In this document: in pieces, positions 1 to 32,262 of the stretch
Numbering within the stretch: the first letter of the stretch is position 1
How the letters are laid out: the number at the start of each line of letters is the position of its first letter
Origin: a virus
Direction: 5' to 3' (one strand)
Virus genome (UHGV): UHGV-2051569
Length of the DNA: 32,262 bases
Made by a program: the position numbers and the translations under genes
Notes under the pieces: model-generated
What the model saw: only the letters and a program-made list of their open reading frames with translations
Databases searched by the model: none
Told to the model about the DNA's origin: nothing

Positions 1-233
1 TTAATTTCGATTATTTTTCCCGGATGGAAAATTCTTAGAAACCGATCACATACAGCTGCATTTATTAAGGTTATCATCCGTTTCGCTGAAAAACATAACC
101 CATAAAATGCTAGCTGTACCAGGAACCACCTCCTTAGCCTGTGTAATCTCCCTTACACGGGCTTATTTTTTACGCATAATACAATGAAATAAAAGGATTT
201 ATTTCTGGTCACGTCCACACATTGACCACATCG

Positions 234-268
234 ACAAAAAAGCCCCTCGACTGAGGGGCTTTCTGTTT
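234..268. terminator. Bidirectional intrinsic terminator hairpin just past the ogr stop
   Basis: GC-rich stem gcccctc/gaggggc with a 4-nt loop, flanked by an A-run on one side and ttctgttt on the other, so it reads as hairpin plus U-tract on both strands. Confidence 0.5.
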
Positions 269-272
269 GTAA

Positions 273-491
273 TTACATCCACATAATTTGCTGCCCTGAT
301 GGCAACGGGTGCGGCCTTACGGCGTGGACTTCTCCCGGCTTCACGATGTATCGCTGTACCGACTCATAAGTGATGAACGTGGCGCTGCAATTCACGTTCT
401 GGCACTGGTGATAACGCTCTTTTGTCGTGTCAGTGATATAGCGACTTGTACGCGCATGTGCGGCATGCTGGCATAAAGGACAATGAAACAT
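273..491 (-). CDS. ogr: Ogr/Delta-family zinc-finger activator of late transcription
   Basis: 72-aa product MFHCPLCQHAAHARTSRYIT...CQNVNC with a four-Cys zinc finger; matches P2 Ogr as recalled. The 93-aa track ORF is trimmed to the internal ATG, which has a GAGG-type RBS. Confidence 0.9.
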   Translation of the reverse strand: MFHCPLCQHAAHARTSRYITDTTKERYHQCQNVNCSATFITYESVQRYIVKPGEVHAVRPHPLPSGQQIMWM

Positions 492-572
492 CGCGAGCAC
501 CTCTTCCGGTTTTGTTGATGGTGCCATTTTAGTTAATTTATCCTTATAAAACAAACAGATAAAATAAAAACA

Positions 573-1736
573 TCACTCATCATCTTCTGTTTCGTACTCC
601 ACATCAGAAAGCCTGACCTCAAGCTCTAAGGACGTCGTGAAGCCGGAATTATTCAGGAAGTGTGTCACCTTAGTGATTGTCCAGTCCTGCTCGTCTATGA
701 CGCGCTTAAAGCCTGACACTTTGACCGGCGTTTCCGTGTAAATATCTGCCCGACCAGTAGCCAGACTGATGGAGAACTCCGCTACACCCCGTTGCAGTTT
801 ATCCCACTTCGCCTGAGCTGCGCGCATGGCCTGTGCTTTCGTGGCATATACCGTGGTCAGTGCAAAAACGTTGTCAGCCTCACCTGCCATGTATTCACCT
901 TCGCGCGCTTCCGGTGCTTTTGGCGCTTTCTTCTGCGTGACCGGTTTCGCTTTCGGGTGCTCCAGTGCGCGCAGGTGTTTCTCTTTCTTTTTGCGTTTCA
1001 GTTTTACCTTCTGCTTTTGCGGCTTCGGGTCTTTGGTGTGTAACCACTTTGCCGTTACGCCGGTATAGGCTCCACGGTCAGCAATCGCAAAATGATGACG
1101 GTCACCGTCGCTGCGGGTGATGGTAATCTGCGGGATTTTTTTACCGCTGGCCGTCACCCCCTGCCCCGCTTTGAGAAACAACAGTTTTCCCATTTTTACC
1201 GACACCTCACCGCCGTTGCGTTCAGCAAGGCGGGTCAGGAATTTCGCATCAGACTCCTGCGACTGGTCGATGTGCGGGATTTTAATTCCGGCCAGTGACG
1301 GAGCAACACTGGCTTCCAGCCTGTTACGGGAGGCTATCGCCTCAACAATCGCACCGAGCGTGGTGTCATGCCATGAGCCTTCACGGCGGGAATTGAGCGT
1401 CCCGCGAAAATCTGCACTCCGGGCGCGGATGGTGACCACATCCGGCGCGCCCCGGTGTTCAACCTCATCAACGGTGAATTTCCCTTTGCATACCAGGGCA
1501 AAACCTTTCCAGCCGATATACACCGTCAGGACAGCGCCACGAACCGGCAGCCCAACCTGCCCGTCGGCATCGTTCAGTTCAATATCAAGCTGGTCAGCCT
1601 CAAAGCCCCGGTTATCCGTCAGGGTCATGCTCATCAGACGGTCACTGATATTGCCGGTAATATCCCTGCTGTCGAGCATCAGCATGTAATCCGGCGTCAG
1701 CGTACTGCCTGCATCAAATGTCAGCGCATCCAGCAT
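573..1736 (-). CDS. D: Tail protein D (P2 gpD-like)
   Basis: 387-aa ORF with P2 gpD-like sequence (MLDALTFDAGSTLTPDYMLMLDSRD...) in the conserved position between U and ogr. Confidence 0.9.
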   Translation of the reverse strand: MLDALTFDAGSTLTPDYMLMLDSRDITGNISDRLMSMTLTDNRGFEADQLDIELNDADGQVGLPVRGAVLTVYIGWKGFALVCKGKFTVDEVEHRGAPDVVTIRARSADFRGTLNSRREGSWHDTTLGAIVEAIASRNRLEASVAPSLAGIKIPHIDQSQESDAKFLTRLAERNGGEVSVKMGKLLFLKAGQGVTASGKKIPQITITRSDGDRHHFAIADRGAYTGVTAKWLHTKDPKPQKQKVKLKRKKKEKHLRALEHPKAKPVTQKKAPKAPEAREGEYMAGEADNVFALTTVYATKAQAMRAAQAKWDKLQRGVAEFSISLATGRADIYTETPVKVSGFKRVIDEQDWTITKVTHFLNNSGFTTSLELEVRLSDVEYETEDDE

Positions 1737-2215
1737 TATCCCGCCCCCGTCATACCTGTGAATCTGGTCGCCAGACTGCCGGCCTTACCGATGAGCGACT
1801 CCGCCTGTTTACCGATATCGCCATAAAGCGCGGCCAGTGATTCATCAACGCGGGTGAGCGACAGCGTAAAATCAATTTTCCGGGGTGTGCCGTCTGCAAA
1901 GAAAATACTCCCTGTTTCACTCACCTTGCTGATGACATACATGCCGTAAATCATGCCAGTGCCATCCAGCAACGGCCACGCCCGGCCTTCATCTGCCATC
2001 AGCCTGAGCGTGGTCATCGTCAGCTTTCCGCCGGTCAGTTCGGGATAAAGCACACCGGCCAGCGTGATGTTTTCCTCACCCACACCGAGAAACTGGTAGG
2101 CATCCCGTTTACCGATACGGGAATTTGACGGCCAGCGATAATCCGATTCACGCTGCATGGTCTGGTGTGGCAGTGTCTGGCGCATAAAAACAAACATACC
2201 TAACGCGAGCATCAT
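1736..2215 (-). CDS. U: Tail protein U (P2 gpU-like)
   Basis: 159-aa ORF in conserved T-U-D order; its stop overlaps the D start. Confidence 0.85.
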   Translation of the reverse strand: MMLALGMFVFMRQTLPHQTMQRESDYRWPSNSRIGKRDAYQFLGVGEENITLAGVLYPELTGGKLTMTTLRLMADEGRAWPLLDGTGMIYGMYVISKVSETGSIFFADGTPRKIDFTLSLTRVDESLAALYGDIGKQAESLIGKAGSLATRFTGMTGAG

Positions 2216-2229
2216 TTTTCGTCACCTCC

Positions 2230-4677
2230 TTAACCGTCATGCATCATGCTGGCACGGGCGCGCGCACGTTTATCCCGCTCGTATTTTTCGAGCGCATCCT
2301 GTAACTGGCGGTCAAGCTGTGTTCCCGGCGCAGTACCGCCCGTCAGGTTAATGTGATATTCGTTTTTACTCTGGTCCACATAAGAGCGGCCAGCCGGTGC
2401 CGTAACCGGCTGATAAGCCTGATAGCCTGCATAAGAGCTGGTCGCCGGAATATAACCACCGGTGCCATACGTGGCGGCATTAGTCCTTGCGGCGGTCTGG
2501 TCAAGTGTGTCTGACTCTTTGTTGATAACACCGAGTTTTTCCAGTACCCAGTCAATGCCGCTGCGCAGTTTGTTGAACGCATTAAGCGGCAGCATCAGCG
2601 CGTCAGCCAGTGCCTGCCCGAACAGGACGCCCGTGTCACGGCAACGGTTCAGGGTGTCCTGGGTGGCTTTGACCGGGGCAATCAGGTTTTTAAACCACTG
2701 CCACGCGGCCTGTAACTTTTCGCCCAGCCAGTCAAACACCGGCTTAAGTGGCGTGAACAGTTCCCCCACAGGCGCAAATGCCGCTTTCAGCCCTTCCACC
2801 ACACCGCCAAAGAATGCGCTGACAGGCTCCCAGTATTTACGGATAAGTAACGCCCCGGCGACAATGGCGGCCACCACGGCCACAACCGGCCAGCTAATCG
2901 CCCCGATGGCCGTCATAACAGCACTGCCAACCGTCGTGAAGATTGCACCCATTGCGCCTGCTGCCGCGATGATGGCATTGATGCCGGTGATAACCGGCCA
3001 GGCTACAAGACCAATGGCACCGATGACACCAATCAGCGCCAGTGCACCACCGACAATGAGGCCGATGGTTGATGCCAGTGATTTGTTTTTCTGGATCCAG
3101 CCGTCGAGTTTTAACACATACTTTGTGGCCGTCTGCGTGAGCTTACGCAGCGCGCCTTCCTGCTGGTCAAACAGGTCAGTCCCCACCGCCTCATAAGCGG
3201 ACTGAAACTCTTTAAAGTCACCGCCTAGGTTGTCCTGCATGATATTTACCAGCTCGGCGGTCTTCCCGTCTGAGGCTTTAAACGCAGCGGTCAGTTTGTC
3301 CAGCTTTCCGGTTGAGGCGGCAGTCATCAGCACGGCGGCGGCTGAGCTGGCCTCCTCCCCGAAAATAGTTTTCATGTATTCAGCCTGCTGGGCAGTACCG
3401 AGCCGGTTTTTCTCAAAACTGGCCTGCATTTCTTTCAGAATGGTAAATATTGGCCGGGTGTTTCCCTTGCTGTCTGAGGTTTTCACTCCAAGCTCTTTGA
3501 GTGCATCCCATGCTTTTCCCGTCGGTGCCTGCAGGCGGCTTAACACGGCACGGCTTCCCGTCCCCGCCATTGAGCCTGTGATTTTTGCATCATGCAGCGC
3601 CCCGACCATTGCGGCGGTTTCTTCAATGCTGACACCGGCATTTTTTGCCACAGGTGCGGCATAGGTCAGCGCATCGCTCATGCCGTCAAAATCGGCGGCG
3701 GTTTTGTTCATCGTCATGGAGAGAACATCCCCGATATGAGCGACCTTATCGTTTGAAAGCTGAAAGGCGGATTTCATCCCCATCAGCAGGGCGGCGCTTT
3801 CTTCCATCGTGCGGCGGTTCGCCAGCGCCATATTCAGCGTGACCGGCGTTGCCGCCTGAATGGCATCAACATCCCCACCCGCTTTCGCGATGATTATCTG
3901 TGCACCGGCCGCATCATCCGCCGAGGCGGCGGTATTGTCGCCGAGCTGGCGCGCCTGTTTGCGTAGTGCGGTCATTTCGGCGGAGTCTTTTGCCACTCCG
4001 AGCACGGCCTGCAATTCTGAGTTTTTCTGCGCAAACTCATAACCGGGCATCAGCAACTTAACTCCGGCCATCGTTCCCGCCGCCGCAATCCCCACACCGG
4101 CAGCGCCTACTGAGGCCATATTTCCGGCCAGTTCCTTTCCGGCCTGATAACGCTGTTTGACTGCGTTAAGTTTTGCCTGTTGCGCACTGACACGCGCCAG
4201 CGCGTCGCGCTGACGGTTAAGCTGTGCGGTGGTTTCACTGATACGGTTTTTCAGTCCCTGCTCATCATGTGCAAGATTGCGGGTATTAATTCCCACAGCG
4301 GCCAGTTCCCGCTGCTGGCGTTTAACGGAATCCGTCAGGCGGTTATATTTCGCCTGTAAGTCCTCCGTCGCTCGCTTTGCGGATTCCAGCACTTTCGCCT
4401 GAGCACGGGTCGGACGTTCGGTGTTTTTAAACTGTGTGGCAAGGGCTTCGGCTTCCTGCCGTGCCTTTTCAAGTGCATGACCAGTCACGGCGAGCTGCGC
4501 ACTGGTCTTGCGAAATCCCTCAATACGGGATGCGTGACCGTTCAGCTCGCGCAGTGATTTTTGTGTTTCCCGGATATCCCCCGACAGCGACTTGCTCGCT
4601 GTGCGGATGGATTTAAACGGGCGGGATGCCTGGTCAACAGCCCTGAGCAATACCTGTAATTTTACATTGTTACTCAT
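2230..4677 (-). CDS. T: Tail tape measure protein (P2 gpT-like)
   Basis: 815-aa ORF with a coiled-coil-rich N-terminus, a hydrophobic Gly/Ala-rich central segment and a conserved position after E/E'. Confidence 0.9.
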   Translation of the reverse strand: MSNNVKLQVLLRAVDQASRPFKSIRTASKSLSGDIRETQKSLRELNGHASRIEGFRKTSAQLAVTGHALEKARQEAEALATQFKNTERPTRAQAKVLESAKRATEDLQAKYNRLTDSVKRQQRELAAVGINTRNLAHDEQGLKNRISETTAQLNRQRDALARVSAQQAKLNAVKQRYQAGKELAGNMASVGAAGVGIAAAGTMAGVKLLMPGYEFAQKNSELQAVLGVAKDSAEMTALRKQARQLGDNTAASADDAAGAQIIIAKAGGDVDAIQAATPVTLNMALANRRTMEESAALLMGMKSAFQLSNDKVAHIGDVLSMTMNKTAADFDGMSDALTYAAPVAKNAGVSIEETAAMVGALHDAKITGSMAGTGSRAVLSRLQAPTGKAWDALKELGVKTSDSKGNTRPIFTILKEMQASFEKNRLGTAQQAEYMKTIFGEEASSAAAVLMTAASTGKLDKLTAAFKASDGKTAELVNIMQDNLGGDFKEFQSAYEAVGTDLFDQQEGALRKLTQTATKYVLKLDGWIQKNKSLASTIGLIVGGALALIGVIGAIGLVAWPVITGINAIIAAAGAMGAIFTTVGSAVMTAIGAISWPVVAVVAAIVAGALLIRKYWEPVSAFFGGVVEGLKAAFAPVGELFTPLKPVFDWLGEKLQAAWQWFKNLIAPVKATQDTLNRCRDTGVLFGQALADALMLPLNAFNKLRSGIDWVLEKLGVINKESDTLDQTAARTNAATYGTGGYIPATSSYAGYQAYQPVTAPAGRSYVDQSKNEYHINLTGGTAPGTQLDRQLQDALEKYERDKRARARASMMHDG

Positions 4678-5097
4678 TCGTGTTTCCGCTTCGCCGGAGC
4701 GCCTTTTCGCGCCATGTGATGAGTTCGGTCAGGCTCATGGGATACAGTTCTGATGGCGGCCAGTGAAATATCACTGCCACATCCGCCATCAGGTCATCGA
4801 CCGAGAGATTTTTCGGAAACGTCACTGCACCGAGTTCGGCGACAAAAAACCGACCACCTTACCGGCCAGCGCCACAAGGTCAGGCAGTTCCAGCGCGGCG
4901 ACTTCCTGCTCGGTCAGCATCGGTGCCGTCATGCGCGGCAGCACTTTAATCAGTGCATCGACTTCGGAGTTCGCGACTGCAGCCAGACTGACACCGCGCA
5001 GCGTCCCGGCATTGGGTTTCATTAGCGTGACCTGTTCGATAACCTGCTCACCACGTTTGACCGGATTGTCCAGGGTAATGACGTTTTCTTTGTTCAT
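4670..5097 (-). CDS. E+E' fusion made by programmed -1 ribosomal frameshift
   Basis: Zero-frame codons GGT TTT TTG contain the slippery heptamer T_TTT_TTG. I translated the -1 frame from that point and found 57 stop-free codons ending at a TAA that overlaps the T start codon; 85+57=142 aa, matching P2 E+E' as recalled. Confidence 0.7.
4822..5097 (-). CDS. E: Tail assembly chaperone E (P2 gpE-like)
   Basis: 91-aa ORF ending ...GFLSPNSVQ; position between FII and T. Confidence 0.85.
   Translation of the reverse strand: MNKENVITLDNPVKRGEQVIEQVTLMKPNAGTLRGVSLAAVANSEVDALIKVLPRMTAPMLTEQEVAALELPDLVALAGKVVGFLSPNSVQ
4843..4849 (-). other. Slippery heptamer TTTTTTG for the E/E' -1 frameshift
   Basis: Minus-strand sequence GG-TTT-TTG-TCG inside E, six codons before the E stop. 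Confidence 0.7.
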
Positions 5098-5153
5098 GGT
5101 TTTCTCACTTCTGAATCGGGGTTAACCGGTCAGCCAGGCTGACCGGATGAAAA

Positions 5154-5672
5154 TCACAGGCCGATATTGCGGCGGTGTTGCTCCAGCCGGTCGACGCCGT
5201 TCACCTTCTCAATCATGTTGATGGTGTCGATTTCTACCAGCTCCTTACCGTCCATCGTCAGCCGGAAATAGGTGCAGACCACGGAGATTTTCGACTCGGT
5301 GTCTTCTCCCTGTTTGCCCTCGCCGGTGTCGATTTCTTTCTGACGTCCACGCATGACCACCTCGACGGCCACCGTTTCGCCGGTATCGTCGCGCTGGTAA
5401 GAGCCTGCAAAACGAATCGGTACGGCATCCACACCGGTTGCGGCGTAAAGCTCCCAGATAACCGAATCCGGGAAGCCACCGAGCGACCACTCCATTGACA
5501 GCGCATCGTCATCAAGGCCGAGGTCTACCGGTGCGCTGCCGTTCATCCCCGCACCGCGATAGTTTTCGAGCTTACGGGTCAGTTTTGGCAGCGTGACGGA
5601 CTTCGCGACGCCCTGATAGCTGTAGCCGTTCAGAAAGACGTTCATTAACTTGAGTTTGCGCGGCATTGCCAT
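5154..5672 (-). CDS. FII: Tail tube protein (P2 gpFII-like)
   Basis: 172-aa ORF immediately downstream of the sheath gene; P2 FII-like sequence. Confidence 0.9.
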   Translation of the reverse strand: MAMPRKLKLMNVFLNGYSYQGVAKSVTLPKLTRKLENYRGAGMNGSAPVDLGLDDDALSMEWSLGGFPDSVIWELYAATGVDAVPIRFAGSYQRDDTGETVAVEVVMRGRQKEIDTGEGKQGEDTESKISVVCTYFRLTMDGKELVEIDTINMIEKVNGVDRLEQHRRNIGL

Positions 5673-5684
5673 CGGTCAGGCTCC

Positions 5685-6875
5685 TTAATTGCTGTTAACC
5701 GAGGTGACCAGATTTGCCAGGTATTTATCGGTAATACGCTGGCGCAGGGTCAGGTTTTCAAGAGGAGGCACCGGTGTATAGTCGTAGTCGATATACAGTT
5801 TTCCGGCCTTGAGGGTTTCCGCATCGTTGGATTCTTCGCTGAACCAGCAGGTCGCATCCACGATATAGCCGTTTGTTTTCAGCTCACGGAATTTGGCATT
5901 GATGCCGTCAACGATGTCGCGAATCAGCGTTGCAGTGATGGGCTTGTCCACCGCCCACATGTGCGCCTCAGCCATCGTGTCGGCCAGCACCTGCGCGGTG
6001 CGGGTGTAGTTTTCAAAGAGGAACAGCGTGTCATCAGAGCAGGTACGGTTACCCCAGAAGCGGAAACCGTCGCGGCGAATCAGCGTAGTGACGCCTGACT
6101 CGTTAAGCAGGTCAGCATCGGTGCCGGACTCCTGCAAATCCCAGAATACGGATGCGCTGATGCCGGTAACACCGTTTACCCCGACGTTGGACAGCGTTTT
6201 ATGCCAGCCCTGCTCCTGGTCGATTTTGGCACGCAGACCCAGCGCACGGGCGGTGGCATACGCGGTGGCGGTGGTACTGGTGACCGTATCCCATGCGAGG
6301 AAATCCGGCCAGATGACCATCAGCTCACGCTGGCTGAAATTCTGGCGGTAGGCTTTCACCTCGGAAATGGTTTTACAGCCCCATGCGCTGATATATCCGA
6401 AAGCGCGCAGCTTCTGACAGACTGATGCCAGTGCAACAGCCACCTCTTTGGTATCCAGCCCCGGCACACCAAGAATACGCGGTTTAACACCGGTTACCGA
6501 CTCCGCCGCCAGCAGGGCTTTCAGTCCGGTGTACTGACCGTTTTCGTCAGTGGTGCCGATGATATTGGAAACGGTCTGCGCGAGTTTCGTTTCCTCGTCG
6601 TCGCCGGTGCCGTCTTCCACACGCACGACAACGGTGACCGGTTTTGACTGGTCGGCGATGGCCTGTAACGATGCCGCCAGCGTGCCTTTTTTACCGGCCT
6701 TTGCAATTGCGCTCTGCACATTGGTAATCAGCACCGGTTTATTGAGGGGGAAGGTTTCCGCATCCGCATCGCTGGCCGTGCAGACCATGCCGACAATGGC
6801 AGTGGATACGGTGGAAATGACACGGGTGCCGTCGTTAATCTCCAGCACCTGCACGCCGTGATGATAGTCACTCAT
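5685..6875 (-). CDS. FI: Contractile tail sheath protein (P2 gpFI-like)
   Basis: 396-aa ORF starting MSDYHHGVQVLEINDGTRVI..., typical of myovirus sheath proteins. Confidence 0.9.
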   Translation of the reverse strand: MSDYHHGVQVLEINDGTRVISTVSTAIVGMVCTASDADAETFPLNKPVLITNVQSAIAKAGKKGTLAASLQAIADQSKPVTVVVRVEDGTGDDEETKLAQTVSNIIGTTDENGQYTGLKALLAAESVTGVKPRILGVPGLDTKEVAVALASVCQKLRAFGYISAWGCKTISEVKAYRQNFSQRELMVIWPDFLAWDTVTSTTATAYATARALGLRAKIDQEQGWHKTLSNVGVNGVTGISASVFWDLQESGTDADLLNESGVTTLIRRDGFRFWGNRTCSDDTLFLFENYTRTAQVLADTMAEAHMWAVDKPITATLIRDIVDGINAKFRELKTNGYIVDATCWFSEESNDAETLKAGKLYIDYDYTPVPPLENLTLRQRITDKYLANLVTSVNSN

Positions 6876-6934
6876 CCGTTTAACTCCGTGGTTAATGGGT
6901 GAGTGGTATTTTCAGTTGTGCCGGAGATGTCAGG

Positions 6935-7528
6935 CTATTTGTCCCGGTTGGTTAAGGGATGACACAATTTATTCTTTGTCGCTGATGAGGGGAATTTTTT
7001 ATAGAGCGTGGACAGGCCAATATCAAAAATCAGCGCCACACGTTGACGAGATTCCCCCGCAGCCAGCAACCGTCCGACCTGCTCCCACTCACTCGCGGTG
7101 AGTTTCGGACGTCTGCCACCAATACGACCTTTGGCTCTGGCCGCTTCCAGTCCGGCGCGTGTCCGCTCGACAATGAGTTCTCGCTCCATTTCAGCCAGGG
7201 CACCCATCACATGAAAGAAAAAACGCCCCATCGGCGTGCTGGTATCAATAGCATCCGTCAGACTGCGAAAATTAACGCCGCGTTCGCGCAGTTCCTCAAC
7301 CAGAATGACCAGATGCCGCATACTACGCCCCAGCCTGTCCAGCTTCCAGACTACCAGAGTGTCACCTGCTGATAATGTTCTGAGCAGTTTTTTCAGTCCC
7401 GGTCGGTCGGACTTCGTGCCGCTGATTTTATCCTCAAAAATCCGCTCGCATCCTGCGCACTCCAGCACGTTACGCTGCAATTCCGTGTTCTGGTCATTTG
7501 TTGACACGCGTACATAGCCAATAAGCAT
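6935..7528 (-). CDS. Serine-recombinase DNA invertase (Hin/Gin/Cin/Pin family)
   Basis: N-terminus MLIGYVRVSTNDQ...LVVWKLDRLGRS...FFFHVMGALAEMERELIVERT and a C-terminal HTH; near-collinear with Hin/Gin as recalled. Start moved to the internal ATG that has an AGGGGG RBS. Confidence 0.9.
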   Translation of the reverse strand: MLIGYVRVSTNDQNTELQRNVLECAGCERIFEDKISGTKSDRPGLKKLLRTLSAGDTLVVWKLDRLGRSMRHLVILVEELRERGVNFRSLTDAIDTSTPMGRFFFHVMGALAEMERELIVERTRAGLEAARAKGRIGGRRPKLTASEWEQVGRLLAAGESRQRVALIFDIGLSTLYKKFPSSATKNKLCHPLTNRDK

Positions 7529-7555
7529 GAGCATCCCCCTGAATAAAAACCGGAG

Positions 7556-8077
7556 ATGATGCCAGTTGCCCGTTATCTCTGCATTTTCATAAACGTTGGT
7601 TTGGGAGAAGGCTCTGCATTACCTGTTGGTGTGCCTGTTCCATGGCCTTCAGCCACACCGCCAACAGGCTGGCTGAAATGCAACGGTGCGGCTTTTTCTG
7701 CTGAAGAATACCCGGAACTGGCAAAGGCTTATCCGACAAATAAATTACCTGATTTACGCGGTGAGTTTATTCGTGGCTGGGATGACGGGCGCGGTATTGA
7801 TGCAGGACGTGTTTTATTGAGTATTCAGGCAGGAATGCTGGAAAAACACCGTCATATTGTTGTTGCCAATGATGGTTACGACACGAAAGATGAATGGGAA
7901 CTGGCTACGATTTTCAAAAAAACATACACACAAGGGCGAGGACTTGATGCCACAAATACAGGAGGGAGCCTAATCCCATCACCGACACTTCATTCACGAG
8001 GGAGTATCGGTAATACTGGCGGGAGTGAAACCCGTCCACGAAATATTGCATTTAACTTTATCGTGAGGGCTGCATAA
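7556..8077 (+). CDS. Alternative promoterless tail-fibre C-terminal domain, fused to H only after inversion
   Basis: The ORF crosses the left crossover site at codons ~10-18 (INVGLGEGS, compared with [10 protein letters not shown]); inversion would join the H constant region to GSALPVGVPVPWP... Confidence 0.65.
   Translation: MMPVARYLCIFINVGLGEGSALPVGVPVPWPSATPPTGWLKCNGAAFSAEEYPELAKAYPTNKLPDLRGEFIRGWDDGRGIDAGRVLLSIQAGMLEKHRHIVVANDGYDTKDEWELATIFKKTYTQGRGLDATNTGGSLIPSPTLHSRGSIGNTGGSETRPRNIAFNFIVRAA
7584..7609. repeat. Left crossover site (hix/gix-like)
   Basis: ttttcataaacgttggtttgggagaa; its reverse complement ttctcccaaaccaacgtttatgaaaa matches the right site and resembles hix (AAACCAAGGTTTTT core) as recalled. 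Confidence 0.7.
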
Positions 8078-8679
8078 TGGATAACGCCGTATTAAATAGC
8101 GAGCTTATTGCCACGAAGGCGGGGAATATTACCGTCTATAACTATGATGGTGAAACTCGGGAATATATTTCCACTTCAAATGAATATCTTGCCATTGGTG
8201 TCGGTATCCCGGCATATTCCTGTTTAGATGCTCCTGGTACACATAAGGCTGGTTATGCTATCTGCCGTTCGATGGATTTAAACTCATGGGAATATGTGCC
8301 AGACCATCGCGGTGAAATCGTCTATAACACCGAAACGGGAGATGCCAAAGAAATCACAGCACCGGGTGATTACCCCGAAAATACAACCACTATCGCCCCA
8401 TTAACGCCATACGATAAATGGGATGGTGAGAAATGGGTGACCGATACTGAGGCACAGCATAGCGCCGCAGTAGACGCGGCAGAAGCACAGCGTCAGTCAC
8501 TGATTGATACTGCAATGGCCTCCATCAGTCTGATTCAGCTGAAATTGCAGGCCGGGCGGAAGCTGACGCAGGCAGAAACCACCCGACTTAACGCTGTGCT
8601 GGATTACATTGACGCGGTGACGGCAACAGATACCAGCACCGCGCCGGATGTCATCTGGCCTGAACTGCCGGAGGCGTAG
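8077..8679 (+). CDS. Alternative tail-fibre assembly chaperone (inverted-orientation partner)
   Basis: 200-aa ORF whose C-terminus (...LDYIDAVTATDTSTAPDVIWPELPEA) parallels the minus-strand chaperone C-terminus (...LDYLDALELVDTSGAPDIEWPTPPA); the two genes converge and overlap at their 3' ends. Confidence 0.75.
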   Translation: MDNAVLNSELIATKAGNITVYNYDGETREYISTSNEYLAIGVGIPAYSCLDAPGTHKAGYAICRSMDLNSWEYVPDHRGEIVYNTETGDAKEITAPGDYPENTTTIAPLTPYDKWDGEKWVTDTEAQHSAAVDAAEAQRQSLIDTAMASISLIQLKLQAGRKLTQAETTRLNAVLDYIDAVTATDTSTAPDVIWPELPEA

Positions 8680-9091
8680 GCCATTCAATATCTGGCGCAC
8701 CGGAAGTATCGACCAGTTCCAGTGCGTCCAGGTAATCCAGCCACAAATTATATTGCGCCAGTTCGTCACCTTTCAGACGACCAATAGCCGCTTTACCAGG
8801 CCATTGTTTACTGTTCATATAATCGTTGGCCTGATTAATCAATTGCTGCTTCTCCAATTCGGCTGCAGCAATTTGTTCCTCATGTGTTGGTGGTGGAATT
8901 TCGGACCATGCAGGAAAACCATTTTCTCCAGCGATACGGATTTTTCCTTTCGGCGGTAATCCGGAAAACTCAATATACACTTGCTCATCAACTTCAACAG
9001 CATCATCTGGCCATGAGTCAGCTTGAGTGTAATCCTCTTTCATCTCCAGCGGATAGAAAGAGTTTGTAGTCGCGGAATATATGTAATTCAT
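8651..9091 (-). CDS. Tail-fibre assembly chaperone (gpG/U-like), currently expressed orientation
   Basis: 146-aa ORF directly downstream of H on the same strand, with the conserved C-terminal chaperone motif. Confidence 0.8.
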   Translation of the reverse strand: MNYIYSATTNSFYPLEMKEDYTQADSWPDDAVEVDEQVYIEFSGLPPKGKIRIAGENGFPAWSEIPPPTHEEQIAAAELEKQQLINQANDYMNSKQWPGKAAIGRLKGDELAQYNLWLDYLDALELVDTSGAPDIEWPTPPAVQAR

Positions 9092-9112
9092 TTTTCACTC
9101 CATATAGCTAAA

Positions 9113-10072
9113 TTAACAGCCTAACGCTAAAAATGAAGCGCCGAGGCCAGGAGTACTGGCTCTGGATATAAATTTAACCGGGTCGGGACTAAAACCTGCA
9201 CAGGCAATATAACCAACAGCCCCGCTATCTGGTGTGTAGTCTTGTGAGACCAAAACACGCAGACATCTGTTTGGAAATGCAATCGGGAAATGGGTTACTA
9301 CATCCTGTGCAATGCCTGGTGCGCCGATTGAGCCCCACTGAAGAATAAAACCTGATGGTAATTTTTGATATCCAGTACCTGAAACAGAAAGCGTGAAGCT
9401 ACCCATATCAGGTATCTGATTCGCCCCTGTCCCTACATTCCTTTTAGCCGCTTCTCCCAAACCAAGGTTTTTAAGAACGTCGCCGGCCAGTCCCGCGTCA
9501 ACCATTTCTTTCAGAGCATTAGCGATTAACGGGTACTGCTTGTGTGGATTGGCGGCCTCAACATGTTTTTTCATCAGGTCATCAGCATATCCTTTCACCT
9601 CGATAATCTTGTCGTCGACATACTGGCGCGTTGCCAGCACGACTGCCGGGTCGATTTTCAGGGTGATTGCCGATGTGCTCGACACAATCAGAATCATGCG
9701 AATGGTCTGCGTGCGACCGCTTCCCTCCTGCAGTTGTGGCTTGTAGGTCTCCGGACAGTTCGCCACGGCAATCAGAATACCATCATCGTCATAGAGACCA
9801 ATCTCGCGGATCCAGAAACCACCTTCATTCTCGGGAATAATCTGTTCCGCGATAATCTGACTGGTATTGGCCGGGTCAACGGTCAGCAGGTTCAGCGGCG
9901 CGATGCGTTTCTGGTTAATGAGCTTCGTCTGCGCCGGGTCAGGGGTCGGCAACGTACCATTCGCATCACCGACGGCCATCTGCGTCAGGTTGAGTTTGGT
10001 ACCGAGTGCCGCCGCGTTCGCCAGCCGCGCCGCGCCCTGATTGGTCAGAATGGCAAAATATTTTGCGGTCAT
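9113..10072 (-). CDS. H: Tail fibre protein (P2 gpH-like), constant N-terminus plus currently in-frame variable C-terminus
   Basis: N-terminal motifs shared with P2 H as recalled (MAVGD, IAVAN...YKP...EGSGR...IVSS...YVDDKI); the C-terminal ~110 aa lie inside the invertible segment. Confidence 0.85.
9452..9477. repeat. Right crossover site (hix/gix-like) inside the H coding sequence
   Basis: ttctcccaaaccaaggtttttaagaa; encodes ...LKNLGLGE at the junction between the constant and variable parts of H. Confidence 0.7.
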
Positions 10073-10677
10073 GCGTTCACTCTCAGATTATCAATCAAAT
10101 GGATGGCCGAGGCCGGGTAATATTCACCGCCGACGACAATCTCCTCGGGGGTGTAGGGGTAAACAGTCAGCGCGTCGCCGTGATAGCATCCCGCGCCGAC
10201 ATACAGTTCGCCGGTCGAGCTCAGACTGATAGCCAGCCCGGTCAGGTGGCGACTTGCCGGTTTGGCGTCTTCAATCAGGCGCTCAAGCTCCTGATACATT
10301 TCGTCAGTGATGCCGCTGTCGAGGACGCCAACAACGAGGCGGAATGTGCCTGGCTCCTCGTCGAGTTGCCACCACTCGCGCACCTCAATCAGAAAGCCGA
10401 GCGGCTCGACGACCCGACGCAATGCGCTGATGGTGCCTTTGTGCTGATGGACGAAAAACGAGGACGCGCAGACGCTGCGCTTTGTCGCCTCCGGCCATTT
10501 CTCATCCCACCTGTCGACCGACAGCGCCCACGCCAGATACGGCAGCAGCTTTACCGGGCAGGTGCGCCAGTTCCACAGGGTGCGCAGCGGTACCGGCACG
10601 TGCTGAATCTCAGAGAACGCAGCGGCGGCGGCGACCTCCAGCGGCGACGAGCCAACGGGTAATAGCCGGTCATTCAT
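10069..10677 (-). CDS. I: Baseplate/tail protein I (P2 gpI-like)
   Basis: 202-aa ORF between J and H with overlapping start/stop codons. Confidence 0.85.
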
Positions 10678-11578
10678 CCGAGCCCCCGATAGTTATCTGG
10701 TACTCGGTACAGTTCGACGCCTGCGACTTACTCAGCACTATGTCGGCCTGCGGTGATGTCAGCTCGACACGCTGCACCCCCTCAACATGCAGCGCCGCAT
10801 AAATGGCTGACAGACGGATATCACGCCCGAGGCGGTGCTGCGCGCTGATGTAGCTCTGCAGCTTCTGCTCTGACGCCTGCCTGATGGGTTCAGATTCGGG
10901 GCCGGGGTAAACATAGATCGTCGCGTCAATCTGGTACGGCACAATCTCGGCTGACTGGACGGTCACCCGGTCAGCTACCGGGCGCACATCTTCGGCGTTC
11001 AGCGCTTTATCAACAATCGCCAGTAGCTCAGGGCTGGCAGTGCCGTCCCCCTCACGCGATAGCACGGTAATCGTCACGCAGGCTGGCGACGGGCTGGCGA
11101 CCGAAACGTCAGCGACCCGCCCGTCGGCGCTGCGGCCGTGATACTCATATGCACCGACCGGACCCGCCACGCTCAATCCCTCAAACGCCTGTTGCGTGCG
11201 CAGTCGCAGGTCGGTATCAGATTCCATAACGGCAGGTGTCGGCGGGATGGTGGTATCATCCGCCGGGGTGATGGTCAGGCGTTCGGTATTATTGTTCCCG
11301 GCTACGACGTCGAGGTCGTTACCGGCGGAGTAGGCCAGCGTCACCGCCTGCGCGGCTTCGTTCACCCGCTGACGCCAGATAACTTCACGGTAGGCGTTTT
11401 CCTGCAGCAGCTTAACAACCGGCTCTGACTCAAGTGTGAGCGTCCGGGCAATGGCCTCCTGCTGGTCTTCTGGATAGAGCGATATCAGCGTCGCTTTGCG
11501 TTCCGCAAGGATGGTTTCATAGTCCAGTTCCTCAACCACATCGGGAACGGGTAACTGACTCAGGTCAACGGTTGCCAT
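10670..11578 (-). CDS. J: Baseplate assembly protein J (P2 gpJ-like)
   Basis: 302-aa ORF in conserved W-J-I order. Confidence 0.9.
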   Translation of the reverse strand: MATVDLSQLPVPDVVEELDYETILAERKATLISLYPEDQQEAIARTLTLESEPVVKLLQENAYREVIWRQRVNEAAQAVTLAYSAGNDLDVVAGNNNTERLTITPADDTTIPPTPAVMESDTDLRLRTQQAFEGLSVAGPVGAYEYHGRSADGRVADVSVASPSPACVTITVLSREGDGTASPELLAIVDKALNAEDVRPVADRVTVQSAEIVPYQIDATIYVYPGPESEPIRQASEQKLQSYISAQHRLGRDIRLSAIYAALHVEGVQRVELTSPQADIVLSKSQASNCTEYQITIGGSDE

Positions 11579-11584
11579 AGTTAT

Positions 11585-11932
11585 TTAACTCAGTGAAACA
11601 GTGGTTGAAACTGACGCACCGGTATCGGTACGCATCCCGGTAATATCGACATACATCTCGCCAGCGTCGCCGGCCTCAAAGCTGATGGATGTATGCCTGA
11701 TGCGCGGTTCCCACTTCTGGATAGCCGAATAGCACGCCACCATAATTTGCAGCCTGAGCGCCGGGTTTTGCGGCATATCAATCAGCGCCGACAGAAGCGA
11801 GCCATATTCACGACGCATCACCCGCGAGCCGACCGGCGTCAGCAGAATATCGCGCATGCTCTGGCTGATATGCTCGGTATCGCTGATGCCAAGGCCGGTA
11901 TTTCGGTTCATCCCCTGATAGCGCGCCGTCAT
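11585..11932 (-). CDS. W: Baseplate protein W (gp25/GPW lysozyme-like fold family)
   Basis: 115-aa ORF following V; P2 gpW-like. Confidence 0.85.
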   Translation of the reverse strand: MTARYQGMNRNTGLGISDTEHISQSMRDILLTPVGSRVMRREYGSLLSALIDMPQNPALRLQIMVACYSAIQKWEPRIRHTSISFEAGDAGEMYVDITGMRTDTGASVSTTVSLS

Positions 11933-12564
11933 AACGGTGCCCCCGTTTGCCCGCCGCTGTCGCCCGGGTGTTTATGGGTGTGGAGTACCTTGCCATTAGA
12001 CGACAGTGACCCGCCGGTATGTTCGATATTGCCGCTCATCTTGCCGCCTTTCTGCACCTCAAGCGTCGCCGTCGTTAGCTTATTGGTGCAAATCACCTCC
12101 GGGGTGTCGAGGGTGATACTGGTCGAGGCTTTCACCAGTACCAGCGGTACAGTTGCGGTGATGGACTCCGATGCCGTCACGTCGGCCGTTTTTATGCCGC
12201 TGACCGTCAGCGCGCCGGTTTCGGGCTCGTACTCAATGACCGCACCATCAGGGAAAGCCACATGCCACGCATCCGCCGAGGCAGACGGGGCGGGGTTATC
12301 GTCGGAGAAAATACCCGGCAGCACGAAAGCGGTATCAAGCTCGCCACCGATTGCCAGCAGCAGAACCTGCTCACCGACCGAGGGAGCCCACCACGTCCGC
12401 GAACGACCGGCGCGGGTGGTCAGCCAGTTCAGCCATGTAGTCTGGATCCCGCCGCTTTGTACGCGGCACAGCCCCTGCACAGTATCGACCTCAGTCACCA
12501 CGCCTGAGCGGATGAGGTTGCGAATGGCACGTGCTAACTCTTGAATGGTGTTTAATGTGTTCAT
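11929..12564 (-). CDS. V: Baseplate spike/assembly protein V (P2 gpV-like)
   Basis: Product MNTLNTIQELARAIRNLIRSGVV... matches P2 gpV N-terminus as recalled; start set at the ATG two codons inside the track ORF. Confidence 0.9.
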   Translation of the reverse strand: MNTLNTIQELARAIRNLIRSGVVTEVDTVQGLCRVQSGGIQTTWLNWLTTRAGRSRTWWAPSVGEQVLLLAIGGELDTAFVLPGIFSDDNPAPSASADAWHVAFPDGAVIEYEPETGALTVSGIKTADVTASESITATVPLVLVKASTSITLDTPEVICTNKLTTATLEVQKGGKMSGNIEHTGGSLSSNGKVLHTHKHPGDSGGQTGAPL

Positions 12565-12701
12565 GAACAAAGAATGCCGATTGTTAAAGCCAAGAGCAAA
12601 ACGATTCAGCTGTATGCTCTTCTACACAATTCGGTGTGCATTCATGTATCATTTGAGTGTTGACTCATTCGAAAATCACACAAAACATATGGCAGGTAGT
12701 A

Positions 12702-13538
12702 ATGAAAAGAACTTCATCTTTTAGGCGTACAATAAGCAATATGAAATATATTATAGGTATCTTTTTTTTATACTCCGGGCTTATAGTAGGGTTGTCTGTT
12801 TATAATGATAACTACAACTCAAAATTCATGGAGAATTTTCTTGTTAATGCAAATTCTTCAATTTTAGATTTTCTTGTTTTGGGTGTGATTCTTTACTATT
12901 TTGAAAATAAAAGGCAAAATAAAGATGCTATTCACGAACTAATTGAAGATCTTGAAAATCTGGCAAAGCATTCTTCTGCAGAACTGAATATTATGAAGAT
13001 AAAAATCATACGTCAGTTAAATGCTAAAGGAATATATAACATTCAAGTTCCAAGGATTGAACTTGATAAAATGTCCACTATCAAATATTTACATTTTAAA
13101 GACGCTGACTTAACCGGCTTGAATATGAGCGAATCATACATTAGAGATTGTTCTTTCGATAATTGCACAATTCAAGCTCTAAATATTACAGGCAATAGAG
13201 TTAAGAGTGTTAAATTCAAAAACTGCAAGCTAAGAAATATTAAGGCATTTAATACATGTTTTCAAAATGTCACTTTCGAAAACTGCAGTTTTGAAGGGGG
13301 GTATTTTACAGATAGCGAAATGAAAAGCTGCATATTAAAAGGATGTGATTTTAAATCCGTTACTTATGAAGGGGCTAACATGCGGAATGCAAATCTATTA
13401 AATTCAATTAACATTAACGTTAAAGAACTTGTTAAAGCAAAAAACATAGATTATTTAATTTGTGATGAGCAAATTAAAAATGAAATAAGAAAGGAAAACC
13501 CAGCAATAAAAATATCGAGAGGAATAATACGAGGTTAG
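12702..13538 (+). CDS. Cargo (moron) gene: membrane-anchored pentapeptide-repeat protein, function unknown
   Basis: AT-rich ORF antisense to the flanking late genes. It has two N-terminal hydrophobic helices (YIIGIFFLYSGLIVGLSVY, ILDFLVLGVILYYF) and about 20 consecutive 5-residue repeats with a hydrophobic fifth position (KDADL TGLNM SESYI RDCSF DNCTI ...). Start chosen at MKRTSS with a weak AGGT RBS. Confidence 0.6.
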   Translation: MKRTSSFRRTISNMKYIIGIFFLYSGLIVGLSVYNDNYNSKFMENFLVNANSSILDFLVLGVILYYFENKRQNKDAIHELIEDLENLAKHSSAELNIMKIKIIRQLNAKGIYNIQVPRIELDKMSTIKYLHFKDADLTGLNMSESYIRDCSFDNCTIQALNITGNRVKSVKFKNCKLRNIKAFNTCFQNVTFENCSFEGGYFTDSEMKSCILKGCDFKSVTYEGANMRNANLLNSININVKELVKAKNIDYLICDEQIKNEIRKENPAIKISRGIIRG

Positions 13539-13628
13539 GGAATCGAACCCAACTCAGTGGGCACGCCCACCTAGACACCAGTCCACCTCTATCGCTGAGT
13601 TATATAATAATTCTCAGCGAATCCAAAG

Positions 13629-14084
13629 TCAATGGCGTTGACATAAAGCATCCATAATTAAACTCTCAACTTTTTGTAAGTCTGATGAAGAGTATCCGAG
13701 CAACGGTCGCGCCTCGTACTGCACATCCCGGCTGTTGCGGTTTGGCCGGTCTTTTAGGCCGTACTGATGCACCCGCGCCATGCGCTGCACCTTGCCGGTA
13801 AACTCCACCACCGCCGCACTGTCGCTGCCTTTGGCTTTCATAAAGCGACTGGTGCGCAGTTTGGCGAACATTTCACGTTTAATCCGACCTTTCTTGCTCC
13901 GCACCGGCTGGCGCTTTCGTGCCGCATACGGGGTGCCGTCGGGTGCCTGCTGGCGCTTGATACGCTGTTGCTGACTGGTACGCAGCTTTTTCGCAACCTC
14001 AACCGCCATTTGCCGACGTGCCGCCGGTGACAGGCTGGCAATCAGACCGGCAAGGCGTTCCTGCAGCGCGGTTAATTCACTCAT
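13629..14084 (-). CDS. S: Tail completion / virion morphogenesis protein S (P2 gpS-like)
   Basis: 151-aa basic protein in the conserved position after R. Confidence 0.8.
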   Translation of the reverse strand: MSELTALQERLAGLIASLSPAARRQMAVEVAKKLRTSQQQRIKRQQAPDGTPYAARKRQPVRSKKGRIKREMFAKLRTSRFMKAKGSDSAAVVEFTGKVQRMARVHQYGLKDRPNRNSRDVQYEARPLLGYSSSDLQKVESLIMDALCQRH

Positions 14085-14553
14085 CCCACTTACTCACCAG
14101 TTCGCCGTTAACGTACAGCTCGACCGGGCGCGTCACCGGCTCAGGCAGTGGCTGCTCAGGGGCATAGCTGACGTGCAGCGCGCCGTCGACCTCTTTGACG
14201 AGCGTGCGCTCGGTGAGCCTCAGGCTGATACTGATATCGAGCGAATCGTCGTTATTGATATCAATAATCCAGGTGAATCCTTTTTCCCGCCCGTCGTCGG
14301 TGGTCATAATGTCCGGCTGATGTTCACGCAGCCACGCCTGCACCGGCACGAATATCAAATCAAGGTCACCGGTGAAGTCGGTCACCACCACGTTAAGCAC
14401 GTACACCTTTTCAAACGACAGCGAGCTCGCCAGTCGGGAATCGGTATGGCCGTTGTCGGCAAAAAGGCGCAGCATATCGGGATTATTTCGGAGCTGCGGC
14501 ACGGCGTTAATCAGCGCTTTGCGCAGGCTTTTGTGCTTCTGCATCGAGTTCAT
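14077..14553 (-). CDS. R: Tail completion protein R (P2 gpR-like)
   Basis: 158-aa ORF between the lysis cassette and S. Confidence 0.85.
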   Translation of the reverse strand: MNSMQKHKSLRKALINAVPQLRNNPDMLRLFADNGHTDSRLASSLSFEKVYVLNVVVTDFTGDLDLIFVPVQAWLREHQPDIMTTDDGREKGFTWIIDINNDDSLDISISLRLTERTLVKEVDGALHVSYAPEQPLPEPVTRPVELYVNGELVSKWDE

Positions 14554-14797
14554 CCTGACAGTGTTTGACGGTTTTAACCTGCAGCGCGCAGGCGGTCAGC
14601 GCGCCCTCAAGACGGCGGATATCTGCGCTCAGGTCACCATTGGTTTTCGGGTCACTTCCCGGCATCGGACAAAGGCTCACCCTCGGGCATCCGCTGACCA
14701 CAATCACCGGCACTGGCGCAGGCGGTGCGGGTGTGCAGCCGACGCACAACATCAGGCAAAGCAGCGTTATACCAGCGGCGAAAGGCTTCATTTTCAT
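14507..14797 (-). CDS. lysC: LysC, Rz1-like outer-membrane spanin lipoprotein
   Basis: Signal peptide with lipobox LCVGC followed by a Pro-rich segment; embedded out of frame in the 3' part of lysB and overlapping R. Confidence 0.75.
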   Translation of the reverse strand: MKMKPFAAGITLLCLMLCVGCTPAPPAPVPVIVVSGCPRVSLCPMPGSDPKTNGDLSADIRRLEGALTACALQVKTVKHCQDELDAEAQKPAQSAD

Positions 14798-15065
14798 TAA
14801 GTAACCTCGTTATCGTCTGCTCACGGCGGCTGGCCTCTGCGCTGGCCTTTGCGAGCTGTTCGCGCAGTTCCACCTGCGCGGATTCATTACGTCGGGCAAG
14901 CTGACCGGCAACACTGAGCTGATTTTTCAGCATGCCAATCGTCGTCTTTTGTTCGCTTGCGACGCGGTTTGCCGTCTCAAAGGAGCGGGATAAATTGCCG
15001 TTCTCATGGCGCAACCACAGCAGCCCGAGCACGGCCAGCACCAGCAGCGTTATCAGGATTTTCAT
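14652..15065 (-). CDS. lysB: LysB, Rz-like inner-membrane spanin
   Basis: N-terminal transmembrane segment MKILITLLVLAVLGLLWL followed by a coiled-coil periplasmic domain; start set at the internal ATG overlapping the K stop. Confidence 0.8.
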   Translation of the reverse strand: MKILITLLVLAVLGLLWLRHENGNLSRSFETANRVASEQKTTIGMLKNQLSVAGQLARRNESAQVELREQLAKASAEASRREQTITRLLNENEAFRRWYNAALPDVVRRLHTRTACASAGDCGQRMPEGEPLSDAGK

Positions 15066-15559
15066 GCCATCACCCCGCCAGCCGTGCGCCACACAGTGAC
15101 CAGTTTGTCGAGGCTGTGCTCACGCTGGCCGTAACCTGCACCCGGCAGCGACGCCCATATATTGCGGCAACGTGAAATTGCTCGCTCAATACGCCCCGCT
15201 TTAATATCCTCAATGGCACCGCGCTCCCGGATTAACTGAATCGCAAGTTTGTCCTGCGACAACGGGCTGAAATCAGGCAATGCGAGCTGTTTCTGATAGT
15301 GCGGCCAGTAGAGATAAAGCTGCTGGTAACGCCCTGATGCCGTGGATTTTTCGCCGCGTCGATTAAACACTTTCGCTGGTCTGCCATGTGCGAAAGGGTG
15401 GTCGGTGTAGTCGGTGAAAATTTCCGGCTTGCCATCAATGCCAGTGACAATGACGTCGTAACCACGATTTTTCGTCAGCGGATGCGTCGCCGTCCCTTCG
15501 GAATAGGCCAGCATGTCCAGAAACGCGGCGATATTCTGGTGAGTATTAATGACCGGCAT
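15062..15559 (-). CDS. K: Endolysin (P2 gpK-like lysozyme)
   Basis: 165-aa product MPVINTHQNIAAFLDMLAYSEGTA... matching P2 K as recalled; the track ORF has an upstream in-frame extension that is trimmed. Confidence 0.9.
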   Translation of the reverse strand: MPVINTHQNIAAFLDMLAYSEGTATHPLTKNRGYDVIVTGIDGKPEIFTDYTDHPFAHGRPAKVFNRRGEKSTASGRYQQLYLYWPHYQKQLALPDFSPLSQDKLAIQLIRERGAIEDIKAGRIERAISRCRNIWASLPGAGYGQREHSLDKLVTVWRTAGGVMA

Positions 15560-15842
15560 CGCTATCCCCCTTTTGTGACTTAAAGCGGCGCTGAATGGCG
15601 ATTTCCACCACCTGATAACCTGCAATGCCGAGCATGGATCCAATCCCACAAACGGCAGGCAGTGACATATCTGGAAACTGCACCAGAACAACACCGGCGA
15701 CCATTGAAACAAAACCGCCGAGCAGCATGCGGCCGATAAACAGGCGCGGGGTAATGGGCTCACCACCCGCCAGCACTTTTCCGACAACAATCATCACGCC
15801 AATCACAAACAGTGACAGGACGCCTTTTTCCCCTTCTGTCAT
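15546..15842 (-). CDS. Y: Holin (P2 gpY-like)
   Basis: 98-aa protein with hydrophobic membrane segments and a charged C-terminus, directly upstream of the endolysin. Confidence 0.85.
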   Translation of the reverse strand: MTEGEKGVLSLFVIGVMIVVGKVLAGGEPITPRLFIGRMLLGGFVSMVAGVVLVQFPDMSLPAVCGIGSMLGIAGYQVVEIAIQRRFKSQKGDSDAGH

Positions 15843-15845
15843 GGT

Positions 15846-16049
15846 TTACTCCCAAAGGTTGATAGTTTCTGTTACGGGTGACGATGCCACGTCGGGCAGG
15901 TCAATTGCCGTGCCATGCGGCAGAATGACGCCCAGCTCAGACAGACCGGGATTAGCCTGCAGCACCGCCTCGACCACGCCCTCAGTGCGCCCGTAATACC
16001 GGGCGCAAAGCGCGTCGATGGTGTCGCCCTGCATCGCGTAGACTTTCAT
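15846..16049 (-). CDS. X: Tail protein X (P2 gpX-like)
   Basis: 67-aa ORF between L and the holin. Confidence 0.8.
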   Translation of the reverse strand: MKVYAMQGDTIDALCARYYGRTEGVVEAVLQANPGLSELGVILPHGTAIDLPDVASSPVTETINLWE

Positions 16050-16558
16050 CAGAGCTGACCCACGATACAGCGCGGCTTATCCTGCAGGCGCGAGACCGAC
16101 CAGCGCATATCCCGCCACAGGTCATCAATGGTGGTTTCGACGCTGTCGGCTTTTTTGTCACCCTTGCCGGTGGCCTCAACCCCGCGATAACGCTCATACA
16201 GGGTGGCGGTCGCCATCGCCGTCACGGCGCTGAGGTAGTGGAAAACGCGCACATTCTCGCCGTCGATTTCCTCGGCGTCAGGCACGTCGGCCAGTGTCTT
16301 AAACCCTGCGGCAATCTGGCGCAGCCGGTAGTCGTAAAGCTCCGCATTGGTTTCCGCCATGCCGGTCTTGATGGCGTTGCGCAGGCGCGCATCGGAAACC
16401 GTCTGCTCAAGGCGCATCAGCTCGCGCACCCGCTTCGGATCCACATCAGGGAAAAAGAACGTGTTTTTAATCACTGCGTCGCCCGTCTCCGGTGCGGGAA
16501 TCACCACGCCCGGTACGTCCTGCGGTTCGTCGGGCTGATTCAGTATTACTGTCGTCAT
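16049..16558 (-). CDS. L: Head completion/stabilisation protein L (P2 gpL-like)
   Basis: 169-aa ORF downstream of M. Confidence 0.85.
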   Translation of the reverse strand: MTTVILNQPDEPQDVPGVVIPAPETGDAVIKNTFFFPDVDPKRVRELMRLEQTVSDARLRNAIKTGMAETNAELYDYRLRQIAAGFKTLADVPDAEEIDGENVRVFHYLSAVTAMATATLYERYRGVEATGKGDKKADSVETTIDDLWRDMRWSVSRLQDKPRCIVGQL

Positions 16559-16651
16559 GACAACCTCATTAGGTTGGGCGGTGGACGCCGGTCGCCGTCA
16601 GGGTCAAAACCCGCTTTGACCGGCGTGCCGCCCGGCTCGGGGAGCGTTCAG

Positions 16652-17401
16652 TTAACCGGCGGTTTTTACCGCCTTTGGTGGACGCCCGCGCTTTGCCGCC
16701 GGTTTGGTGGCAGGTTTGCGCGTGCGCGGTTTAGTCGTTTTACGGGGCGCGGCATCGGGCTTAGGCTTCAATGCCCGCTCCAGTCGCTCAATCTCTTTGC
16801 GCACACCGGCATTGCGGTCGAGCTGCATCGCGCGCTGAAACTGTGCCAGTGCTTCGGCGCTCTGACCGGCATCGCGCAGGGTTAGACCGGTCACCTTATG
16901 CAGTCGAGCGCGCACCATATCGGGAACGTCAGCGCCGTCGGTCAGGCTAAGGGTGGTCAGCAGTAATGCGAGGTCGACAGGCTCACCGGCATCGCGCAGG
17001 CGCAGCGCGGCAAGCGCCACCTCCTCAACCAGCATGTAAGGTGTCGTGCGGCGATAGTCAGAGGTGAGGCCGTGCTTCAGCGCGTATGGCGCAATTTCCA
17101 GCGCGCCAGCGATATCACCGGCATCGAGACGCCACAGCATGACTGTCATCAGAATGTCATCCTGCGCACCACGGCCATCAGCCAGCACACCGGCGACCCA
17201 CGGCGCATAGAACGGCAGCAGCTCACGCTTTTTCGCGGCTTTCAGTTCGTTTGAACGGATGGTTTTCAACGTGCGGCGGTCATCGGCCAGCTTTACCAGC
17301 ATCTGCTCGTAGGCGGTTGCATGGCGCAGCGGGGCTTGTTCCCGCTGCGCGGCTTGAGAGGCCGAGACCCGCATCATGTGACGCTGTGCGGGGCTCGTCA
17401 T
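16652..17401 (-). CDS. M: Terminase small (endonuclease) subunit M
   Basis: Product MTSPAQRHMMRVSA... matches P2 gpM N-terminus as recalled, with a basic Lys/Pro-rich C-terminal tail; the track ORF N-terminal extension is trimmed. Confidence 0.9.
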   Translation of the reverse strand: MTSPAQRHMMRVSASQAAQREQAPLRHATAYEQMLVKLADDRRTLKTIRSNELKAAKKRELLPFYAPWVAGVLADGRGAQDDILMTVMLWRLDAGDIAGALEIAPYALKHGLTSDYRRTTPYMLVEEVALAALRLRDAGEPVDLALLLTTLSLTDGADVPDMVRARLHKVTGLTLRDAGQSAEALAQFQRAMQLDRNAGVRKEIERLERALKPKPDAAPRKTTKPRTRKPATKPAAKRGRPPKAVKTAG

Positions 17402-17405
17402 GGGC

Positions 17406-18473
17406 TTACTCTCCGCTTTCCGGTGCTGCAGGTGCGGTGAAATCGCCCAGGGTGATGTTTTCCAGCAGACACCCGGCGGCATACGCCTCGACCACATAGT
17501 CGATATTCATTGACTCGTAGTTTTCCACGCGGTCTTTTTTCGGGTTTTCATCAATGCTGCGGCGGTGGCTCTCATCCATGAAATAGATAGAGAGGTTTTC
17601 CAGCGTTGTCACTAACACGGCATTCGCCGGGAAGTACGGCACACGCACAGCAGGCAGGTTGCCGATTCGCTTCTGGCTGATGATGATATCTGCCGCGAGC
17701 GCTTCGCTGTTTTCTTGCGGCTTGTTCACCAGTGGGAAATATTTGTCGGCCAGCAGCTTACGGCCAACGATGGCAACGAGTTTCGGGTCATCCTGATAAA
17801 CCTCGTCAATCAGGTTGTTGGTAGCATCCATCACCAGCGCGTCGAGGTTCTCATAGTCGCCGTTTTTACCGACGCGAATCACTGCCGAAACGACCTTACC
17901 GTCAGCATCGGTGATATTGCTCATCACACGCGTCGGGGCTTCGTTGCGGTATTTCTGCAGCCAGCCGATGGCTACATCCTGCAGCATCGGATTTTTGGTG
18001 CGGTCAGAGGTGGCGGCGCGGGTGGTACCGTTAAAACCGGCCATGATGAAATCGAGCGCCTGACGCTTAACAATGGCGTCACGGATGCGGCGCTGAAAGT
18101 CCTGAAAACGCGCCCACAGGTCGAGGGTTTTATATTTCAGATGGAAGTCAAAGTTAATCTGGTCGCACTCGTACTTGTTGGACTCAAGCGCGGTGAAGTC
18201 TGCGGTCTTACGCTCATCATCGCCCGAGGTGTCGGTCGTGCTGGCGATAGTACCGGTCACACCGACGCCGATTTTCTCACCCTTCATTTCTGCGACCGGC
18301 AGAATGTTAATCGTCTGCAGAAACGCGGATGACTCCTGCACTTTGTTCATCAGCGTTTGCGTGACGGACGGCTCGACGGTGAATTTTTTACTGACGTCAT
18401 CAGTGCTGATGCCGTTCAGCTCAGCGACGCGGGTCAGATAGGCATTGAACTTAAAACGGGTTTCCGGGCGCAT
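17406..18473 (-). CDS. N: Major capsid protein N
   Basis: 355-aa product MRPETRFKFNAYLTRVAELNGI..., near-collinear with P2 gpN as recalled. Confidence 0.95.
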   Translation of the reverse strand: MRPETRFKFNAYLTRVAELNGISTDDVSKKFTVEPSVTQTLMNKVQESSAFLQTINILPVAEMKGEKIGVGVTGTIASTTDTSGDDERKTADFTALESNKYECDQINFDFHLKYKTLDLWARFQDFQRRIRDAIVKRQALDFIMAGFNGTTRAATSDRTKNPMLQDVAIGWLQKYRNEAPTRVMSNITDADGKVVSAVIRVGKNGDYENLDALVMDATNNLIDEVYQDDPKLVAIVGRKLLADKYFPLVNKPQENSEALAADIIISQKRIGNLPAVRVPYFPANAVLVTTLENLSIYFMDESHRRSIDENPKKDRVENYESMNIDYVVEAYAAGCLLENITLGDFTAPAAPESGE

Positions 18474-18549
18474 AGTATTTCCTGTTTGAATTTATCGGTT
18501 AGTCACTGCATCGGGCGGAGTTACCGCCCGGTTTCTGGTCTGCGGTTTA

Positions 18550-19404
18550 TCAGCAGTCGGTCAGCAGCTCATCGCCACCACCGCCGCTGGCTTTCGTGCG
18601 TCGCGGCTGGCTGAAACTTTCGGTTTTGTCGAGGGTGGCTTTCAGGGCGGAAAATGCCTGGCTGGTTTCTTCAATCTTGCCGGTCAGTTCCTGTTTAAAG
18701 GTGGTAAGCGCAGCTTCCATAGCGGAAAGACGCTTATCCTGCGCAGTGAGGTTGGTCTGCACATGCTCGCTGACGGTGGTCACCGCTTCATGCACATCAT
18801 TCAGGCGCGCATCGTCGCTGACCTGCTTACGGCTGAAAATGGCTTTCACCTTATCTGCCAGGCTGTTTAGCACCGTATCGGGAACGTCTTCAAATTCCAG
18901 TTCGGCCAGCGTGGCAGCGGAAAAGACGTTTTCAGGGTTGGCCTTAAAGCGCTGCAGAGGGTTGTGCTTCGCGTTGCGGCAGAATTCGAGGTATTCAGTG
19001 CCGAGGCTCGCCGGGTCATCGGTGACAGCAAGGCCGACGAGGTAGCATTTGCCGGTATTGGCAAAATTCGGCTGAATTTCCATTGAGGTGTAGACCTTCT
19101 GCAATTTTTTATTCATCGCAATCAGGTCGTCGGTTGGGGTGATTCTGGCGAACAACGCCCATTTGCCGTTAAGCGCAGAATCGTCGTCAATTATTTCAGC
19201 TTTCAGTTCAACCACATCGCCTAAGCGTTTGAAGTCGCCATCAGGAAAGAGACCGCGAATATGCTCAAGGTTAATGCGGCAACCGTAGACGCGAGGGTCA
19301 AACGATTCGGCCATTTCCTGAATATCGTTGCCGCTGATAATGCGGCCGTCGCAGGTGTCACCCTCGACGCCGATGCGAAAGAATTTTGAGACTTTTTTTG
19401 CCAT
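18550..19404 (-). CDS. O: Capsid scaffolding protein O
   Basis: 284-aa ORF at the head of the O-N-M-L operon, divergent from P. Confidence 0.9.
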   Translation of the reverse strand: MAKKVSKFFRIGVEGDTCDGRIISGNDIQEMAESFDPRVYGCRINLEHIRGLFPDGDFKRLGDVVELKAEIIDDDSALNGKWALFARITPTDDLIAMNKKLQKVYTSMEIQPNFANTGKCYLVGLAVTDDPASLGTEYLEFCRNAKHNPLQRFKANPENVFSAATLAELEFEDVPDTVLNSLADKVKAIFSRKQVSDDARLNDVHEAVTTVSEHVQTNLTAQDKRLSAMEAALTTFKQELTGKIEETSQAFSALKATLDKTESFSQPRRTKASGGGGDELLTDC

Positions 19405-19569
19405 TGTCAGGAGTCCTGAGGTTGAGGTTACTGGTCACCGCCAGTTTCCAGACTCAGGACACGCCAGACCACCAATGACGACTGGACAACCGCCCACACA
19501 ACAGCACCTTAGCGAATCACTGACGGCCATTAAGTAGCCTTGCCCTGAATCCACTACGGCGAGGCATCA

Positions 19570-21339
19570 ATGACCAATTCCACCGATACAACCTTGTTGC
19601 ATGACCCGCGACGGCAGGCATCGCTGCTTTACTGGCAGGGTTTTTCCGTGCCACAGATTGCCGAAATGCTGCAGGTCAAGCGCCCGACCGTGCAGAGCTG
19701 GAAGCAGCGCGACGGCTGGGACGGCATCGCGCCGATTTCCCGCGTTGAAAGCAGCCTTGAGGCTAGGCTGATTCAGCTCATCGCCAAGCCGCAAAAGACA
19801 GGGGGTGATTTCAAAGAGATTGACCTACTCGGACGGCAGATTGAACGGTTGGCGCGAGTCAACCGCTACAGCCAGACCGGCAACGAAGCCGACCTTAACC
19901 CCAACGTCGCCAACCGCAACAAAGGGGAGCGCAAAAAGCCGAAAAAGAATTTTTTCAGCGACGAGGCTATCGATAAACTAGAGGAATTATTTTTCGACCA
20001 GTCTTTCGAGTACCAGTTGCAGTGGTACCGCGCAGGACTGGAGCACCGTATTCGTGACATTCTCAAATCCCGCCAGATTGGCGCGACATTCTATTTCTCC
20101 CGCGAGGCACTGCTGCGCGCACTCAAAACCGGCCATAACCAGATATTTTTATCAGCCAGTAAAACGCAGGCTTACGTGTTCCGCGAATACATCATCCAGT
20201 TTGCGCGACTGGTCGACGTTGACCTGACTGGCGACCCGATTGTCATCGGTAACAACGGCGCAAAACTGATTTTTCTCGGTACCAATTCCAACACCGCGCA
20301 GAGCCATAACGGCGATCTGTATGTCGATGAAATATTCTGGATCCCGAATTTTCAGAAACTGCGCAAAGTCGCCTCGGGCATGGCCTCGCAAAAGCACCTG
20401 CGCTCGACCTATTTTTCGACACCTTCCACGCTGGCGCACGGCGCTTACCCCTTCTGGTCTGGCGAGCTGTTCAACAAGGGGCGCAGCCGGATTGCCGACC
20501 GCATCGAAATCGACATCAGTCACAGCGCGCTTGCCGGTGGCCAGCTCTGCGACGATGGCCAGTGGCGGCAGATTGTCACCATTGAGGACGCCCTTGCGGG
20601 TGGCTGCACCCTGTTCGACCTCGACCAGCTCAAACGCGAAAACAGTGATGAGGACTTTAAGAACCTGTTTATGTGCGAGTTTGTCGACGATAAAGCGTCG
20701 GTATTCCCGTTCGAGGAGCTGCAGCGCTGCATGGTCGATGTGATGGAGGAATGGGAGGACTTTGCCCCGTTCGCCGACCATCCGTTCGGCTCTCGTCCTG
20801 TCTGGATTGGCTACGACCCGTCACACACCGGCGACAGTGCCGGGTGCGTCGTGCTCGCGCCGCCGGTGGTCTCTGGTGGCAAGTTCCGCATGCTGGAGCG
20901 CCACCAGTGGAAGGGCATGGATTTTGCAGCACAGGCAGAGGGCATCCGCAAGCTGACCGAGAAATACAACGTCGAATACATCGGCATTGACGCAACCGGC
21001 CTCGGTCTCGGCGTGTTCCAGCTGGTGCGCTCATTTTACCCGGCGGCACGCGGCATCCGTTACACACCTGAAATGAAAACCGCAATGGTACTCAAGGCGA
21101 AAGACACCATTCGCCGTGGCTGTCTGGAGTACGACGCCGGAGCAACCGACGTCACGCAGTCGTTTATGTCCATCCGCAAAACCATGACCAGCAGCGGGCG
21201 CAGCGCCACCTATGAGGCCAGCCGCACCGAGGAAGCCAGCCACGCCGATATCGCATGGGCGACCATGCACGCCCTGTTAAACGAACCGCTTTCTGCCGGT
21301 AGCGGCATGCAGCCTAAATCTATTCTGGAGTTCAACTAA
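19570..21339 (+). CDS. P: Terminase large (ATPase) subunit P
   Basis: 589-aa ORF, divergent from O, directly upstream of the portal gene. Confidence 0.95.
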   Translation: MTNSTDTTLLHDPRRQASLLYWQGFSVPQIAEMLQVKRPTVQSWKQRDGWDGIAPISRVESSLEARLIQLIAKPQKTGGDFKEIDLLGRQIERLARVNRYSQTGNEADLNPNVANRNKGERKKPKKNFFSDEAIDKLEELFFDQSFEYQLQWYRAGLEHRIRDILKSRQIGATFYFSREALLRALKTGHNQIFLSASKTQAYVFREYIIQFARLVDVDLTGDPIVIGNNGAKLIFLGTNSNTAQSHNGDLYVDEIFWIPNFQKLRKVASGMASQKHLRSTYFSTPSTLAHGAYPFWSGELFNKGRSRIADRIEIDISHSALAGGQLCDDGQWRQIVTIEDALAGGCTLFDLDQLKRENSDEDFKNLFMCEFVDDKASVFPFEELQRCMVDVMEEWEDFAPFADHPFGSRPVWIGYDPSHTGDSAGCVVLAPPVVSGGKFRMLERHQWKGMDFAAQAEGIRKLTEKYNVEYIGIDATGLGLGVFQLVRSFYPAARGIRYTPEMKTAMVLKAKDTIRRGCLEYDAGATDVTQSFMSIRKTMTSSGRSATYEASRTEEASHADIAWATMHALLNEPLSAGSGMQPKSILEFN

Positions 21340-21340
21340 A

Positions 21341-22387
21341 ATGGGTAAACAAAAATCCCGTAAAGCCAACGCACAAAAGGCCAGCAAACCACAACAACTG
21401 ACCGCCAGCACACCGCCAAAAACGACAGCGTTCACCTTCGGCGAGCCGGTGCCGGTACTCGATAAGCGCGACATTCTGGATTACGTCGAGTGCATCAGTA
21501 ACGGCAAATGGTACGAGCCGCCGGTCAGCTTCTCAGGGCTGGCAAAGAGCCTGCGCTCTGCCGTGCATCACAGCTCGCCAATTTATGTTAAGCGTAACGT
21601 GCTCGCGAGCACCTACATTCCGCACCCGTTGTTATCCCGTCAGGATTTCAGCCGCTTTGCGCTCGATTATCTGGTGTTCGGTAACGCCTTTCTTGAGCAG
21701 CGCCACAGCGTCACCGGCCAGTTAATCAAACTGCTGGCCTCGCCAGCCAAATACACCCGACGCGGAGTCGACGATTCGATTTTCTGGTTTGTGGAAAACT
21801 TCACCCAGCCGCACGAGTTCGCGCCTGATACCGTGTTTCACCTGCTGGAGCCCGACATTAATCAGGAGATTTACGGCCTGCCCGAATATCTCAGCGCGCT
21901 AAATTCCGCCTGGCTGAATGAATCCGCGACGCTGTTCCGCCGCAAGTATTATCAGAACGGCGCGCACGCGGGTTACATCATGTATGTGACTGACCCGGCG
22001 CAGAGCGCGACCGACGTCGAATCGCTGCGCGAGGCGATGCGCAACTCAAAAGGGCTCGGCAACTTTAAGAACCTGTTTTTCTACGCTCCCGGCGGAAAAC
22101 CGGACGGCATCAAAATCGTGCCACTGAGCGAGGTCGCCACAAAGGATGACTTTTTCAACATCAAGAAGGCCAGTGCCGCCGATCTGATGGACGCGCACCG
22201 CGTACCGTTCCAGCTCATGGGCGGCAAGCCCGAGAATATCGGTTCACTCGGTGATGTTGAGAAGGTGGCAAAGGTATTTGTGCGCAACGAGCTGTCGCCG
22301 CTACAGGACAGGTTCAGGGAGGTAAATGACTGGCTCGGCATGGAGGTCATCAGATTCAAAGAGTACACCCTCGACAACCCAGAATAA
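21341..22387 (+). CDS. Q: Portal protein Q
   Basis: 348-aa ORF translationally coupled to P and transcribed towards cos, as in P2. Confidence 0.95.
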   Translation: MGKQKSRKANAQKASKPQQLTASTPPKTTAFTFGEPVPVLDKRDILDYVECISNGKWYEPPVSFSGLAKSLRSAVHHSSPIYVKRNVLASTYIPHPLLSRQDFSRFALDYLVFGNAFLEQRHSVTGQLIKLLASPAKYTRRGVDDSIFWFVENFTQPHEFAPDTVFHLLEPDINQEIYGLPEYLSALNSAWLNESATLFRRKYYQNGAHAGYIMYVTDPAQSATDVESLREAMRNSKGLGNFKNLFFYAPGGKPDGIKIVPLSEVATKDDFFNIKKASAADLMDAHRVPFQLMGGKPENIGSLGDVEKVAKVFVRNELSPLQDRFREVNDWLGMEVIRFKEYTLDNPE

Positions 22388-22417
22388 CTTAGGCCGCCAC
22401 AATCTCTGCGCTCATTA

Positions 22418-22446
22418 TTGAAGATGCAATCTGCGAAAGCTATAGT
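22418..22446 (+). promoter_or_regulatory. Candidate sigma70 promoter for the post-portal cargo gene
   Basis: TTGAAG, 17-bp spacer, TATAGT, ending about 18 bp before the ATG at 22465. Confidence 0.4.
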
Positions 22447-22464
22447 GCATCGAATATCAAAACA

Positions 22465-23469
22465 ATGGGCGCGGAGATTAATATTTTGGAAACTGATTTT
22501 AAAATAACCCTCGAAGGTTTCGCTACTGAGCAAGAAGCAAATAATATCGGTAATTTCACACTAGAAGCTATCCGAGCTTTAACAAAAAATCTCAATCTTG
22601 ATATCTCCAAATTAAAATGCGTGATTGTTTCCTATAACTTCAGTGAAGCTCTTCAAAAGGTAACATCCTCTTACCAACACAAATCCCCTAGTTCATTTAC
22701 CAATAGCAAACAGGGCGCAGCCGTCGGGCAGTTAGTAACAAAAATTGGCAATGATGGGCTATGTGAAGAATATACCCTTGTGCTATCGATTGATTTTTTT
22801 GTTGAGCTTTTCAATGATGGTAGCTTCTTAAAACTGAAAGAAGAAGGATACCTCGCAGTCATCCATCGCATTCACCATGAATTAGTGCACGTACATGAAA
22901 AAAACTTACTAACATGCTTAGCCCAAAACTTTACAGTCAACGAGTATGGTAGCGCGCTTCTTATCTCAGCCACGCGTGCGTGGTCTGAATATCTCGCTAA
23001 TTACATGTCTTCGGGGTCTGCCCCTCAAGAAACTATCGATTTATTTTTAGAGAATCTTGACACTGTTGTAAATGAAGTATCTGACGAGATTGAAAAACTC
23101 ATCTGGGGTTATAAGTACGGTAATATTTCTCTGAATGACATGTATCTCGAAGTAAAAAAACGTATCAGGCTAATCATCAACTCTTATGCTTATGCGATGG
23201 GTTATGTCCATTCTCTAAACATCAATATTAAAGAATACGATCCAAAGCTATCCCTTACACTATCCAACTCAAAGATAAGATATCAATTATCAGAATTAGG
23301 CATTGCTTTTCAGAATCTTTATGGGAAGTTTAATGACCAGCACATTACAGGTTTTGGTGATTTTCGGGAGATAACAATAATCATTGATGAAATATTCAAG
23401 CAGTTTGGGCTTGTTTTAGAGTGTCCCGATTGGTCTGGCGACGGTGAACTCTACATACATGTAAATTAG
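22465..23469 (+). CDS. Cargo gene between portal and cos: hypothetical protein with an HExxH motif (possible metallopeptidase-like)
   Basis: 334-aa AT-rich ORF containing ...AVIHRIHHELVHVHEKN...; no obvious RBS; located between the Q stop and the cos-like site. Confidence 0.55.
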   Translation: MGAEINILETDFKITLEGFATEQEANNIGNFTLEAIRALTKNLNLDISKLKCVIVSYNFSEALQKVTSSYQHKSPSSFTNSKQGAAVGQLVTKIGNDGLCEEYTLVLSIDFFVELFNDGSFLKLKEEGYLAVIHRIHHELVHVHEKNLLTCLAQNFTVNEYGSALLISATRAWSEYLANYMSSGSAPQETIDLFLENLDTVVNEVSDEIEKLIWGYKYGNISLNDMYLEVKKRIRLIINSYAYAMGYVHSLNINIKEYDPKLSLTLSNSKIRYQLSELGIAFQNLYGKFNDQHITGFGDFREITIIIDEIFKQFGLVLECPDWSGDGELYIHVN

Positions 23470-23688
23470 TTTAATCATAGTAGAAACATAATTAGCAGTT
23501 TGAATCCTGCCACTCCTGTAAAGCCGCTGCTCCTGGTGGCTTTTCCATGCACACCACCATCACGCATCAGATGCGTCTCACGCGCACGAACACACCCGAC
23601 CACCAACGAACCAGCAGCGACCACGACAGCGCCATCACGACGCGCTCAGAGGATAATTTTTATTATTACGCATCACTGCTGGCGCGCA

Positions 23689-23707
23689 ATGCTTTCCCCG
23701 CCACGCC
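23689..23707 (-). other. cos cohesive-end site
   Basis: Minus strand reads GGCGTGGCGGGGAAAGCAT, matching the 19-nt cohesive end of P2/186-type phages as recalled; GC-rich flanks with repeated GTGATG/GGTGG motifs. Confidence 0.7.
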
Positions 23708-23852
23708 TGCCCGCTTTATGGGTCGGTTTTAATGCAGTTGCATGACCTCGCTTTAGCTAAGCTACTACCGGTACTCCTTATGTTTTGGCGGTTGGATCAA
23801 CGCATGCAAAAAAATGCAGTGGCATGCACACATTCATTACATCTTATTTATC

Positions 23853-24569
23853 TTATCGAACCCTTTTTTCCAGATTGAGTAGGGCTTTTTTGCATTTTTT
23901 TTGATTAATAAACGTTCTATCCAGTATCTTTATATGAAACATCATTACTCTATTGAAGCAAATAAACATTTCTCGGGCATCCTGGCCAACAATCAGAAAC
24001 GACTCGCCATTAATATTTGGAATGTTGCTATTCTTCGATAAATCATCAAATGCCTCAGAGCCACGTTCATTTCTATACATTTCTTTAATAGCCATTACTT
24101 CATCGTGGCGAACGATATTAATCCAAATTAATTTATCTACAGTCAACAATTGCCCATACTCTAAGAAAAATACTCCCTTGGCTAACCAGGTGCCGTATTG
24201 GTAAATCTCCCTACCATTTAGGGGTAATGTTATCTGCGCACCTTTTTTTGTATGCCTAACACTCTGGAATGCTTCACGAAATTTCGAGTCTTTTCTTTTA
24301 AGCGCATTATGGAATTTATTAACAGCATCAAAGCTGCCTGTTGAGTGCTCTCCTACCATGCGGCAAATGACACCTAACACCTCGTCAATTCGGCTTTTAT
24401 CGCCATTGCACTTTTTGCATACATAGAAATCACCTTCGCCGTTGGTTCTATGAATGGAGACTGAAACTTGCGGAATCATGTGTTCAACTGAGCGGCAGTG
24501 GGGGTGATTTTCAACCTTATTCATGAGAACACCGCAATAAACGCAGTGTGTGCTTGGTTTCATATACAT
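23853..24569 (-). CDS. Cargo gene: HNH (His-Me finger) nuclease-domain protein with an uncharacterised C-terminal domain
   Basis: N-terminal CVYCG ... VEHMIPQ ... N ... CKKCNGDKS fits the Cys4 plus catalytic His/Asn HNH pattern; AT-rich; start uncertain (24644, 24569 or 24563; a weak AAGGG RBS precedes the inner ATGs). Confidence 0.6.
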   Translation of the reverse strand: MYMKPSTHCVYCGVLMNKVENHPHCRSVEHMIPQVSVSIHRTNGEGDFYVCKKCNGDKSRIDEVLGVICRMVGEHSTGSFDAVNKFHNALKRKDSKFREAFQSVRHTKKGAQITLPLNGREIYQYGTWLAKGVFFLEYGQLLTVDKLIWINIVRHDEVMAIKEMYRNERGSEAFDDLSKNSNIPNINGESFLIVGQDAREMFICFNRVMMFHIKILDRTFINQKKCKKALLNLEKRVR

Positions 24570-24665
24570 TGCCCTTACAATGTCTAATGACGAATGAGTA
24601 GCACTAAAATAACACAAATCTGATGGTGGGATGTCAGCCCCCATGCTTTAGATTGGACATACGAA

Positions 24666-24688
24666 AACCGGCTTTAATAGTGCCGGTT
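24666..24688 (-). terminator. Candidate intrinsic terminator separating the tum-like operon from the HNH gene
   Basis: Stem aaccggc/gccggtt with a 9-nt loop, followed on the minus strand by TTTTCGTAT. Confidence 0.35.
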
Positions 24689-24710
24689 TGGGCCAATCTC
24701 TACGGAACAG

Positions 24711-24782
24711 ACTAACCCCTAGAGGGACTCGTTGTTCAACCCTCCAGTACCGAAAGCAAGTTTCAGCGCCGACGGCGTTCGC
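24711..24782. repeat. ~70-bp imperfect direct repeat, copy A
   Basis: actaacccctagagggactcgttgttcaaccctccagtaccgaaagcaagtttcagcgccgacggcgttcg aligns at roughly 80% with copy B. Confidence 0.55.
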
Positions 24783-24991
24783 TATCTTCGACATGGTGGT
24801 GGCGCATATTGTGTCGGCCTGCTGATATCGTTCAGCTTATCGTAGTTATCCCTGACTATTTCTGCACACCCGACCAATTCCGCTGGCGTCAGGTTCTCAT
24901 TGACCATTATCGTCTGCAAGCGATGAACGATAGCCATCAGTTTTATGCTTTTAGTTTTGTGCTGCGGAATTTCGCCCGGTAGTCGATGCAT
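24782..24991 (-). CDS. Hypothetical small protein, distal gene of the LexA-boxed operon
   Basis: 69-aa ORF with a GAGGG RBS about 8 nt upstream; its 3' end runs into repeat copy A. Confidence 0.45.
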   Translation of the reverse strand: MHRLPGEIPQHKTKSIKLMAIVHRLQTIMVNENLTPAELVGCAEIVRDNYDKLNDISRPTQYAPPPCRR

Positions 24992-25113
24992 ATTATCGCC
25001 CTCAATGAATTTTATTCAGTGCTGTCAAAGCGCCACTATAAAATCCTCTAAGGTAACGTCCCATTAATCACCGGTGTGTAACCAATAAAACATCGAGAAA
25101 GTTTGAAAGGTAG

Positions 25114-25185
25114 AACTAACGCCTCTCGGAGCCAGTTTCAACCCCGCCAGCACTGAAAGCAAGATTCAGCACCGACGGCGTTTGT
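25114..25185. repeat. ~70-bp imperfect direct repeat, copy B
   Basis: actaacgcctctcggagccagtttcaaccccgccagcactgaaagcaagattcagcaccgacggcgtttg lies immediately 3' of the DinI-like gene stop. Confidence 0.55.
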
Positions 25186-25418
25186 TAATGCAGCCAGCTA
25201 TCGTCCTCCCATACCTGCTGCATGATTTCCATTACTCGTTTTTTATCTTCGTCCAGTTTCAAACCGCTTAACTCAACGCCATTAGCTGAGCCCTTACGAA
25301 TGCGGATAGCAGTCTTTGGGTAAATAGGTTGAAGATTGCGGTACAGCTCAGCCTCAAGTGCATCCAACGTTGCCTGACTAATTTTTTGCTCTTTATCCAA
25401 CGTGATATTGATTCTCAT
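25185..25418 (-). CDS. DinI-like protein (Tum-like antirepressor domain)
   Basis: 77-aa MRINITLDKEQKISQATLDALEAELYRNLQ...EDKKRVMEIMQQVWEDDSWLH aligns along its length with E. coli DinI as recalled; sits downstream of the LexA box. Confidence 0.8.
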   Translation of the reverse strand: MRINITLDKEQKISQATLDALEAELYRNLQPIYPKTAIRIRKGSANGVELSGLKLDEDKKRVMEIMQQVWEDDSWLH

Positions 25419-25421
25419 AAT

Positions 25422-25604
25422 CTAATCAGCCTTATAAAAATTATCATCTTCGGTTTCGTTATTTTCGCTGTTTGCTAGGTCTGCAATGAGAGTGAGCGCG
25501 AGCTTTAAGTCTGATGGCTTGCAGTTTGCAATCAGAGATACCTCGGCAATAAATTGCACACAAGCCCACTTTTGCTGCGTTCGGCTGAAATGTTCGCCAA
25601 CCAT
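25422..25604 (-). CDS. Small acidic protein, first gene after the LexA box; possibly the N-terminal part of an interrupted tum-like gene
   Basis: 60-aa ORF with a GGGAGGG RBS; it ends in TAG, followed by ATT and then the in-frame ATG of the DinI-like ORF. Confidence 0.5.
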   Translation of the reverse strand: MVGEHFSRTQQKWACVQFIAEVSLIANCKPSDLKLALTLIADLANSENNETEDDNFYKAD

Positions 25605-25624
25605 GAAATCCCTCCCATAGGGTT

Positions 25625-25642
25625 ACTGTATATTTATACAGT
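25625..25642 (-). promoter_or_regulatory. LexA (SOS) box overlapping the promoter of the tum-like operon
   Basis: tACTGTATATTTATACAGTa, a near-perfect CTGT-N8-ACAG palindrome about 20 bp upstream of the 60-aa ORF start. Confidence 0.75.
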
Positions 25643-25717
25643 AGCACGTATTGGCAAAAGATGGGAAGAAAAAAAACGAATAGAGCGATTGCTGTATGTG
25701 CATGATATGGATATGAA

Positions 25718-27940
25718 TTACTCATGTATTGGTTTTGATGCTTCAGCCATCGCCGCAACACGATTAAGGATTTTCCGAGCTTTAGCCTCATGCGATGGTG
25801 CTGCGGAAAATATTTCTCCTTTGGCCGTTCCGCGTAGCCATTTACCATCAAAACAACTTTTACCACCGGCCATCAGGTGCAGGGCTTCGCCCCGGCTGAT
25901 ATTAATGCCGGTTGTCAGATGTATTTCGTCGATAGTTTTAGCTATAGCTGCGTTTTGCTCATCCGTTCCGTGGATGAATTTTCGCCGTGCTGCTGGCTTT
26001 TGCTTCCTGAGTCGGTTGGTCAATTCTCGTCTTTCACGCCGACTCAGTGGTTTTGTTAAATCCAGTATCGGTGGATCGCTTTCGCTTCCCGTACAGTTAT
26101 TGACAGAACTCCGAGGGACGGCTTTGCCGTCCTGAAGGTCAACGGCCAAATCAACAGCACGCTTCGGAACAATCTTCCACTGAGTGAGCCGGGTTAAAAT
26201 CGGGCTTCCTGCACCTATGGAGGAATCGTAGACCCCCTTAATACATACCGTTTCCTCACCGTACTGATTAAGCTCGGTACGCGGTTCATACAGTGTGCGC
26301 ACCTGTAAATCGTCGCGACGGACAAACGGCCCACCCTGAGCATTAACATAACCAGCCCAGTCACCAGCGTCGGCGGCATCATGGACGGCGGCAAACTCAA
26401 CGCTCAGACCGTGCGCGGTTTCGGTATCAGCGAGGCGACGCAACTCACGGTAAACCGTCACCGGCGCACCACCAATAAACTGAAACTGACGGATGTGCCA
26501 GCGCGCAGCCCATGCTGAAACGGCGGGGGCTGTCTCTTTCAGCAGCTCACCGCTTTCATCATCGGTTTCACCATCGAGAGCATAACCGTCGATATTTTTT
26601 GAAATGTATTTAGCAACATAGCCGGTTGCGCTGCCTTTCTCCGGGTCAATGGACTCGGCGTGGAAACGTGCTTTTTTGGATTTATCGCTTTTCAGTTCGT
26701 GGCGGTCTTCTTTCCATGCGTATTTACGGACGATGGAGCGAACATATTCAACATATTCCGGCAGCATGAACATCAGCATGTGCCAGTGTGGAGTGCCGTC
26801 GTGATGGGGCTCGGCGACACGAATACCGAAAATACGGACATCTTCCCGATGTAGTTTGGCACGGATACGCGCCCAGATACCGGTTAGATAGTTTTGCGTG
26901 TCAGCCGGGCTGGCACCGCTCCATTTGCTGTTACGGTAACCGGCTTTAGTCGTGGCGTGATATTTTGACGGCGCGGTTAGAGTGTAAAACTCACCGACAT
27001 AACCGAGCTCATTACAGATGTTTTCAAACCCACGAATGCGGGTCATGAGCTCACAGCGGCGAATCGCAGGGTTAGCAACTGAGCCATCATATTTTTCAAT
27101 TAGGCTGATACGGTTGCCGTCTTCGTCTTCGAGATCCAGACCTTTGAGAAATTCACGAGTGCGGCGCTTTTGTTCACGCCAGTCAGTCACGCAGTTTTTA
27201 CTCGCGTAAGTGTTTTTTTTCTTACTGACGTTGCCGACTGCAATTTGCAGGTGTTCGCGCCACGTAGCTGCAACACGGCGCAAACGACCGCGCCACCACC
27301 CATCGTTAAACATTTTGGCGATAGCCGGTGCGATTTCATCCGCACCGACATATTTTTTTTCAACCCGCTCCCAATGTGGTGGGATAACGTTGAATTGGAG
27401 GGAAATAAAGCCAGCACGAATATACCAGGTGTACAGCGTTTTAAGCTCGCCGAATCCGTGGTCATTAATGTTGGCAAGTTCACCACGAATGAAATTAGCA
27501 ATATCAGCGGCCAACAGGTCAACATCAGCGCGCGACATGTCCGGGAGACGGTTATATTGGGCGACCATATTAACCATGCGTGACGACAGATATTGCATTT
27601 GCTGAGTATCAAAATGACTTCCAAAAACAGCGGTTGATACCTTGCTGTTGATACCAGCGCATTCGTATTTTTTTGCGACCAGTTCAAGACGCGGCAATGC
27701 CTTTTTGCAGAAGCTGATTAAAAATGCATTGGCTCGTTGACTACCCTGATTTTGCTCCAGCACCGCAGCAGTGCGATAAACATCTAACCGTACGCAGTCG
27801 GGCTGGAGAGAAAGCACCTTTTTTGCATGCAGCAAAGCCGCGAACATACGGTCGCGACGATGCTGTTGCTCATAAGTAAGGTATGGGCTGGGGATTGCCG
27901 ACCGTGGGACGTTCCACGGATAAGCGAATTGAACAGCCAA
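25718..27940 (-). CDS. A: Replication initiation protein A (rolling-circle nickase, P2 gpA-like)
   Basis: 740-aa ORF with the HxH metal-binding motif (HDGTPHWHMLMF) and catalytic Tyr region (GYVAKYISK) typical of P2 A-type initiators. Confidence 0.9.
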   Translation of the reverse strand: MAVQFAYPWNVPRSAIPSPYLTYEQQHRRDRMFAALLHAKKVLSLQPDCVRLDVYRTAAVLEQNQGSQRANAFLISFCKKALPRLELVAKKYECAGINSKVSTAVFGSHFDTQQMQYLSSRMVNMVAQYNRLPDMSRADVDLLAADIANFIRGELANINDHGFGELKTLYTWYIRAGFISLQFNVIPPHWERVEKKYVGADEIAPAIAKMFNDGWWRGRLRRVAATWREHLQIAVGNVSKKKNTYASKNCVTDWREQKRRTREFLKGLDLEDEDGNRISLIEKYDGSVANPAIRRCELMTRIRGFENICNELGYVGEFYTLTAPSKYHATTKAGYRNSKWSGASPADTQNYLTGIWARIRAKLHREDVRIFGIRVAEPHHDGTPHWHMLMFMLPEYVEYVRSIVRKYAWKEDRHELKSDKSKKARFHAESIDPEKGSATGYVAKYISKNIDGYALDGETDDESGELLKETAPAVSAWAARWHIRQFQFIGGAPVTVYRELRRLADTETAHGLSVEFAAVHDAADAGDWAGYVNAQGGPFVRRDDLQVRTLYEPRTELNQYGEETVCIKGVYDSSIGAGSPILTRLTQWKIVPKRAVDLAVDLQDGKAVPRSSVNNCTGSESDPPILDLTKPLSRRERRELTNRLRKQKPAARRKFIHGTDEQNAAIAKTIDEIHLTTGINISRGEALHLMAGGKSCFDGKWLRGTAKGEIFSAAPSHEAKARKILNRVAAMAEASKPIHE

Positions 27941-27941
27941 T

Positions 27942-28163
27942 TTATACCCCCCGATAGTGTTTGTTTTTTAGCTCTGCTATTTGCTGGCAGGTTACGCAAA
28001 AAGCCACGCCCGGAATCGCAATGCGGCGAGCTTCCGGGATTGGTGTGTCACATTCCTCGCAAAGAAAACGGGAAGGTGCAGCGATACGGGTGCGTGCGTT
28101 GCTGATGTGGCGTTCGCGGTCTTCCTGCTCGCGCAGTTGTGCTAAATCCATTGCGTCGGCCAT
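27942..28163 (-). CDS. TraR/DksA-family C4 zinc-finger protein
   Basis: 73-aa ORF with CEEC-x17-CVTC, immediately upstream of A as in P2-family early operons. Confidence 0.7.
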   Translation of the reverse strand: MADAMDLAQLREQEDRERHISNARTRIAAPSRFLCEECDTPIPEARRIAIPGVAFCVTCQQIAELKNKHYRGV

Positions 28164-28390
28164 TAGTGCAGCTCCTGTGATTCATTCTCAAAGCGGGTTG
28201 CTTCACGGCGCAGCAGTTCGGCAGCTTCGGTGCCGCTCATACCCTCTCTGGTAATATGGATAGCCAGCGCCTCAAGGCGGATGGAAACAGCGAGCGCGCG
28301 GTCTTTACGCTCTTCTTTTTTTGCATCGGTCAGCAATACGGCCAGCGCATCGCTATCAGTGTTAAAACTACGGATTTCGGTATTACGCAT
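28163..28390 (-). CDS. Hypothetical early-operon protein
   Basis: 75-aa ORF with start/stop coupling to neighbours on the early strand. Confidence 0.45.
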   Translation of the reverse strand: MRNTEIRSFNTDSDALAVLLTDAKKEERKDRALAVSIRLEALAIHITREGMSGTEAAELLRREATRFENESQELH

Positions 28391-28457
28391 AATTAACTCT
28401 CCTGCTTTCGGGCAATAAGATGCCCGGCGGGTTTACGCCATTAAATTTCTGTTTGGA

Positions 28458-28796
28458 TTAATTCGGCATGGTTAGCCGTTTGGGAAATAAGCTCACTACT
28501 GCACGAAAATGATTCATCGCTGTAATAAGCGCCTTTTTCTCGTCAGTAGTCAGCTCACTTAATTCGAGTTCATGACGAGCCGCCGGTATTTTTGCCAGAA
28601 AGAAAATAGCGGCCAGCGCCCGATTATTTTCTTCAAATTGTGGGTCACGTTTATCGCGCATATCATCGACAAAACGTTCAACCTCTTTCCAGCTATCGCC
28701 CCAATATCTCGCGCGCAATTCGGCAACATGATTGAGACCGGCCAGACGTTCACCCGCTTTTAGCGGAACAGTCGCGGAAACAGCTTCGATAGCCAT
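28458..28796 (-). CDS. Hypothetical early-operon protein
   Basis: 112-aa ORF between cII and the TraR-like gene. Confidence 0.45.
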   Translation of the reverse strand: MAIEAVSATVPLKAGERLAGLNHVAELRARYWGDSWKEVERFVDDMRDKRDPQFEENNRALAAIFFLAKIPAARHELELSELTTDEKKALITAMNHFRAVVSLFPKRLTMPN

Positions 28797-28967
28797 GATC
28801 CCCCCCGCTTTTGAGTAGAGAGGCCAGCCAGTAAATCAGCCTGCGAGTGGCTCGGGTGCCAGCGCTTGCCGTCCTTACCTGCGATCCAGCCGTGGCCGTA
28901 GTGCATGCCGGGGCTTTGCTTAACGAGCAGAGATGCGAATGACGGTTCACTTTTCAGCATACGCACC

Positions 28968-29477
28968 TCAAATCAGACCAAACGATGCGCCAATACCGCT
29001 CATGGTATCGACCACGCTCGACATAGCTGGATTAGTCTGCAGACGTGCATGCAGCGCCAGAGCCGACAATGACAACATGCGAATGCCGGAGTTAACGCTT
29101 TCAATCATGTTGTGCTTACGGGCAGTGGTCAGACGTTCATCAGATACCGCGCCGCTCGCCAGTTCGCCGAGTTCACGCATTGCGCGCATGACATAAGACT
29201 GCAATTTGTCTTTAGCCAACTCATTAACCGGCACGCATGGTAGGCAGTGAATCTGCGCTAAAAAACCATCAATGAGGGTTGAGTCTTCGGTCAGGTCAGT
29301 CAGCAGCCACAATTCAGGCGGCGTGAACTGGTGAGGCTGTTCCGGGTTGAGCTTGTTACGTAACGTTTGAACGTTCATACCTGCACGCTCGGCCAGCTTC
29401 GCCATGTTGTGACGCTGTGCGAAAATGCGGCATGCTTCGTCATAGTGGGGATGTTTGGAAACCTGAAAATCAAACAT
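28968..29477 (-). CDS. cII: CII-like transcriptional activator of lysogeny (phage 186 type)
   Basis: 169-aa product MFDFQVSKHPHYDEACRIFAQRHNMAKLAERAGMNVQTLRNKL... with an HTH, matching 186 CII as recalled; GAGGGA RBS before the internal ATG. Confidence 0.75.
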   Translation of the reverse strand: MFDFQVSKHPHYDEACRIFAQRHNMAKLAERAGMNVQTLRNKLNPEQPHQFTPPELWLLTDLTEDSTLIDGFLAQIHCLPCVPVNELAKDKLQSYVMRAMRELGELASGAVSDERLTTARKHNMIESVNSGIRMLSLSALALHARLQTNPAMSSVVDTMSGIGASFGLI

Positions 29478-29509
29478 GGTTAAATTCCCTCTAACTTGCA
29501 TAATCAAAT

Positions 29510-29881
29510 TCAGTTAAGAGCGGTGCGCTGGTCGATGTAGCGACAATCAATCGCTTGTTGAGTCAGCTTATCGCGCCATGCTTTTACATTTACGAGGGTT
29601 CGGCTTCGTTTAGCAGCTTCCTCTTTGTTGGAAAAGTCTTTGGTCGGAGCTTTGAGAAGGACTCCCTCATCGAGCCATTGCCAGACCAGACGCTCGCTAA
29701 CACCGCGAGTAGCGGCGAAGTCTTTCACAGTCATCGTGTCTGACATAGCGGAGCGAATCATTGTCTGTAGAGCTGGCAGCATGGCGGTAACGATGGCATC
29801 AAACTGTGTTGGATCTAGCAGCACAGTTTGATTTTGTGAGTTTTGCGAGTCGTGCGTCGAGATTGATTTTGCATCTGACAT
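29510..29881 (-). CDS. apl: Apl-like excisionase/repressor (HTH) with an N-terminal extension of uncertain reality
   Basis: C-terminal ~80 aa (MSDTMTVKDFAATRGVSERLVWQWLDEGVL...) is a typical Apl/Cox-type HTH; the track ORF adds ~45 aa upstream and its ATG has an AGGAG RBS. Confidence 0.65.
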   Translation of the reverse strand: MSDAKSISTHDSQNSQNQTVLLDPTQFDAIVTAMLPALQTMIRSAMSDTMTVKDFAATRGVSERLVWQWLDEGVLLKAPTKDFSNKEEAAKRSRTLVNVKAWRDKLTQQAIDCRYIDQRTALN

Positions 29882-29994
29882 ATCGCATTATCTCCTGTTG
29901 TTTGAAATGTAGTGCAGTGGTGTGCATCTTGGTCGGTGAGCACCAATATAGATCGCTAAATTTTGGTTGTAAACAAAATTATTGTTGGTGTCAT

Positions 29995-30840
29995 ATGTCT
30001 AAAAATGATGTTAATGCGTCTGCCGCATTGGAACGTGTCCTTTCTGCATACGGCTTTAAGCAGCAAAAGGAACTAGCCGAAAGGCTTGGCATACATGCAA
30101 ACAACGTGAGTAGCTGGCTTGCTAGAAACGTAATCCCTAGCAACGTTTTCGTTGAGTGTGCTCTTGATACTGGAGCTGACCTGCGATGGCTAATTAATGG
30201 TGAGCTTGCAAATGCAAGATTTGAAGTGGTGAAAACTAAGCTTAAAGGTAAGCAACTCTATGATGAAATCATGGCAAATGGAGGGAGGGCGGTTCTGCGT
30301 CGGATTCTCGATGCGTATGGTTTTACTCTGCAAAAAGAGCTTGGAGATTTATTAGGTATATCTTCCGGCACTATAAGCACTTGGGTTAGACGCGATTTTT
30401 TCCCCGGTGACGTGGTTGTCACTTGCGCCCTTGATACTGGCGTATCGTTAGAATGGTTATCAACCGGAAAAGGCCAGATGCGTAACAGTAATGATGGTGA
30501 ACCGGCAAATGCTTTAACGATTAGAAAGTGCCGCCTCGAGGCTGGCGAACTCAAAGATATCGGACGCTGGACTCCTGATATATCTATGGTTCCATCAAAT
30601 ACTGATGATTTAGTGTTTATTGATGGTGTGAGCACATCTTGGCTTGTTGATAGTTCTAACTCGAAGATAGGAAATGGTCGCTGGCTTATTGGTATTGATG
30701 GCGCACTCGATGTTTTTGACGTAATCAGGTTGCCAGGCGGAAAGGTCAGGTTATCAAATAAGTCTGCTGAGTTTGAATGTAATATTTCAGATATCACACC
30801 ATCAGGTGCGGTTATTTTTACTTTGGAAAAGCATGTTTAA
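29995..30840 (+). CDS. cI: CI-like immunity repressor with a tandemly duplicated HTH domain
   Basis: Divergent from apl/cII and upstream of int; two paralogous ~60-aa segments (ERVLSAYGFKQQKELAERLGIHANNVSSWL...CALDTGADLRWL and RRILDAYGFTLQKELGDLLGISSGTISTWV...CALDTGVSLEWL); start at ATG 29995. Confidence 0.75.
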   Translation: MSKNDVNASAALERVLSAYGFKQQKELAERLGIHANNVSSWLARNVIPSNVFVECALDTGADLRWLINGELANARFEVVKTKLKGKQLYDEIMANGGRAVLRRILDAYGFTLQKELGDLLGISSGTISTWVRRDFFPGDVVVTCALDTGVSLEWLSTGKGQMRNSNDGEPANALTIRKCRLEAGELKDIGRWTPDISMVPSNTDDLVFIDGVSTSWLVDSSNSKIGNGRWLIGIDGALDVFDVIRLPGGKVRLSNKSAEFECNISDITPSGAVIFTLEKHV

Positions 30841-30849
30841 GGAGCAGTA

Positions 30850-31188
30850 ATGAAAAAGTTTATATTTGCGATAGTCTGCATTGCACTTTCTTCCTCAGCC
30901 ATAGCCGCTGAGAAGTTTAAAGAGATAGACGGCGCTGCATATGGTGACAAGTGGCCTCTAACCTTTGAAAAGGCAAAGGTATCATGTGTTAACCGTGCTT
31001 ATGCTTTTGTGTATGACATCAAAACTGATGATAGATATCCTCTGAATGGCATGGCGGTAGATGCTGTTAAATCAGGAAAGCTGGAGGGGTCTAACTTAGA
31101 TGACGTATGGAAGGATGACCCTGAGTATGACGGCGTTAAAATTTCAATTTCACCGGTGATTGATGCCGCTACAGCCCTTTGTAATTAA
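30850..31188 (+). CDS. Secreted (signal-peptide) small protein between cI and int; candidate lysogenic-conversion gene
   Basis: AAGGAG RBS 7 nt upstream; N-terminus MKKFIFAIVCIALSSSAIA|AEK is a Sec signal peptide; mature part ~90 aa. Confidence 0.6.
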   Translation: MKKFIFAIVCIALSSSAIAAEKFKEIDGAAYGDKWPLTFEKAKVSCVNRAYAFVYDIKTDDRYPLNGMAVDAVKSGKLEGSNLDDVWKDDPEYDGVKISISPVIDAATALCN

Positions 31189-31212
31189 TTTTCTTTTAGC
31201 CTCGGTATCGCA

Positions 31213-32262
31213 ATGACTGTAAGTAAACAAAAAAGTGGAAAATGGTTGTGTGAACTCTATCCAAATGGTCGAGAAGGGCGGCGTATACGTCGGCAGTTCA
31301 ATACCAAAGGTGAGGCCGAGGCATTTGAAGCATTTACCAAAAGCGAGAGTGAAGATAAGCCGTGGCTCGGCAAGAAAGAAGACCGCCGACGCTTAAGCGA
31401 GATTATTCAGCTTTGGCACAATTTGCACGGTCAAGCGTTAGTCGCCAGTAAGTCGAGGTTTGCAAAGCTTCAAATCGTATGTAATGGACTTGGCGACCCG
31501 ATTGCATCTCGCCTTACCGCGAAAGACTGGGCTCATTATCGTGACCGTCGATTACGTGGTGAAATAGACAATGGTTATCATAAAGACCCCTCGAAATGGA
31601 TCGCCAAACCTATAACCGTCAATCGCGAACAACAATACCTAGAAGCAGTGTTTAATGAGCTCCGCCGGTTAGGGGAGTGGAGCCTACCCAATCCACTTGA
31701 TGGGATCCGAGTATTCAAAGAAGCTGAGAAAGAAATGTCCTGGCTAACTTTGTCTCAGCTCCCGGAGCTGTTTCGAGCCTGCGAGCAATACGGCAAAGAA
31801 GACCTCACCATGATTGTTAAGGTGTGCCTTGCAACCGGCGCTCGATGGGGGGAAGCAGAGAGATTGACCCGACCTCAACTTTCTCCATATAAACTAACGT
31901 TCACCAAAACCAAAGGTAAGAAGAATCGCACAGTTCCTATTCCTAAATGGCTGTACGACGAGTTGTCCGTACGTCAAGGCAGAATGTTTAAACCCTGCTA
32001 TCAGGAGTTTAAAAAGATGCTCAAACTAACGAATATTGAATTGACGGAAGGGCAGAAGACGCACGTTTTGCGTCATACTTTTGGTGCGCATTTTATGATG
32101 AACGGAGGGAATATACTGGTGCTGCAGAAAATTCTCGGACATGCCAATATTCGAGAAACAATGAAGTATGCGCACTTTGCTCCTGACCACCTTGAACAAG
32201 CTGTAACCCTCAATCCGTTATCGCTGTATGTTGGCGACAATGTGGCGGCAGAGGTTGCATAA
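31213..32262 (+). CDS. int: Tyrosine integrase (P2/186 family)
   Basis: 349-aa ORF with the C-terminal R...HxxR...Y catalytic region (HVLRHTFGAHFMMNGGNILVLQKILGHANIRETMKYAHF); its stop is at the window end. Confidence 0.9.
   Translation: MTVSKQKSGKWLCELYPNGREGRRIRRQFNTKGEAEAFEAFTKSESEDKPWLGKKEDRRRLSEIIQLWHNLHGQALVASKSRFAKLQIVCNGLGDPIASRLTAKDWAHYRDRRLRGEIDNGYHKDPSKWIAKPITVNREQQYLEAVFNELRRLGEWSLPNPLDGIRVFKEAEKEMSWLTLSQLPELFRACEQYGKEDLTMIVKVCLATGARWGEAERLTRPQLSPYKLTFTKTKGKKNRTVPIPKWLYDELSVRQGRMFKPCYQEFKKMLKLTNIELTEGQKTHVLRHTFGAHFMMNGGNILVLQKILGHANIRETMKYAHFAPDHLEQAVTLNPLSLYVGDNVAAEVA

Follow-up and report, generated by a model that had tools for sequence, protein, structure and literature searches.

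The locus described here raises the question of whether a phage of the P2 family carries a DNA switch that exchanges the receptor-binding end of its tail fibre. The window, by which we mean the whole stretch of 32,262 nucleotides that was analysed (UHGV virus genome UHGV-2051569), shows the P2 gene order (Ogr, D, U, T, E, FII, FI ... H, I, J, W, V ... P, Q, A, int), with matches to Tail_P2_I, Phage_GPA, Ogr_Delta, sheath and integrase families, and it belongs to the P2-like phages (Peduoviridae), 73% of 24 kb aligning with the peduovirus vB_EcoM-613R3 at 96% identity and with a P2 strain at 86%. The host element is apparently a complete P2-type myovirus with ogr present. The invertase gene had been proposed in a preliminary description of this DNA to occupy the slot of the P2 gene Z/fun, and it does so, with the tail-fibre module on one side and the sheath gene FI on the other, fun(Z) of P2 itself sitting between G and FI; the pF region is near-identical to the P2 pF activator site, up to the start of FI. 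As argued below, the whole module (Table 1) is very probably a switch of phage host range that works by site-specific inversion of the Gin/Pin/Cin type.

Table 1. Features of the inversion module and its surroundings (positions refer to the window)
Feature	Position	Strand	Remarks
P2 late promoter pF region	6876..6990	-	Upstream of sheath gene FI; covers last ~16 invertase codons
Serine DNA invertase	6935..7528	-	197 aa; Resolvase + HTH_7 domains
Putative recombinational (Fis) enhancer homologue	7439..7510	-	nt 19-90 of invertase gene
Left 26-bp crossover site	7584..7609		Core TT at 7596-7597; adjoins invertase
Silent alternative fibre C-terminus, StfE-like	7610..8077	+	Collar E 1.2e-15; called ORF begins 7556
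Alternative-tip chaperone, TfaE-like	8077..8679	+	200 aa; Caudo_TAP E 1.4e-32
Chaperone of currently expressed tip	8651..9091	-	146 aa; Caudo_TAP E 1.5e-37; directly downstream of H, same strand
Variable C-terminus currently fused to H	9113..9451	-	Gp53-like_C E 3e-14, H residues 237-319
Right 26-bp crossover site	9452..9477		Core AA at 9464-9465; inside H
Constant N-terminal part of tail-fibre gene H	9478..10072	-	Phage_tail_fib E 9.5e-63; ~198 aa before site

The invertase, a serine recombinase of small size, has its catalytic domain at the N-terminus (PF00239 Resolvase, E 8e-52) and an HTH at the C-terminus (PF02796 HTH_7, E 5.5e-13), and its earlier assignment to the Hin/Gin type is upheld by identities of 78% to Mu Gin (structures 3UJ3/4M6F) and 86% to PinE of Escherichia coli K-12. 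The ORF was called as 6935-7534(-), and an in-frame upstream ATG at 7534 would make a protein of 199 aa; based on the alignment with Gin and the annotation of relatives, the Met at 7528 is the real start. Residue-by-residue alignment to both Gin structures and to gamma-delta resolvase was used to judge the catalytic residues. The motifs YVRVS(9)T and LDRLGR are conserved, with the catalytic Ser9 (Gin numbering) and the conserved Arg and Asp in YVRVST and KLDRLGRS; the ORF is full length and both catalytic and DNA-binding motifs are intact. In the motif ALAEMERE the protein keeps the wild-type Met at a position where both crystallised Gin chains show Val, which is an activating, Fis-independent change. 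It has been reported that Q151, R154 and L155 of Hin are the invertase residues that contact Fis (PMC3798978), and the equivalent residues are present here as Q-x-x-R-L in SEWEQVGRLL. By a simple scan, no sigma-70-like promoter was found for the invertase gene, match counts being not above those of shuffles.

A search for a Fis-binding enhancer inside the invertase gene, as the preliminary description had advised, gave a divided answer. In the P1 record nt 19-90 of cin are annotated as the enhancer, and the homologous stretch of the window is identical at 55 of its 72 positions, with a distal Fis-like core, GCGCAGGATGCGAGC, that is conserved in P1, Mu and an e14-like prophage. Under a simple rule for Fis sites (G-N13-C, with YR at -4/-3 and +3/+4) the distal core is clear but the proximal core is poor, and the enhancer is therefore assigned from homology to the P1 annotation; its conservation is inseparable from the coding constraint on the invertase gene. 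Fis may bind this stretch, and the switch may depend on Fis and the enhancer.

Between the invertase and the constant part of H lies the segment that would be inverted. Its two 26-bp sites are inverted relative to each other and imperfectly palindromic, with an identical 2-bp core and half-sites arranged 12-2-12, as in the Hin/Gin family; read as its reverse complement, the left site is TTCTCCCAAACC-AA-CGTTTATGAAAA and the right site is TTCTCCCAAACC-AA-GGTTTTTAAGAA. They agree, as first stated, at 22 of the 26 positions, the AA/TT core being the same in both, and the segment of about 1.9 kb proposed at that time measures 1,868 bp from site centre to site centre. The inverted-repeat arms run over 7584-7610 and 9451-9477 and are separated by 1,840 nt. 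A consensus search of the 32 kb returned only these two sites, with 0 expected from 100 shuffles, and a whole-window scan of 26-mers scored them at 23 and 22/26, followed by the next best at 19/26. This next-best 26-mer, at position 31900 in the integrase gene, is not palindromic and was rejected as a site; a third crossover site such as that of the EPEC shufflon was not found in the whole-window scan. The crossover points were placed correctly from the outset, the right one within H at ...LKNLGLGE and the left one within the ORF at 7556-8077 at ...FINVGLGEGS.

The segment holds the two convergent sets of fibre tip and chaperone that had been recognized in it, a Collar tip with a 200-aa Caudo_TAP protein on the plus strand and a gp53-like tip with a 146-aa Caudo_TAP protein on the minus strand, and the variable tips are 114 and 157 aa long. 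The alternative C-terminus comes without the baseplate-binding N-terminal domain; it is 62% identical to K-12 StfE, the first 90 aa being nearly identical, and a near-identical copy of the chaperone gene beside it is named tfaE in RefSeq records. The description of this alternative C-terminus as promoterless agrees with a simple upstream scan, in which no sigma-70-like site was seen and match counts did not exceed those of shuffles. The fibre protein is indeed compact, with 319 aa compared with 669 aa for P2 H. The 319-aa H recurs in 56 public contigs and phage vB_EcoM-613R3 carries a closely similar short H gene, which rules out an artefact; a simple deletion was also rejected, as the alignment instead shows a divergent, shorter linker.

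Would inversion then exchange tip and chaperone, as predicted? When the flip was modelled in silico as a crossover at the core dinucleotide, the frame of H was kept and the protein changed from 319 to 362 aa, so that, as in the invertible fibre segments Mu G, P1 C, e14 P and p15B, the site in the fibre ORF marks the point where a constant N-terminus meets either of two C-termini, in frame both ways. Further evidence comes from relatives, and many P2-like prophages of this architecture are present in RefSeq E. coli genomes. Across 9,618 bp, the prophages of E. coli GPEC1210 and GPEC1209 differ only in that the 1,840 bp between the repeats are exactly inverted, and flipping this part back leaves 0 mismatches. 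Their module is 98.1% identical to positions 6800-9468 of the window, without gaps, and the left breakpoint is a sequence identical to the left site of the window. The right site is identical to the breakpoint of two further inversions (L009/L016 and L011/L017); once flipped, L009 matches L016 over 8,960 bp without a mismatch. Near-identical modules are found in both orientations, and at a match coverage of at least 80%, 18 complete E. coli genomes have it as in the window and 26 have it flipped. Public proteins carry the exact H constant part of the window joined, precisely at the site, to three other C-termini, and predicted flipped H proteins of relatives are encoded unchanged in 9, 11 and 9 public contigs. 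Inversion of the segment is seen in 98%-identical relatives and with identical left and right sites, and this exact copy of invertase and segment is probably active as well.

According to the mechanism that we propose, invertase dimers would bind both 26-bp sites and, assisted by host Fis on the enhancer within the 5' end of the invertase gene, would cut both at the central AA/TT dinucleotide; one pair of half-sites would be turned by 180 degrees and religated, leaving the 1,868-bp segment inverted. The late operon V-W-J-I-H would be transcribed from the constant part of H into the segment, and therefore only the tip/chaperone pair facing that way would be made. In the orientation as sequenced this would be the 319-aa H with the gp53-like tip and the 146-aa chaperone, and after inversion the 362-aa H with the Collar/StfE-like tip and the 200-aa TfaE-like chaperone. 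Lysogens as a population would then produce virions of two types that differ in receptor specificity, and inversion would in this way change the host range.

It could be argued that the repeats merely reflect a conserved coding motif (GLGE) of mosaic fibre genes that are rearranged by general homologous recombination, as they do fall within coding sequence, where they specify similar peptides, and fibre genes are highly mosaic. However, Hin/Gin-type 12-2-12 half-sites next to a cognate invertase, and the breakpoints of three independent pairs of relatives falling exactly on the sites, are difficult to reconcile with this explanation, and an identical stretch of 13 bp offers too little homology for RecA to recombine efficiently; we consider it exceedingly improbable. 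The possibility that the parts are present but that this copy no longer inverts itself, through A21V, the other three of the four residues by which its invertase differs from that of the GPEC1210/1209 prophage, or an unexpressed gene for example, seems unlikely to us. A21V was found in the window alone among the aligned invertases, the residue being Ala in Gin, Pin and the GPEC invertase; the predicted 362-aa flipped H of this exact element was absent, by exact look-up, from a public collection of 15 billion proteins; and relatives with the 319-aa H commonly carry an invertase pseudogene, so that decay of the module is frequent. Against this stand the intact reading frame and motifs of the enzyme, and sites identical to those that have recombined in relatives. 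The missing flipped form is weak evidence, since the exact invertase occurs in only 4 metagenome contigs, and one of these contigs ends within the segment and is hence uninformative on orientation. Even a locked copy could be flipped in trans by other resident Pin-type invertases.

It has been reported that PinQ-mediated inversion of the e14 P segment gives StfE2, which blocks the adsorption of T2 (PMC12529663). Since the alternative cassette is an StfE homologue, so close over its first 90 aa, inversion might serve as a defence of the lysogen, in which an StfE-type chimera blocks adsorption of other phages, beside or instead of changing host range. The fusion partner here, however, is H of an apparently complete P2-type late operon. 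The P2 late operon needs Ogr and is silent in lysogens, and a role in lysogen defence seems very unlikely to us.

Compared with known systems, the module is a cassette of the e14 P-segment/pin type set in a P2 backbone. The P segment of e14 (stfP-tfaP / tfaE-stfE / pinE) has the same layout of fibre gene, site, two convergent tip-plus-chaperone sets, site and invertase, and positions 7068-9471 of the window have a counterpart of about 95% DNA identity in an e14-like prophage (strain WP4-S18-ESBL-09), which takes in the segment and most of the invertase gene, pinE. Whereas e14 is a defective cryptic prophage of K-12, the window holds a complete P2-type myovirus, as far as its gene content indicates, and the constant part is P2 H with a Phage_tail_fib domain, unlike in e14; the currently expressed tip is only 27% identical to K-12 StfP, and the invertase has a C-terminal tail 13 aa longer than that of e14 PinE, reaching into the P2 pF promoter. 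The Mu G/Gin and P1 C/Cin systems share mechanism and family with the switch described here, and their constant S N-terminus is similarly joined to alternative Sv/U and Sv'/U' sets; P1 in addition has its enhancer in the 5' end of the invertase gene, like the homologous stretch here. Their segments are larger, about 3 kb in Mu and 4.2 kb in P1 compared with about 1.9 kb, their variable parts are longer than the tips of the window, and the phage backbone is different. The e14 P segment, at 1,797 bp (PMC12529663), comes close to the 1,868 bp found here.

Closest in setting are other P2-like prophages (EPEC E2348/69, pro483, GPEC1210), where, as in the window, an invertase gene separates the fibre module from FI on a P2 backbone. 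Over 57% of the region, Escherichia phage pro483, which has an annotated DNA invertase, is 91.5% identical to the window. Up to GLGE, the constant part of H spans 205 aa in the window and 278 aa in GPEC1210, a difference of 73 aa. One of the EPEC prophages combines three sites with four variants, compared with two sites and two variants here. Phase variation by inversion has been shown experimentally in two P2-like prophages and e14 (Goldberg 2014, PMC4272514), and cultures with P2-like prophages of this kind contain the two orientations side by side (PMC4272514). In Salmonella, the Fels-2 prophage, also of the P2 family, carries Fin, a Hin-family invertase that can act in trans on another invertible segment (PMC4122451), and by description it resembles the window in combining such an invertase with a P2-family prophage. 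Hin itself governs a promoter, whereas the invertase of the window governs a fibre-gene fusion.

The switch is real and of textbook type, and as its mechanism, its family and its occurrence in P2-like prophages are all established, it poses no new biological question. For annotation it means that the ORF 7556-8077, a 'phage tail protein', is a silent cassette and no separate gene, and assemblers may break contigs or choose an arbitrary orientation at the segment. In relatives with the 319-aa H, both crossover sites are kept while the invertase gene is only a pseudogene stub that still contains the enhancer region, and yet both orientations are found among these prophages, which otherwise differ by 0-1 mismatches over 9 kb; therefore an intact copy, such as that of the window or e14 Pin, could set the host range of several resident prophages at once. 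We tentatively suggest that the invertase might be a shared trans-acting resource in this lineage, with a defence role of the StfE-like fusion at the level of the lysogen as a further possibility. If this were true, selection might preserve the invertase stub as a cis enhancer. For the phage itself, the switch would explain why a single prophage can give rise to virions of two receptor specificities, which matters for the prediction of host range.

The preliminary description of this DNA, made from the sequence alone, had proposed that a Hin/Gin-type invertase switches the tail fibre of the P2-like prophage by inverting a DNA segment. Its factual statements all hold, the peptide contexts LKNLGLGE and INVGLGEGS among them, and its interpretation is supported by the crossover sites, an intact invertase, a preserved reading frame and the occurrence of both orientations in relatives. 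A repeat finder placed the inverted-repeat arms at 7584-7610 and 9451-9477, 1,840 nt apart. The 26-mer sites, TTCTCCCAAACC-AA-CGTTTATGAAAA and TTCTCCCAAACC-AA-GGTTTTTAAGAA, are identical at 22/26 positions, both are built as 12-2-12 half-sites like the sites of the Hin/Gin family, and they have the core dinucleotide in common (7596-7597 and 9464-9465). A consensus search of the 32 kb allowing up to three mismatches returned these two sites only, with 0 matches in 100 shuffles, and a full 26-mer scan of the window found no third crossover site. A 19/26 match to the consensus at 31900-31925, inside the integrase gene, lacks palindromic symmetry and most likely arose by chance. A weak hairpin that resembles a terminator and has a T-run after it lies between the left site and the invertase start codon (7548-7567, minus strand). 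It might keep transcripts of the fibre operon from running on into the invertase gene; matches of this kind are not clearly more numerous in the region than in shuffles.

Genes in and around the invertible module
Feature	Coordinates	Strand	Basis
Sheath FI	5685-6875	-	ORF listing and domain scans
Serine recombinase ORF as called	6935-7534	-	ORF listing and domain scans
Collar-domain ORF	7556-8077	+	ORF listing and domain scans
Caudo_TAP chaperone, 200 aa	8077-8679	+	ORF listing and domain scans
Caudo_TAP chaperone, 146 aa	8651-9091	-	ORF listing and domain scans
Tail fibre H, 319 aa; P2-type Phage_tail_fib N-terminal domain and gp53-like C-terminal domain	9113-10072	-	Domain scans
P2 gene I	10069-10677	-	ORF listing and domain scans

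When the segment is flipped in silico at the core dinucleotides, the H reading frame is preserved, and the 319 aa protein with its gp53-like tip is replaced by a 362 aa protein carrying a Collar/StfE-like tip, behind which a TfaE-like chaperone is placed. Both arrangements occur in public genomes: a 3.4 kb query in the window orientation was covered to at least 80% in 18 complete Escherichia coli genomes and the flipped query in 26. GPEC1210 and GPEC1209, both isolated from chicken, share one prophage inserted between pflB and pflA, and over 9,618 bp their sole difference is a stretch of 1,840 bp that matches perfectly once reverse-complemented. The left site of this prophage is identical to that of the window, its module shows 98.1% identity without gaps to window 6800-9468, and four residues distinguish its invertase from that of the window (A21V, G145A, A151V and A193T). 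The exact 319-aa H was found in 56 public contigs; flipped H proteins predicted for five representatives gave three distinct sequences, all of which (3/3) are present verbatim in public E. coli proteins (9, 11 and 9 contigs). Among public loci with this H, L016 is L009 with the segment flipped (0 mismatches across 8,960 bp) and L017 is L011 flipped (1 mismatch). Judged from the sequences of these recombined relatives, the constant part of the window's H and its right site can be regarded as proven substrates. In E. coli MS 198-1 the chromosome has the module in the window orientation and a separate record of 66.8 kb has it flipped (NZ_CP146687.1, NZ_CP146689.1), and in CH4804 (NZ_CM166344.1) both orientations were matched at two different places; these double matches could represent two prophage copies or within-culture heterogeneity caught by assembly.

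We consider it very probable that the window copy is an active switch; the main alternative, that this copy is locked or decaying, appears improbable. The predicted flipped 362-aa H of the exact window element was absent from public protein records in an exact look-up, and the exact window invertase is present in only four contigs, from human-gut metagenome. In the alignment to Mu Gin (3UJ3, 4M6F; E 1e-93, approximately 78% identity) the recombinase retains both the LDRLGR motif and, within YVRVST, the nucleophilic Ser, and K-12 PinE shows 86% identity to it. Since the Gin alignment begins at the third codon of the recombinase, the true start is placed at the Met codon of 7528, for a length of 197 aa, with which the relatives' annotation agrees. 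The residues through which Hin contacts Fis, Q151, R154 and L155 (PMC3798978), are matched as Q-x-x-R-L. The preliminary description suggested a search for a Fis-binding enhancer inside the invertase gene. The Cin enhancer, annotated at nt 19-90 of cin in the P1 record, has a homologue at 7439-7510 (55/72 identical, a comparison confounded by coding constraint), and sequence comparison shows the Fis-like core GCGCAGGATGCGAGC to be kept in P1, Mu and an e14-like prophage. By homology alone this region is a putative enhancer, with Fis binding predicted only.

The window holds a complete P2-type prophage, from ogr to int. Over its first 24 kb, 73% aligned to the peduovirus vB_EcoM-613R3 at 96% identity, and a P2 strain showed approximately 86% identity. 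The invertase occupies the fun(Z) slot of P2, between G and FI, and the segment together with most of the invertase gene shows approximately 95% DNA identity to the P-segment/pinE of an e14-like prophage. Taken together, this is a P2 backbone that carries a cassette of the e14/Pin type. The alternative tip is a StfE homologue, and the tip now expressed has only distant kinship to K-12 StfP. At its 3' end the invertase gene shares about 16 codons with the conserved P2 promoter pF and its activator site, which lie upstream of FI (window 6876-6990). This overlap accounts for the 13 aa by which the protein exceeds Pin in length, and it marks the place where module and P2 backbone were joined. P2 H has 669 aa. 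The short H of the window reflects a shorter and divergent linker that connects the baseplate-binding domain to the crossover site (205 aa, versus 278 aa in GPEC1210), and this H recurs across many isolates, with a closely similar gene in vB_EcoM-613R3.

An accessory gene at 12657-13538 (plus strand) encodes a pentapeptide-repeat protein of 293 aa whose N-terminus is weakly similar to SLATT-type models (PADLOC). It is flanked by V (baseplate) and S (tail), both on the opposite strand, and is shared with vB_EcoM-613R3 ('YjcF') and L007. At 22465-24644, with the portal gene on one side and replication gene A on the other, lie two ORFs of 334 aa (plus strand) and 263 aa (minus strand), neither with a Pfam match, the latter with weak PtuB-like PADLOC matches (E about 1e-4). 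These are possible defence cargo, because in P2 the variable old/tin cargo slot has this position.

The window invertase belongs to the Fis-dependent DNA invertases and has an invertible tail-fibre segment under its control, the same kind of switch as Mu G/Gin, P1 C/Cin and e14 P/Pin. The switch was correctly identified but already known, since inversion phase variation has been demonstrated by sequencing and PCR for e14 and two P2-like prophages of EPEC E2348/69 (PMC4272514), phage pro483 has an annotated invertase at the same place, and the Fels-2 invertase Fin has been described, acting in trans on the Salmonella H segment (PMC4122451). Relatives that have exactly this 319-aa H (L007-L011, L016-L017) carry, at the equivalent of window 6935-7610, an invertase pseudogene that is cut short by a stop after 44 codons and has lost an internal part; the enhancer region is kept in it, as are both crossover sites. 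These prophages are nevertheless seen in both orientations at 0-1 mismatches, which suggests that a different Pin-type invertase resident in the cell flips them in trans; such action has been described for PinQ on e14 (PMC12529663). Concerning the relatives and not the window, such flipping in trans would be the sole mildly new angle.

Follow-up and report, generated by a model that had tools for sequence, protein, structure and literature searches.

What is a gene doing amid the tail genes V and S of a P2/186-like prophage, on the strand opposite to both of them and with a strongly different base composition? The question arises at positions 12571-13628 of the window, by which we mean the whole 32,262-nucleotide stretch of virus genome UHGV-2051569 analyzed here. 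A first-pass annotation had described an antisense, AT-rich gene for a membrane-anchored pentapeptide-repeat protein lying between V and S, and this observation is confirmed as a whole. Its interpretation is upheld in part: the views on foreign accessory origin, membrane topology and fold are borne out by our analyses, and those on Ogr control and DNA mimicry are not. That annotation also overlooked a conserved tRNA-like element, which lies at the 3' end of the gene but on the other strand, and the gene and this element together suggest an undescribed protein-plus-RNA module.

An inserted cassette between the tail genes V and S

The neighbors are V (11929-12564, - strand; Pfam Phage_base_V and Phage_spike) and S (13629-14084, - strand; Pfam Phage_tail_S), and the only long open reading frame within 12571-13628 runs on the + strand against both, as had been stated. 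This gene (12702-13538, + strand, 278 amino acids) is delimited by its reading frame, its homologs, their alignment and PHROG 12514. Its GC content is 0.29, compared with 0.58 in the flanks, and the GC profile, at 0.28-0.32 within the cassette and 0.57-0.63 outside, agrees with the claim of a much lower GC than in the neighboring genes. GC at third codon positions is 0.26 in the gene versus 0.68, and the rare codons ATA, AGA, AGG and CTA make up 9.4% of its codons versus 1.4%. Given these many rare A-ending codons the expression of the gene may need phage-encoded tRNAs, an idea whose basis is codon counts only.

In phages 186, Midge and RCIP0057 the S-V junction is empty and measures about 69 nt, and because of this we interpret the ~1-kb AT-rich block in the window as an insertion, which by comparison with these junctions and by GC profile covers approximately 12631-13636 (no strand assigned; ends accurate to about ±10 nt). 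Site and orientation match those of P2 orf30, as the earlier reading had it, and the sequence data support a foreign accessory gene (moron) at this position that would be transcribed against the late operons. The resemblance to P2 Orf30 comprises the same S/V site, the same orientation, AT-rich non-essential cargo and, in our reading, hydrophobic segments. The two proteins are themselves unrelated, there being no sequence similarity between them (E 0.38) and no pentapeptide repeats in Orf30, and the P2 Orf30 locus (L017) gave no covariance-model match for the tRNA-like element described below.

Three start codons are possible, GTG 12657, ATG 12702 and ATG 12741, the last corresponding to an invariant Met14; ATG 12702 is the PGAP choice in identical E. 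coli copies (WP_001530900.1). The protein has homologs in 29 clusters, and PHROG 12514, annotated as of unknown function, matches it at 3.5e-142; its NCBI name is simply 'pentapeptide repeat-containing protein'. Upstream of the gene a predicted sigma-70-like promoter (12623-12652, + strand) is formed by -35 TACACA, an 18-nt spacer and -10 TATCAT, with 9/12 matches in a promoter scan. The pattern (T/C)ACACA-N18-T(A/G)T(A/C)AT recurs in the window and in 4/4 further loci, the non-P2 locus L007 among them, so that by its conservation the gene is predicted to have a promoter of its own.

Architecture of the protein

Hydropathy places two transmembrane stretches at residues ~16-34 and 45-66 (12747-12803 and 12834-12899, + strand), the first of which appears as a helix of residues 15-34 in the AlphaFold2 (AF2) model; with an N-terminus of charge +5 the predicted topology is N-in and C-in. 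The two N-terminal helices reported earlier are thus found again. They are joined by a loop of ~10 residues that lacks a P-loop. The second helix (TM2), with the motif FLVNANSSILDFLVLGVILYY, is more strongly conserved than any other part of the protein: N49, S53, D56, F57, L60, G61, V62, L64, Y65 and Y66 are invariant in the alignment of 26 sequences, and D56 is nearly invariant among 150 family representatives. The description of the protein as membrane-tethered is right in that two helices are predicted to cross the membrane, but the word undersells TM2, its best conserved part (N49, S53, D56, G61). A SLATT 2-TM domain was considered for this region and rejected as weak and not reproducible across the family, the PADLOC model RTasSLATT reaching 6e-5 with the GTG-extended reading frame and 0.0027 with the ATG one and matching 1 of 26 members, and Pfam giving no SLATT match in the 2-TM region.

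In the AF2 model TM2 runs on as a single long helix to residue 87 and is followed by a second helix at residues 93-108, which gives a predicted cytoplasmic helical linker of residues 67-117 (12900-13052, + strand). Its consensus EEIDDFRxWxSEEAxxRIxGNIKRLN is kept in the wider family, where L106 is nearly invariant. Residues 118-240 (13053-13421, + strand) hold ~22 pentapeptide repeats of basic character. We counted 21-23 pentapeptides, uninterrupted and in a single register, from residue 130/135 to 239; the earlier figure of about 20 uninterrupted repeats therefore agrees with ours and the periodicity holds. Three profiles score above their gathering thresholds, namely PF13599 (Pentapeptide_4; 60.3 bits, cutoff 38, 1.9e-16), PF00805 (Pentapeptide; 38.5 bits, cutoff 20.2, 8e-10) and PF13576 (35.7 bits, cutoff 27), and the protein belongs to the Pfam pentapeptide-repeat clan. 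AF2 models residues 118-240 with pLDDT 91-98 as the right-handed beta-helix that had been foreseen, with ~5.5 coils, and Foldseek returns MfpA, AlbG and QnrB1 at probability 1.0, so the predicted fold is the right-handed quadrilateral beta-helix.

Qnr, MfpA and AlbG are acidic DNA mimics, and the first reading had extended this role to the present protein. The repeat domain has a pI of 8.9 and a net charge of +6 in the window protein and is net positive in 26/26 close relatives (pI 7.8-9.2), unlike acidic Qnr and MfpA. Such a basic domain fits nucleic-acid binding rather than nucleic-acid mimicry, and does not support the latter.

A tRNA-like element on the opposite strand

At 13529-13594 (- strand) RNAalifold, a covariance model and T-loop and D-loop motifs define a cloverleaf of ~66 nt, the 3' end of which overlaps the last codons and the stop codon of the pentapeptide gene by 10 nt at most. 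The covariance model (R1) scores 90 bits at this element and recovers it, equivalently placed, in 10 other loci. Of the cells in the fitted alignment 92.5% are paired, and compensatory changes occur in 9/15 pairs, figures that derive from few sequences and in part from a model-fitted alignment. In 11 sequences the T-loop GGUUCGAUUCC and a D-loop-like CUGG do not vary. Folding yields a cloverleaf from either strand, with modest folding-energy z-scores, and we assign the element to the - strand because of the T-loop and D-loop motifs and because on that strand G-U cells number 6 versus 1 A-C cell. T-loop, D-loop GG and a four-way junction with covariation are the marks of an elbow-forming RNA, and from them we predict the element to be tRNA-like. 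It is not a canonical tRNA: neither default ARAGORN nor Rfam (including RF00005) matches it, ARAGORN at 70% thresholds calls it in 5/8 variants, and the arm at the anticodon position ends in a loop of 2-9 nt, variable in sequence, instead of a 7-nt anticodon loop.

The element appears to have its own promoter as well. A promoter-like site at 13604-13632 (- strand; -35 TTGACT, 17 nt, -10 TATTAT) is the best match of the region in the scan (10/12), and the stop codon of S (13629-13631) falls within its -35. This TTGACT is invariant in all enterobacterial copies, the sequence of L050 reads TTGACT-16-TAAAAT at the same place, and AAAGTCAA recurs without change and at a constant distance (~108 nt) in the 10/10 enterobacterial variants listed and in the Yersinia copy L037. 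Between the cloverleaf and this site lies the inverted repeat TCGCTGAG-N13-CTCAGCGA (13592-13620, no strand assigned); by our own reading a hairpin occurs in this zone at every locus compared, with differing arms. The element could instead be a terminator or insulator, or the relic of an integration site.

Spread of the gene and of the gene-element pair

The N-terminal region (TM2 and linker) defines a family of ~800 clusters and is fused to pentapeptide repeats in 142/150 family representatives. Gene and element are linked in 14/14 E. coli genomes and in 8/8 exact-pattern matches from IMG/VR, and in every enterobacterial prophage copy examined the element abuts the stop codon. The P2-like contexts in which we looked for it (the window and E. 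coli, Klebsiella, Salmonella, Enterobacter and Yersinia) all contain it, and so do both non-P2 prophage contexts. Three Moraxellaceae plasmids encode proteins of just 24-30% identity, and on each of them the element is the top covariance-model match and again abuts the stop codon, these matches being individually weak (E 0.002-0.17) and convincing by position only. Homologs in Paenibacillus have a tRNA-like gene 130-160 nt upstream that passes RF00005, two copies of which differ essentially only in the anticodon loop. Since this gene lies on the same strand as the protein gene, a purely antisense mechanism is excluded in Paenibacillus.

The surroundings of the relatives are of a kind seen with defence genes. 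One relative adjoins an AbiJ-like gene and has a PDC-S02 candidate close by, on the far side of umuDC; on small plasmids, the cargo beside another comprises a SinI restriction-modification system and an HNH gene, and that beside a further one a RelE/ParE pair and a restriction endonuclease. This argument from association draws on four contexts. A defence or exclusion role, as proposed in the first-pass annotation, is made plausible by such neighbors (AbiJ-like, PDC-S02, restriction-modification and toxin-antitoxin genes), but the DNA-mimic route to it is not. PADLOC gave no robust model match to the protein, and a search of the literature for defence modules of pentapeptide or tRNA-like type brought up nothing relevant.

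A possible role in defence and the alternatives to it

Taking the sequence evidence from protein, element and neighborhoods, the cassette module is probably used in phage defence. More specifically we propose, with somewhat less than even confidence, a mobile two-part module in which the tRNA-like RNA, by way of the repeat domain, controls a defence or toxin-antitoxin-like membrane effector. The first part would be an inner-membrane protein with a promoter to itself, expressed independently of the phage late operons, whose two transmembrane helices, with the conserved polar and acidic TM2, probably oligomerize into a membrane-perturbing or ion-conducting effector. The long helix would join this membrane part to the basic cytoplasmic beta-helix, acting as a ligand-binding control domain. 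The second part would be the ~66-nt tRNA-like RNA, transcribed convergently from the other strand, which as ligand or antitoxin would hold the effector silent. Phage infection could eliminate or modify the RNA by shutting off host transcription, by degrading RNA or tRNA or by means of tRNA-directed phage enzymes, which would release the effector, so that the infected cell stops growing. The most explicit form of this proposal, in which the RNA is a genome-encoded guard ligand that binds the basic beta-helices of an oligomeric 2-TM channel and so closes it, the channel opening and aborting the infection upon phage-induced loss, cleavage or sequestration of tRNA-like RNAs, is speculative and on present grounds unlikely. 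If it were true, RNA-gated membrane effectors would be a new class of defence, carried by prophages and plasmids and reaching from Enterobacterales to Moraxellaceae and Paenibacillus, and pentapeptide repeats, the ligands of which are mostly unknown, would gain a concrete candidate ligand.

The alternative that survives best, rather improbable in our view, is that the protein has an accessory or housekeeping-type membrane function outside defence, such as modulating ion transport or the physiology of the envelope (lysogenic conversion), and that the element is no more than a structured 3' end, either a bidirectional terminator or insulator separating convergent genes or an RNA-processing signal. 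In Bacteroidota, distant family members are ordinary genes of the chromosome whose surroundings, pdxA-rsmA-mgtE-...-greA, are conserved (three independent contigs), which gives this alternative core relatives beside mgtE and greA, and no tRNA-like element was found with them; the family as a whole is for these reasons not a defence family. The protein matches no defence model, and an insulator would be useful where the downstream neighbor is convergent, as in the window, L007, L039 and L049. In L050 and L051, however, the downstream gene is co-directional, and neither terminator nor insulator needs a conserved promoter of its own or a T-loop and D-loop GG that stay invariant while the proteins fall to 24-30% identity. 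The mobile subfamilies, moreover, are found solely in prophage or plasmid cargo positions, which again speaks against a non-defence role.

Less probable still is superinfection exclusion as envisaged by the first-pass annotation, with an inner-membrane protein whose beta-helix, a DNA mimic or DNA-end binder, blocks DNA entry or sequesters ejected proteins. Classical Sie proteins are prophage-encoded inner-membrane proteins transcribed against the late genes, a description that the present protein would fit, and its fold matches MfpA, AlbG and QnrB1. Against this, the beta-helix is predicted to lie in the cytoplasm, is basic in all 26 relatives, unlike acidic DNA mimics, and counts only ~5.5 coils; exclusion leaves both the linked RNA element and the polar, conserved TM2 unexplained, and relatives on small plasmids do not fit a phage-specific exclusion particularly well.

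We give a slightly lower chance to a selfish addiction module, in which membrane toxin and RNA antitoxin would stabilize the cassette or plasmid with no anti-phage role. Gene and RNA are closely linked and converge, small plasmids carry them, and at one prophage site they were retained as the protein diverged to 52% identity, as might be the case with such a module. Toxicity is putative, however, the protein is far larger than type I toxins and type III-like repeats are missing. Many toxin-antitoxin modules also abort infection, and the distinction between addiction and defence is in this respect blurred.

The last alternative concerns the TGT-N12-ACA dyad, which the earlier reading had placed at 12611-12628, exactly where we find it, and had taken as a hint of Ogr-dependent expression. 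Its center (12619.5) and the ATG of V (12564) are 55.5 nt apart, and P2 has a site annotated as 'activator binding site; activation of pV promoter' at 10239-10266 with the V-operon start at 10308. Because the two geometries are identical we assign the dyad to the - strand and to PV, the promoter of the V operon, whose late-activator (Ogr-type) site it is, and reject Ogr control of the pentapeptide gene, which by prediction has the conserved promoter described above. The dyad is perfect in the P2-like-context loci compared (L003, L011, L012 and the window) and reads TGC in the non-P2 locus L007, and its distance to the start of the predicted + strand promoter is by our estimate ~39-40 nt, whereas an Ogr/Delta late promoter expects about -55. 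That Ogr activates the gene late, or that its product belongs to the virion or to tail assembly, as tail genes on both sides and a late-activator dyad 74 nt upstream of the start codon might suggest, comes close to being excluded by this PV geometry on the other strand, by the empty site in 186, Midge and RCIP0057, by occurrence outside P2-like phages and on plasmids and by a PHROG annotation that is not structural.

Comparison with known systems

The predicted right-handed quadrilateral beta-helix also occurs in Qnr, MfpA, AlbG and McbG. These are soluble, acidic DNA mimics that form dimers and have ~8-10 coils, whereas the window protein is membrane-anchored and basic with ~5.5, and NCBIfam scores are far below cutoff for Qnr (27.3 versus 240) and MfpA (28.1 versus 360). 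With two transmembrane helices, a pI of 8.9 and a net charge of +6, we rejected a topoisomerase protector of this type.

On the RNA side, bacterial tRNA-like small RNAs include the tRNA-like module of YrlA and the RNase P-processed P4 CI RNA. Like these, the element would be a small cloverleaf or elbow RNA with T-loop and D-loop signatures and no decoding anticodon loop; it differs from them in lacking an Rfam match and nearby rsr/rtc genes and in having a membrane pentapeptide protein as its partner.

Type III toxin-antitoxin systems (ToxIN and others), which act by abortive infection, likewise pair a protein effector with an adjacent small structured RNA on plasmids and prophages. Their antitoxins are tandem repeats located upstream on the same strand and processed by the endoribonuclease toxin; the present element is one tRNA-like unit, which in proteobacteria is convergent with the gene, and its partner is a membrane pentapeptide protein devoid of a nuclease domain. 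A type I system was rejected, the protein having 278 amino acids versus <60 in a hydrophobic toxin of that type, the element overlapping the gene by 10 nt or less and the Paenibacillus tRNA-like gene lying upstream.

The P2 hotspots mined for defence so far are gpA-Q, Z/fun and tail-to-CI, and the S-V (orf30) site is not among them; a tail-gene hotspot downstream of GpL, reported in PMC13586616, may or may not take in the S-V site. The same source places a Hailong-like system in P4 hotspots, and it is with Hailong that the present module has most to be compared. HalA (Tan et al. 2025; PDB 9nyi) consists of pentapeptide repeats and a channel domain, and its cytoplasmic pentapeptide 'crown' binds inhibitory oligo-dA, as summarized in PMC13434031 and PMC13586616. 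HalA is also the best NCBIfam match of the window protein (NF051894, 2e-12), but at 46.9 bits versus a cutoff of 250 and over the repeat region only, as generic pentapeptide repeats. Both are membrane proteins on mobile elements in which pentapeptide repeats are combined with a transmembrane effector domain. The order of domains is reversed, the repeats of HalA preceding an IRK-type channel domain and those of the window protein following the 2-TM domain; by score and domain order we rejected identity with HalA. The window protein has no Ion_trans, IRK or other channel match in Pfam, and no HalB-like NTase neighbor occurs in any context examined, the neighbors in the window being V and S. The ligand differs too, being enzymatically made oligo-dA in Hailong and, as proposed here, a genome-encoded tRNA-like RNA. 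The logic of an effector held silent by a nucleic acid would nevertheless be the same as in Hailong, with oligo-dA on the crown of HalA, and in the type III systems, and the Hailong principle, by which a nucleic acid guards a membrane effector, would if our proposal is true extend to encoded RNA.

Insertion of the pentapeptide-repeat gene between V and S

The window is a prophage of P2/186-like type. Its late genes lie on the minus strand, where Pfam searches identified J, W, V, S (Phage_tail_S) and R, the V product combining Phage_base_V, Phage_spike and Apex domains. Between V (11929-12564, minus strand) and S (13629-14084, minus strand) the single long open reading frame is on the plus strand and runs from 12657 (GTG) or 12702 (ATG) to 13538, the ATG being the start chosen by PGAP in 99.8%-identical E. 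coli prophages (WP_001530900.1, 'pentapeptide repeat-containing protein'). The first-pass annotation had described the sequence correctly, as a gene of low GC content on the opposite strand at the orf30 position. GC content falls across the block from 0.57-0.63 to 0.28-0.32, GC3 is 0.26 in the gene against 0.68 in the flanking genes, and the rare codons ATA, AGA, AGG and CTA make up 9.4% against 1.4%. Because S and V are only about 69 nt apart in phages 186, Midge and RCIP0057, this block of about 1 kb (about 12631-13636) is an insertion, and as S in the window exceeds its 186 homolog by two codons, the end of S was supplied by the insertion. The S stop codon (13629-13631) falls within AAAGTCAA/TTGACTTT, the invariant sequence at the end of the cassette. 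P2 orf30 occupies the same site in the same orientation, and sequence comparison found no kinship between Orf30 and the pentapeptide protein.

Architecture and conservation of the protein

Hydropathy placed transmembrane segments at residues 16-34 and 45-66, which, together with an N-terminus of charge +5 and an inter-helix loop of 10 residues, predict an N-in/C-in topology with cytoplasmic repeats. The two N-terminal helices and about 20 uninterrupted repeats previously proposed were recovered, with 21-23 pentapeptides in a single unbroken register from residue 130 or 135 to 239. An AlphaFold2 model built with a 26-sequence alignment (mean pLDDT 85) consists of the TM1 helix (residues 15-34), a long helix in which TM2 extends into the cytoplasm (40-87), another helix (93-108), the anticipated beta-helix (118-240, pLDDT 91-98) and a small helical cap. 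Foldseek and HMM searches of the PDB matched generic pentapeptide proteins only (MfpA, AlbG, QnrB1 and designed solenoids).

The best-conserved region in the 26-sequence alignment is the membrane part, in which N49, S53, D56, F57, L60, G61, V62, L64, Y65 and Y66 are invariant in all 26 sequences, whose identity to the query is otherwise 25-82%. Every one of them has a basic repeat domain (net charge +1 to +9, pI 7.8-9.2), whereas the DNA-mimicking Qnr, MfpA and AlbG are acidic. Both properties argue against the reading as a passive, tethered DNA mimic, and the DNA mimicry suggested earlier thus finds no counterpart in the charge of the domain.

Among 5.8 billion proteins the close relatives form 29 clusters, all from Enterobacterales bar one Paenibacillus protein at 27% identity; the protein matches PHROG 12514, a family without assigned function in PHROG. 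A profile restricted to the first 130 residues retrieved 799 cluster representatives (E <= 0.001). Since 142 of the best 150 carry Pentapeptide Pfam domains, two transmembrane segments, a helical linker and a pentapeptide helix constitute a fixed architecture, and Asp56 (TM2) and Leu106 (linker) are nearly invariant in the wider family. We found no Pfam model for the N-terminal domain. A SLATT (reverse-transcriptase-associated) identity, raised by a weak PADLOC match, was rejected, one of the 26 members matching. The top NCBIfam match, the Hailong effector HalA (2e-12), covers the repeats only and scores 46.9 bits, below the cutoff of 250.

Promoter-like sites at the cassette

The TGT-N12-ACA dyad at 12611-12628, from which Ogr-dependent expression of the pentapeptide gene had been proposed, is indeed present, and is perfect in the window and in three other P2-like loci with the cassette (L003, L011 and L012). 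Its centre lies 55.5 nt from the V start codon. The P2 record shows the same spacing, with an 'activator binding site; activation of pV promoter' annotated over 10239-10266 and the V operon starting on the first codon of V (10308). Due to this shared geometry the dyad belongs to the V-operon late promoter, on the opposite strand. The pentapeptide gene has a sigma-70-like site of its own, TACACA-18-TATCAT (12623-12652, plus strand), whose -35 shares bases with the right half-site of the dyad and whose arrangement is kept in the window and four other loci, one of them non-P2. These features would fit expression in the lysogen rather than through Ogr activation. As annotated, the P2 start site would imply a leaderless V mRNA, and the window keeps the spacing. 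A second TTGACT (12659-12664, plus strand) lies 7 nt past the -10. L003, L011 and L012 have TTGACT or TTGACA in the corresponding position, followed after 17 nt by an AAnAAT-like hexamer. The site may be a tandem promoter, or may mirror the TTGACT found at the opposite end of the cassette. The latter TTGACT belongs to the best promoter-like site of the region, TTGACT-17-TATTAT (13632 to 13604, minus strand, 10/12 matches), just upstream of the tRNA-like element and with a -35 invariant in every enterobacterial copy.

A tRNA-like element linked to the gene

Directly at the stop codon starts a block more conserved than the protein, reading CGAGGyyAGGGAATCGAACC, a variable-sequence hairpin, GACACCAG, CTCTAT and AAAGTCAA, the last at a distance of about 108 nt. 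In several homologs translation would continue through the block, in differing frames (tails ...GIEPNSVGKPT and ...EVRESNPTQ), so that its conservation is not at the protein level. RNAalifold gave a four-way junction, which on the minus strand (13529-13594) has the arm order of tRNA: an acceptor-like stem, a D-like arm (loop UGGU), a variable arm and a T arm with GGUUCGAUUCC. Default ARAGORN and Rfam returned no tRNA or Rfam call for the element; at 70% thresholds ARAGORN reported a minus-strand 'tRNA-???' with an abnormal anticodon loop in five of eight variants. In an 11-sequence alignment, itself fitted to the covariance model, 92.5% of cells are paired against at most 63% with the partners slid, compensatory changes occur in 9 of 15 pairs against 3.8 +/- 1.3 in shuffles, the minus strand shows G-U in six cells and A-C in one, and neither CUGG nor the T-loop varies. 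An Enterobacter P2-like prophage (L022 2700-2765, identical to L033/L036) has a 14-nt unit, ATCGAGGTTAGGGA, tandemly triplicated at the junction of reading frame and element, which suggests slippage at the overlap of stop codon and acceptor stem; an Acinetobacter plasmid copy (L050 5790-5830) has an extra 15-nt hairpin (GGGAAUUUAUUCCC) in the D-like loop.

The linkage of element and gene is strict. IMG/VR contains the exact pattern eight times, each copy immediately 3' of a homolog, and sensitive BLAST matched only in the 14 E. coli genomes with the gene. A covariance model of nine enterobacterial variants had no match in P2, 186, Midge or the Paenibacillus and Bacteroidota loci; in each of three Moraxellaceae plasmids its top match abuts the homolog's stop codon on the opposite strand (E values 0.0018, 0.036 and 0.17, filters off). 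Two Paenibacillus homologs have, 130-160 nt upstream on the same strand, a tRNA-like gene that clears the Rfam tRNA threshold. Its two copies differ essentially in the anticodon loop only, so that ARAGORN assigns them to different types, Ile-TAT and Ser-TGA; being about 77% identical over the region, the loci count as one lineage. In three lineages, then, the mobile form of the gene is accompanied by a putative tRNA-shaped RNA gene with an anticodon region free to vary.

Distribution and genomic neighbours

Few E. coli carry the cassette: it is in 14 of 5426 complete genomes, each time on the chromosome, and one deposited phage, vB_EcoM-613R3, also has it. Klebsiella, Salmonella, Enterobacter and Yersinia have P2-like prophages with relatives of 52-82% identity at the S-V site, oriented as in the window, and relatives of 57-64% lie in the cargo zones of other, non-P2-like prophages. 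The Citrobacter one among the latter (L007) is flanked by a SRAP gene and umuDC/dinI, with tail-fibre genes nearby; another has umuDC and a 93-aa frame upstream, an AbiJ-like gene (2e-13) downstream and a PDC-S02 candidate (1e-13) past umuDC. At about 4860-4960 L007 contains CTACACAA, half of the P2 PV dyad (TGC-N12-ACA), upstream of the -10, which hints at capture from a P2-type S-V site along with a piece of phage promoter. Relatives of 24-30% identity, transmembrane region included in the match, are on small Moraxellaceae plasmids: Psychrobacter pA42P5 also carries a SinI restriction-modification pair and an HNH endonuclease, and in Acinetobacter pittii pTCM-2 the gene is flanked by a RelE/ParE-NadS pair and a restriction endonuclease. 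Three Bacteroidota-type metagenomic relatives (L041, L044 and L045) are unremarkable chromosomal genes whose surroundings, pdxA-rsmA-mgtE-(2-hydroxyacid dehydrogenase)-X-greA-HIT, are conserved, which hints at a housekeeping role for this chromosomal branch, possibly tied to ion transport. Taken together, the relatives do not make up a defence family, and the defence look is limited to the mobile branches.

The window has a second low-GC (0.37-0.45) cargo zone at 22388-25717, bounded by Q (portal, 21341-22387) and A (replication, 25718-27940), the interval of the classical old/tin hotspot. It encodes a 334-aa frame (22465-23469, plus strand) without Pfam or PADLOC match and a 263-aa frame (23853-24644, minus strand) with weak PtuB-like HNH matches (7e-5).

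Possible function and comparison with known systems

The gene, its fold and predicted topology, its foreign origin, its strict linkage to an element with tRNA elbow signatures and its defence-type neighbours are established. Tentatively, and somewhat short of even odds, we propose a membrane effector restrained by the tRNA-like RNA through the basic beta-helix. Given the conserved Asp and the polar TM2 residues, the two-helix domain would oligomerise into a membrane-active effector, the beta-helix would be its cytoplasmic control domain, the RNA would act as ligand or antitoxin, and infection would relieve the restraint. A purely antisense (type I) mechanism is disfavoured because the Paenibacillus tRNA-like gene is upstream on the same strand. 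The main rival, which we consider rather unlikely, gives the protein a membrane function outside defence and makes the element a 3' structure or an insulator separating convergent genes. The Bacteroidota relatives speak for this reading; the invariant elbow motifs and the dedicated predicted promoter of the element count against it. Lower still we rank superinfection exclusion through DNA mimicry, an addiction module with no function beyond its own maintenance, and a role as a late or structural gene.

In the literature searched we found no description of the two-helix pentapeptide family or of the tRNA-like element. Rousset 2022 confined its analysis to the gpA-Q hotspot, to which Vassallo 2022 joined the fun locus. 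Three hotspots appear in Egorov 2024 (gpA-Q, Z/fun and tail-to-CI), and a 2026 NAR survey (PMC13586616) refers, giving no details, to one among the tail genes, downstream of GpL.

The effector we propose is modelled on HalA, together with type III toxin-antitoxin logic. As described in PMC13586616 and PMC13434031, HalA joins pentapeptide repeats to a channel domain and forms a tetramer whose cytoplasmic crown binds inhibitory oligo-dA, an inhibition relieved by a phage exonuclease. The anatomy of the cassette is unusual and well supported. The gene falls within known kinds, being prophage cargo and, on the proposed reading, a membrane effector with a nucleic-acid-binding control domain; the RNA partner, if confirmed, could make it a new class.

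What the first reader, a model, noticed from the sequence alone, without database searches (positions are those of the whole stretch)
22388..23707. A cargo gene inserted between the portal gene and cos, encoding a 334-aa HExxH-motif protein
In P2 (as recalled) the portal gene Q ends within a couple of hundred bp of the left cohesive end. Here about 1.3 kb separates the Q stop (22387) from the cos-like site (~23689-23707). That gap is filled by an AT-rich 334-aa ORF with its own sigma70-like promoter (TTGAAG-17-TATAGT) and no obvious RBS. The protein carries a candidate zinc-binding HExxH motif (IHRIHHELVHVHE) and otherwise looks novel to me. It would sit at the extreme genome terminus in virion DNA and next to the old/tin-type hotspot in the prophage, which makes it a candidate lysogen-expressed defence or anti-defence effector.
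Basis: partly seen in the sequence, partly recalled or inferred. Interest (0 to 1): 0.72.

Follow-up and report, generated by a model that had tools for sequence, protein, structure and literature searches.

The report
Uncharacterised zinc-protease cargo beside prophage cos
A 186/P2-like prophage carries, between its portal gene and its DNA-packaging site, an acquired gene for a new family of predicted zinc proteases; this slot is part of a known anti-phage defence hotspot, so the gene is a good but untested candidate for a one-gene defence system.

Summary
Compared with phage 186, 1146 bp of low-GC DNA (22388-23533, 38% GC against 56% for the portal) sits between the portal stop codon and the portal terminator tW. 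The 174-bp cos flank and the 19-nt cos (23689-23707) are intact. The insert holds one gene, 22465-23469 (334 aa; more likely 327 aa from TTG 22486, which has a GGAG Shine-Dalgarno). It is under purifying selection (dN/dS about 0.2).

The gene always occurs alone. It is found in prophages, mobile elements and defence islands. In other P2-like phages the same portal-cos slot holds DRT2 and other defence systems.

Rousset et al. 2022 already list this exact protein as unannotated, untested P2-hotspot system #76. My best reading is a prophage-encoded cytoplasmic zinc protease that acts in phage exclusion, much as Lit does. That function is inferred, not shown.

The parts
21341..22387 (+). Portal gene (P2 Q / 186 W homolog). 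Its stop codon is the left boundary of the insertion.
   Evidence: Pfam Phage_portal E 5e-13. The last 187 nt are 95% identical to 186 W, and homology stops at the TAA.
22388..23533 (+). Acquired low-GC cassette (1146 bp) that replaces about 20 bp of phage 186 between the portal stop and terminator tW.
   Evidence: blastn against 186. GC 0.38 against 0.56 for the portal. The same cassette is present in 26 of 5426 complete E. coli genomes and in one phage record.
22418..22446 (+). Sigma-70-like promoter candidate, TTGAAG-17-TATAGT.
   Evidence: Found by the scan, 9 of 12 matches. The number of such sites in the region is not above shuffled controls. Both hexamers are unchanged in a cassette variant with 89.7% DNA identity, but that upstream alignment is 98% identical overall. 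Function not shown.
22473..22488 (+). GGAG Shine-Dalgarno (22473-22476) and in-frame TTG start (22486-22488). This is the probable true start and gives 327 aa.
   Evidence: Read directly from the sequence. Most homologs start here as 'ME(T/P)D(F/L)'. PGAP calls this start in E. coli 222. GGAG, a 9-nt spacer and TTG are also present in the 56%-identical ortholog L032. Residues 1-7 of the ATG form have pLDDT below 50.
22465..23469 (+). Cargo gene: predicted cytoplasmic gluzincin-type zinc metallopeptidase of an undescribed family (334 aa from the ATG).
22876..22890 (+). HExxH codons: H138, E139, L, V, H142. Predicted to supply two zinc ligands and the catalytic base.
   Evidence: Invariant in A1 (32 sequences) and A2 (78 sequences, down to 17% identity). 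Lies on predicted helix 126-148.
22981..22998 (+). W173-S-E175-Y-L-A178 motif. E175 is the predicted third zinc ligand (HExxH-x32-E).
   Evidence: E175 is invariant; W173 and A178 are at least 90% conserved across 78 distant members. Lies on the next long helix, 160-185.
23520..23548 (+). Terminator tW of the terminase-portal late operon, now downstream of the cargo gene.
   Evidence: Terminator-like hairpin at 23526-23540 followed by a T run. Aligns with the annotated tW of 186. No + strand terminator-like site between the portal stop and the cargo start.
23534..23707 (.). Conserved cos-flanking region plus the 19-nt cohesive-end site (23689-23707).
   Evidence: 86% identical to 186 over 176 nt; the 19-nt cos is identical. 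Conserved in all cassette-bearing loci.
23853..24644 (-). Independent cargo on the gpA side of cos: a 263-aa HNH/PtuB-like protein. Not part of the zincin cassette.
   Evidence: Weak PtuB hits, E 7e-5. PHROG 31193, 'unknown function'. Absent from all 18 cassette-bearing P2-like loci tested; those loci have different content on the gpA side.

Best explanation
The region is a one-gene moron inserted into the cos-proximal gpQ-gpA variability hotspot of a 186/P2-like prophage, on the portal side of cos. The insertion point is immediately after the portal stop codon and before terminator tW, so the packaging signal is untouched.

The gene encodes a soluble cytoplasmic zinc metallopeptidase of about 327 aa. 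It belongs to a previously undescribed gluzincin family. H138 and H142 on the active-site helix and E175 on the following helix are predicted to bind zinc, and E139 is the predicted catalytic base.

The most likely role is stand-alone phage exclusion for the lysogen, working like the e14 prophage protease Lit. In that model a latent or specific protease cleaves a phage protein or an essential host protein on superinfection and blocks the invader's growth. The gene would be expressed from its own weak promoter in the lysogen. It would also be read through from the late terminase-portal transcript.

Shown here: the insertion, the conservation, purifying selection, solitary occurrence, and the hotspot and defence-island context. 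Strongly inferred: zinc peptidase chemistry. Inferred by association only: the defence role, the substrate and the expression pattern.
For: **Insertion and intact cos.**

**Hotspot.**
- Rousset 2022 (PMC9122126) defines the region between gpQ and gpA, next to cos, as a defence hotspot. Its Table S5B lists this exact protein as system #76, with 51 loci.
- In a sample of 93 IMG/VR P2/186-like contigs, 14 have an expanded portal-cos interval. Their cargo includes DRT2 (E 5e-205), RT_UG36 (3e-172), an HEC-02/PD-T4-4-like ATPase and PDC-S02.

**Mobility of the gene.**
- Orthologs of 51-56% identity sit just downstream of the portal in P2-like phages whose portals are only 32-34% identical.
- The gpA-side cargo varies independently of this gene.

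**Enzyme prediction.**
- The only invariant columns in 78 sequences are H138, E139, H142 and E175.
- AF2 pLDDT is 90.8.

**Solitary gene in conflict contexts.**
- No neighbour is conserved across 15 loci.
- Neighbours include a Pycsar-type TIR effector, STAND/NB-ARC NTPases, HEPN proteins, reverse transcriptases, type I R-M, CTD6/MC2, prophage genes and mobilisation genes.

**Fusion.** The family domain is fused to DUF2971, an ART-like domain that constitutes the validated Abi system Aristaios.

Against: - No experiment exists. The sequence is absent from Rousset's table of tested systems.
- No PADLOC model matches any of 78 family members beyond chance.
- Similarity to Lit is confined to the HHE(L/I)xHV motif (hhalign probability 15%).
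- The promoter is not above chance.
- The gene is co-oriented with the late operon, and no terminator-like site lies between them. The other portal-side cargoes sampled are mostly on the opposite strand. This would also fit a role in the phage's own lytic cycle.
- Some distant homologs lie in unremarkable contexts, for example PutA and a PP-loop ATPase in L016.
Confidence: 0.45

Rival explanations
1. Counter-defence or anti-satellite protease used in the phage's own lytic cycle. The gene would be co-transcribed with the late terminase-portal operon. Its product would degrade a host defence protein or a P4-type satellite factor, or prime the next host, rather than protect the lysogen.
For: - Same strand as P and Q, with no terminator-like site between the portal stop and the cargo; tW follows the cargo.
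- Orthologs in divergent P2-like phages keep the same orientation downstream of the portal.
- The other portal-side cargoes sampled (DRT2 excepted) are on the opposite strand.
- A metalloprotease-domain anti-restriction protein, ArdC, is a precedent (PMC7213743).
Against: - Late expression is too late to counter defences that act on entering DNA.
- Most family members are chromosomal, in defence islands or mobilisable elements, not in phages.
- The cassette's upstream region is unchanged in variants, although overall divergence there is low.
Confidence: 0.17
2. A protease with a regulatory or physiological role unrelated to phage conflict. Examples would be ImmA/IrrE-like cleavage of a repressor or antitoxin, or a stress-response or lysogenic-conversion function.
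For: - Prophage-borne HExxH proteases with regulatory roles exist, for example ImmA/IrrE and the LfgB-type cases found.
- Weak structural resemblance to minimal zincins (IrrE-like, WLM, SprT) in BFVD.
- Some homologs lie in neutral contexts.
Against: - No HTH or repressor partner, or any other neighbour, is conserved.
- No Pfam Peptidase_M78 hit.
- The position in a defence hotspot and in defence islands is unexplained by this reading.
Confidence: 0.15
3. A zincin-fold metal hydrolase that is not a peptidase, for example a nuclease like YbeY or another hydrolase. Alternatively, a catalytically silent scaffold or sensor.
For: - One DUF2971 fusion (P0141) has lost the first His and the Glu, so the fold can persist without the metal site.
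Against: - HExxH plus E is invariant in 78 diverse members. This is the peptidase gluzincin signature, not the YbeY HxxxHxxxxxH motif.
Confidence: 0.1
4. A conserved virion or packaging component of this phage lineage: a head-processing protease or a cos-binding accessory.
For: It is adjacent to the portal, the terminase and cos.
Against: - Absent from 186, P2-type references and 79 of 93 sampled P2/186-like contigs.
- Low GC, so foreign in origin.
- Present in only 26 of 5426 complete E. coli genomes.
- Homologs occur outside phages.
Confidence: 0.02

Closest known systems
P2-like phage gpQ-gpA (cos-proximal, old/tin) defence hotspot: Rousset et al. 2022, Cell Host Microbe (PMC9122126); 2026 NAR follow-up (PMC13586616)
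   Same: The location is the same: between the portal and replication gene A, next to cos. The cargo is low-GC and variable, and it is exchanged among related phages. This exact protein is listed there as system #76, with 51 occurrences.
   Different: P2's own old and tin lie on the gpA side of cos. Here the cargo is on the portal side, between the portal stop and tW. In my sample only about 15% of P2/186-like contigs use that sub-site. The published table gives no domain, and the sequence is absent from the table of tested systems.
Lit protease of the e14 prophage (MEROPS U49; Pfam PF10463). From established knowledge, it cleaves EF-Tu when triggered by the T4 Gol peptide.
   Same: It is a prophage-encoded, solitary, cytoplasmic protein of about 300 aa. 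It has an HHExxH motif in the middle of the protein ('ILHHEISHV' against 'RIHHELVHV'). It serves as the working model for the mechanism.
   Different: No detectable homology beyond the motif (hhalign probability 15%, 18 columns). No PF10463 or PADLOC hit. No sequence downstream of the HExxH motif aligns between the two proteins.
Gluzincin (clan MA(E)) peptidases: M1 aminopeptidase catalytic domain, M4 thermolysin, M9 collagenase, M30 lugdulysin
   Different: Sequence identity is only 9-13%, and no profile match exists to any Pfam peptidase family. The H-to-E spacing is 32 residues. The protein has no MEN tripeptide, so no GxMEN motif. It is a single 330-aa domain with an extra C-terminal helical bundle.
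ImmA/IrrE (COG2856, Peptidase_M78) mobile-element proteases
   Same: Mobile-element-borne, cytoplasmic HExxH zinc proteases. An IrrE-like protein appears among the weak BFVD structural matches.
   Different: No M78 profile hit, and no adjacent HTH repressor substrate. The gene is solitary in all 15 contexts compared.
Aristaios (DUF2971, ART-like single-gene Abi; Grafakou et al. 2024, PMC11381338)
   Same: In two cluster representatives (P0141, P0202) the family domain is fused to the C-terminus of a DUF2971 domain. This links the family to an Abi-type effector.
   Different: The window protein has no DUF2971 domain. Only 2 of the best 150 family representatives listed by the search (355 matched at E <= 0.001) carry the fusion, and one of the two has a degenerate metal site.

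Membership tests
Gluzincin zinc metallopeptidases (clan MA(E)) | HExxH motif on the active-site helix | tested here: met
   H138, E139 and H142 are invariant in 32 close and 78 distant homologs. They lie on predicted helix 126-148.
Gluzincin zinc metallopeptidases (clan MA(E)) | Third zinc ligand is a Glu on the helix C-terminal to HExxH | tested here: met
   E175 is invariant across 78 sequences, inside the conserved WSEYxA motif on helix 160-185.
Gluzincin zinc metallopeptidases (clan MA(E)) | Thermolysin-like two-subdomain fold | tested here: inconclusive
Gluzincin zinc metallopeptidases (clan MA(E)) | Zinc binding and peptide-bond hydrolysis | not testable with these tools
   Needs purified protein.
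M1 aminopeptidases | Match to the Peptidase_M1 profile; GxMEN exopeptidase motif; HExxH-x18-E spacing; multidomain architecture | tested here: not met
   No Pfam hit, even at E <= 1. The protein has no MEN tripeptide (translation). The spacing is x32. It is a single domain of about 330 aa. It shares the fold class only.
Lit (Peptidase U49) | Sequence or profile homology to Lit / PF10463 | tested here: not met
   hhalign of the family profile against E. coli K-12 Lit gives probability 15% over 18 columns around the motif. No Pfam or PADLOC hit.
Lit (Peptidase U49) | Phage-peptide-triggered cleavage of EF-Tu causing abortive infection | not testable with these tools
   Requires infection assays and a search for the substrate.
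ImmA/IrrE (Peptidase_M78) | M78 profile match and an adjacent HTH repressor partner | tested here: not met
   No PF06114 hit in any of 78 members. No neighbour is conserved across 15 loci.
P2-like gpQ-gpA defence-hotspot cargo | Located between portal gpQ and replication gene gpA, adjacent to cos, with content that varies among related phages | tested here: met
   Portal at 21341-22387, cargo, cos at 23689-23707, gpA at 25718-27940. The slot is empty in 186 and in 79 of 93 contigs, and filled with other systems in 13. Listed in Rousset Table S5B as #76.
P2-like gpQ-gpA defence-hotspot cargo | Confers resistance to phage infection | not testable with these tools
   The sequence is absent from Rousset's Table S2 of tested systems. 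No paper in the library mentions its accessions.
Known or candidate defence systems in PADLOC-DB v2 | Match to a PADLOC model | tested here: not met
   No hit for the window protein. Only scattered single-member hits at E > 1e-4 among 78 family members.

The most novel reading that the evidence does not exclude
The gene founds a new peptidase family that works as a self-contained sensor-effector protease in phage conflicts. Unlike the old/tin-type cargo on the other side of cos, it is wired into the late terminase-portal transcript. It could therefore act during the phage's own lytic cycle, for example against P4-type satellites or host defences, as well as in the lysogen. That would be a dual-use protease at the extreme left end of virion DNA.
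Probability: 0.12. Interest if true: 0.75.

Novelty: new member of a known kind. Interest (0 to 1): 0.45.

Why it matters
If the protein is an anti-phage protease, it would add a second, unrelated family to the Lit type of one-protein proteolytic abortive-infection system. The family is widespread, with at least 355 clusters at 50% identity across Gamma- and Alphaproteobacteria and beyond. It has no Pfam model, no solved structure and no defence-database entry.

The work also gives a domain assignment and catalytic residues to an unannotated entry in the published P2-hotspot catalogue (#76). The portal side of cos turns out to be a recurrent cargo sub-site that also holds DRT2 and other systems. 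The insertion point there preserves both tW and the packaging signal.

The candidate is cheap to test: one gene and four obvious point mutants.

Tried and rejected
**Profile and sequence searches with no usable match**
- Pfam, NCBIfam and PADLOC scans of the protein gave nothing. PHROGs gave only 'unknown function' families.
- Pfam and PADLOC scans of 78 family members gave only chance-level single hits. Peptidase_Mx1 matched 2 members at E 0.0025.
- PDB sequence searches with both family profiles found only coiled-coil noise.

**Structure searches**
- Foldseek against the PDB found nothing significant.
- The afdb50 library was not available.

**Specific hypotheses tested and rejected**
- Lit homology was tested by profile comparison and rejected.
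- A two-gene system spanning cos, with the 263-aa HNH-like gene, was rejected. That gene is absent from all other P2-like loci tested that carry the cassette, and three different gpA-side contents accompany the cassette.
- A conserved partner gene elsewhere was rejected by all-against-all comparison of neighbours in 15 loci.
- A virion or packaging role was rejected on distribution.
- A type III secretion effector such as GogA/GtgA was considered. It was set aside because homologs occur in Shewanella, Psychromonas and Colwellia, in marine metagenome contigs and in Bradyrhizobium, within defence-island contexts.

**Other dead ends**
- The search for related loci with the broad alignment failed for lack of conserved stretches.
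- A literature search by accession found nothing.
Full report
**1. What is in the sequence**

The window is a 186/P2-like (Peduoviridae) prophage. Around the finding the gene order is:
- capsid scaffold O (18550-19404, -)
- terminase P (19570-21339, +)
- portal Q/W (21341-22387, +; Pfam Phage_portal)
- the ORF in question (22465-23469, +, 334 aa)
- the cos site
- a 263-aa ORF (23853-24644, -)
- small ORFs including a DinI-family gene
- replication gene A (25718-27940, -)

Alignment with phage 186 (U32222) shows 95% identity up to and including the portal stop codon at 22387. There is then no similarity until 23534. After that comes 86% identity over 176 nt, ending in a 19-nt cos (23689-23707) identical to that of 186. 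So 1146 bp replace about 20 bp of 186.

The insertion point is between the portal stop and the annotated portal terminator tW. The terminator is retained downstream of the cargo, as a hairpin at 23526-23540 followed by a T run.

The insert is 38% GC against 56% for the portal.

**2. A real gene, and where it starts**

Against five cassette variants that are 88-95% identical at the protein level, dN/dS is 0.19-0.30 and there are no stop codons.

The ATG at 22465 has no Shine-Dalgarno. An in-frame TTG at 22486 lies 9 nt downstream of GGAG (22473-22476). Several facts favour the TTG:
- Most homologs begin at that position as 'ME(T/P)D(F/L)' and are 323-329 aa long.
- PGAP uses that start in E. 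coli strain 222.
- GGAG followed by a 9-nt spacer and TTG recurs in a 56%-identical ortholog.
- Residues 1-7 of the ATG form are disordered in the model.

I take 327 aa as the more likely product.

However, it matches 9 of 12 positions, and the region has no more such sites than shuffled sequence (6 against 6.5 ± 2.8). Its hexamers are unchanged in the cassette variant with 89.7% DNA identity, but that upstream alignment is 98% identical overall, so this says little.

No terminator-like site separates the portal from the cargo on the + strand. Read-through from the late P-Q transcript is therefore expected. This is an inference.

**3. What the protein is**

There is no hit in Pfam, NCBIfam or PADLOC. 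In PHROGs it is phrog_11743, 'unknown function'.

A word-indexed search found 78 homologs, all named 'hypothetical' and none with a Pfam domain. They come from Escherichia, Salmonella, Citrobacter, Klebsiella, Serratia, Pectobacterium, Yersinia, Kosakonia, Shewanella and Psychromonas. An exhaustive profile search found 355 cluster representatives at 50% identity with E <= 0.001. Nearly all are 300-340 aa. Further members occur in Bradyrhizobium, Paracoccus and Hyphomicrobium.

In the close set, the motifs HHELxHxHE and WSEYxAN are invariant or nearly so. In 78 members down to 17% identity, the only invariant columns are H138, E139, H142 and E175. W173, A178, G246 and G315 are at least 90% conserved. 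HExxH with a Glu on the following helix is the defining signature of gluzincins.

AlphaFold2 with the 32-sequence alignment gives mean pLDDT 90.8 and pTM 0.90. The model has:
- an N-terminal beta-sheet subdomain
- helix 126-148, which carries HExxH
- helix 160-185, which carries E175
- a C-terminal helical bundle

About 160-186 residues align at 9-13% identity. Foldseek finds nothing significant in the PDB. Its best BFVD hit is a viral 'Peptidase' (E 3.6e-3, probability 1.00), followed by weak WLM, IrrE-like and SprT-like matches. PDB sequence searches with both profiles found nothing relevant.

**Conclusion on the protein.** It is a divergent, undescribed gluzincin-type family. It is not a member of M1: there is no profile hit, no MEN tripeptide, an H-to-E spacing of 32 rather than 18, and a single domain. 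It is not Lit, since hhalign gives 15% probability over the motif only. It is not ImmA/IrrE, since there is no M78 hit and no repressor partner.

Rousset's table records no signal peptide or transmembrane segment for it. The N-terminus has no hydrophobic stretch.

**4. Context: the same slot in other phages**

This exact protein occurs on 829 contigs. The cassette is in 26 of 5426 complete E. coli genomes, always chromosomal and always annotated hypothetical. It is in one GenBank phage record, vB_EcoM-613R3.

In twelve IMG/VR 186-like contigs and four genomic loci the order portal, cargo, cos is kept. The cos-to-gpA interval varies in length, and none of these loci contains the window's 263-aa gene. 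Strain 222 and phage 613R3 have a 313-aa protein on the gpA side. Strain PKF8 has only small ORFs there. The zincin cassette is therefore independent of the gpA-side cargo.

Orthologs of 56% and 51% identity (L032, L034) lie just downstream of the portal in P2-like phages whose portal and terminase are only 32-40% identical to the window's. In L032 an ogr/delta gene lies between the portal and the cargo. The cargo is thus more conserved than the backbone. That points to exchange of the cassette between P2-like lineages at the same site.

To see how unusual the portal side is, I fetched 120 IMG/VR stretches containing the P2/186 cos core. Of these, 93 had a portal upstream:
- In 79 the portal-stop-to-cos distance is 100-199 bp.
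- In 14 it is expanded, by 0.3 to 3.2 kb, and one of these is this cassette.

The other large expansions carry different low-GC cargo:
- DRT2 (PADLOC E 5e-205)
- RT_UG36 (E 3e-172)
- an HEC-02/PD-T4-4-like ATPase with a partner
- PDC-S02
- several proteins with no match

So the portal side of cos is a minority sub-site, but a genuine one, that holds validated defence systems. The sample is the first 120 scan hits, not a random draw.

**5. Context: outside P2-like phages**

All-against-all comparison of neighbours in 15 loci found no conserved partner. The contexts are:
- Shewanella: next to NERD and CSD/Excalibur genes.
- Psychromonas: type I R-M HsdR, DUF4357, VspR and a ResIII helicase.
- Kosakonia: a YafO toxin and phage tail genes.
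- Vibrio: a STAND-like AAA ATPase and a permuted GreAB-C protein.
- Colwellia: a CAP12/Pycsar-type TIR effector protein.
- Gilliamella: inside a prophage, between a BRO/P22 antirepressor and tail genes.
- A metagenome bin: an NB-ARC/TPR STAND protein, HEPN_Swt1 and a resolvase.
- Tara Oceans contigs: CTD6/MC2, PRTase-CE, RVT_1 with AAA_21, and HEPN/MNT.
- Paracoccus: MobC/NikA, an HTH protein, a 923-aa AAA_21/SMC_N protein and a transposase.
- A few neutral contexts, such as PutA with a PP-loop ATPase and a Bradyrhizobium island of small ORFs.

Two cluster representatives fuse a full-length family domain to the C-terminus of DUF2971. DUF2971 is an ART-like domain (PMC12522546) and is the only recognised domain of the single-gene lactococcal Abi system Aristaios (PMC11381338). 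One fusion keeps HExxH and E; the other has lost both.

**6. What is already known**

Rousset et al. 2022 (PMC9122126) define the region between gpQ and gpA, adjacent to cos, as a defence hotspot of P2-like phages. Their Table S5B lists this exact 334-aa sequence as system #76. It has 51 occurrences, an empty Pfam field, a single protein and no notes. The sequence does not occur in their Table S2 of tested systems.

The 2026 follow-up (PMC13586616) restates the GpA-GpQ hotspot and mentions no protease. No paper in the library mentions the protein's accessions.

The hotspot and the existence of the gene are therefore known. New here are the domain assignment, the catalytic residues, the family's extent, the solitary defence-island distribution and the exact insertion anatomy.

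**7. Mechanism and likelihoods**

- **Best model, about 0.45.** A solitary cytoplasmic zinc protease that protects the lysogen by proteolysis triggered by, or directed at, a superinfecting phage. It works like Lit without being a relative of Lit.
  - The base rate for unknown hotspot cargo being defensive is high. More than a third of cloned systems gave protection in PMC9122126, and 6 of 8 random unknown P4 loci did in PMC13586616.
  - The steps from 'zincin' to 'defence', and to any substrate, are inference.
- **Rival, about 0.17.** A counter-defence or anti-satellite protease expressed with the late operon. Co-orientation and the lack of an intervening terminator favour it. The mainly non-phage distribution of the family counts against it.
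- **Rival, about 0.15.** A regulatory or physiological protease unrelated to phage conflict.
- **Rival, about 0.10.** A non-peptidase or catalytically silent zincin fold.
- **Rival, about 0.02.** A virion or packaging role. This is effectively refuted by the gene's distribution.

**8. Verdict**

- There is a Shine-Dalgarno for a TTG start.
- The promoter is unproven.
- The gene is already catalogued, though uncharacterised.

It is a new, sizeable member of a known kind: cargo of the P2 cos-proximal defence hotspot, and a member of the zincin superfamily. It is a cheap and well-defined experimental target. Interest is moderate.

Noticed in passing
window 23853-24644 (-): The cargo on the gpA side of cos (the old/tin position) is a solitary 263-aa protein with a CxxC...H...CxxC HNH-like N-terminus. 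It has weak PADLOC PtuB hits (best E 7e-5) and no PtuA partner. It is PHROG 31193, 'unknown function'. It was not found in the stored part of Rousset's tables, and it is absent from every other P2-like locus tested that carries the zincin cassette.
   Followed up: partly
window 12657-13538 (+): A second low-GC moron (30-34% GC) lies between the tail-module ORFs 11929-12570 and 13629-14084 (gpV/gpS by position, from memory of the P2 map; not tested). This is the orf30-type slot of P2. It encodes a 293-aa protein with a hydrophobic N-terminal segment and pentapeptide repeats (Pfam Pentapeptide_4, E 2e-16).
   Followed up: partly
IMG/VR loci L055, L065, L071, L072, L079, L115, L128, L158 (portal-to-cos intervals): The portal-cos slot of other P2/186-like phages holds diverse low-GC cargo, mostly on the strand opposite the portal. 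It includes DRT2, RT_UG36, an HEC-02/PD-T4-4-like ATPase pair and PDC-S02. Several large proteins (541 aa, 465 aa, 362 aa) have no PADLOC match, and a 343-aa protein has only a weak PDC-S33 hit.
   Followed up: partly
IMG/VR loci L052, L053, L082, L084 (portal-to-cos intervals of about 470-490 bp): A recurrent small expansion of the portal-cos interval. In the two loci whose ORFs were listed (L052, L053) it encodes a 74-75-aa lysine-rich protein (MDNYHITKDGDKWK...) on the strand opposite the portal. Function unknown.
   Followed up: no
proteins P0141 and P0202 (metagenomic cluster representatives): These are fusions of an N-terminal DUF2971 (ART-like, Aristaios-type) domain with a full-length copy of the zincin family domain. 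P0202 keeps HHELAH...E. P0141 has HRELGH and Ala in place of the Glu, so its metal site is probably dead.
   Followed up: partly
L032 5639-5965 (+): In a distant P2-like phage (portal 32% identical) an Ogr/Delta zinc-finger late-activator gene lies between the portal and the zincin ortholog. gpA follows about 130 bp after the cargo, and no 186-type cos core is present.
   Followed up: partly
window 25185-25604 (-): A DinI-family gene (Pfam E 7e-24) and an adjacent 60-aa ORF lie between the hotspot cargo and gpA. In phage vB_EcoM-613R3 the ORFs at the equivalent positions are annotated 'DNA-damage-inducible protein I' and 'UV induction of prophage'. This would be the 186-type SOS-induction module.
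   Followed up: no

What the first reader, a model, noticed from the sequence alone, without database searches (positions are those of the whole stretch)
23853..24644. HNH-nuclease-domain protein at the cos-proximal position where P2 carries old/tin
This AT-rich gene is convergent with the post-portal cargo gene across cos. It is separated from the upstream LexA-controlled operon by a hairpin and so probably has its own promoter. The N-terminal ~80 aa show a full HNH pattern (CxxC, EH-x2-P, Asn, CxxC-N-x2-K) and the ~150-aa C-terminal domain is unrecognisable to me. It occupies the P2-family hotspot that holds the OLD nuclease and Tin in P2, so a single-gene anti-phage nuclease or abortive-infection function is plausible. 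No partner ATPase is present, which argues against a Septu-like pair.
Basis: partly seen in the sequence, partly recalled or inferred. Interest (0 to 1): 0.75.

Follow-up and report, generated by a model that had tools for sequence, protein, structure and literature searches.

The report
Solo HNH nuclease in prophage hotspot
A phage-186-like prophage carries, right next to its DNA-packaging site, a rare stand-alone HNH nuclease gene with an unrecognisable tail domain; its placement and its relatives' neighbours point to an untested anti-phage defence gene.

Summary
The ORF is real, but the coding sequence most likely starts at M28 (23853-24563, minus strand, 236 aa). It is AT-rich (39% GC) and under purifying selection. 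It sits between a homologue of the phage 186 SOS-operon terminator t95b and cos, in the gpA-gpQ hotspot of the P2 family.

The HNH core (CxxC, EH, CxxCN-x2-K) is conserved across a small family. That family has about 80 clusters among 1.84 billion representative proteins, all annotated as hypothetical. The nearest profile matches are Septu PtuB models, and they cover the nuclease part only. No ATPase partner was found in about 20 distinct loci. The last 90-100 residues fold confidently (pLDDT 95) but match nothing in PDB or BFVD.

Prophages with an identical portal protein or a near-identical gpA gene lack the gene, which argues against a packaging role. Distant relatives lie in other prophage hotspots, in a type I R-M island, and beside Dsr1 and PDC-S06 on a plasmid, which argues against site-specific homing.

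Best reading (confidence about 0.55): a single-gene exclusion or defence nuclease gated by its C-terminal domain. No known defence model matches it full-length, and no phenotype has been tested. An own promoter was not confirmed. Interest is moderate.

The parts
23853..24563 (-). Likely true CDS of the HNH-family protein (236 aa, start M28 of the 263-aa ORF, stop included)
   Evidence: Family alignments start here. phrog_31193 covers residues 28-263. The upstream extension carries an in-frame TAG in L002. dN/dS is about 0.06-0.17.
24564..24644 (-). Upstream in-frame extension of the maximal ORF, probably 5' leader rather than coding; the proximal 62 nt are 95% identical to L002, against 85% for the CDS
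24369..24563 (-). HNH (beta-beta-alpha-Me) core with a four-Cys zinc finger, residues 1-65. In 236-aa numbering: C7, C10, E27-H28, P31, D45-F46, C49, C52, N53, K56, D60
   Evidence: Conservation. The family profile hits 4h9d HNH at E=0.001 and AnaCas9 HNH at 0.0096. PF14279 HNH_5 is hit by 10 of 47 members. PtuB HMMs match.
24129..24368 (-). Helical extension of the nuclease domain (residues about 66-145), containing the family-wide Y..LAKGxYF motif with invariant G130
   Evidence: AF2 helices 50-70, 74-89, 93-100, 117-136. Distant relatives and some PtuB HMM alignments extend to about residue 145-150.
23856..24128 (-). C-terminal alpha/beta module (residues about 146-236; beta-alpha-alpha-beta-beta-beta-alpha) with no detectable relative outside this family
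24665..24689 (-). Hairpin homologous to phage 186 terminator t95b (end of the LexA-controlled p95 operon); the U-tract is shortened to UUUUCG here
23747..24712 (.). Variable block relative to prophages with 99.6%-identical gpA (L031, L032); it contains the HNH cassette
   Evidence: blastn breakpoints. The cassette 23853-24690 is shared with L002 at 85% in otherwise different flanks.
23689..23707 (-). cos cohesive-end sequence (186-type), 146 nt from the HNH stop codon
25626..25641 (+). LexA box of the upstream SOS (p95-like) operon
   Evidence: 186 annotation

Best explanation
The gene is a moron-type accessory cargo gene of a phage-186-like (Eganvirus, P2-family) prophage. It was inserted between the SOS-operon terminator and cos, in the gpA-gpQ defence hotspot. 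It encodes a stand-alone, basic, zinc-finger HNH nuclease. The nuclease domain is distantly PtuB-like (Septu type). The PtuA-binding three-helix tail of PtuB is replaced by a family-specific alpha/beta domain of about 90-100 aa, and there is no ATPase partner.

Most likely function: superinfection exclusion or anti-phage defence for the lysogen. The proposed mechanism is inferred, not shown. The C-terminal domain would gate or target the nuclease. On infection by a heterologous phage the HNH site would cut nucleic acid: DNA most likely, with tRNA possible by analogy with PtuB. That would stop the invader directly or by abortive infection. Expression would come from a weak, unrecognised promoter in the conserved leader and/or from read-through of the weakened t95b-like terminator during SOS.

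Shown here: the gene is real and under selection, it has an HNH catalytic core, it lies in the hotspot as sporadic cargo, it has no partner, and its relatives have defence-gene neighbours.

Inferred: nuclease activity, gating by the C-terminal domain, the substrate, and the defence phenotype.
For: HNH core:
- Catalytic and zinc ligands are conserved across 47 diverse members.
- The family profile hits solved HNH nucleases.
- HNH_5 and PtuB models match.

Real gene:
- dN/dS is about 0.06-0.17 in both halves.

Location:
- In more than 15 loci from E. coli, Klebsiella, Kosakonia, Lelliottia and IMG/VR, close homologues (53-100% identity) lie between gpA and cos. The stop codon is usually about 125-175 nt from the cos core.
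- This interval is the documented P2-family defence hotspot (PMC9122126; PMC13586616).
- In phage 186 the adjacent slot holds orf97, annotated 'expression from plasmid blocks 186 infection'.

Sporadic cargo:
- 7 of 5426 E. coli genomes carry the gene, against 153 with this gpA.
- Prophages with 99.6%-identical gpA carry other genes in this slot.

Defence neighbours of homologues:
- PD-T4-6 kinase (L002, E=9e-36) and PDC-S31 (L009).
- Type I R-M plus TA modules (L015).
- PDC-S06 plus Dsr1 on a Shewanella plasmid (L038).
- PDC-M43B (L037).
- Other P2/HP1-type hotspots, next to integrase/CI and next to tail-fibre genes (L027, L028).
- A homologue is retained in a prophage remnant that kept only hotspot cargo (L035).

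Other:
- No partner is conserved across loci (same calls).
- The proteins are basic (median pI 9.3).
Against: - No experimental phenotype exists.
- No full-length hit to any PADLOC v2 defence model; only weak HNH-part hits, E about 1e-4 for the query.
- No literature on the family was found.
- No recognisable promoter in the leader.
- Guilt by association rests on about ten distant contexts, three of them uninformative (L012, L014, L033).
- Hotspots also carry non-defence cargo such as partition systems and toxins (PMC9122126).
- How the lysogen avoids self-cleavage is unexplained.
Confidence: 0.55

Rival explanations
1. It is a free-standing HNH homing endonuclease. This would be a selfish gene that cuts the empty t95b-cos interval of related 186-like phages and spreads by recombinational repair during co-infection, with no benefit to the host.
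For: - It is a single intergenic HNH ORF with a discrete cassette and clean occupied and empty sites.
- It is AT-rich.
- It is sporadic among near-identical prophages.
- The close subfamily is almost always at the same site, about 125-175 nt from cos.
- The C-terminal domain is basic and could bind DNA.
Against: - The same slot holds unrelated cargo in sister prophages, as hotspots do.
- Relatives at 27-45% identity sit at quite different sites: the integrase/CI region, the tail-fibre region, a type I R-M island, plasmids and the chromosome.
- No NUMOD, AP2, IENR or HTH modules were found.
- The HNH is of the HNH_5/PtuB type.
- A homologue is retained in a prophage remnant.
Confidence: 0.13
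2. It is a Type IV-like, modification-dependent restriction nuclease. The C-terminal domain would read modified bases and the HNH would cut modified phage DNA directly, as McrA of prophage e14 does. This is still defence, but direct and constitutive rather than sensor-gated or abortive.
For: - It has a single-protein architecture of HNH plus an unknown domain, and it is basic.
- It is prophage-borne.
- It has no immunity or partner gene (locus surveys).
- Self DNA would be spared automatically, which solves the self-toxicity problem.
Against: - The domain order is the reverse of McrA (own knowledge).
- Nothing here tests substrate preference.
Confidence: 0.15
3. It is a nuclease serving the phage's own life cycle. 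It would be expressed by read-through of the SOS (p95) operon on induction, for example to degrade host or competitor DNA, to process replication or recombination intermediates, or to assist terminase at cos as HK97 gp74 does.
For: - It lies directly downstream of the LexA-controlled operon, behind a terminator with a weakened U-tract, and no own promoter was detected.
- It is adjacent to cos in most loci. The HNH-cos-terminase topology resembles that of HK97-type phages (own knowledge of Kala et al. 2014, not re-read here).
Against: - It is absent from 186 and PSP3.
- It is absent from a prophage with the identical portal protein accession WP_000517961.1: L031 lacks it, L002 has it.
- It is convergent with, not co-transcribed with, Q/P.
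- At 236 aa with an extra domain it differs from the roughly 120-aa packaging HNHs.
- Distant relatives are on plasmids and chromosomes without any terminase.
Confidence: 0.1
4. It is the nuclease subunit of a split Septu-like system whose ATPase is encoded elsewhere, in trans.
For: The closest profile hits are PtuB and PDC-M01B. On one Shewanella plasmid an ABC-type ATPase (PDC-S06) lies about 0.9 kb downstream of a distant relative.
Against: - No ATPase is adjacent in about 20 other loci.
- PDC-S06 is itself a single-gene candidate and is absent everywhere else.
- The PtuA-binding three-helix C-terminal domain described for PtuB (PMC12673091) is replaced by a different domain.
Confidence: 0.05

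Closest known systems
PtuB, the HNH nuclease of Septu and of type I-A retrons (Retron-Eco7/Ec78)
   Same: - Zinc-finger HNH with CxxC...EH...CxxCN-x2-K.
- PtuB HMMs are the best defence-profile hits: query E=7e-5, family members down to 1e-8.
- In distant members the alignments run into the post-HNH helices.
- Overall size is similar (about 220-240 aa).
- It has a defence-island or hotspot context.
   Different: - No PtuA ATPase next to it in any locus.
- The HNH starts at residue 5, not about 45.
- The C-terminal three-helix PtuA-binding domain (PMC12673091) is replaced by an alpha/beta module of about 90-100 aa.
- Scores are far below those expected of a family member.
P2 old and tin (phage exclusion genes at the same gpA-cos position)
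   Same: Same hotspot and side of cos, accessory and AT-rich, single-gene exclusion functions carried by a P2-family prophage (PMC9122126).
   Different: No sequence relationship. OLD is an ABC ATPase plus Toprim nuclease, and Tin is unrelated. No PADLOC Old-type hit.
Phage 186 orf97 (p95 operon, 'expression from plasmid blocks 186 infection')
   Same: Neighbouring slot between tum and cos. It is often the immediate upstream neighbour of HNH homologues.
   Different: Unrelated protein (BLASTP E=1.2). orf97 lies upstream of t95b, whereas the HNH cassette lies downstream of it.
McrA (e14 prophage HNH Type IV restriction enzyme)
   Same: Prophage-encoded single-protein HNH nuclease with a second, specificity-giving domain (own knowledge).
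   Different: The domain order is reversed, and no detectable homology exists outside the HNH motif. Modification dependence is untested.
HK97 gp74-type packaging HNH proteins
   Same: HNH gene adjacent to cos in a cos-packaging phage (own knowledge).
   Different: It is dispensable for this phage lineage: sister prophages with the identical portal protein, or with near-identical gpA, lack it. It is larger, has two domains, is on the opposite strand to the terminase genes, and its relatives occur outside phages.

Membership tests
HNH / His-Me finger nuclease superfamily | beta-beta-alpha-metal core with a catalytic His (general base) preceded by an acidic residue | tested here: met
   E27-H28 are present in 45 and 46 of 47 members. 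AF2 predicts beta 23-27, beta 46-49 and helix 50-70. The family profile hits 4h9d HNH at E=0.001 and AnaCas9 HNH at 0.0096.
HNH / His-Me finger nuclease superfamily | Metal-ligand Asn/His at the start of the helix (the last H/N of H-N-H) and a structural zinc site CxxC...CxxC | tested here: met
   C52, N53 and K56 are invariant. C7, C10 and C49 are present in 40-44 of 47 members.
HNH / His-Me finger nuclease superfamily | Metal-dependent nuclease activity | not testable with these tools
   Requires biochemistry.
Septu PtuB | Encoded next to a PtuA ABC-type ATPase | tested here: not met
   No ATPase lies in the gpA-gpQ interval of the window or next to homologues in about 20 loci. The only nearby ATPase is the single-gene candidate PDC-S06, in one plasmid.
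Septu PtuB | Full-length match to PtuB profiles | tested here: not met
   PADLOC PtuB hits have E=7e-5 to 9e-3 and cover only residues 18-95 of the 263-aa ORF. That corresponds to residues 5-65 of the 236-aa protein.
Septu PtuB | C-terminal three-helix domain that binds the PtuA C-terminal domain (as described for Retron-Eco7 PtuB, PMC12673091) | tested here: not met
   The predicted C-terminal module is a beta-alpha-alpha-beta-beta-beta-alpha domain of about 90-100 aa. The comparison with the published description was made by eye, not by superposition.
Packaging-associated HNH (HK97 gp74 type) | Conserved together with the terminase and portal module of the phage lineage | tested here: not met
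   It is absent from 186 and PSP3. It is absent from L031, which has the identical portal protein accession, and from L031 and L032, which have 99.6%-identical gpA. Only 7 of 153 E. coli genomes with this gpA carry it.
Free-standing HNH homing endonucleases | Recognisable DNA-binding modules (NUMOD, AP2, IENR1, HTH) joined to the HNH | tested here: not met
   No Pfam or NCBIfam hits beyond the HNH in the query or in 47 members.
Free-standing HNH homing endonucleases | Family members confined to one cognate target site | tested here: inconclusive
   The close subfamily is nearly always at t95b-cos. Distant members are at many unrelated sites.
Free-standing HNH homing endonucleases | Cleavage of the empty site and super-Mendelian inheritance | not testable with these tools
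   Needs phage crosses or in vitro cleavage.
Known anti-phage defence systems (PADLOC-DB v2.0.0) | Full-length match to a model of a validated or candidate system | tested here: not met
   Only HNH-part hits to PtuB and PDC-M01B models. DefenseFinder and later models were not available.
P2-family gpA-gpQ hotspot cargo | Located between gpA and gpQ next to cos, and variable among prophages with near-identical core genes | tested here: met
   hotspot definition in PMC9122126 and PMC13586616.

The most novel reading that the evidence does not exclude
This is the founding member of a new single-protein defence family. In it, a PtuB-type zinc-finger HNH nuclease has dispensed with the PtuA ATPase. 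It has acquired instead a structurally novel alpha/beta C-terminal domain that senses infection or selects the target by itself. It would be an ATPase-independent 'solo Septu' nuclease, and might cut tRNA rather than DNA, as PtuB does.
Probability: 0.3. Interest if true: 0.65.

Novelty: new variant of a known kind. Interest (0 to 1): 0.48.

Why it matters
If it protects lysogens, it would add a compact (0.7 kb) single-gene nuclease system to the P2-family defence repertoire. It would also show that a PtuB-like HNH can work without its ATPase, using a new sensor or targeting fold. That bears on how nuclease effectors are re-wired at phage hotspots. If it does not protect, it is one more uncharacterised hotspot cargo gene. 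The family is rare and every member is annotated 'hypothetical', so any phenotype would be new information.

Tried and rejected
- Pfam and NCBIfam on the query gave no hits.
- The profile of close homologues against PDB sequences gave only chance kinase hits. The deeper profile found HNH domains only.
- The AFDB library was unavailable.
- Homology to 186 orf97 was tested and rejected.
- Promoter scans, by the tool and by my own script, found no convincing sigma-70 site in the leader.
- An Rfam scan of 23400-25800 found nothing.
- Literature searches by accession, by PHROG id, and for HNH single-gene defence in P2-like prophages found no description of this family.
- A locus search with the deep alignment failed for lack of conserved stretches. 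The GTDB representative-genome scan found only Kosakonia arachidis.
- The 263-aa reading of the ORF was rejected in favour of 236 aa.
- A partnership with the 334-aa gene across cos was rejected. That gene has no ATPase or PADLOC hits, and it is swapped independently of the HNH gene: L001 has a DUF2188 gene there.

Full report
**What is at the coordinates**

The window is a complete phage-186-like (Eganvirus, P2-family) prophage. The terminase ATPase gene lies at 19570-21339 (+) and the portal gene at 21341-22387 (+). An AT-rich 334-aa cargo gene lies at 22465-23469 (+). The 186-type cohesive end GGCGTGGCGGGGAAAGCAT lies at 23689-23707. On the minus strand, in order, are the ORF in question, a 69-aa gene (PSP3 gp37-like), DinI/tumB, a 60-aa tumA-like gene and the replication gene A at 25718-27940.

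A perfect LexA box, CTGTATAAATATACAG, at 25626-25641 precedes the small-gene operon. This matches the annotated p95/LexA arrangement of phage 186.

**The ORF**

The ORF 23853..24644 (-), 263 aa, exists. Its first 27 codons are unlikely to be translated, for three reasons:
- Nearly all homologues begin at the residue equivalent to M28.
- phrog_31193 aligns to residues 28-263.
- In the 85%-identical copy in E. coli P13-6 the same stretch has an in-frame TAG.

The likely product is 236 aa (23853-24563). RefSeq's M41 start removes the first CxxC of the zinc site and is probably too short.

GC content is 0.39, against 0.52 for the window and 0.56-0.57 for the portal and terminase genes. Pairwise dN/dS, where dS is not saturated, is 0.06-0.17 in both halves. 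This is a real gene under purifying selection.

**Anatomy of the insertion**

Comparison with phage 186 shows that the hairpin at 24665-24689 is the homologue of t95b, the annotated terminator of the SOS operon. Its RNA fold has -17.5 kcal/mol and z = -3.4. In 186 the order is t95b, about 40 bp, a block of TGCAT repeats, then cos. Here an HNH cassette of about 0.8 kb sits exactly between t95b and that block.

Prophages whose gpA is 99.6% identical (L031, L032) diverge from the window only between 23747 and 24712. They carry other small genes there. The cassette 23853-24690 (hairpin, leader and gene) recurs at 85% identity in E. coli P13-6 in otherwise different flanks.

The inference of an own promoter is not confirmed. 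Neither the tool nor my own scan finds a sigma-70-like site in the leader. However, the 62 nt before the ATG are better conserved than the CDS, at 95% against 85%. Here the U-tract is UUUUCG, whereas 186 has seven U. SOS read-through is a live alternative.

**The protein**

Pfam, NCBIfam and PDB-sequence searches with the query alone give nothing. The family is small:
- 28 clusters at 90% identity in 5.8 billion proteins.
- 80 representatives at E<=1e-3 in an exhaustive scan of 1.84 billion proteins, 26 of them at E<=1e-30.
- Every named member but one is called 'hypothetical'; one marginal hit is named 'HNH endonuclease'.

Across 47 members down to about 19% identity, C52, N53, K56 and G130 are invariant. 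E27, H28, P31, D45, F46, C49 and D60 are nearly so, and C7 and C10 are present wherever the N-terminus is present. This is a complete HNH core with a four-Cys zinc site.

The family profile hits solved HNH domains: 4h9d at E=0.001 and AnaCas9 at 0.0096. Ten of 47 members hit PF14279 HNH_5. The best defence-profile hits are PtuB and PDC-M01B, but only over the nuclease part.

AlphaFold2 with the 47-sequence alignment gives pLDDT 95 and pTM 0.91. The model has:
- the beta-beta-alpha core;
- helices to about residue 136, containing the family-wide Y..LAKGxYF motif;
- a beta-alpha-alpha-beta-beta-beta-alpha module to the C-terminus.

More distant relatives (P0087, P0092, P0097, P0100, P0104) match only positions about 5-150. 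Some PtuB HMM alignments also run that far. Retron-Eco7 PtuB is described as an HNH domain of residues 1-152 plus a three-helix C-terminal domain that binds PtuA (PMC12673091). The nuclease domain here therefore probably spans residues about 1-145, and only the last 90-100 aa are family-specific.

**Distribution and neighbours**

Close homologues (53-100% identity) were examined in more than 15 loci. These come from E. coli, Klebsiella pneumoniae and K. oxytoca, Kosakonia arachidis, metagenomes and IMG/VR; Klebsiella phage Kp4852-2 also encodes a 67%-identical copy, whose neighbourhood was not examined. All examined copies lie in 186-like prophages between gpA and cos, and the stop codon is usually about 125-175 nt from the cos core.

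Immediate neighbours vary. They include gp37-like, tumA-like, orf97-like, DUF6236, two small ORFs, a PD-T4-6 kinase (E=9e-36) and PDC-S31/DUF2971. No ATPase is ever adjacent.

In E. coli complete genomes the gene occurs in 7 of 5426, while this gpA type occurs in 153. The identical portal protein accession (WP_000517961.1) occurs with the gene (L002) and without it (L031).

Relatives at 27-45% identity occur elsewhere:
- a prophage remnant that kept only hotspot cargo and a portal fragment (L035);
- a prophage between CI/CII and the integrase (L027), and an HP1/P2-like phage next to tail-fibre and baseplate genes (L028);
- inside a type I R-M locus with TA modules (L015);
- Shewanella plasmids, once immediately upstream of PDC-S06 and Dsr1 (L038) and once 3.5 kb from PDC-M43B (L037);
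- three uninformative contexts (L012, L014, L033).

The gpA-gpQ interval, the integrase-proximal region and the tail-gene region are the published defence hotspots of P2-like phages (PMC9122126; PMC13586616). [quoted passage not shown] Both points match what is seen here.

**Interpretation**

The data fit an accessory moron that benefits the lysogen. The most likely product is a single-gene exclusion or defence nuclease whose family-specific C-terminal domain gates or targets a PtuB-like HNH domain. I put this at about 0.55. The specific gating mechanism and the substrate (DNA, or tRNA as reported for PtuB systems) are inference.

- **Packaging role.** This is contradicted by the gene's absence from sister phages with the same portal or a near-identical gpA, and by relatives that lie outside phages.
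- **Homing endonuclease.** This remains possible (about 0.13). The occupied and empty sites are clean and the close subfamily is site-faithful. However, the scattered locations of the wider family, the alternative cargo in the same slot and the lack of homing-type DNA-binding modules argue against it.
- **Type IV-like, modification-dependent mechanism.** This is a plausible alternative form of defence (about 0.15), and it would explain the lack of self-toxicity.
- **Trans-acting ATPase partner.** This is unlikely (about 0.05).

**Comparison with known systems**

The gene works most like a nuclease effector of the Septu PtuB kind, but it fails the membership tests for PtuB. It has no PtuA, no full-length profile match and a different C-terminal domain. 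It shares only its position with P2 old/tin and 186 orf97. It matches no PADLOC v2 system full-length.

I rate it a new variant of a known kind: hotspot-borne single-gene nuclease cargo. Interest is moderate (0.48). A specialist would expect uncharacterised nucleases in this hotspot. The absence of an ATPase and the novel, confidently folded C-terminal domain still make it a reasonable candidate for experimental testing.

Noticed in passing
window 22465-23469 (+): A 334-aa AT-rich (GC 0.38) cargo gene lies between the portal gene and cos. It matches phrog_11743 full-length but has no Pfam or PADLOC hit. It is 99.7% identical in HNH-less prophages (L031, L032) and is replaced by a DUF2188 gene in L001. 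The two sides of cos therefore swap cargo independently.
   Followed up: partly
window 12657-13538 (+): A very AT-rich (GC 0.30) 293-aa ORF is embedded in the tail-gene block, the P2 tail-region hotspot. It has weak PADLOC hits to RT-associated SLATT models (E=6e-5).
   Followed up: partly
window 24740-24784 and 25143-25187; also L029 (phage 186) about 3345-3413: A structured repeat of about 45-70 nt (84% identical copies) follows both the 69-aa gene and DinI. It recurs after orf97 in phage 186 and in several Klebsiella loci. It has no Rfam match and its function is unknown.
   Followed up: partly
window 23804-23828 and 23732-23743: Three ATGCA motifs are spaced exactly 10 bp apart, and an ATGCAnnTGCAT motif lies beside cos. 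TGCAT-repeat blocks recur at the same place in most 186-like loci examined, including phage 186, which lacks the HNH gene. This is possibly a protein-binding (packaging) element.
   Followed up: partly
L002 4205-5812 (E. coli P13-6); L009 8728-9546 (K. oxytoca): HNH homologues share the hotspot with a PD-T4-6-type Ser/Thr kinase (E=9e-36) and with a PDC-S31/DUF2971 protein (E=2e-36).
   Followed up: yes
L038 6983-14678 (Shewanella xiamenensis plasmid pHD6416-NDM): A 28%-identical family member lies directly upstream of a PDC-S06 ABC-type ATPase (full-length match, 1200 bits) and the sirtuin Dsr1. This looks like a plasmid-borne defence island.
   Followed up: partly
L035/L036 8232-13005: A prophage remnant next to phoH and efeUOB-like genes retains only hotspot cargo and a portal-gene fragment. 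The cargo is a DUF6680 gene, a 45%-identical HNH homologue and a DpnII/MboI-like gene.
   Followed up: partly
L001 6001-6672 and L002 6001-6672 (RefSeq annotation): PGAP starts the protein at the equivalent of M41 (223 aa). That removes the first CxxC of the conserved zinc site, so it is a likely start-codon mis-annotation.
   Followed up: yes
window 25422-25604 and 25185-25418 (-): The tum function is split into tumA-like (60 aa) and DinI/tumB (77 aa) genes, as in PSP3, rather than fused as in phage 186. Both lie behind a perfect LexA box.
   Followed up: partly

Follow-up and report, generated by a model that had tools for sequence, protein, structure and literature searches.

The region is very probably a tumA-tumB operon for SOS induction, carried by a PSP3/186-like prophage (Peduoviridae, Eganvirus-type) of E. 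coli, with the TAG codon between its two reading frames serving as the ordinary stop codon of tumA. Several E. coli chromosomes contain the window, a stretch of 32,262 nt (UHGV-2051569), with 100% identity as a 186/PSP3-like prophage, and RefSeq labels the two genes there as a 'hypothetical protein' and a 'DinI family protein' beside a 'replication endonuclease'. The two-gene arrangement is already known, as it has been annotated since 2002 as tumA and tumB in Salmonella phage PSP3, whose DNA matches the 661-bp region at 94% identity. The original prediction had offered three readings of the in-frame TAG: a natural pair of genes, a tum gene interrupted by a nonsense mutation, and a site of stop codon readthrough. 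Its recognition of a LexA-controlled, tum-like operon in a 186-like prophage stands, and so does the natural pair of genes, for which PSP3 annotates an identical layout; the nonsense and readthrough options are not supported.

The PSP3 record (AY135486; Eganvirus PsP3) annotates a tumA of 183 nt and a tumB of 234 nt with a 3-nt gap, as in the window. Its notes describe tumA as 'similar to 5' end 186 tum; UV induction of prophage' and tumB as 'similar to dinI and 3' end of 186 tum'. PSP3 and the window agree in the position of the operon after gene A, the LexA 20-mer, the ribosome binding site, the lengths of 60 and 77 aa, the TAG-ATT-ATG junction and the long type of CI. They differ by minor sequence changes and, beyond orf37, in gene content: PSP3 has orf38, and the window has in its place two ORFs, an HNH-like one of 263 aa and another of 334 aa. 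The tumA/tumB layout is common to phages SW9, SI22, SEN1, Midge, RCIP0057 and 613R3. A two-ORF organization had been sought in 186, whose tum is fused; it is the closer reference, PSP3, that has the exact layout. Lemire et al. 2011 (PMC3121763), with reference to Bunny et al. 2002, describe the tum gene of PSP3 and Fels-2 as split by a stop codon. They assign the upstream gene of PSP3 to an antirepressor, on the strength of a personal communication cited second-hand, and the downstream gene to a DinI homologue. A search of papers for tumA and tumB as whole words returned unrelated uses only.

All elements of the operon lie on the minus strand of the window, just downstream of the homologue of gene A, a replication gene of the P2 gpA type (27940..25718, same strand). 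The predicted LexA operator (SOS box), TACTGTATAAATATACAGTA, occupies 25643..25624 and deviates from TACTG(TA)5CAGTA at one of 20 positions. No other site in the window comes within three mismatches, no site appeared in 100 dinucleotide-preserving shuffles, and the same box is the sole instance of CTGT-N8-ACAG in the 32-kb window. Its position is that of the annotated LexA site of 186 (U32222), and the 20-mer is identical to that of PSP3. The near-consensus box had been recognized earlier in its plus-strand reading, with the operon ended at 25642, one nucleotide short of the box.

A p95-like promoter (25638..25667, minus strand) is recognized by its homology to p95 of phage 186. When the window is aligned to U32222, the hexamers TTCCCA (-35, 25667..25662) and TACTGT (-10, 25643..25638), which are 18 nt apart, fall on the annotated p95 hexamers TTCACA and TACTGT, and the -10 hexamer lies inside the LexA box. 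The block TTTTTTTCTTC.CA.CTTTTGCCAATACGTGCTACTGTAT is almost invariant between the window, PSP3 and 186. A generic sigma-70 scan of the minus strand did not call the p95-type promoter; the homology to a mapped promoter of 186 nevertheless suggests that TTCCCA/TACTGT would function as one.

The Shine-Dalgarno sequence of tumA, read from the sequence as GGGAGGG (25616..25610), stands 5 nt ahead of the start codon (ATG, 25604) and is conserved in relatives as GGAGGG or GAGAGG. The tumA gene (25604..25422) encodes the 60-aa predicted CI antirepressor and closes with TAG at 25424..25422. After a 3-nt spacer, ATT (25421..25419), the 77-aa DinI-family ORF tumB (25418..25185) begins in the same frame, and reading through the TAG would give a product of 139 aa. 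In the strong ribosome binding site, the order TAG, ATT, ATG, the shared frame and the length of the hypothetical product, the original prediction described the region correctly. The only Shine-Dalgarno sequence of tumB itself is AAGG, which is weak and distant, and its ATG begins 3 nt after the tumA stop, so that tumB is probably translated by coupling or re-initiation. On the 3′ side of tumB, a stable RNA hairpin without a U-tract (25182..25140) takes the position of the partial terminator t95a of 186. Its 14-bp stem is found in both the MFE and the centroid structures, and the fold of the whole 111 nt has a z of -2.5. A terminator scan of the minus strand called none, this hairpin included.

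TumB is a clear member of the DinI family. It matches Pfam DinI (PF06183) with an E of 7e-24 and 84.3 bits against a gathering cut-off of 24.2. Over residues 1–75 it also matches the structure of E. coli DinI (1GHH, E 2.6e-9), an alignment that spans the full length and includes the region of the acidic C-terminal helix, although TumB is encoded by a phage. Identity is 99% between TumB and its PSP3 counterpart, and 47% between TumB and the Tum95.5 portion of 186 Tum. Near the 5′ end of tumB lies a 27-nt block, AATATCACGTTGGATAAAGAGCAAAAA (25409..25383, minus strand), of which 26 positions are the same in the window, PSP3 and 186, while the sequences flanking it have diverged among the three. 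Phage 613R3 and a further locus, L006, match the window at 100% and 98% identity, respectively, across tumA and the opening ~12 codons of tumB. Beyond the block, both continue with a 186-like tumB that is 67–71% identical to Tum95.5 and 47% identical to TumB of the window. Since the type of tumB changes exactly there, AATATCACGTTGGATAAAGAGCAAAAA acts as a joint at which modules are recombined. The converse case is found in Klebsiella ST437 phi4.1, where an upstream protein of the Fels-2 type is followed by a TumB 95% identical to that of the window. In these sequences, tumA and tumB are independent modules, with TumB an exchangeable accessory.

Damaged copies of tumB were also seen. In an Atlantibacter MAG (L017, 1687..1916), tumB is split over two frames behind an intact tumA, and among IMG/VR relatives with intact tumA, two contigs carry an 18-aa truncation of tumB and one a 106-aa chimera. 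These cases are compatible with a dispensable tumB.

The junction was compared across 25 tumA loci, taken from one genome per species. A LexA box lies 38–43 nt upstream of the tumA ATG in all 23 loci that were parsed by script and thus covered by this step. The tumA stop is present in 25/25 loci, as TAG, TAA or TGA. A DinI-like gene follows tumA at seven loci; at the other 18, none was found with four DinI-type queries at a permissive threshold. Where a DinI-like gene follows, the geometry varies. The PSP3 clade, to which the window belongs, has TAG and a 3-nt gap in frame, and Atlantibacter has the same 3-nt gap in frame with TAA. In Phytobacter, TAG and a 2-nt gap place the second gene out of frame, as do TAA and a 17-nt gap with its own Shine-Dalgarno sequence in Winslowiella. 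The phages of the Fels-2 type are similarly diverse: Yersinia MLG42 has TAG and 12 nt in frame, Fels-2 itself TGA and 10 nt out of frame, and Klebsiella ST437 phi4.1 TAA and 11 nt out of frame. Among close relatives the junction is constant. The 3-nt gap, as ATT, TTT or ATC, recurs in PSP3, SW9, SEN1, RCIP0057, 613R3 and 51 IMG/VR contigs, and TAG is found in 51/51 of these contigs and a sense codon in none, with seven bases across the junction left free in the matching.

Readthrough of the UAG, whether programmed or leaky, yielding some 139-aa TumA-X-Ile-TumB fusion equivalent to 186 Tum beside the separate proteins, is the alternative that survives best, yet we regard it as very improbable. 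A single codon separates the two ORFs, which share a frame, and TAG is retained in every IMG/VR junction and in all close relatives. A UAG codon followed by A is a relatively weak termination context, and the TAG of the window is followed by A. Moreover, 186 makes both fused and short forms, and supE laboratory hosts would inevitably produce some fusion. However, the loci that bear the TAG are closely related and do not count as independent evidence; their agreement fits shared ancestry, although a constraint on this codon may also play a part. Outside this group the frame is not conserved, being lost in Phytobacter, Winslowiella, Fels-2 and ST437 phi4.1, and the stop is TAA or TGA in other lineages, including Atlantibacter, whose geometry is otherwise the same. 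Readthrough would have no tumB to reach at 18/25 loci, and tumB modules have been exchanged behind identical tumA genes. That rare readthrough gives a fusion acting as full-length 186 Tum, for instance as an antirepressor tethered to RecA filaments, is equally improbable; if true, split and fused forms would mark the two ends of a tunable continuum. In a related reading, termination and re-initiation at UAG-AUU-AUG might set the ratio of TumA to TumB. Given the comparative data, a selected function for either readthrough or re-initiation at the UAG seems unlikely. The TAG is then best taken as the plain end of tumA, and its in-frame relation to tumB appears to be incidental.

TumA is 98% identical to TumA of PSP3 and matches phrog_1993 with an E of 1e-31; the same PHROG matches residues 1–61 of 186 Tum (E 1e-22). 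A profile of TumA aligned by hhalign to residues 14–45 of 186 Tum gave an E of 1.2e-4 and a moderate probability of 55%. A protein search covering 5.8 billion sequences returned 208 clusters homologous to TumA, some of which bear the UniRef name TumA. Nearly all of the 120 clusters listed are 59–61 aa, with a minority longer, up to 93 aa, and no fused protein of the window type, ~140 aa long, was found among these 120 of the 208. Stand-alone homologues of 59–62 aa occur in more than 12 enterobacterial genera, the clusters coming from E. coli, Salmonella, Klebsiella, Citrobacter, Enterobacter, Cronobacter, Yokenella, Kluyvera, Pluralibacter, Atlantibacter, Kosakonia, Buttiauxella and others. 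Their alignment shows an invariant core, WACVQ.IAE..L.ANCK...LKLAL..IA.LA, followed by a variable acidic tail. The tumA gene is under strong purifying selection, with a median dN/dS (Nei-Gojobori) of 0.10 over 159 pairs in which synonymous sites are often saturated. AlphaFold2 models TumA as a helical hairpin (H8-25 and H30-53) with moderate confidence (mean pLDDT 70). Pfam has no family for TumA, and its profile found nothing meaningful among PDB sequences, that is, no relative with a solved structure. By analogy with 186 Tum, TumA would be an antirepressor acting on CI. The 18 of 25 loci that have tumA without a DinI-like gene behind it point to TumA as the essential, self-sufficient part of the system.

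The repressor of the window also speaks for a pairing with TumA. The cI gene (29995..30840, plus strand) encodes 281 aa with two tandem Phage_CI_repr HTH domains and a CI C-terminal domain. The Pfam match is in two stretches (E 1.5e-47), and 186 CI (PDB 2FJR, 189 aa) aligns with residues 100–274 only. The window CI is 73% identical to that of PSP3. Long CI proteins of this type, at 67–92% identity, were found in exactly seven phages, the ones that carry TumA of the window type, while in all other phages, 186 and the Fels-2 group included, CI is at most 39% identical to that of the window. The duplicated HTH was found in PSP3, SW9, SI22, SEN1, Midge, RCIP0057 and 613R3. As judged from these sequences, the type of TumA tracks the type of CI. 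TumA remains 98–100% conserved while CI falls to 67% identity, suggesting that TumA targets a conserved surface of CI.

These properties bear on another explanation, in which the first ORF is a leader or regulatory uORF that controls the DinI-like gene rather than an antirepressor, and induction proceeds through something else. The absence of a Pfam domain in the first ORF would suit such a role, as would the weak, distant AAGG and the start of tumB 3 nt past the preceding stop, which suggest translational coupling. A leader is nonetheless hard to reconcile with a protein that is strongly conserved, has an invariant core and evolves at a dN/dS of 0.10. Furthermore, the ORF persists behind a LexA box at the 18 loci without a DinI-like gene, is homologous to the N-terminal, non-DinI part of 186 Tum, and co-occurs with one type of CI. 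The PSP3 data reported in PMC3121763 also give it antirepressor activity. We hold this explanation to be slightly less probable still than readthrough, and retain TumA as the predicted antirepressor.

Phage 186 offers the characterized counterpart of the operon. In its record (U32222), Tum is a LexA-repressed protein of 146 aa that inhibits DNA binding by CI, with the internal starts Tum95.2, 95.4 and 95.5 and a DinI domain at residues 87–145 (Pfam); the original prediction gave its length, its DinI-like C-terminal part and its internally initiated short form correctly. 186 also produces the DinI-like part by itself, as Tum95.5, whose GTG start is preceded by AAGGAGGG. 186 and the window have homologous promoters and operators, N-terminal parts and DinI-like C-terminal parts. 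In 186, however, one continuous ORF with a linker of ~12 codons takes the place of two cistrons, and overall identity is 37%. CI of 186 has one HTH domain versus two in the window. Downstream, 186 carries orf97. At the junction, the ~36 extra nucleotides of 186 form a linker ending in AAGGAGGGCAAAGTG, which includes a strong Shine-Dalgarno sequence and the GTG of Tum95.5, where the window has GATTAGATTATG. An alignment with 186 had been proposed to see whether the TAG replaces a sense codon. With the linker of ~36 nt the junction aligns too poorly to map any single codon, and the codon-by-codon counterpart of the TAG was dropped.

Among the phages of the collection, fusion is seen only with sequences of the 186 type, all ~37% identical to the query. 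Since TumA is widely found on its own, DinI proteins likewise form a stand-alone family and fusion is restricted to the 186 type, the fused tum of 186 is most likely the derived state, produced by the fusion of two genes. Lemire et al. 2011 (PMC3121763) describe 186 Tum as an apparent fusion of an antirepressor with DinI. The least probable of the alternatives, that a 186-type tum was recently inactivated by a nonsense mutation, leaving the prophage non-inducible or surviving on the DinI-like half, draws on the superficial resemblance of 139 aa to the 146-aa Tum and on the homology of the C-terminal halves, but can practically be dismissed: the stop is present in PSP3 and in the six phages that share its layout, among them phages isolated as viable virions, in 51/51 IMG/VR contigs and in 25/25 species loci; tumA, mostly found without a DinI-like gene, shows no relaxed selection; the 186 junction differs by a linker with a Shine-Dalgarno sequence and GTG rather than by one base; and the clusters listed hold no fused protein of the window type.

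Two other systems resemble the tumA-tumB operon in organization. In Fels-2 (STM2728 / STM2726.1), MLG42 and ST437-OXA245 phi4.1, an upstream protein of ~62 aa precedes a 77-aa DinI-like gene that is 78–95% identical to TumB of the window. A LexA box lies upstream in Fels-2 and MLG42; in ST437 phi4.1 it was not seen at the annotated start. The upstream protein, however, differs in type from TumA, the spacers of 10–12 nt contain their own Shine-Dalgarno sequence, and the frame varies. The TumA profile aligned to the Fels-2 upstream protein by hhalign gave an E of 0.088, which is not significant, and homology is not claimed. As a separate observation, in MLG42 and Fels-2 (L030 and L031) a CTG-N10-CAG box is followed closely by a half-repeat resembling ...ATATGTACAGT, perhaps forming two adjacent LexA sites, whereas the window has a single box.

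The dinI-gfoA/gftA operons of the Gifsy prophages (PMC3121763) are likewise LexA-controlled and pair a DinI homologue with a small antirepressor. Inactivation of the repressor occurs there by binding and not by cleavage, as it would in the window. Unlike in the window, dinI comes first; the Gifsy phages are lambdoid, and their antirepressors and repressors belong to unrelated families.

A course of induction can be proposed for the window. In the lysogen, LexA would occupy the operator that overlaps the -10 of the p95-type promoter and keep the operon off. Upon DNA damage, LexA would cleave itself and the operon would be transcribed, a derepression that is established in 186, where the LexA-controlled p95 drives Tum and Tum inhibits CI (PMC7708051). 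TumA would then bind the CI of the prophage and block its binding to the operator, so that the lytic promoter is derepressed and induction follows; for this step we infer from 186 Tum, the PSP3 report and the co-occurrence of CI and TumA. TumB, by analogy with DinI, may act on RecA filaments and modulate the SOS signal. The operon of the window would work like Tum, and lies outside the fused single-polypeptide form.

For annotation, this means that a 60-aa 'hypothetical protein' beside a DinI gene is TumA, the likely trigger of induction. The element should be counted as SOS-inducible, which matters where fluoroquinolones or mitomycin C would mobilise P2/186-like prophages. To the arrangement known from PSP3, the survey adds the modest detail that TumA usually stands alone and tracks CI, that TumB is exchangeable, and that the fused 186 form is the exception.

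Other loci of the prophage and its relatives drew attention as well. Two cargo ORFs are located at the variable hotspot of P2-like phages, in the stretch from the portal gene to the SOS operon. The 263-aa ORF (23853..24644, minus strand) has a CxxC...H...CxxC HNH-like motif and only weak PADLOC matches to Septu PtuB (E 7e-5), with no Pfam family. The 334-aa ORF (22465..23469, plus strand) has neither a Pfam nor a PADLOC match. Either could be an anti-phage defence gene. Between cI and int, a 112-aa ORF (30850..31188, plus strand) with a signal-peptide-like N-terminus matches DUF2511 (E 1e-18) and, from these features, looks like a lysogenic-conversion (moron) gene. In Escherichia phage 500465-1 (L032, 1301..1688), a TIR-domain gene is annotated directly 3′ of the tum-like/DinI pair, and is further defence-type cargo at the tum locus.

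Follow-up and report, generated by a model that had tools for sequence, protein, structure and literature searches.

The CI immunity repressor of phage 186 is a textbook alternative to that of lambda, running a bistable switch through DNA wrapping and looping, and repressors of its class characteristically assemble as 14-mer wheels, which wrap DNA or loop it. A puzzle of 186 CI is that a single helix-turn-helix (HTH) reads two unrelated types of site. In a 32,262-nucleotide stretch of viral DNA (UHGV-2051569, hereafter the window), an earlier note had recognized a 281-aa CI-like repressor with two paralogous HTH-like segments, and had proposed that one such chain might act in place of a dimer and define a distinct immunity specificity. 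This raises the question of what a 186-type repressor does with two DNA-binding heads.

An ancient duplication of the repressor head

The cI gene (positions 29995 to 30840, plus strand) is an open reading frame for a tandem-HTH immunity repressor of the PSP3 type, with 91.5% identity to the CI of SW9 and 73% to that of PSP3. Pfam searches of the 281-aa protein find the Phage_CI_repr domain (PF07022) twice and the Phage_CI_C domain (PF16452) once, which bears out its identification as an immunity repressor, the CI of an E. coli prophage of the 186/PSP3-like kind (Eganvirus). When scanned apart, the two halves score 68.1 bits (aa 10–70) and 98.4 bits (aa 99–163) against a PF07022 cut-off of 22 bits. 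In a pairwise protein alignment they are 43% identical (E=1e-23), so that both segments are HTH-like and chance similarity is excluded, and each ends in the motif CALDTG(A/V)(D/S)L(R/E)WL. The codon-aligned DNA of the halves is 52.5% identical, with third positions at a near-random 31%; the duplication is therefore old and not an assembly artefact, as the earlier note had held.

The first head, NTD1 (aa 8–69, 30016–30201), has its recognition helix at about aa 35–44 (ANNVSSWLAR), and the second, NTD2 (aa 96–160, 30280–30474), carries the recognition helix SSGTISTWVRR. NTD2 aligns with the N-terminal domain of 186 CI; the 186 protein as a whole, at 192 aa, aligns only to aa 100–274, comprising NTD2 and the C-terminal domain (CTD; aa 176–281, 30520–30837). 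The window protein thus resembles 186 CI (PDB 2FJR and 2FKD) in having PF07022 and PF16452 domains, the latter (69 bits) being a 186-type oligomerisation domain whose model superposes on 2fkd_A with a TM score of 0.90 (1.7 Å over 109 columns). It differs in having two heads, each about 30% identical to the one head of 186 CI, which reportedly reads two site types. No S24 peptidase family is present among the 21 Pfam hits to the protein at E≤0.1, and the likeness of the CTD to LexA is distant and at the level of the fold (E about 1e-5), as is that of the 186 CTD.

Retention of the oligomerisation domain does not favour a single chain acting in place of a dimer. The same holds for the inter-domain linkers, which are flexible in the AF2 model (pLDDT below 50), and for the palindromic pR operators of many relatives (see below), which imply two identical heads. 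The structure is a monomer model with a pTM of 0.41 that is uninformative on domain arrangement, and its inter-domain geometry was discarded.

Both copies of the head are translated. A GGTG at 29987–29990 (plus strand) is the probable Shine-Dalgarno sequence of cI, since TGGTG stands 5–9 nt upstream of the ATG in most related loci of any operator class. Had the gene been misannotated, translation from Met93 would yield only a single-HTH protein of 189 aa, similar in size to 186 CI. However, NTD1 is under strong purifying selection (pS 0.59 and pN 0.02 between the window and SW9; dN/dS about 0.02 within the class), Met93 is Leu in Midge-type proteins, and the full length recurs, at 276–289 aa, in more than 100 protein clusters. 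Together with the recurrent Shine-Dalgarno sequence these data make the start at 29995 sound, and the downstream start, which is scarcely credible, was rejected. TTGGTG and CACCAA near the cI start were also dismissed as class-A half-sites, because almost every class has TGGTG ahead of the ATG, where a Shine-Dalgarno sequence is the best interpretation.

The tandem architecture is already frequent in databases, occurring in PSP3, SW9, Midge and the more than 100 protein clusters. Its frequency had escaped the earlier note, as had the asymmetry between the copies and the palindrome in the linker that are described below. The window protein represents the PSP3-type CI that Eganvirus prophages carry; it is common in Enterobacterales and bears no annotation beyond "CI", which also holds for the PSP3-group repressors listed next. 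The CI proteins of PSP3 (AAN08403.1), SW9, SI22, SEN1, Midge and RCIP0057 have the same tandem architecture (67–92% identity), and these phages share with the window both the neighbouring genes (gp30-type apl, cII, DUF2511 and int) and the palindromes. A full-text literature search found no description of the tandem-HTH architecture of this CI; one comparative paper accounted for the greater length of PsP3 CI by 'a longer C-terminal domain' (PMC3448106).

A variable and a near-invariant head

The two heads differ sharply in conservation. Among 129 homologues, mean pairwise identity is 0.91 for NTD2 (0.95 for its recognition helix), 0.60 for NTD1 and 0.69 for the CTD, and NTD1 recognition helices fall into at least five classes, retaining the S-x-W-x-x-R pattern of the family. 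These figures derive from homologue sets retrieved without NTD2 patterns, and not from the 80 genome loci that were collected with NTD2 peptide patterns and that overstate NTD2 conservation. Alignments of 47 and 129 sequences share one layout of 276–289 aa, consisting of a variable NTD1, a linker with GELANA and the CTTGCA palindrome, NTD2 with SSGTISTWVRR, and the CTD. In NTD2 comparisons between members of different NTD1 classes, or involving the diverged locus L032, pS is 0.67–0.85 and pN 0.04–0.14. Saturated synonymous sites and a low pN indicate purifying selection, and a recent recombinational sweep was rejected as the source of NTD2 conservation. What is new, as judged from these alignments, is that NTD2 is almost frozen while NTD1 diversifies into classes along with the adjacent pR operators.

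The surroundings of cI follow the gene order annotated for PSP3 and 186, with cI upstream of int, an apl/cox-like gene and a CP76-type cII on the opposite strand, and fil. As in 186, cI heads a lysogenic operon with int, and pR with apl-cII lies opposite; the operon reads cI-orf-int, with cI first. The apl/cox-like gene (29510–29881, minus strand) encodes a 123-aa protein of the PSP3 gp30 type that is near-identical to Midge 'Cox', there annotated as excisionase-like. The cII gene (28968–29477, minus strand; CP76 family, PF06892, 158.6 bits) begins with the ATG at 29477 and encodes 169 aa, as in PSP3.

A pR-like lytic promoter (29945–29973, minus strand) with −35 TTTACA (29973–29968), a 17-nt spacer and −10 TATATT (29950–29945) scored 10/12 in a promoter scan and is positioned as 186 pR. 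A candidate pL facing it (29863–29891, plus strand; TTGATT-17 nt-CATTAT), read by eye and matching the consensus at 8/12, is placed as is 186 pL (TTGCGA-17-CATGAT). A repeat search revealed a putative operator region at 29951–29994, containing the inverted repeat AATTTTGGTT/AAACAAAATT (29959–29968 and 29971–29980) centred on the pR −35 element and ATCGC at 29952–29956. This region is kept within the NTD1 class (SW9, L009 and L032) and differs in other classes; the window belongs to the SW9 class, and PSP3 and Midge to others. More generally, the intergenic half nearest cI switches with NTD1 class while NTD2 stays identical. The variation of NTD1 follows that of the operator region, which is what an immunity determinant should show.

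The pR spacer of many classes contains a palindrome with a class-specific half-site. The half-site TCGCA pairs with the ..NNISSW.QR helix in Kosakonia and Serratia loci alike and CCGCA pairs with the STVSNWVSR helix; ATCCA, ATACA or ACACG occur in other classes. The window's own pR operator contains no clean short palindrome. Most NTD1 classes keep an ATCG element beside the −10, as would be expected if NTD2 contacted pR as well. The co-variation of NTD1 with pR could reflect linkage and modular exchange instead of recognition, because the two are physically adjacent.

Direct GTGCA repeats (29912–29916 and 29922–29926, 10 bp apart) lie between pR and the candidate pL. They co-vary with the type of the divergent apl/cox gene, not with CI, and share their position with the Apl sites of 186, and are putative sites for the Apl-like protein. 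A reading of GTGCA-N5-GTGCA (29912–29926) as a conserved NTD2 site was rejected because of this position and because the repeats become GTGTT-type with other apl/cox genes while NTD2 is unchanged. Matches to operator-region k-mers within CTD coding sequence (30617 in the window, 3187 in Midge) differ in position between phages and were put down to chance.

The linker palindrome and related sites

The heads are joined by a linker (aa 70–95, 30202–30279, plus strand), with low pLDDT at aa 72–84, whose counterpart by alignment in single-domain relatives is the 5′ region plus the first codons. Its codons contain a perfect palindrome, CTTGCAAATGCAAG (30205–30218), which by comparison among relatives is a putative intragenic CI operator, read by NTD2 and analogous to the FL site of 186. 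The exact match to CTTGCAAATGCAAG is the sole one in the window at up to two mismatches. At this position 37 of 63 tandem loci have a match, against about 0.1 expected by chance. Selection acts on the palindrome itself: its synonymous sites are frozen (CTT in 20/21, GCA in 26/26 and AAT in 24/24 cases) while usage is mixed at nearby codons for Ala, Leu and Gly, and Midge-type and 'STAT'-type genes keep the palindrome 11 nt further on, in another frame and coding for another peptide.

Prophages of Rahnella, Ewingella and Chimaeribacter (for example P0132, loci L069–L085) encode single-domain CI proteins that are without NTD1, the sole head being of the NTD2 type (SSGTISTWVRR) and the CTD the same. 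In these relatives the pR spacer contains an exact CTTGCAttTGCAAG, 75 nt upstream of the equivalent codon. The palindrome has the same offset (−75 nt) from the NTD2 codons in both kinds of gene, but in the single-domain genes it is a putative pR-spacer operator and not coding sequence. The single-domain proteins nest in the NTD2 clade of a neighbour-joining (NJ) tree and may be ancestral-like or secondary losses.

A further site of the same palindrome family, AACTTGCATAATCAAATT (29493–29510), lies at the apl/cII junction with three mismatches to the ideal palindrome and is a putative FR-like flanking site. Homologous sites of the form AACTTGCA(A/T)AATCAAGTT are found in the matching apl/cII zone of 33 of the 63 tandem loci (about 1 expected), and outside the linker and apl/cII positions the family is at background frequency in these loci. 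PSP3, SW9 and Midge also have a family site upstream of the late activator gene pag/ogr, a pB-like position; upstream of the window's ogr none was found, even at three mismatches. Since the palindrome accompanies several unrelated apl/cox types, CI is its only common partner.

These positions resemble those of 186, where CI has sites over pR as well as flanking sites within cI (FL) and where apl meets cII (FR), although the sites here are putative and the operator sequences differ (ATTCAC-N5-GTGAAT for 186 FL/FR). For the 186 CI sites an A-type/B-type assignment is used that rests in part on the 186 annotation and sequence. Variants of the NTD2 helix (STAT, APGT) show no clear covariation with variants of the palindrome. 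The single-domain locus L086 combines a recognition helix identical to that of NTD2 with a different pR-spacer palindrome, ACCTC-N7-GAGGT, suggesting that the NTD2-type head may share the dual specificity that has been reported for 186 CI. For the tandem proteins, the conserved linker palindrome suggests a different set of sites for each head.

Possible roles of the two heads

An SOS module (25185–25643, minus strand) comprises a LexA box matching the consensus with no mismatch (25624–25643), tumA (25422–25604, 60 aa) and the DinI-like tumB (25185–25418; DinI Pfam score 84 bits, 47% identity to aa 71–145 of 186 Tum). The box and the genes, with the lack of an S24 family hit in CI, predict SOS induction of the Tum type, driven as in 186 by a promoter under LexA control, in place of RecA-stimulated cleavage. 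Unlike 186 Tum, the antirepressor is split into TumA and TumB, and comparison of TumA with the Tum N-terminus shows no similarity. TumA is 98–100% identical across three NTD1 classes and is found in all 10 phage records with tandem CI and in no others. According to the annotation of the 186 record, Tum inhibits DNA binding by CI, and NTD2 may be the conserved target of TumA.

We assign a probability of about one half to a model that leaves immunity at pR to NTD1 and conserved flanking sites to NTD2, which may also be the target of TumA. The ancient duplication of the head apparently took along the ancestral operator together with the 5′ region, this DNA now coding for the linker. NTD1 would read immunity-specific operators overlapping the −10 and −35 elements of pR and would thereby fix which phages are heteroimmune. 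NTD2, which adjoins the CTD directly as the one head of 186 CI does, would read the palindrome family CTTGCA-N2-TGCAAG at 30205–30218 (FL-like), at 29493–29510 (FR-like) and at the pag/ogr site of PSP3, SW9 and Midge (pB-like). Such flanking sites would allow 186-style looping or wrapping and auxiliary repression, and NTD2 would be a possible common target of TumA in the different classes. The layout matches the annotated CI and Apl sites of 186 as well as the two-turn phasing of pR sites and the CI binding at pB described previously (PMC3675496), which supports the model.

Three other assignments of function to the heads were weighed. Close to the idea of the earlier note is one in which NTD2 and NTD1, in one chain or a dimer, jointly read each pR operator, NTD2 taking the ATCG.. 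half-site and NTD1 the variable one, so that operators would be asymmetric or directly repeated. Conservation of ATCG(C/A) beside the pR −10 despite differing left flanks is as this predicts, and the Midge-type operator unit ATCGA-N3-TGAGT is indeed asymmetric and directly repeated at 21-bp spacing. However, the halves of many pR-spacer sites are symmetric and change together (TCGCA..TGCGA, CCGCA..TGCGG, ATACA..TGTAT), implying two identical heads; the NTD2-type palindrome occurs elsewhere as a complete symmetric site; and the oligomerisation domain is kept. We consider joint reading unlikely.

Even less probable, in our view, is that DNA binding falls to NTD2 alone, with the dual specificity reported for 186 CI, and that NTD1 is an accessory such as a modulator, decoy or interaction module. 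In position NTD2 is homologous to the 186 head, whose HTH reportedly binds two site types (Shearwin et al., 2002, a paper cited by PMC3675496), and L086 places the same helix beside a different pR palindrome. Yet NTD1 bears the full family signature (68 bits), S-x-W-x-x-R helix pattern included, is strongly purified within classes, and accompanies pR operators that differ between phages with identical NTD2. We give a similarly small chance to NTD2 being conserved chiefly as a protein–protein surface, for TumA or for oligomer packing, with little role in DNA recognition and with the palindromes bound by another factor or serving, for example, as a module recombination junction. The near-invariance of TumA and its exact co-occurrence with tandem CI, the annotated inhibition of CI by Tum, and the proximity of module boundaries to palindrome sites are in keeping with such a surface. 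Against it, relatives with only an NTD2-type head have the palindrome in the pR spacer, the canonical position for a repressor site, and no partner other than CI is common to the palindromes, given the unrelated apl/cox types.

Tandem heads have arisen elsewhere in the family. The CI of Klebsiella phage 4LV2017 (P0138, 313 aa) and the proteins P0180, P0193 and P0194 (315–358 aa) also place two PF07022-type heads before a 186-type CTD. The heads of the 4LV2017 protein are mutual closest relatives in the NJ tree and those of the other three form their own clade, indicating independent duplications. TTCAC motifs in the 4LV2017 linker were too weak to be accepted as a parallel to the linker palindrome.

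The division of roles between NTD1 and NTD2 can be extended into a fuller account, to which we give somewhat less than even odds. A tandem duplication would have copied a head with its own operator, and read-through of that promoter/operator DNA would have produced a linker that is still an intragenic operator. The fast head would set immunity at pR, and the frozen head would serve needs common to all heteroimmune relatives, acting at the flanking or looping sites, repressing the late activator and being recognised by their shared TumA. This would be a natural resolution of the dual specificity of 186 CI, with at least three such duplications in the family. Two covalently linked HTH units that read two DNA elements are familiar from engineered single-chain 434 repressors, MarA/AraC and POU domains, all unrelated in sequence to this CI, and to our knowledge none of these is a natural wheel-type phage immunity repressor.

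If the model is true, a widespread natural relative of 186 CI splits two site-reading tasks between two heads and offers a testable system, in which domain swaps would reprogram immunity while leaving looping and induction untouched. Tandem-HTH repressors could also supply orthogonal repressor/operator pairs for synthetic circuits. The linker is a case of regulatory DNA apparently recruited as protein, and an operator within coding sequence whose synonymous sites are frozen would be a clean example of overlapping protein and DNA constraint. For the phages themselves, the model would explain how heteroimmune P2/186-like prophages diversify under one shared antirepressor, and cross-induction among them may follow.

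Two heads in one repressor

The 281-aa open reading frame at 29995-30840 (+) contains two matches to the Pfam family Phage_CI_repr (PF07022) and one to Phage_CI_C (PF16452). When scanned separately against PF07022, its halves score 68.1 and 98.4 bits (cut-off 22), and the first (promoter-proximal) and second heads, termed NTD1 and NTD2, align with 43% identity (E=1e-23). Each half is closed by a CALDTG..L.WL motif. These results bear out the claim of an earlier note that the protein carries two paralogous HTH segments ending in a shared motif. The duplication was also rightly called old rather than an assembly artefact, because the codon-aligned DNA of the heads is 52.5% identical, with 31% identity at third positions.

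The repressor of phage 186 (192 aa, one head) can be aligned solely to residues 100-274 of the window protein, indicating that the 186 head has its positional homologue in NTD2 and that NTD1 is an addition. This assignment is supported by a search that covered 1.84 billion representative proteins exhaustively: relatives of ~190 aa match residues 95-280 of the query, and the end-to-end matches, 285-294 aa long, fall into about ten clusters at 50% identity. The start further downstream that the note had offered as a possible refutation is ruled out on four counts: a Shine-Dalgarno-like GGTG (29987-29990) is kept in nearly all related loci, NTD1 of the window and of phage SW9 differ with a pS of 0.59 and a pN of 0.02, Met93 is replaced by Leu throughout one subgroup, and a length of 276-289 aa is common to more than 100 90%-identity clusters. 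Mis-annotation is a highly improbable explanation.

The window repressor is 91.5% identical to CI of Salmonella phages SW9 and SI22, 73% identical to PSP3 CI, and 67% identical to the repressors of Escherichia phage Midge and Klebsiella phage RCIP0057. The window and these relatives share the gene order fil, cII, a PSP3-gp30-type apl/cox gene, cI, a DUF2511 gene and int. Among 5,426 complete E. coli genomes, 15 contain the immunity region at 99% identity or more, with the annotation "phage repressor protein CI". Full-text literature searches turned up no description of a tandem HTH in this repressor type; the one comparative paper found to discuss PsP3 CI states that, relative to 186 CI, it "has a longer C-terminal domain" (PMC3448106). 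The modelled C-terminal oligomerisation domain (CTD) superposes on that of 186 CI (2fkd) with a TM of 0.90 and 1.7 Å. Both linkers (residues 72-84 and 165-172) have pLDDT values below 50 and the pTM is 0.41, so the model gives no evidence for packing of the heads together.

The DUF2511 protein (30850-31188, +) has a signal peptide (MKKFIFAIVCIALSSSAIA), and the position of its gene is kept in PSP3, SW9 and Midge. Located between cI and int, the gene is presumably co-transcribed with the repressor in lysogens and is likely a lysogenic-conversion gene. The integrase gene (31213-32262) closes the window, its stop codon lying at the very end, and the other end carries an Ogr/Delta zinc-finger gene (273-491, −, within 273-572) whose upstream region differs from those of PSP3, SW9 and Midge; the window looks like an excised prophage interval. 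A resolvase/invertase gene (6935-7534, −) adjoins tail-collar and tail-fibre-assembly genes (7556-8679, +), and 27-nt inverted repeats (7584-7610 and 9451-9477, 85% complementary) bracket the tail genes. The whole (6935-9477) looks like a Gin/Cin-type invertible tail-fibre, or host-range, segment of a P2/186-like prophage. On the opposite strand within the tail/baseplate block, a gene at 12657-13538 (+) encodes a 293-aa pentapeptide-repeat protein, a possible moron or piece of defence cargo, whose N-terminus weakly matches, in PADLOC, the SLATT domains that accompany DRT reverse transcriptases (E about 6e-5). Two cargo reading frames of 334 aa (22465-23469, +) and 263 aa (23853-24644, −) belong to no Pfam family, and the latter has Cys-rich HNH-like motifs and weak PADLOC matches to PtuB (E about 7e-5). 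Together they may constitute an anti-phage system in a P2-like hotspot.

Unequal conservation of the heads

Among 129 homologues retrieved independently of either head, mean pairwise identity is 0.91 for NTD2, 0.60 for NTD1 and 0.69 for the CTD. The recognition helix of NTD2 (SSGTISTWVRR) reaches 0.95 and that of NTD1, which falls into at least five classes, 0.57. Averages for distant 50%-cluster representatives are 0.69 (NTD2), 0.44 (NTD1) and 0.31 (CTD). Synonymous differences in NTD2 are saturated (pS 0.67-0.85) at a pN of 0.04-0.14, which attributes its conservation to purifying selection and rules out a recent sweep. In locus L045 (Enterobacter sp. EA-1, CP025776.1) the recognition helix of NTD2 has the sequence 'QK-ISVICWISRPGPSAWVRR', which looks like a local frameshift through the HTH and points to a sequencing error or to a prophage repressor in decay.

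In a neighbour-joining tree without support values, all NTD1s of PSP3-type repressors form one clade and all NTD2s another, with the single-domain proteins P0132 and P0135 inside the NTD2 clade. In CI of Klebsiella phage 4LV2017 the two heads group with each other, and those of the homologues P0180, P0193 and P0194 form a clade apart, suggesting at least three independent head duplications in the family. Independent tandem heads in other branches (proteins of 313-358 aa) are those of 4LV2017 (P0138), P0180, P0193 and P0194. Both the upstream region and the linker-coding DNA of 4LV2017 contain TTCAC motifs resembling the half-site of FL and FR, the 186 flanking sites inside cI and at the apl/cII junction.

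A perfect consensus LexA box (TACTGTATATTTATACAGTA, 25624-25643, −) precedes a 60-aa reading frame and a DinI-like one, whose product shares 47% identity with residues 71-145, the C-terminal half, of 186 Tum. According to the 186 record, Tum is LexA-repressed and inhibits DNA binding by CI. The 60-aa product is annotated as TumA in PSP3 and has no similarity to the N-terminus of 186 Tum, and the region (25185-25643, −) resembles the 186 p95-tum SOS induction module in split form. Among 50,697 phage records, TumA is present at 98-100% identity in exactly the ten that carry the PSP3-type tandem CI, which span three NTD1 classes, and in none of the others. An antirepressor that is itself conserved requires a target that is conserved too, and no part of CI is more so than NTD2; we infer that NTD2 may be the target of TumA.

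Putative operators at the lytic promoter

A strong pR-like promoter (TTTACA-17-TATATT, 29973-29945, −) reads into the apl-like gene and is placed relative to cI as is 186 pR. It is faced by a weaker candidate pL (TTGATT-17-CATTAT, 29863-29891), placed in the same way as its annotated counterpart in 186. Within the 113 bp between the two genes, the half next to apl is nearly the same in the window, PSP3, SW9 and Midge, and the half next to cI, running from the -10 to the cI start, varies with NTD1 class. The type of apl-like protein is independent of CI class, the window's matching that of Midge and SW9's that of PSP3, which places a mosaic boundary inside the intergenic region. In the window (29510-29994, compared with loci L001-L003) a Midge-type apl-like gene accompanies SW9-type NTD1 and operators; SW9 and PSP3 have a common apl gene and different NTD1s. 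Exchange boundaries lie within the intergenic region and around a palindrome in linker-coding DNA.

In and just beyond the pR spacer of 63 tandem loci is a unit of 12-15 bp, often joined by a second at a distance of ~21 bp, or two helical turns, as has been described for the phasing of sites at 186 pR (PMC3675496). The unit is palindromic in many classes and its half-site varies with NTD1 class: TCGCA-N2/3-TGCGA accompanies the helix ..NNISSW.QR in Kosakonia and Serratia loci alike, CCGCA-N3-TGCGG accompanies STVSNWVSR, and ATCCA..TGGAT, ATACA..TGTAT and ACACG..CGTGT occur in L059, L050 and Dickeya loci, respectively. All five share the same NTD2, which makes NTD1 the obvious reader, although this co-variation is confounded by the physical linkage of NTD1 and operators. 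The window class (with SW9, L009 and L032) conserves an inverted repeat, AATTTTGGTT / AAACAAAATT, centred on the -35 (29959-29980), and also keeps ATCGC adjoining the -10. Because an ATCG element near the -10 recurs in most NTD1 classes, NTD2 may contact pR too.

The direct repeats GTGCA-N5-GTGCA, conserved at 29912-29926, stand where 186 has its seven Apl sites. Loci with the same NTD2 and a different apl/cox gene carry GTGTT-type repeats instead, so we assign the GTGCA repeats to the Apl-like protein as putative sites and reject them as CI sites. The observation in the earlier note was real; its interpretation was right in part.

The linker palindrome and a proposed division of labour

Codons E70-R75 contain a perfect palindrome, CTTGCAAATGCAAG (30205-30218). 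In 17 of 18 single-domain relatives whose sole head is NTD2-type (Rahnella, Ewingella, Chimaeribacter and others), CTTGCAttTGCAAG lies 74-75 nt before the G96-aligned codon, and in L073 this position coincides exactly with the spacer between the hexamers of a lytic promoter, TTGACA-17-TAGATT. Tandem genes carry it at the same offset, -75 (variants -64 to -96). When matches with at most two mismatches were counted in zones relative to the NTD2 start, 37 of the 63 tandem loci had one in the 50-bp interval at the linker position (about 0.1 expected by chance) and 33 in the apl/cII-junction zone (about 1 expected); the rest of the loci gave 11 (about 11 expected).

Synonymous positions in the palindrome are frozen (Leu CTT 20/21, Ala GCA 26/26, Asn AAT 24/24, Ala GCA 19/23); a few residues away, Ala, Leu, Gly and Thr are encoded by the full range of synonyms. 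Moreover, Midge-type and 'STAT'-type genes carry the palindrome 11 nt further on in a different frame, where it encodes NLNLQD or NSHLQ instead of ELANA, which points to selection on the DNA rather than the peptide. A second site, AACTTGCATAATCAAATT (29493-29510), between the apl stop and the cII start, corresponds in place to 186 FR. A third copy lies 47-60 bp upstream of pag/ogr in PSP3, SW9 and Midge, where 186 has the CI-repressed late-activator promoter pB; no site of this family was found at the ogr promoter of the window.

The offset shared by single-domain and tandem genes suggests that the duplicated unit was an operator plus a head. It would have run from operator through head, about 267 nt, equal to the 89-aa register between heads, and the former operator and 5' region would have become the inter-head linker. 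Conversely, the single-domain forms may have arisen through NTD1 deletion between two operator copies, an origin that would fit the position of P0132 and P0135 inside the NTD2 clade.

We propose, with a probability of about 0.5, a division of labour in which NTD1 would read the immunity-specific pR operators and NTD2 the conserved flanking sites, laid out like 186 FL, FR and pB. The chief observation against it comes from L086 (Franconibacter helveticus): this single-domain CI has the same NTD2-type helix, its pR spacer has ACCTC-N7-GAGGT and no CTTGCA palindrome, and a AACTTGCATAATCAAGCT site is retained 389 nt upstream. This locus hints that the NTD2-type head may have dual specificity, as reported for 186 CI. 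That NTD2 with dual specificity is the only head to bind is unlikely, as is a role for NTD2 chiefly as a protein interface. A hybrid-site model is somewhat less improbable than either. Under the proposed division of labour the two heads would differ in function, and the comparative evidence supports both an intragenic operator and such functional specialisation in this architectural variant of the 186-type repressor, which is known but undescribed.

Follow-up and report, generated by a model that had tools for sequence, protein, structure and literature searches.

A YebY/DUF2511 family protein whose gene occupies the cI-int interval of a 186/PSP3-like prophage

Introduction

The structure of Escherichia coli YebY was solved by Hadley et al. 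in 2021 (PMC8689200), and the protein has been found by experiment to be periplasmic and disulfide-bonded. YebY is monomeric and shows negligible physiological metal binding; copper is bound weakly and only when reduced (PMC8689200), so that a copper role of any family member is indirect. NDH-2 activity requires both YebY and YobA (PMC8689200). When YebY is co-expressed, copper uptake through YebZ falls, a result that gave rise to a 'safety valve' model (PMC11923076), and a yebY mutant is streptomycin tolerant (bioRxiv 10.64898/2026.08.18.745456). The family extends well past this setting. About 52% of its representatives lie in copC-copD-yebY operons and about half of its members lie outside copper contexts, where the authors proposed distinct roles; in several Enterobacteriaceae, the YebY gene is flanked by those for a CI-type phage repressor with an HTH and an XerD-type recombinase (PMC8689200).

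Phage copies have also been on record for some time. The 2002 record of Salmonella phage PSP3 notes that gp28 (AAN08391.1) resembles a hypothetical protein of E. coli, and the authors who described phage Midge labelled their copy a 'putative periplasmic protein' with a DUF2511 domain. The analysis of P2/186 regulatory regions by Nilsson and Haggard-Ljungquist in 2011 (PMC3448106) does not mention the gene, and in the literature searched no function is assigned to a phage YebY copy. The gene, its family and its position between CI and integrase are thus already known, and the observation alone therefore adds little.

Here we analyse one such gene in UHGV virus genome UHGV-2051569, a stretch of 32,262 nt that we refer to as the window. 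Its product is identical to RefSeq WP_000713422.1, a 'DUF2511 domain-containing protein', and is found on more than 900 contigs in a large protein collection. What we add is that the gene is accessory yet under selection, that its place behind cI is fixed across the PSP3-type lineage, and that a repressor-type gene lies upstream of most of its nearest relatives too. The repressor-adjacent, P2-like pattern of the nearest family clusters is not described in the papers searched, and it offers a simple handle on the role of the DUF2511 family.

Results

Locus and gene layout

The open reading frame (ORF) lies in the lysogeny region of the window, among the following features.

28968-29507, minus strand: cII, on the strand opposite to cI, the ORF and int
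29510-29881, minus strand: apl/cox-like gene, also on the strand opposite to cI, the ORF and int
29995..30840, plus strand: cI immunity repressor, 281 aa, with Pfam Phage_CI_repr twice (E=1.5e-47) and Phage_CI_C (E=4.6e-19)
30839..30844, plus strand: Shine-Dalgarno sequence AAGGAG, read directly; it shares bases with the TAA that ends cI (30838-30840), and 5 nt separate it from the ATG
30850..31188, plus strand: YebY-like ORF, ATG start, TAA stop, 112 aa
31213..32262, plus strand: tyrosine integrase int, 349 aa, with Pfam Int_N and Phage_integrase and a match to PHROG 1 (integrase)

The three genes cI, ORF and int share the plus strand, with 9 nt between cI and the ORF and 24 nt between the ORF and int, which is the final gene of this operon inside the window. 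The repressor has two tandem N-terminal HTH domains and a CI C-terminal domain, and is 73% identical to PSP3 CI. The preliminary description, which was made from the sequence alone, had placed here a 112-aa ORF with a strong AAGGAG ribosome-binding site in a cI-int transcription unit, and each of these features is as described: the frame reads from ATG to TAA and has Pfam and PHROG matches, the ribosome-binding site stands 5 nt before the ATG, and the gene is tightly packed and co-oriented with its neighbours, with no terminator-like site at either junction.

The ORF has a GC content of 42.2%, against 51.9% for the window. As cI is similarly low (43.6%), the composition is not specific to the ORF, and a reading of the gene as a foreign-GC island was dropped. 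The ORF is a genuine gene under selection and its host element is a 186/PSP3-like prophage; a match to Pfam DUF2511, a full-length match to PHROG 2950 and low dN/dS, all detailed below, rule out a chance ORF.

Family, predicted export and fold

The preliminary description had recognised no motif in the product, but the protein belongs to a named family, has a relative of known structure and had earlier been annotated as PSP3 gp28. Pfam DUF2511 (PF10709; called YebY in newer releases) matches residues 29-111, corresponding to profile positions 5-87 of 87, at E=1.1e-18 and 67.8 bits against a cut-off of 21, and PHROG 2950 ('unknown function') matches the protein from end to end at E=1.8e-55. The sole relative with a solved structure that is reached by sequence is E. 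coli YebY (PDB 7N0J; E=3.8e-8, 34% identity).

The coding region divides into two predicted parts.

30850..30906, plus strand: signal-peptide codons 1-19 (MKKFIFAIVCIALSSSAIA), predicted signal peptidase I cut after Ala19
30907..31188, plus strand: mature part, a YebY/DUF2511 domain of 93 aa followed by the stop codon; Pfam PF10709 matches residues 29-111

The first 19 residues and the predicted mature start, MKKFIFAIVCIALSSSAIA-AEK, comprise an n-region with two Lys and a core of 16 residues that carries no charge and peaks at 3.3 on the Kyte-Doolittle scale (10-mer); both position -3 and position -1 are Ala. When 22 sequences at 50-100% identity were aligned, a rule-based check found the (-3,-1) rule and a basic n-region in 22/22 homologues, and the mature start fits [ATV]E[KN] in every one, as AEK in 19/22 and as TEK, VEK or AEN in the remaining three. 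The clear Sec signal peptide with an AEK mature start that the preliminary description proposed is thus recovered across the homologues. The signal-peptide sequences themselves are highly variable among the 22 homologues despite the constant cleavage rule. We found no lipobox ([LVI][ASTVI][GAS]C) in the product or its 22-sequence alignment and no transmembrane segment in the phage YebY-like protein. A lipoprotein reading was rejected on the missing lipobox and on the Cys within the signal peptide, which is not conserved among homologues. By rule and by homology to periplasmic E. coli YebY, the product is predicted to be exported through Sec and cut after Ala19, at AIA|AEK.

Structure prediction, which had been suggested as a check, points to the same family. 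An AlphaFold2 model built from the 22-sequence alignment has a pLDDT of 79 and a pTM of 0.69, with low confidence confined to the signal peptide (pLDDT ~52, residues 1-20) and one loop, and its fold agrees with that of 7N0J, in which helices pack against an antiparallel sheet of four strands. A Foldseek search of the PDB with this model places YebY 7N0J first (TMt 0.84, rmsd 2.8 A, probability 1.00), followed by two entries for MlbQ, 2MVO and 6QFP (E 2e-3, TMq 0.60), and yields no further significant matches. Cys46 and Cys111 of the ORF product align with the Cys48-Cys113 disulfide of YebY and are kept in 22/22 and 21/22 clade members, respectively, and in 100% of 103 family representatives. 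Compared with those representatives, the product also retains the family-wide positions G32, W35, P36, T38, C46, Y63, N66, G67 and A69, together with W87, P91, G95, K97, P102, L110 and C111. A further set of residues, T59 and the loop V73-x-S75-G76-K77, is common to the ORF and enterobacterial YebY but not to the family at large. Sequence and structure prediction together place the ORF in YebY/DUF2511, and we regard it as very probable that the product is a prophage-borne, periplasmic member of that family. The model further supports a mature product that would be a soluble periplasmic alpha/beta protein of ~10 kDa with a predicted Cys46-Cys111 disulfide.

The two MlbQ matches raise the question of whether the protein might confer immunity of the MlbQ kind, sequestering in the periplasm a peptide toxin such as a microcin, a colicin domain, a host antimicrobial peptide or a lantibiotic-like compound, and so raising the resistance of the lysogen. 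Apart from YebY, only MlbQ has been studied in this family; it acts in lantibiotic self-resistance and is a proposed NAI-107 binder (PMC8689200), and the model of the ORF product matches both of its structures. However, the binding of a ligand by MlbQ is itself only proposed, identity to MlbQ is only 19-21%, and the ORF product has no lipoprotein anchor, unlike MlbQ. The neighbouring genes are cI, int, apl and cII, with no linked bacteriocin or ABC-transporter genes. Lantibiotics, moreover, normally do not reach the Gram-negative periplasm. We consider such an immunity function very improbable.

Probable expression in lysogens

Two candidate promoters lie upstream of cI.

29863..29891, plus strand: putative pL-type promoter TTGATT-17-CATTAT, 8/12 to consensus, placed by analogy with 186
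29945..29973, minus strand: pR-type lytic promoter candidate TTTACA-17-TATATT, 10/12, from the promoter scan

The -35 element of the candidate pL lies within the first codons of the apl-like gene, and its -10 element lies 4 nt outside the apl ATG (29881, minus strand), a geometry relative to the apl start that is that of the annotated pL of phage 186; the candidate scores below the threshold of the consensus promoter scan. The pR candidate, a strong one, faces it, and this site beside the cI start matches 186 pR. The scan found no terminator-like site at the cI-ORF (9 nt) or ORF-int (24 nt) junction and no promoter-like site directly upstream of the ORF; one terminator-like match inside cI and a small number of promoter-like ones are no more than chance would give. 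A classical moron with its own promoter and terminator is unsupported, as no such sites flank the ORF.

The 186 record annotates a lysogenic operon, cI-int-orf69, with two promoters: pL, which drives it in lysogens, and the CII-dependent pE, which serves establishment. From the co-orientation, the 9- and 24-nt gaps, the lack of a junction terminator and the pL/pE model of 186, we infer that the ORF is probably co-transcribed with cI and made in lysogens. Against the lysogen-expression part stands the pL candidate, which reaches 8/12 and is placed by analogy. A 'DUF2511 domain-containing protein' reported in a proteomics paper (PMC9927464) was considered as a possible detection of the ORF product but is most likely the host YebY of strain CCUG 73778; the accession order relative to lpp points to host YebY, and the paper is therefore not evidence for expression of the ORF.

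Distribution, synteny and selection

The gene is accessory, not core, to 186-like phages, and is fixed behind cI in the PSP3-type lineage. That it would prove accessory had been anticipated, and phage 186 itself makes the case: its cI (22433-23011) abuts int (21423-22433) with no intervening gene. In Klebsiella phage 4LV2017, another gene occupies the cI-int slot. Only 10/50,697 deposited phage records contain a homologue, representing seven phages (PSP3, SEN1, SW9, SI22, RCIP0057, Midge and vB_EcoM-613R3); tblastn with two divergent prophage homologues returned the same 10 records and no others, and these are exactly the records with a CI more than 66% identical to the window CI.

Relatives next to integrases in other prophages, which it had been suggested to look for, are plentiful in IMG/VR. 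The gene lies directly behind CI in 80/80 related loci, with a CI-gene gap of 12-15 nt in 76, 51-54 nt in three and a 443-nt insert in one, and int begins within 26-35 nt of the gene in 75 of the 79 loci in which int is visible. The slot ahead of int can take up other material: a ~612-nt insert in four of the IMG/VR loci (L034-36, L040) and, in L015 and L016/17, a 166-aa bPH_3/SHOCT gene. More distant copies, 50-63% identical, keep the CI-gene-int order in E. coli, in Pantoea and on metagenomic contigs, and one of these loci has the bPH_3/SHOCT gene ahead of int. Among complete E. coli genomes, a near-identical copy is present in 17/5,426 and any relative in 24/5,426, and a scan of a contig collection with one genome per species gave 3 loci. 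P2/186-like prophage copies occur in Escherichia, Salmonella, Klebsiella, Enterobacter, Pantoea, Winslowiella, Yersinia, Edwardsiella and Gibbsiella. Among plasmids, the matches were confined to YebY of the chromosomal type and DUF2511 proteins of actinobacteria, and showed no link to mobile copper resistance.

Within its fixed slot, the gene is shuffled: in IMG/VR its identity is uncoupled from that of CI, some loci having a CI at 99% and a gene at 64%. In the window, the signal-peptide codons resemble the L003/L013 lineage and the mature part resembles L001/SW9, so the gene itself is recombinant. The mature part is under strong purifying selection, with dN/dS values (Nei-Gojobori) of 0.13, 0.05 and 0.14 in the three pairs with unsaturated synonymous sites.

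Beyond the window clade, the association with repressors persists. A HMMER search of 1.84 billion representatives gave 867 family clusters at E<=0.001, among which the window clade is one single 50% cluster. We read the genomic context of the seven nearest clusters that could be looked up, and 7/7 lie in P2/186-like elements, with a repressor-type gene (CI or HTH_3) directly upstream in 5/7 and int downstream in 3/7. The Winslowiella copy lies behind a long CI in a degraded prophage that adjoins the host copC-copD-yebY operon; the Yersinia copy (L100) lies behind a short, 194-aa CI and ahead of int; and the Edwardsiella and Gibbsiella copies follow the order long CI, gene, int. In one metagenomic P2-like element (L104) the gene lies behind an HTH_3 repressor, in another the upstream neighbour is a 118-aa gene with no Pfam match, and in a third the contig ends 192 nt upstream of the gene. 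As a control, a Sodalis 'YebY family' cluster (P0191) was found within copC-copD-yebY, as was the Winslowiella host YebY. In a neighbour-joining tree, which is weak (80 columns, no bootstrap), sequences from the yobA-yebZ-yebY (AZY) operon form a separate six-member group that does not include the window protein, and in the same weak tree, which was built to ask whether the phage-borne copies are monophyletic, the Yersinia, Edwardsiella and Gibbsiella copies are nearer to the AZY group than the window clade is.

The strict linkage to PSP3-type cI, seen in the same 10 phage records and in 80/80 IMG/VR loci, would suit a role in the phage life cycle: in establishing or maintaining lysogeny, in controlling integration or excision, or in timing lysis in PSP3-type phages. 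So would transcription at establishment from a promoter that depends on CII, provided that the locus follows the 186 model. But a periplasmic site is hard to tie to events on DNA in the cytoplasm, 186 and many other relatives live without the gene, and relatives sit behind unrelated repressors (the 194-aa CI in L100 and HTH_3 in L104). We consider a life-cycle role very unlikely.

Position alone equally suggests a role in exclusion or defence, and position alone was the ground on which the preliminary description had suggested lysogenic conversion or superinfection exclusion. Repressor-cotranscribed genes such as lambda rexAB, and genes between repressor and integrase as in mycobacteriophage cluster N, are often defence genes. 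Here, a periplasmic protein would keep phage DNA out by binding either a component of the incoming phage or a factor in the inner membrane of the host that entry requires; the phage targets proposed are the tail tip, the tape measure and an ejected lysozyme or pilot protein, with the lysogen protected in the manner of T4 Spackle or prophage Sie proteins. The place in the immunity module fits such a role, the gene being co-oriented behind the repressor in all 80 loci and preceded by a repressor-type gene in five of the seven nearest clusters, as do the other cargo taken up by the gene-int slot (the bPH_3/SHOCT gene and the ~612-nt inserts) and the accessory, mosaic character of a gene whose identity is uncoupled from CI. 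The protein itself speaks against it. PADLOC gave 0 matches, PHROG 2950 is of 'unknown function', and thus no similarity to a known defence or Sie protein emerged; a structural search of BFVD with the ORF model gave no match at E<=0.001, and the NCBIfam naming library gave no match. The dN/dS values of 0.05-0.14 bear no sign of arms-race diversification, residues conserved in non-phage family members are kept, and most Sie factors on record sit in the membrane or are lipoproteins, whereas the ORF product has neither a transmembrane segment nor a lipobox. Exclusion by blocked DNA entry is in our view unlikely.

Discussion

A proposed YebY-like role in lysogens

Because all family-wide residues and the V-x-S-G-K loop are kept, a YebY-like role is the most likely one for the phage protein. 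The explanation we favour, taken as a whole, is that the ORF encodes a prophage YebY/DUF2511 modulator made in lysogens, and we rate it at slightly better than even. On this explanation, the ORF would be translated from the pL (maintenance) and pE (establishment) transcripts that it shares with the repressor, and its own strong ribosome-binding site would ensure continuous product in lysogens, whenever CI is made. Once exported, the product would serve as a small periplasmic binding or modulator protein, acting as YebY does.

How far this extends to copper is a separate matter. The only partner system known in Enterobacterales is the copper importer CopD/YebZ-CopC/YobA, which is damped by YebY; with this as its most plausible partner, the prophage copy would supply lysogens with a constitutive, FnrS-independent YebY-like dose; altered copper entry may then change mar induction, NDH-2 activity and aminoglycoside tolerance. 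We put forward this copper/YebZ mechanism for the phage copy tentatively, on sequence grounds, and think it possible but somewhat doubtful. Several observations weigh against it: the protein is 34% identical to AZY YebY and falls outside the AZY clade of a weak neighbour-joining tree, about half of the family lies outside copper contexts (PMC8689200), and all hosts already own a yebY. Unlikely, too, are the related ideas that the prophage YebY takes over or jams copper import by YebZ/YobA, or that its fold has been re-used for a soluble periplasmic exclusion factor of a new class. The probability left over from the readings listed here belongs to something else.

If the idea of a takeover or jamming of copper import is right, the prophage would reset copper-dependent mar induction, NDH-2 activity and aminoglycoside tolerance, and through this gene would modulate both metal homeostasis and susceptibility to antibiotics. 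In E. coli, recent work connects YebY with the uptake of copper, with multidrug resistance that depends on mar and with tolerance of streptomycin, and a constitutive prophage paralogue could therefore alter the antibiotic or copper phenotypes of lysogens.

Comparison with known systems

The closest described counterparts are PSP3 gp28 and its equivalents in SW9, SI22, SEN1, Klebsiella phage RCIP0057 and the E. coli phages Midge and vB_EcoM-613R3. These are the same gene in the same cI-int slot; their products are 112 aa long, 63-84% identical to that of the ORF, annotated as 'DUF2511 domain-containing protein' or 'putative periplasmic protein', and differ from it in no substantive way. What sets the window copy apart from its PSP3-type relatives is its mosaic structure, which joins an L003/L013 signal peptide to an L001/SW9 mature part.

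E. coli YebY (7N0J) shares with the ORF product its family, length, Sec signal peptide, disulfide cysteines, conserved Trp, YPLN and SGK motifs and fold. The two differ in setting: yebY is the third gene of the yobA-yebZ-yebY (AZY) copper-uptake operon, whereas the ORF belongs to a prophage lysogeny operon and has no copC or copD neighbours, which places it outside the AZY operon context. Their regulation presumably differs as well, through the phage switch for the ORF and through copper boxes and FnrS for E. coli YebY. MlbQ (2MVO, 6QFP), which gives Microbispora self-resistance to the lantibiotic NAI-107, has the same fold and disulfide position as the ORF product, but it is a lipoprotein with a long disordered linker, and its gene belongs to a lantibiotic cluster that also encodes ABC transporters. 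The ORF product has no lipobox, and its gene has no neighbours of that kind.

Other likenesses are of type or position. T4 Spackle is, like the ORF product, a small, Sec-exported, soluble periplasmic protein, and one that acts in exclusion. The lambda genes rexA and rexB behind cI, and the repressor-integrase genes of mycobacteriophages, resemble the ORF in position and in presumed co-transcription in lysogens. With rexA/rexB, the mycobacteriophage genes and Spackle, searches with PADLOC and BFVD found no sequence or structural relation to the ORF, and the likeness is one of place in the lysogeny module or, for Spackle, of protein type.

A mosaic gene in a small cargo slot

Codon comparison with three related loci (L001, L003 and L013) shows that the DUF2511 gene (30850-31188, +) is itself an intragenic mosaic. 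Its signal-peptide codons lie near the L003/L013 lineage (pS 0.22-0.24), while the part encoding the mature protein is saturated relative to that lineage; against L001 the pattern is the opposite, with a close mature part and signal-peptide codons that are not. The surroundings of the gene also vary among relatives, some of which carry an additional gene encoding a 166-aa protein with a bPH_3/SHOCT domain, for which PADLOC returned no match, and others an enlarged gap before int:

L015 3924-4424: bPH_3/SHOCT gene, 166 aa
L016/L017 5475-5975: bPH_3/SHOCT gene, 166 aa
L034-L036 and L040: gap of ~612 nt before int

The bPH_3/SHOCT gene follows the DUF2511 gene and precedes int, which shows that the stretch from cI to int serves as a small slot for cargo.

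In Winslowiella toletana (L016/L017), a degraded 186-like prophage (1-5339) encodes a long CI followed by a DUF2511 gene, and its integrase is truncated. This prophage lies ~3.5 kb from the host's copC-copD-yebY operon, such that one genome contains the host's yebY and, nearly adjacent to it, a yebY-like gene of prophage origin, an arrangement that may be coincidence or the trace of a gene capture. DUF2511 genes are also found in the plasmid collection (H118-H123), on virulence plasmids of Mycobacterium ulcerans, M. liflandii and M. pseudoshottsii and on an Arthrobacter plasmid. Hadley et al. (PMC8689200) describe mycobacterial copies that sit downstream of XRE-type HTH regulators, a placement that echoes the repressor-adjacent copies of prophages.

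Other variable regions and the integration site

Several further features lie elsewhere in the window:

83-168: full-length CyaR/RyeE sRNA gene (Rfam, 100.7 bits)
7556-8679 (+): tail-collar-domain ORF and Caudo_TAP tail-fibre assembly ORF
8651-10072 (-): ORFs facing the preceding pair
22465-23469 (+): cargo ORF in the interval that separates the portal gene from the replication region
23853-24644 (-): second cargo ORF in the same interval
29995-30840 (+): CI repressor, 281 aa

The two cargo ORFs have no Pfam family, and the second has weak PADLOC matches (E=7e-5) to the Septu HNH nuclease PtuB. Related prophages hold other genes at this spot, including an nSTAND1/AAA_16 NTPase and DUF2188, and the region (22465-24644) looks like a variable hotspot of P2-like phages. 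The opposed tail-fibre ORFs may form an alternative or invertible cassette.

Positions 1-179 are core E. coli chromosome, present in 5,424 of 5,426 genomes, and 1-299 match the cyaR-ogrK junction of K-12 type, so the window opens with host sequence, at the locus where P2 classically integrates. Yet in other genomes (L006, EC6868) integrases with 99.4-100% identity to that of the window lie next to yfiB. The combination suggests either a recombinant of prophages from two loci or a rearrangement; the right junction falls beyond the window.

Comparison with known CI repressors

By Pfam, the CI of the window has two tandem Phage_CI_repr HTH domains followed by the CI C-terminal domain, whereas that of phage 186 (192 aa) has only one such HTH domain. 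The long form is shared with PSP3 (286 aa) and with prophages of Pantoea, Edwardsiella, Gibbsiella and Winslowiella. PSP3 CI has been credited with a 'longer C-terminal domain' (Nilsson 2011, PMC3448106), a description that the predicted doubling of the HTH on the N-terminal side does not fit.
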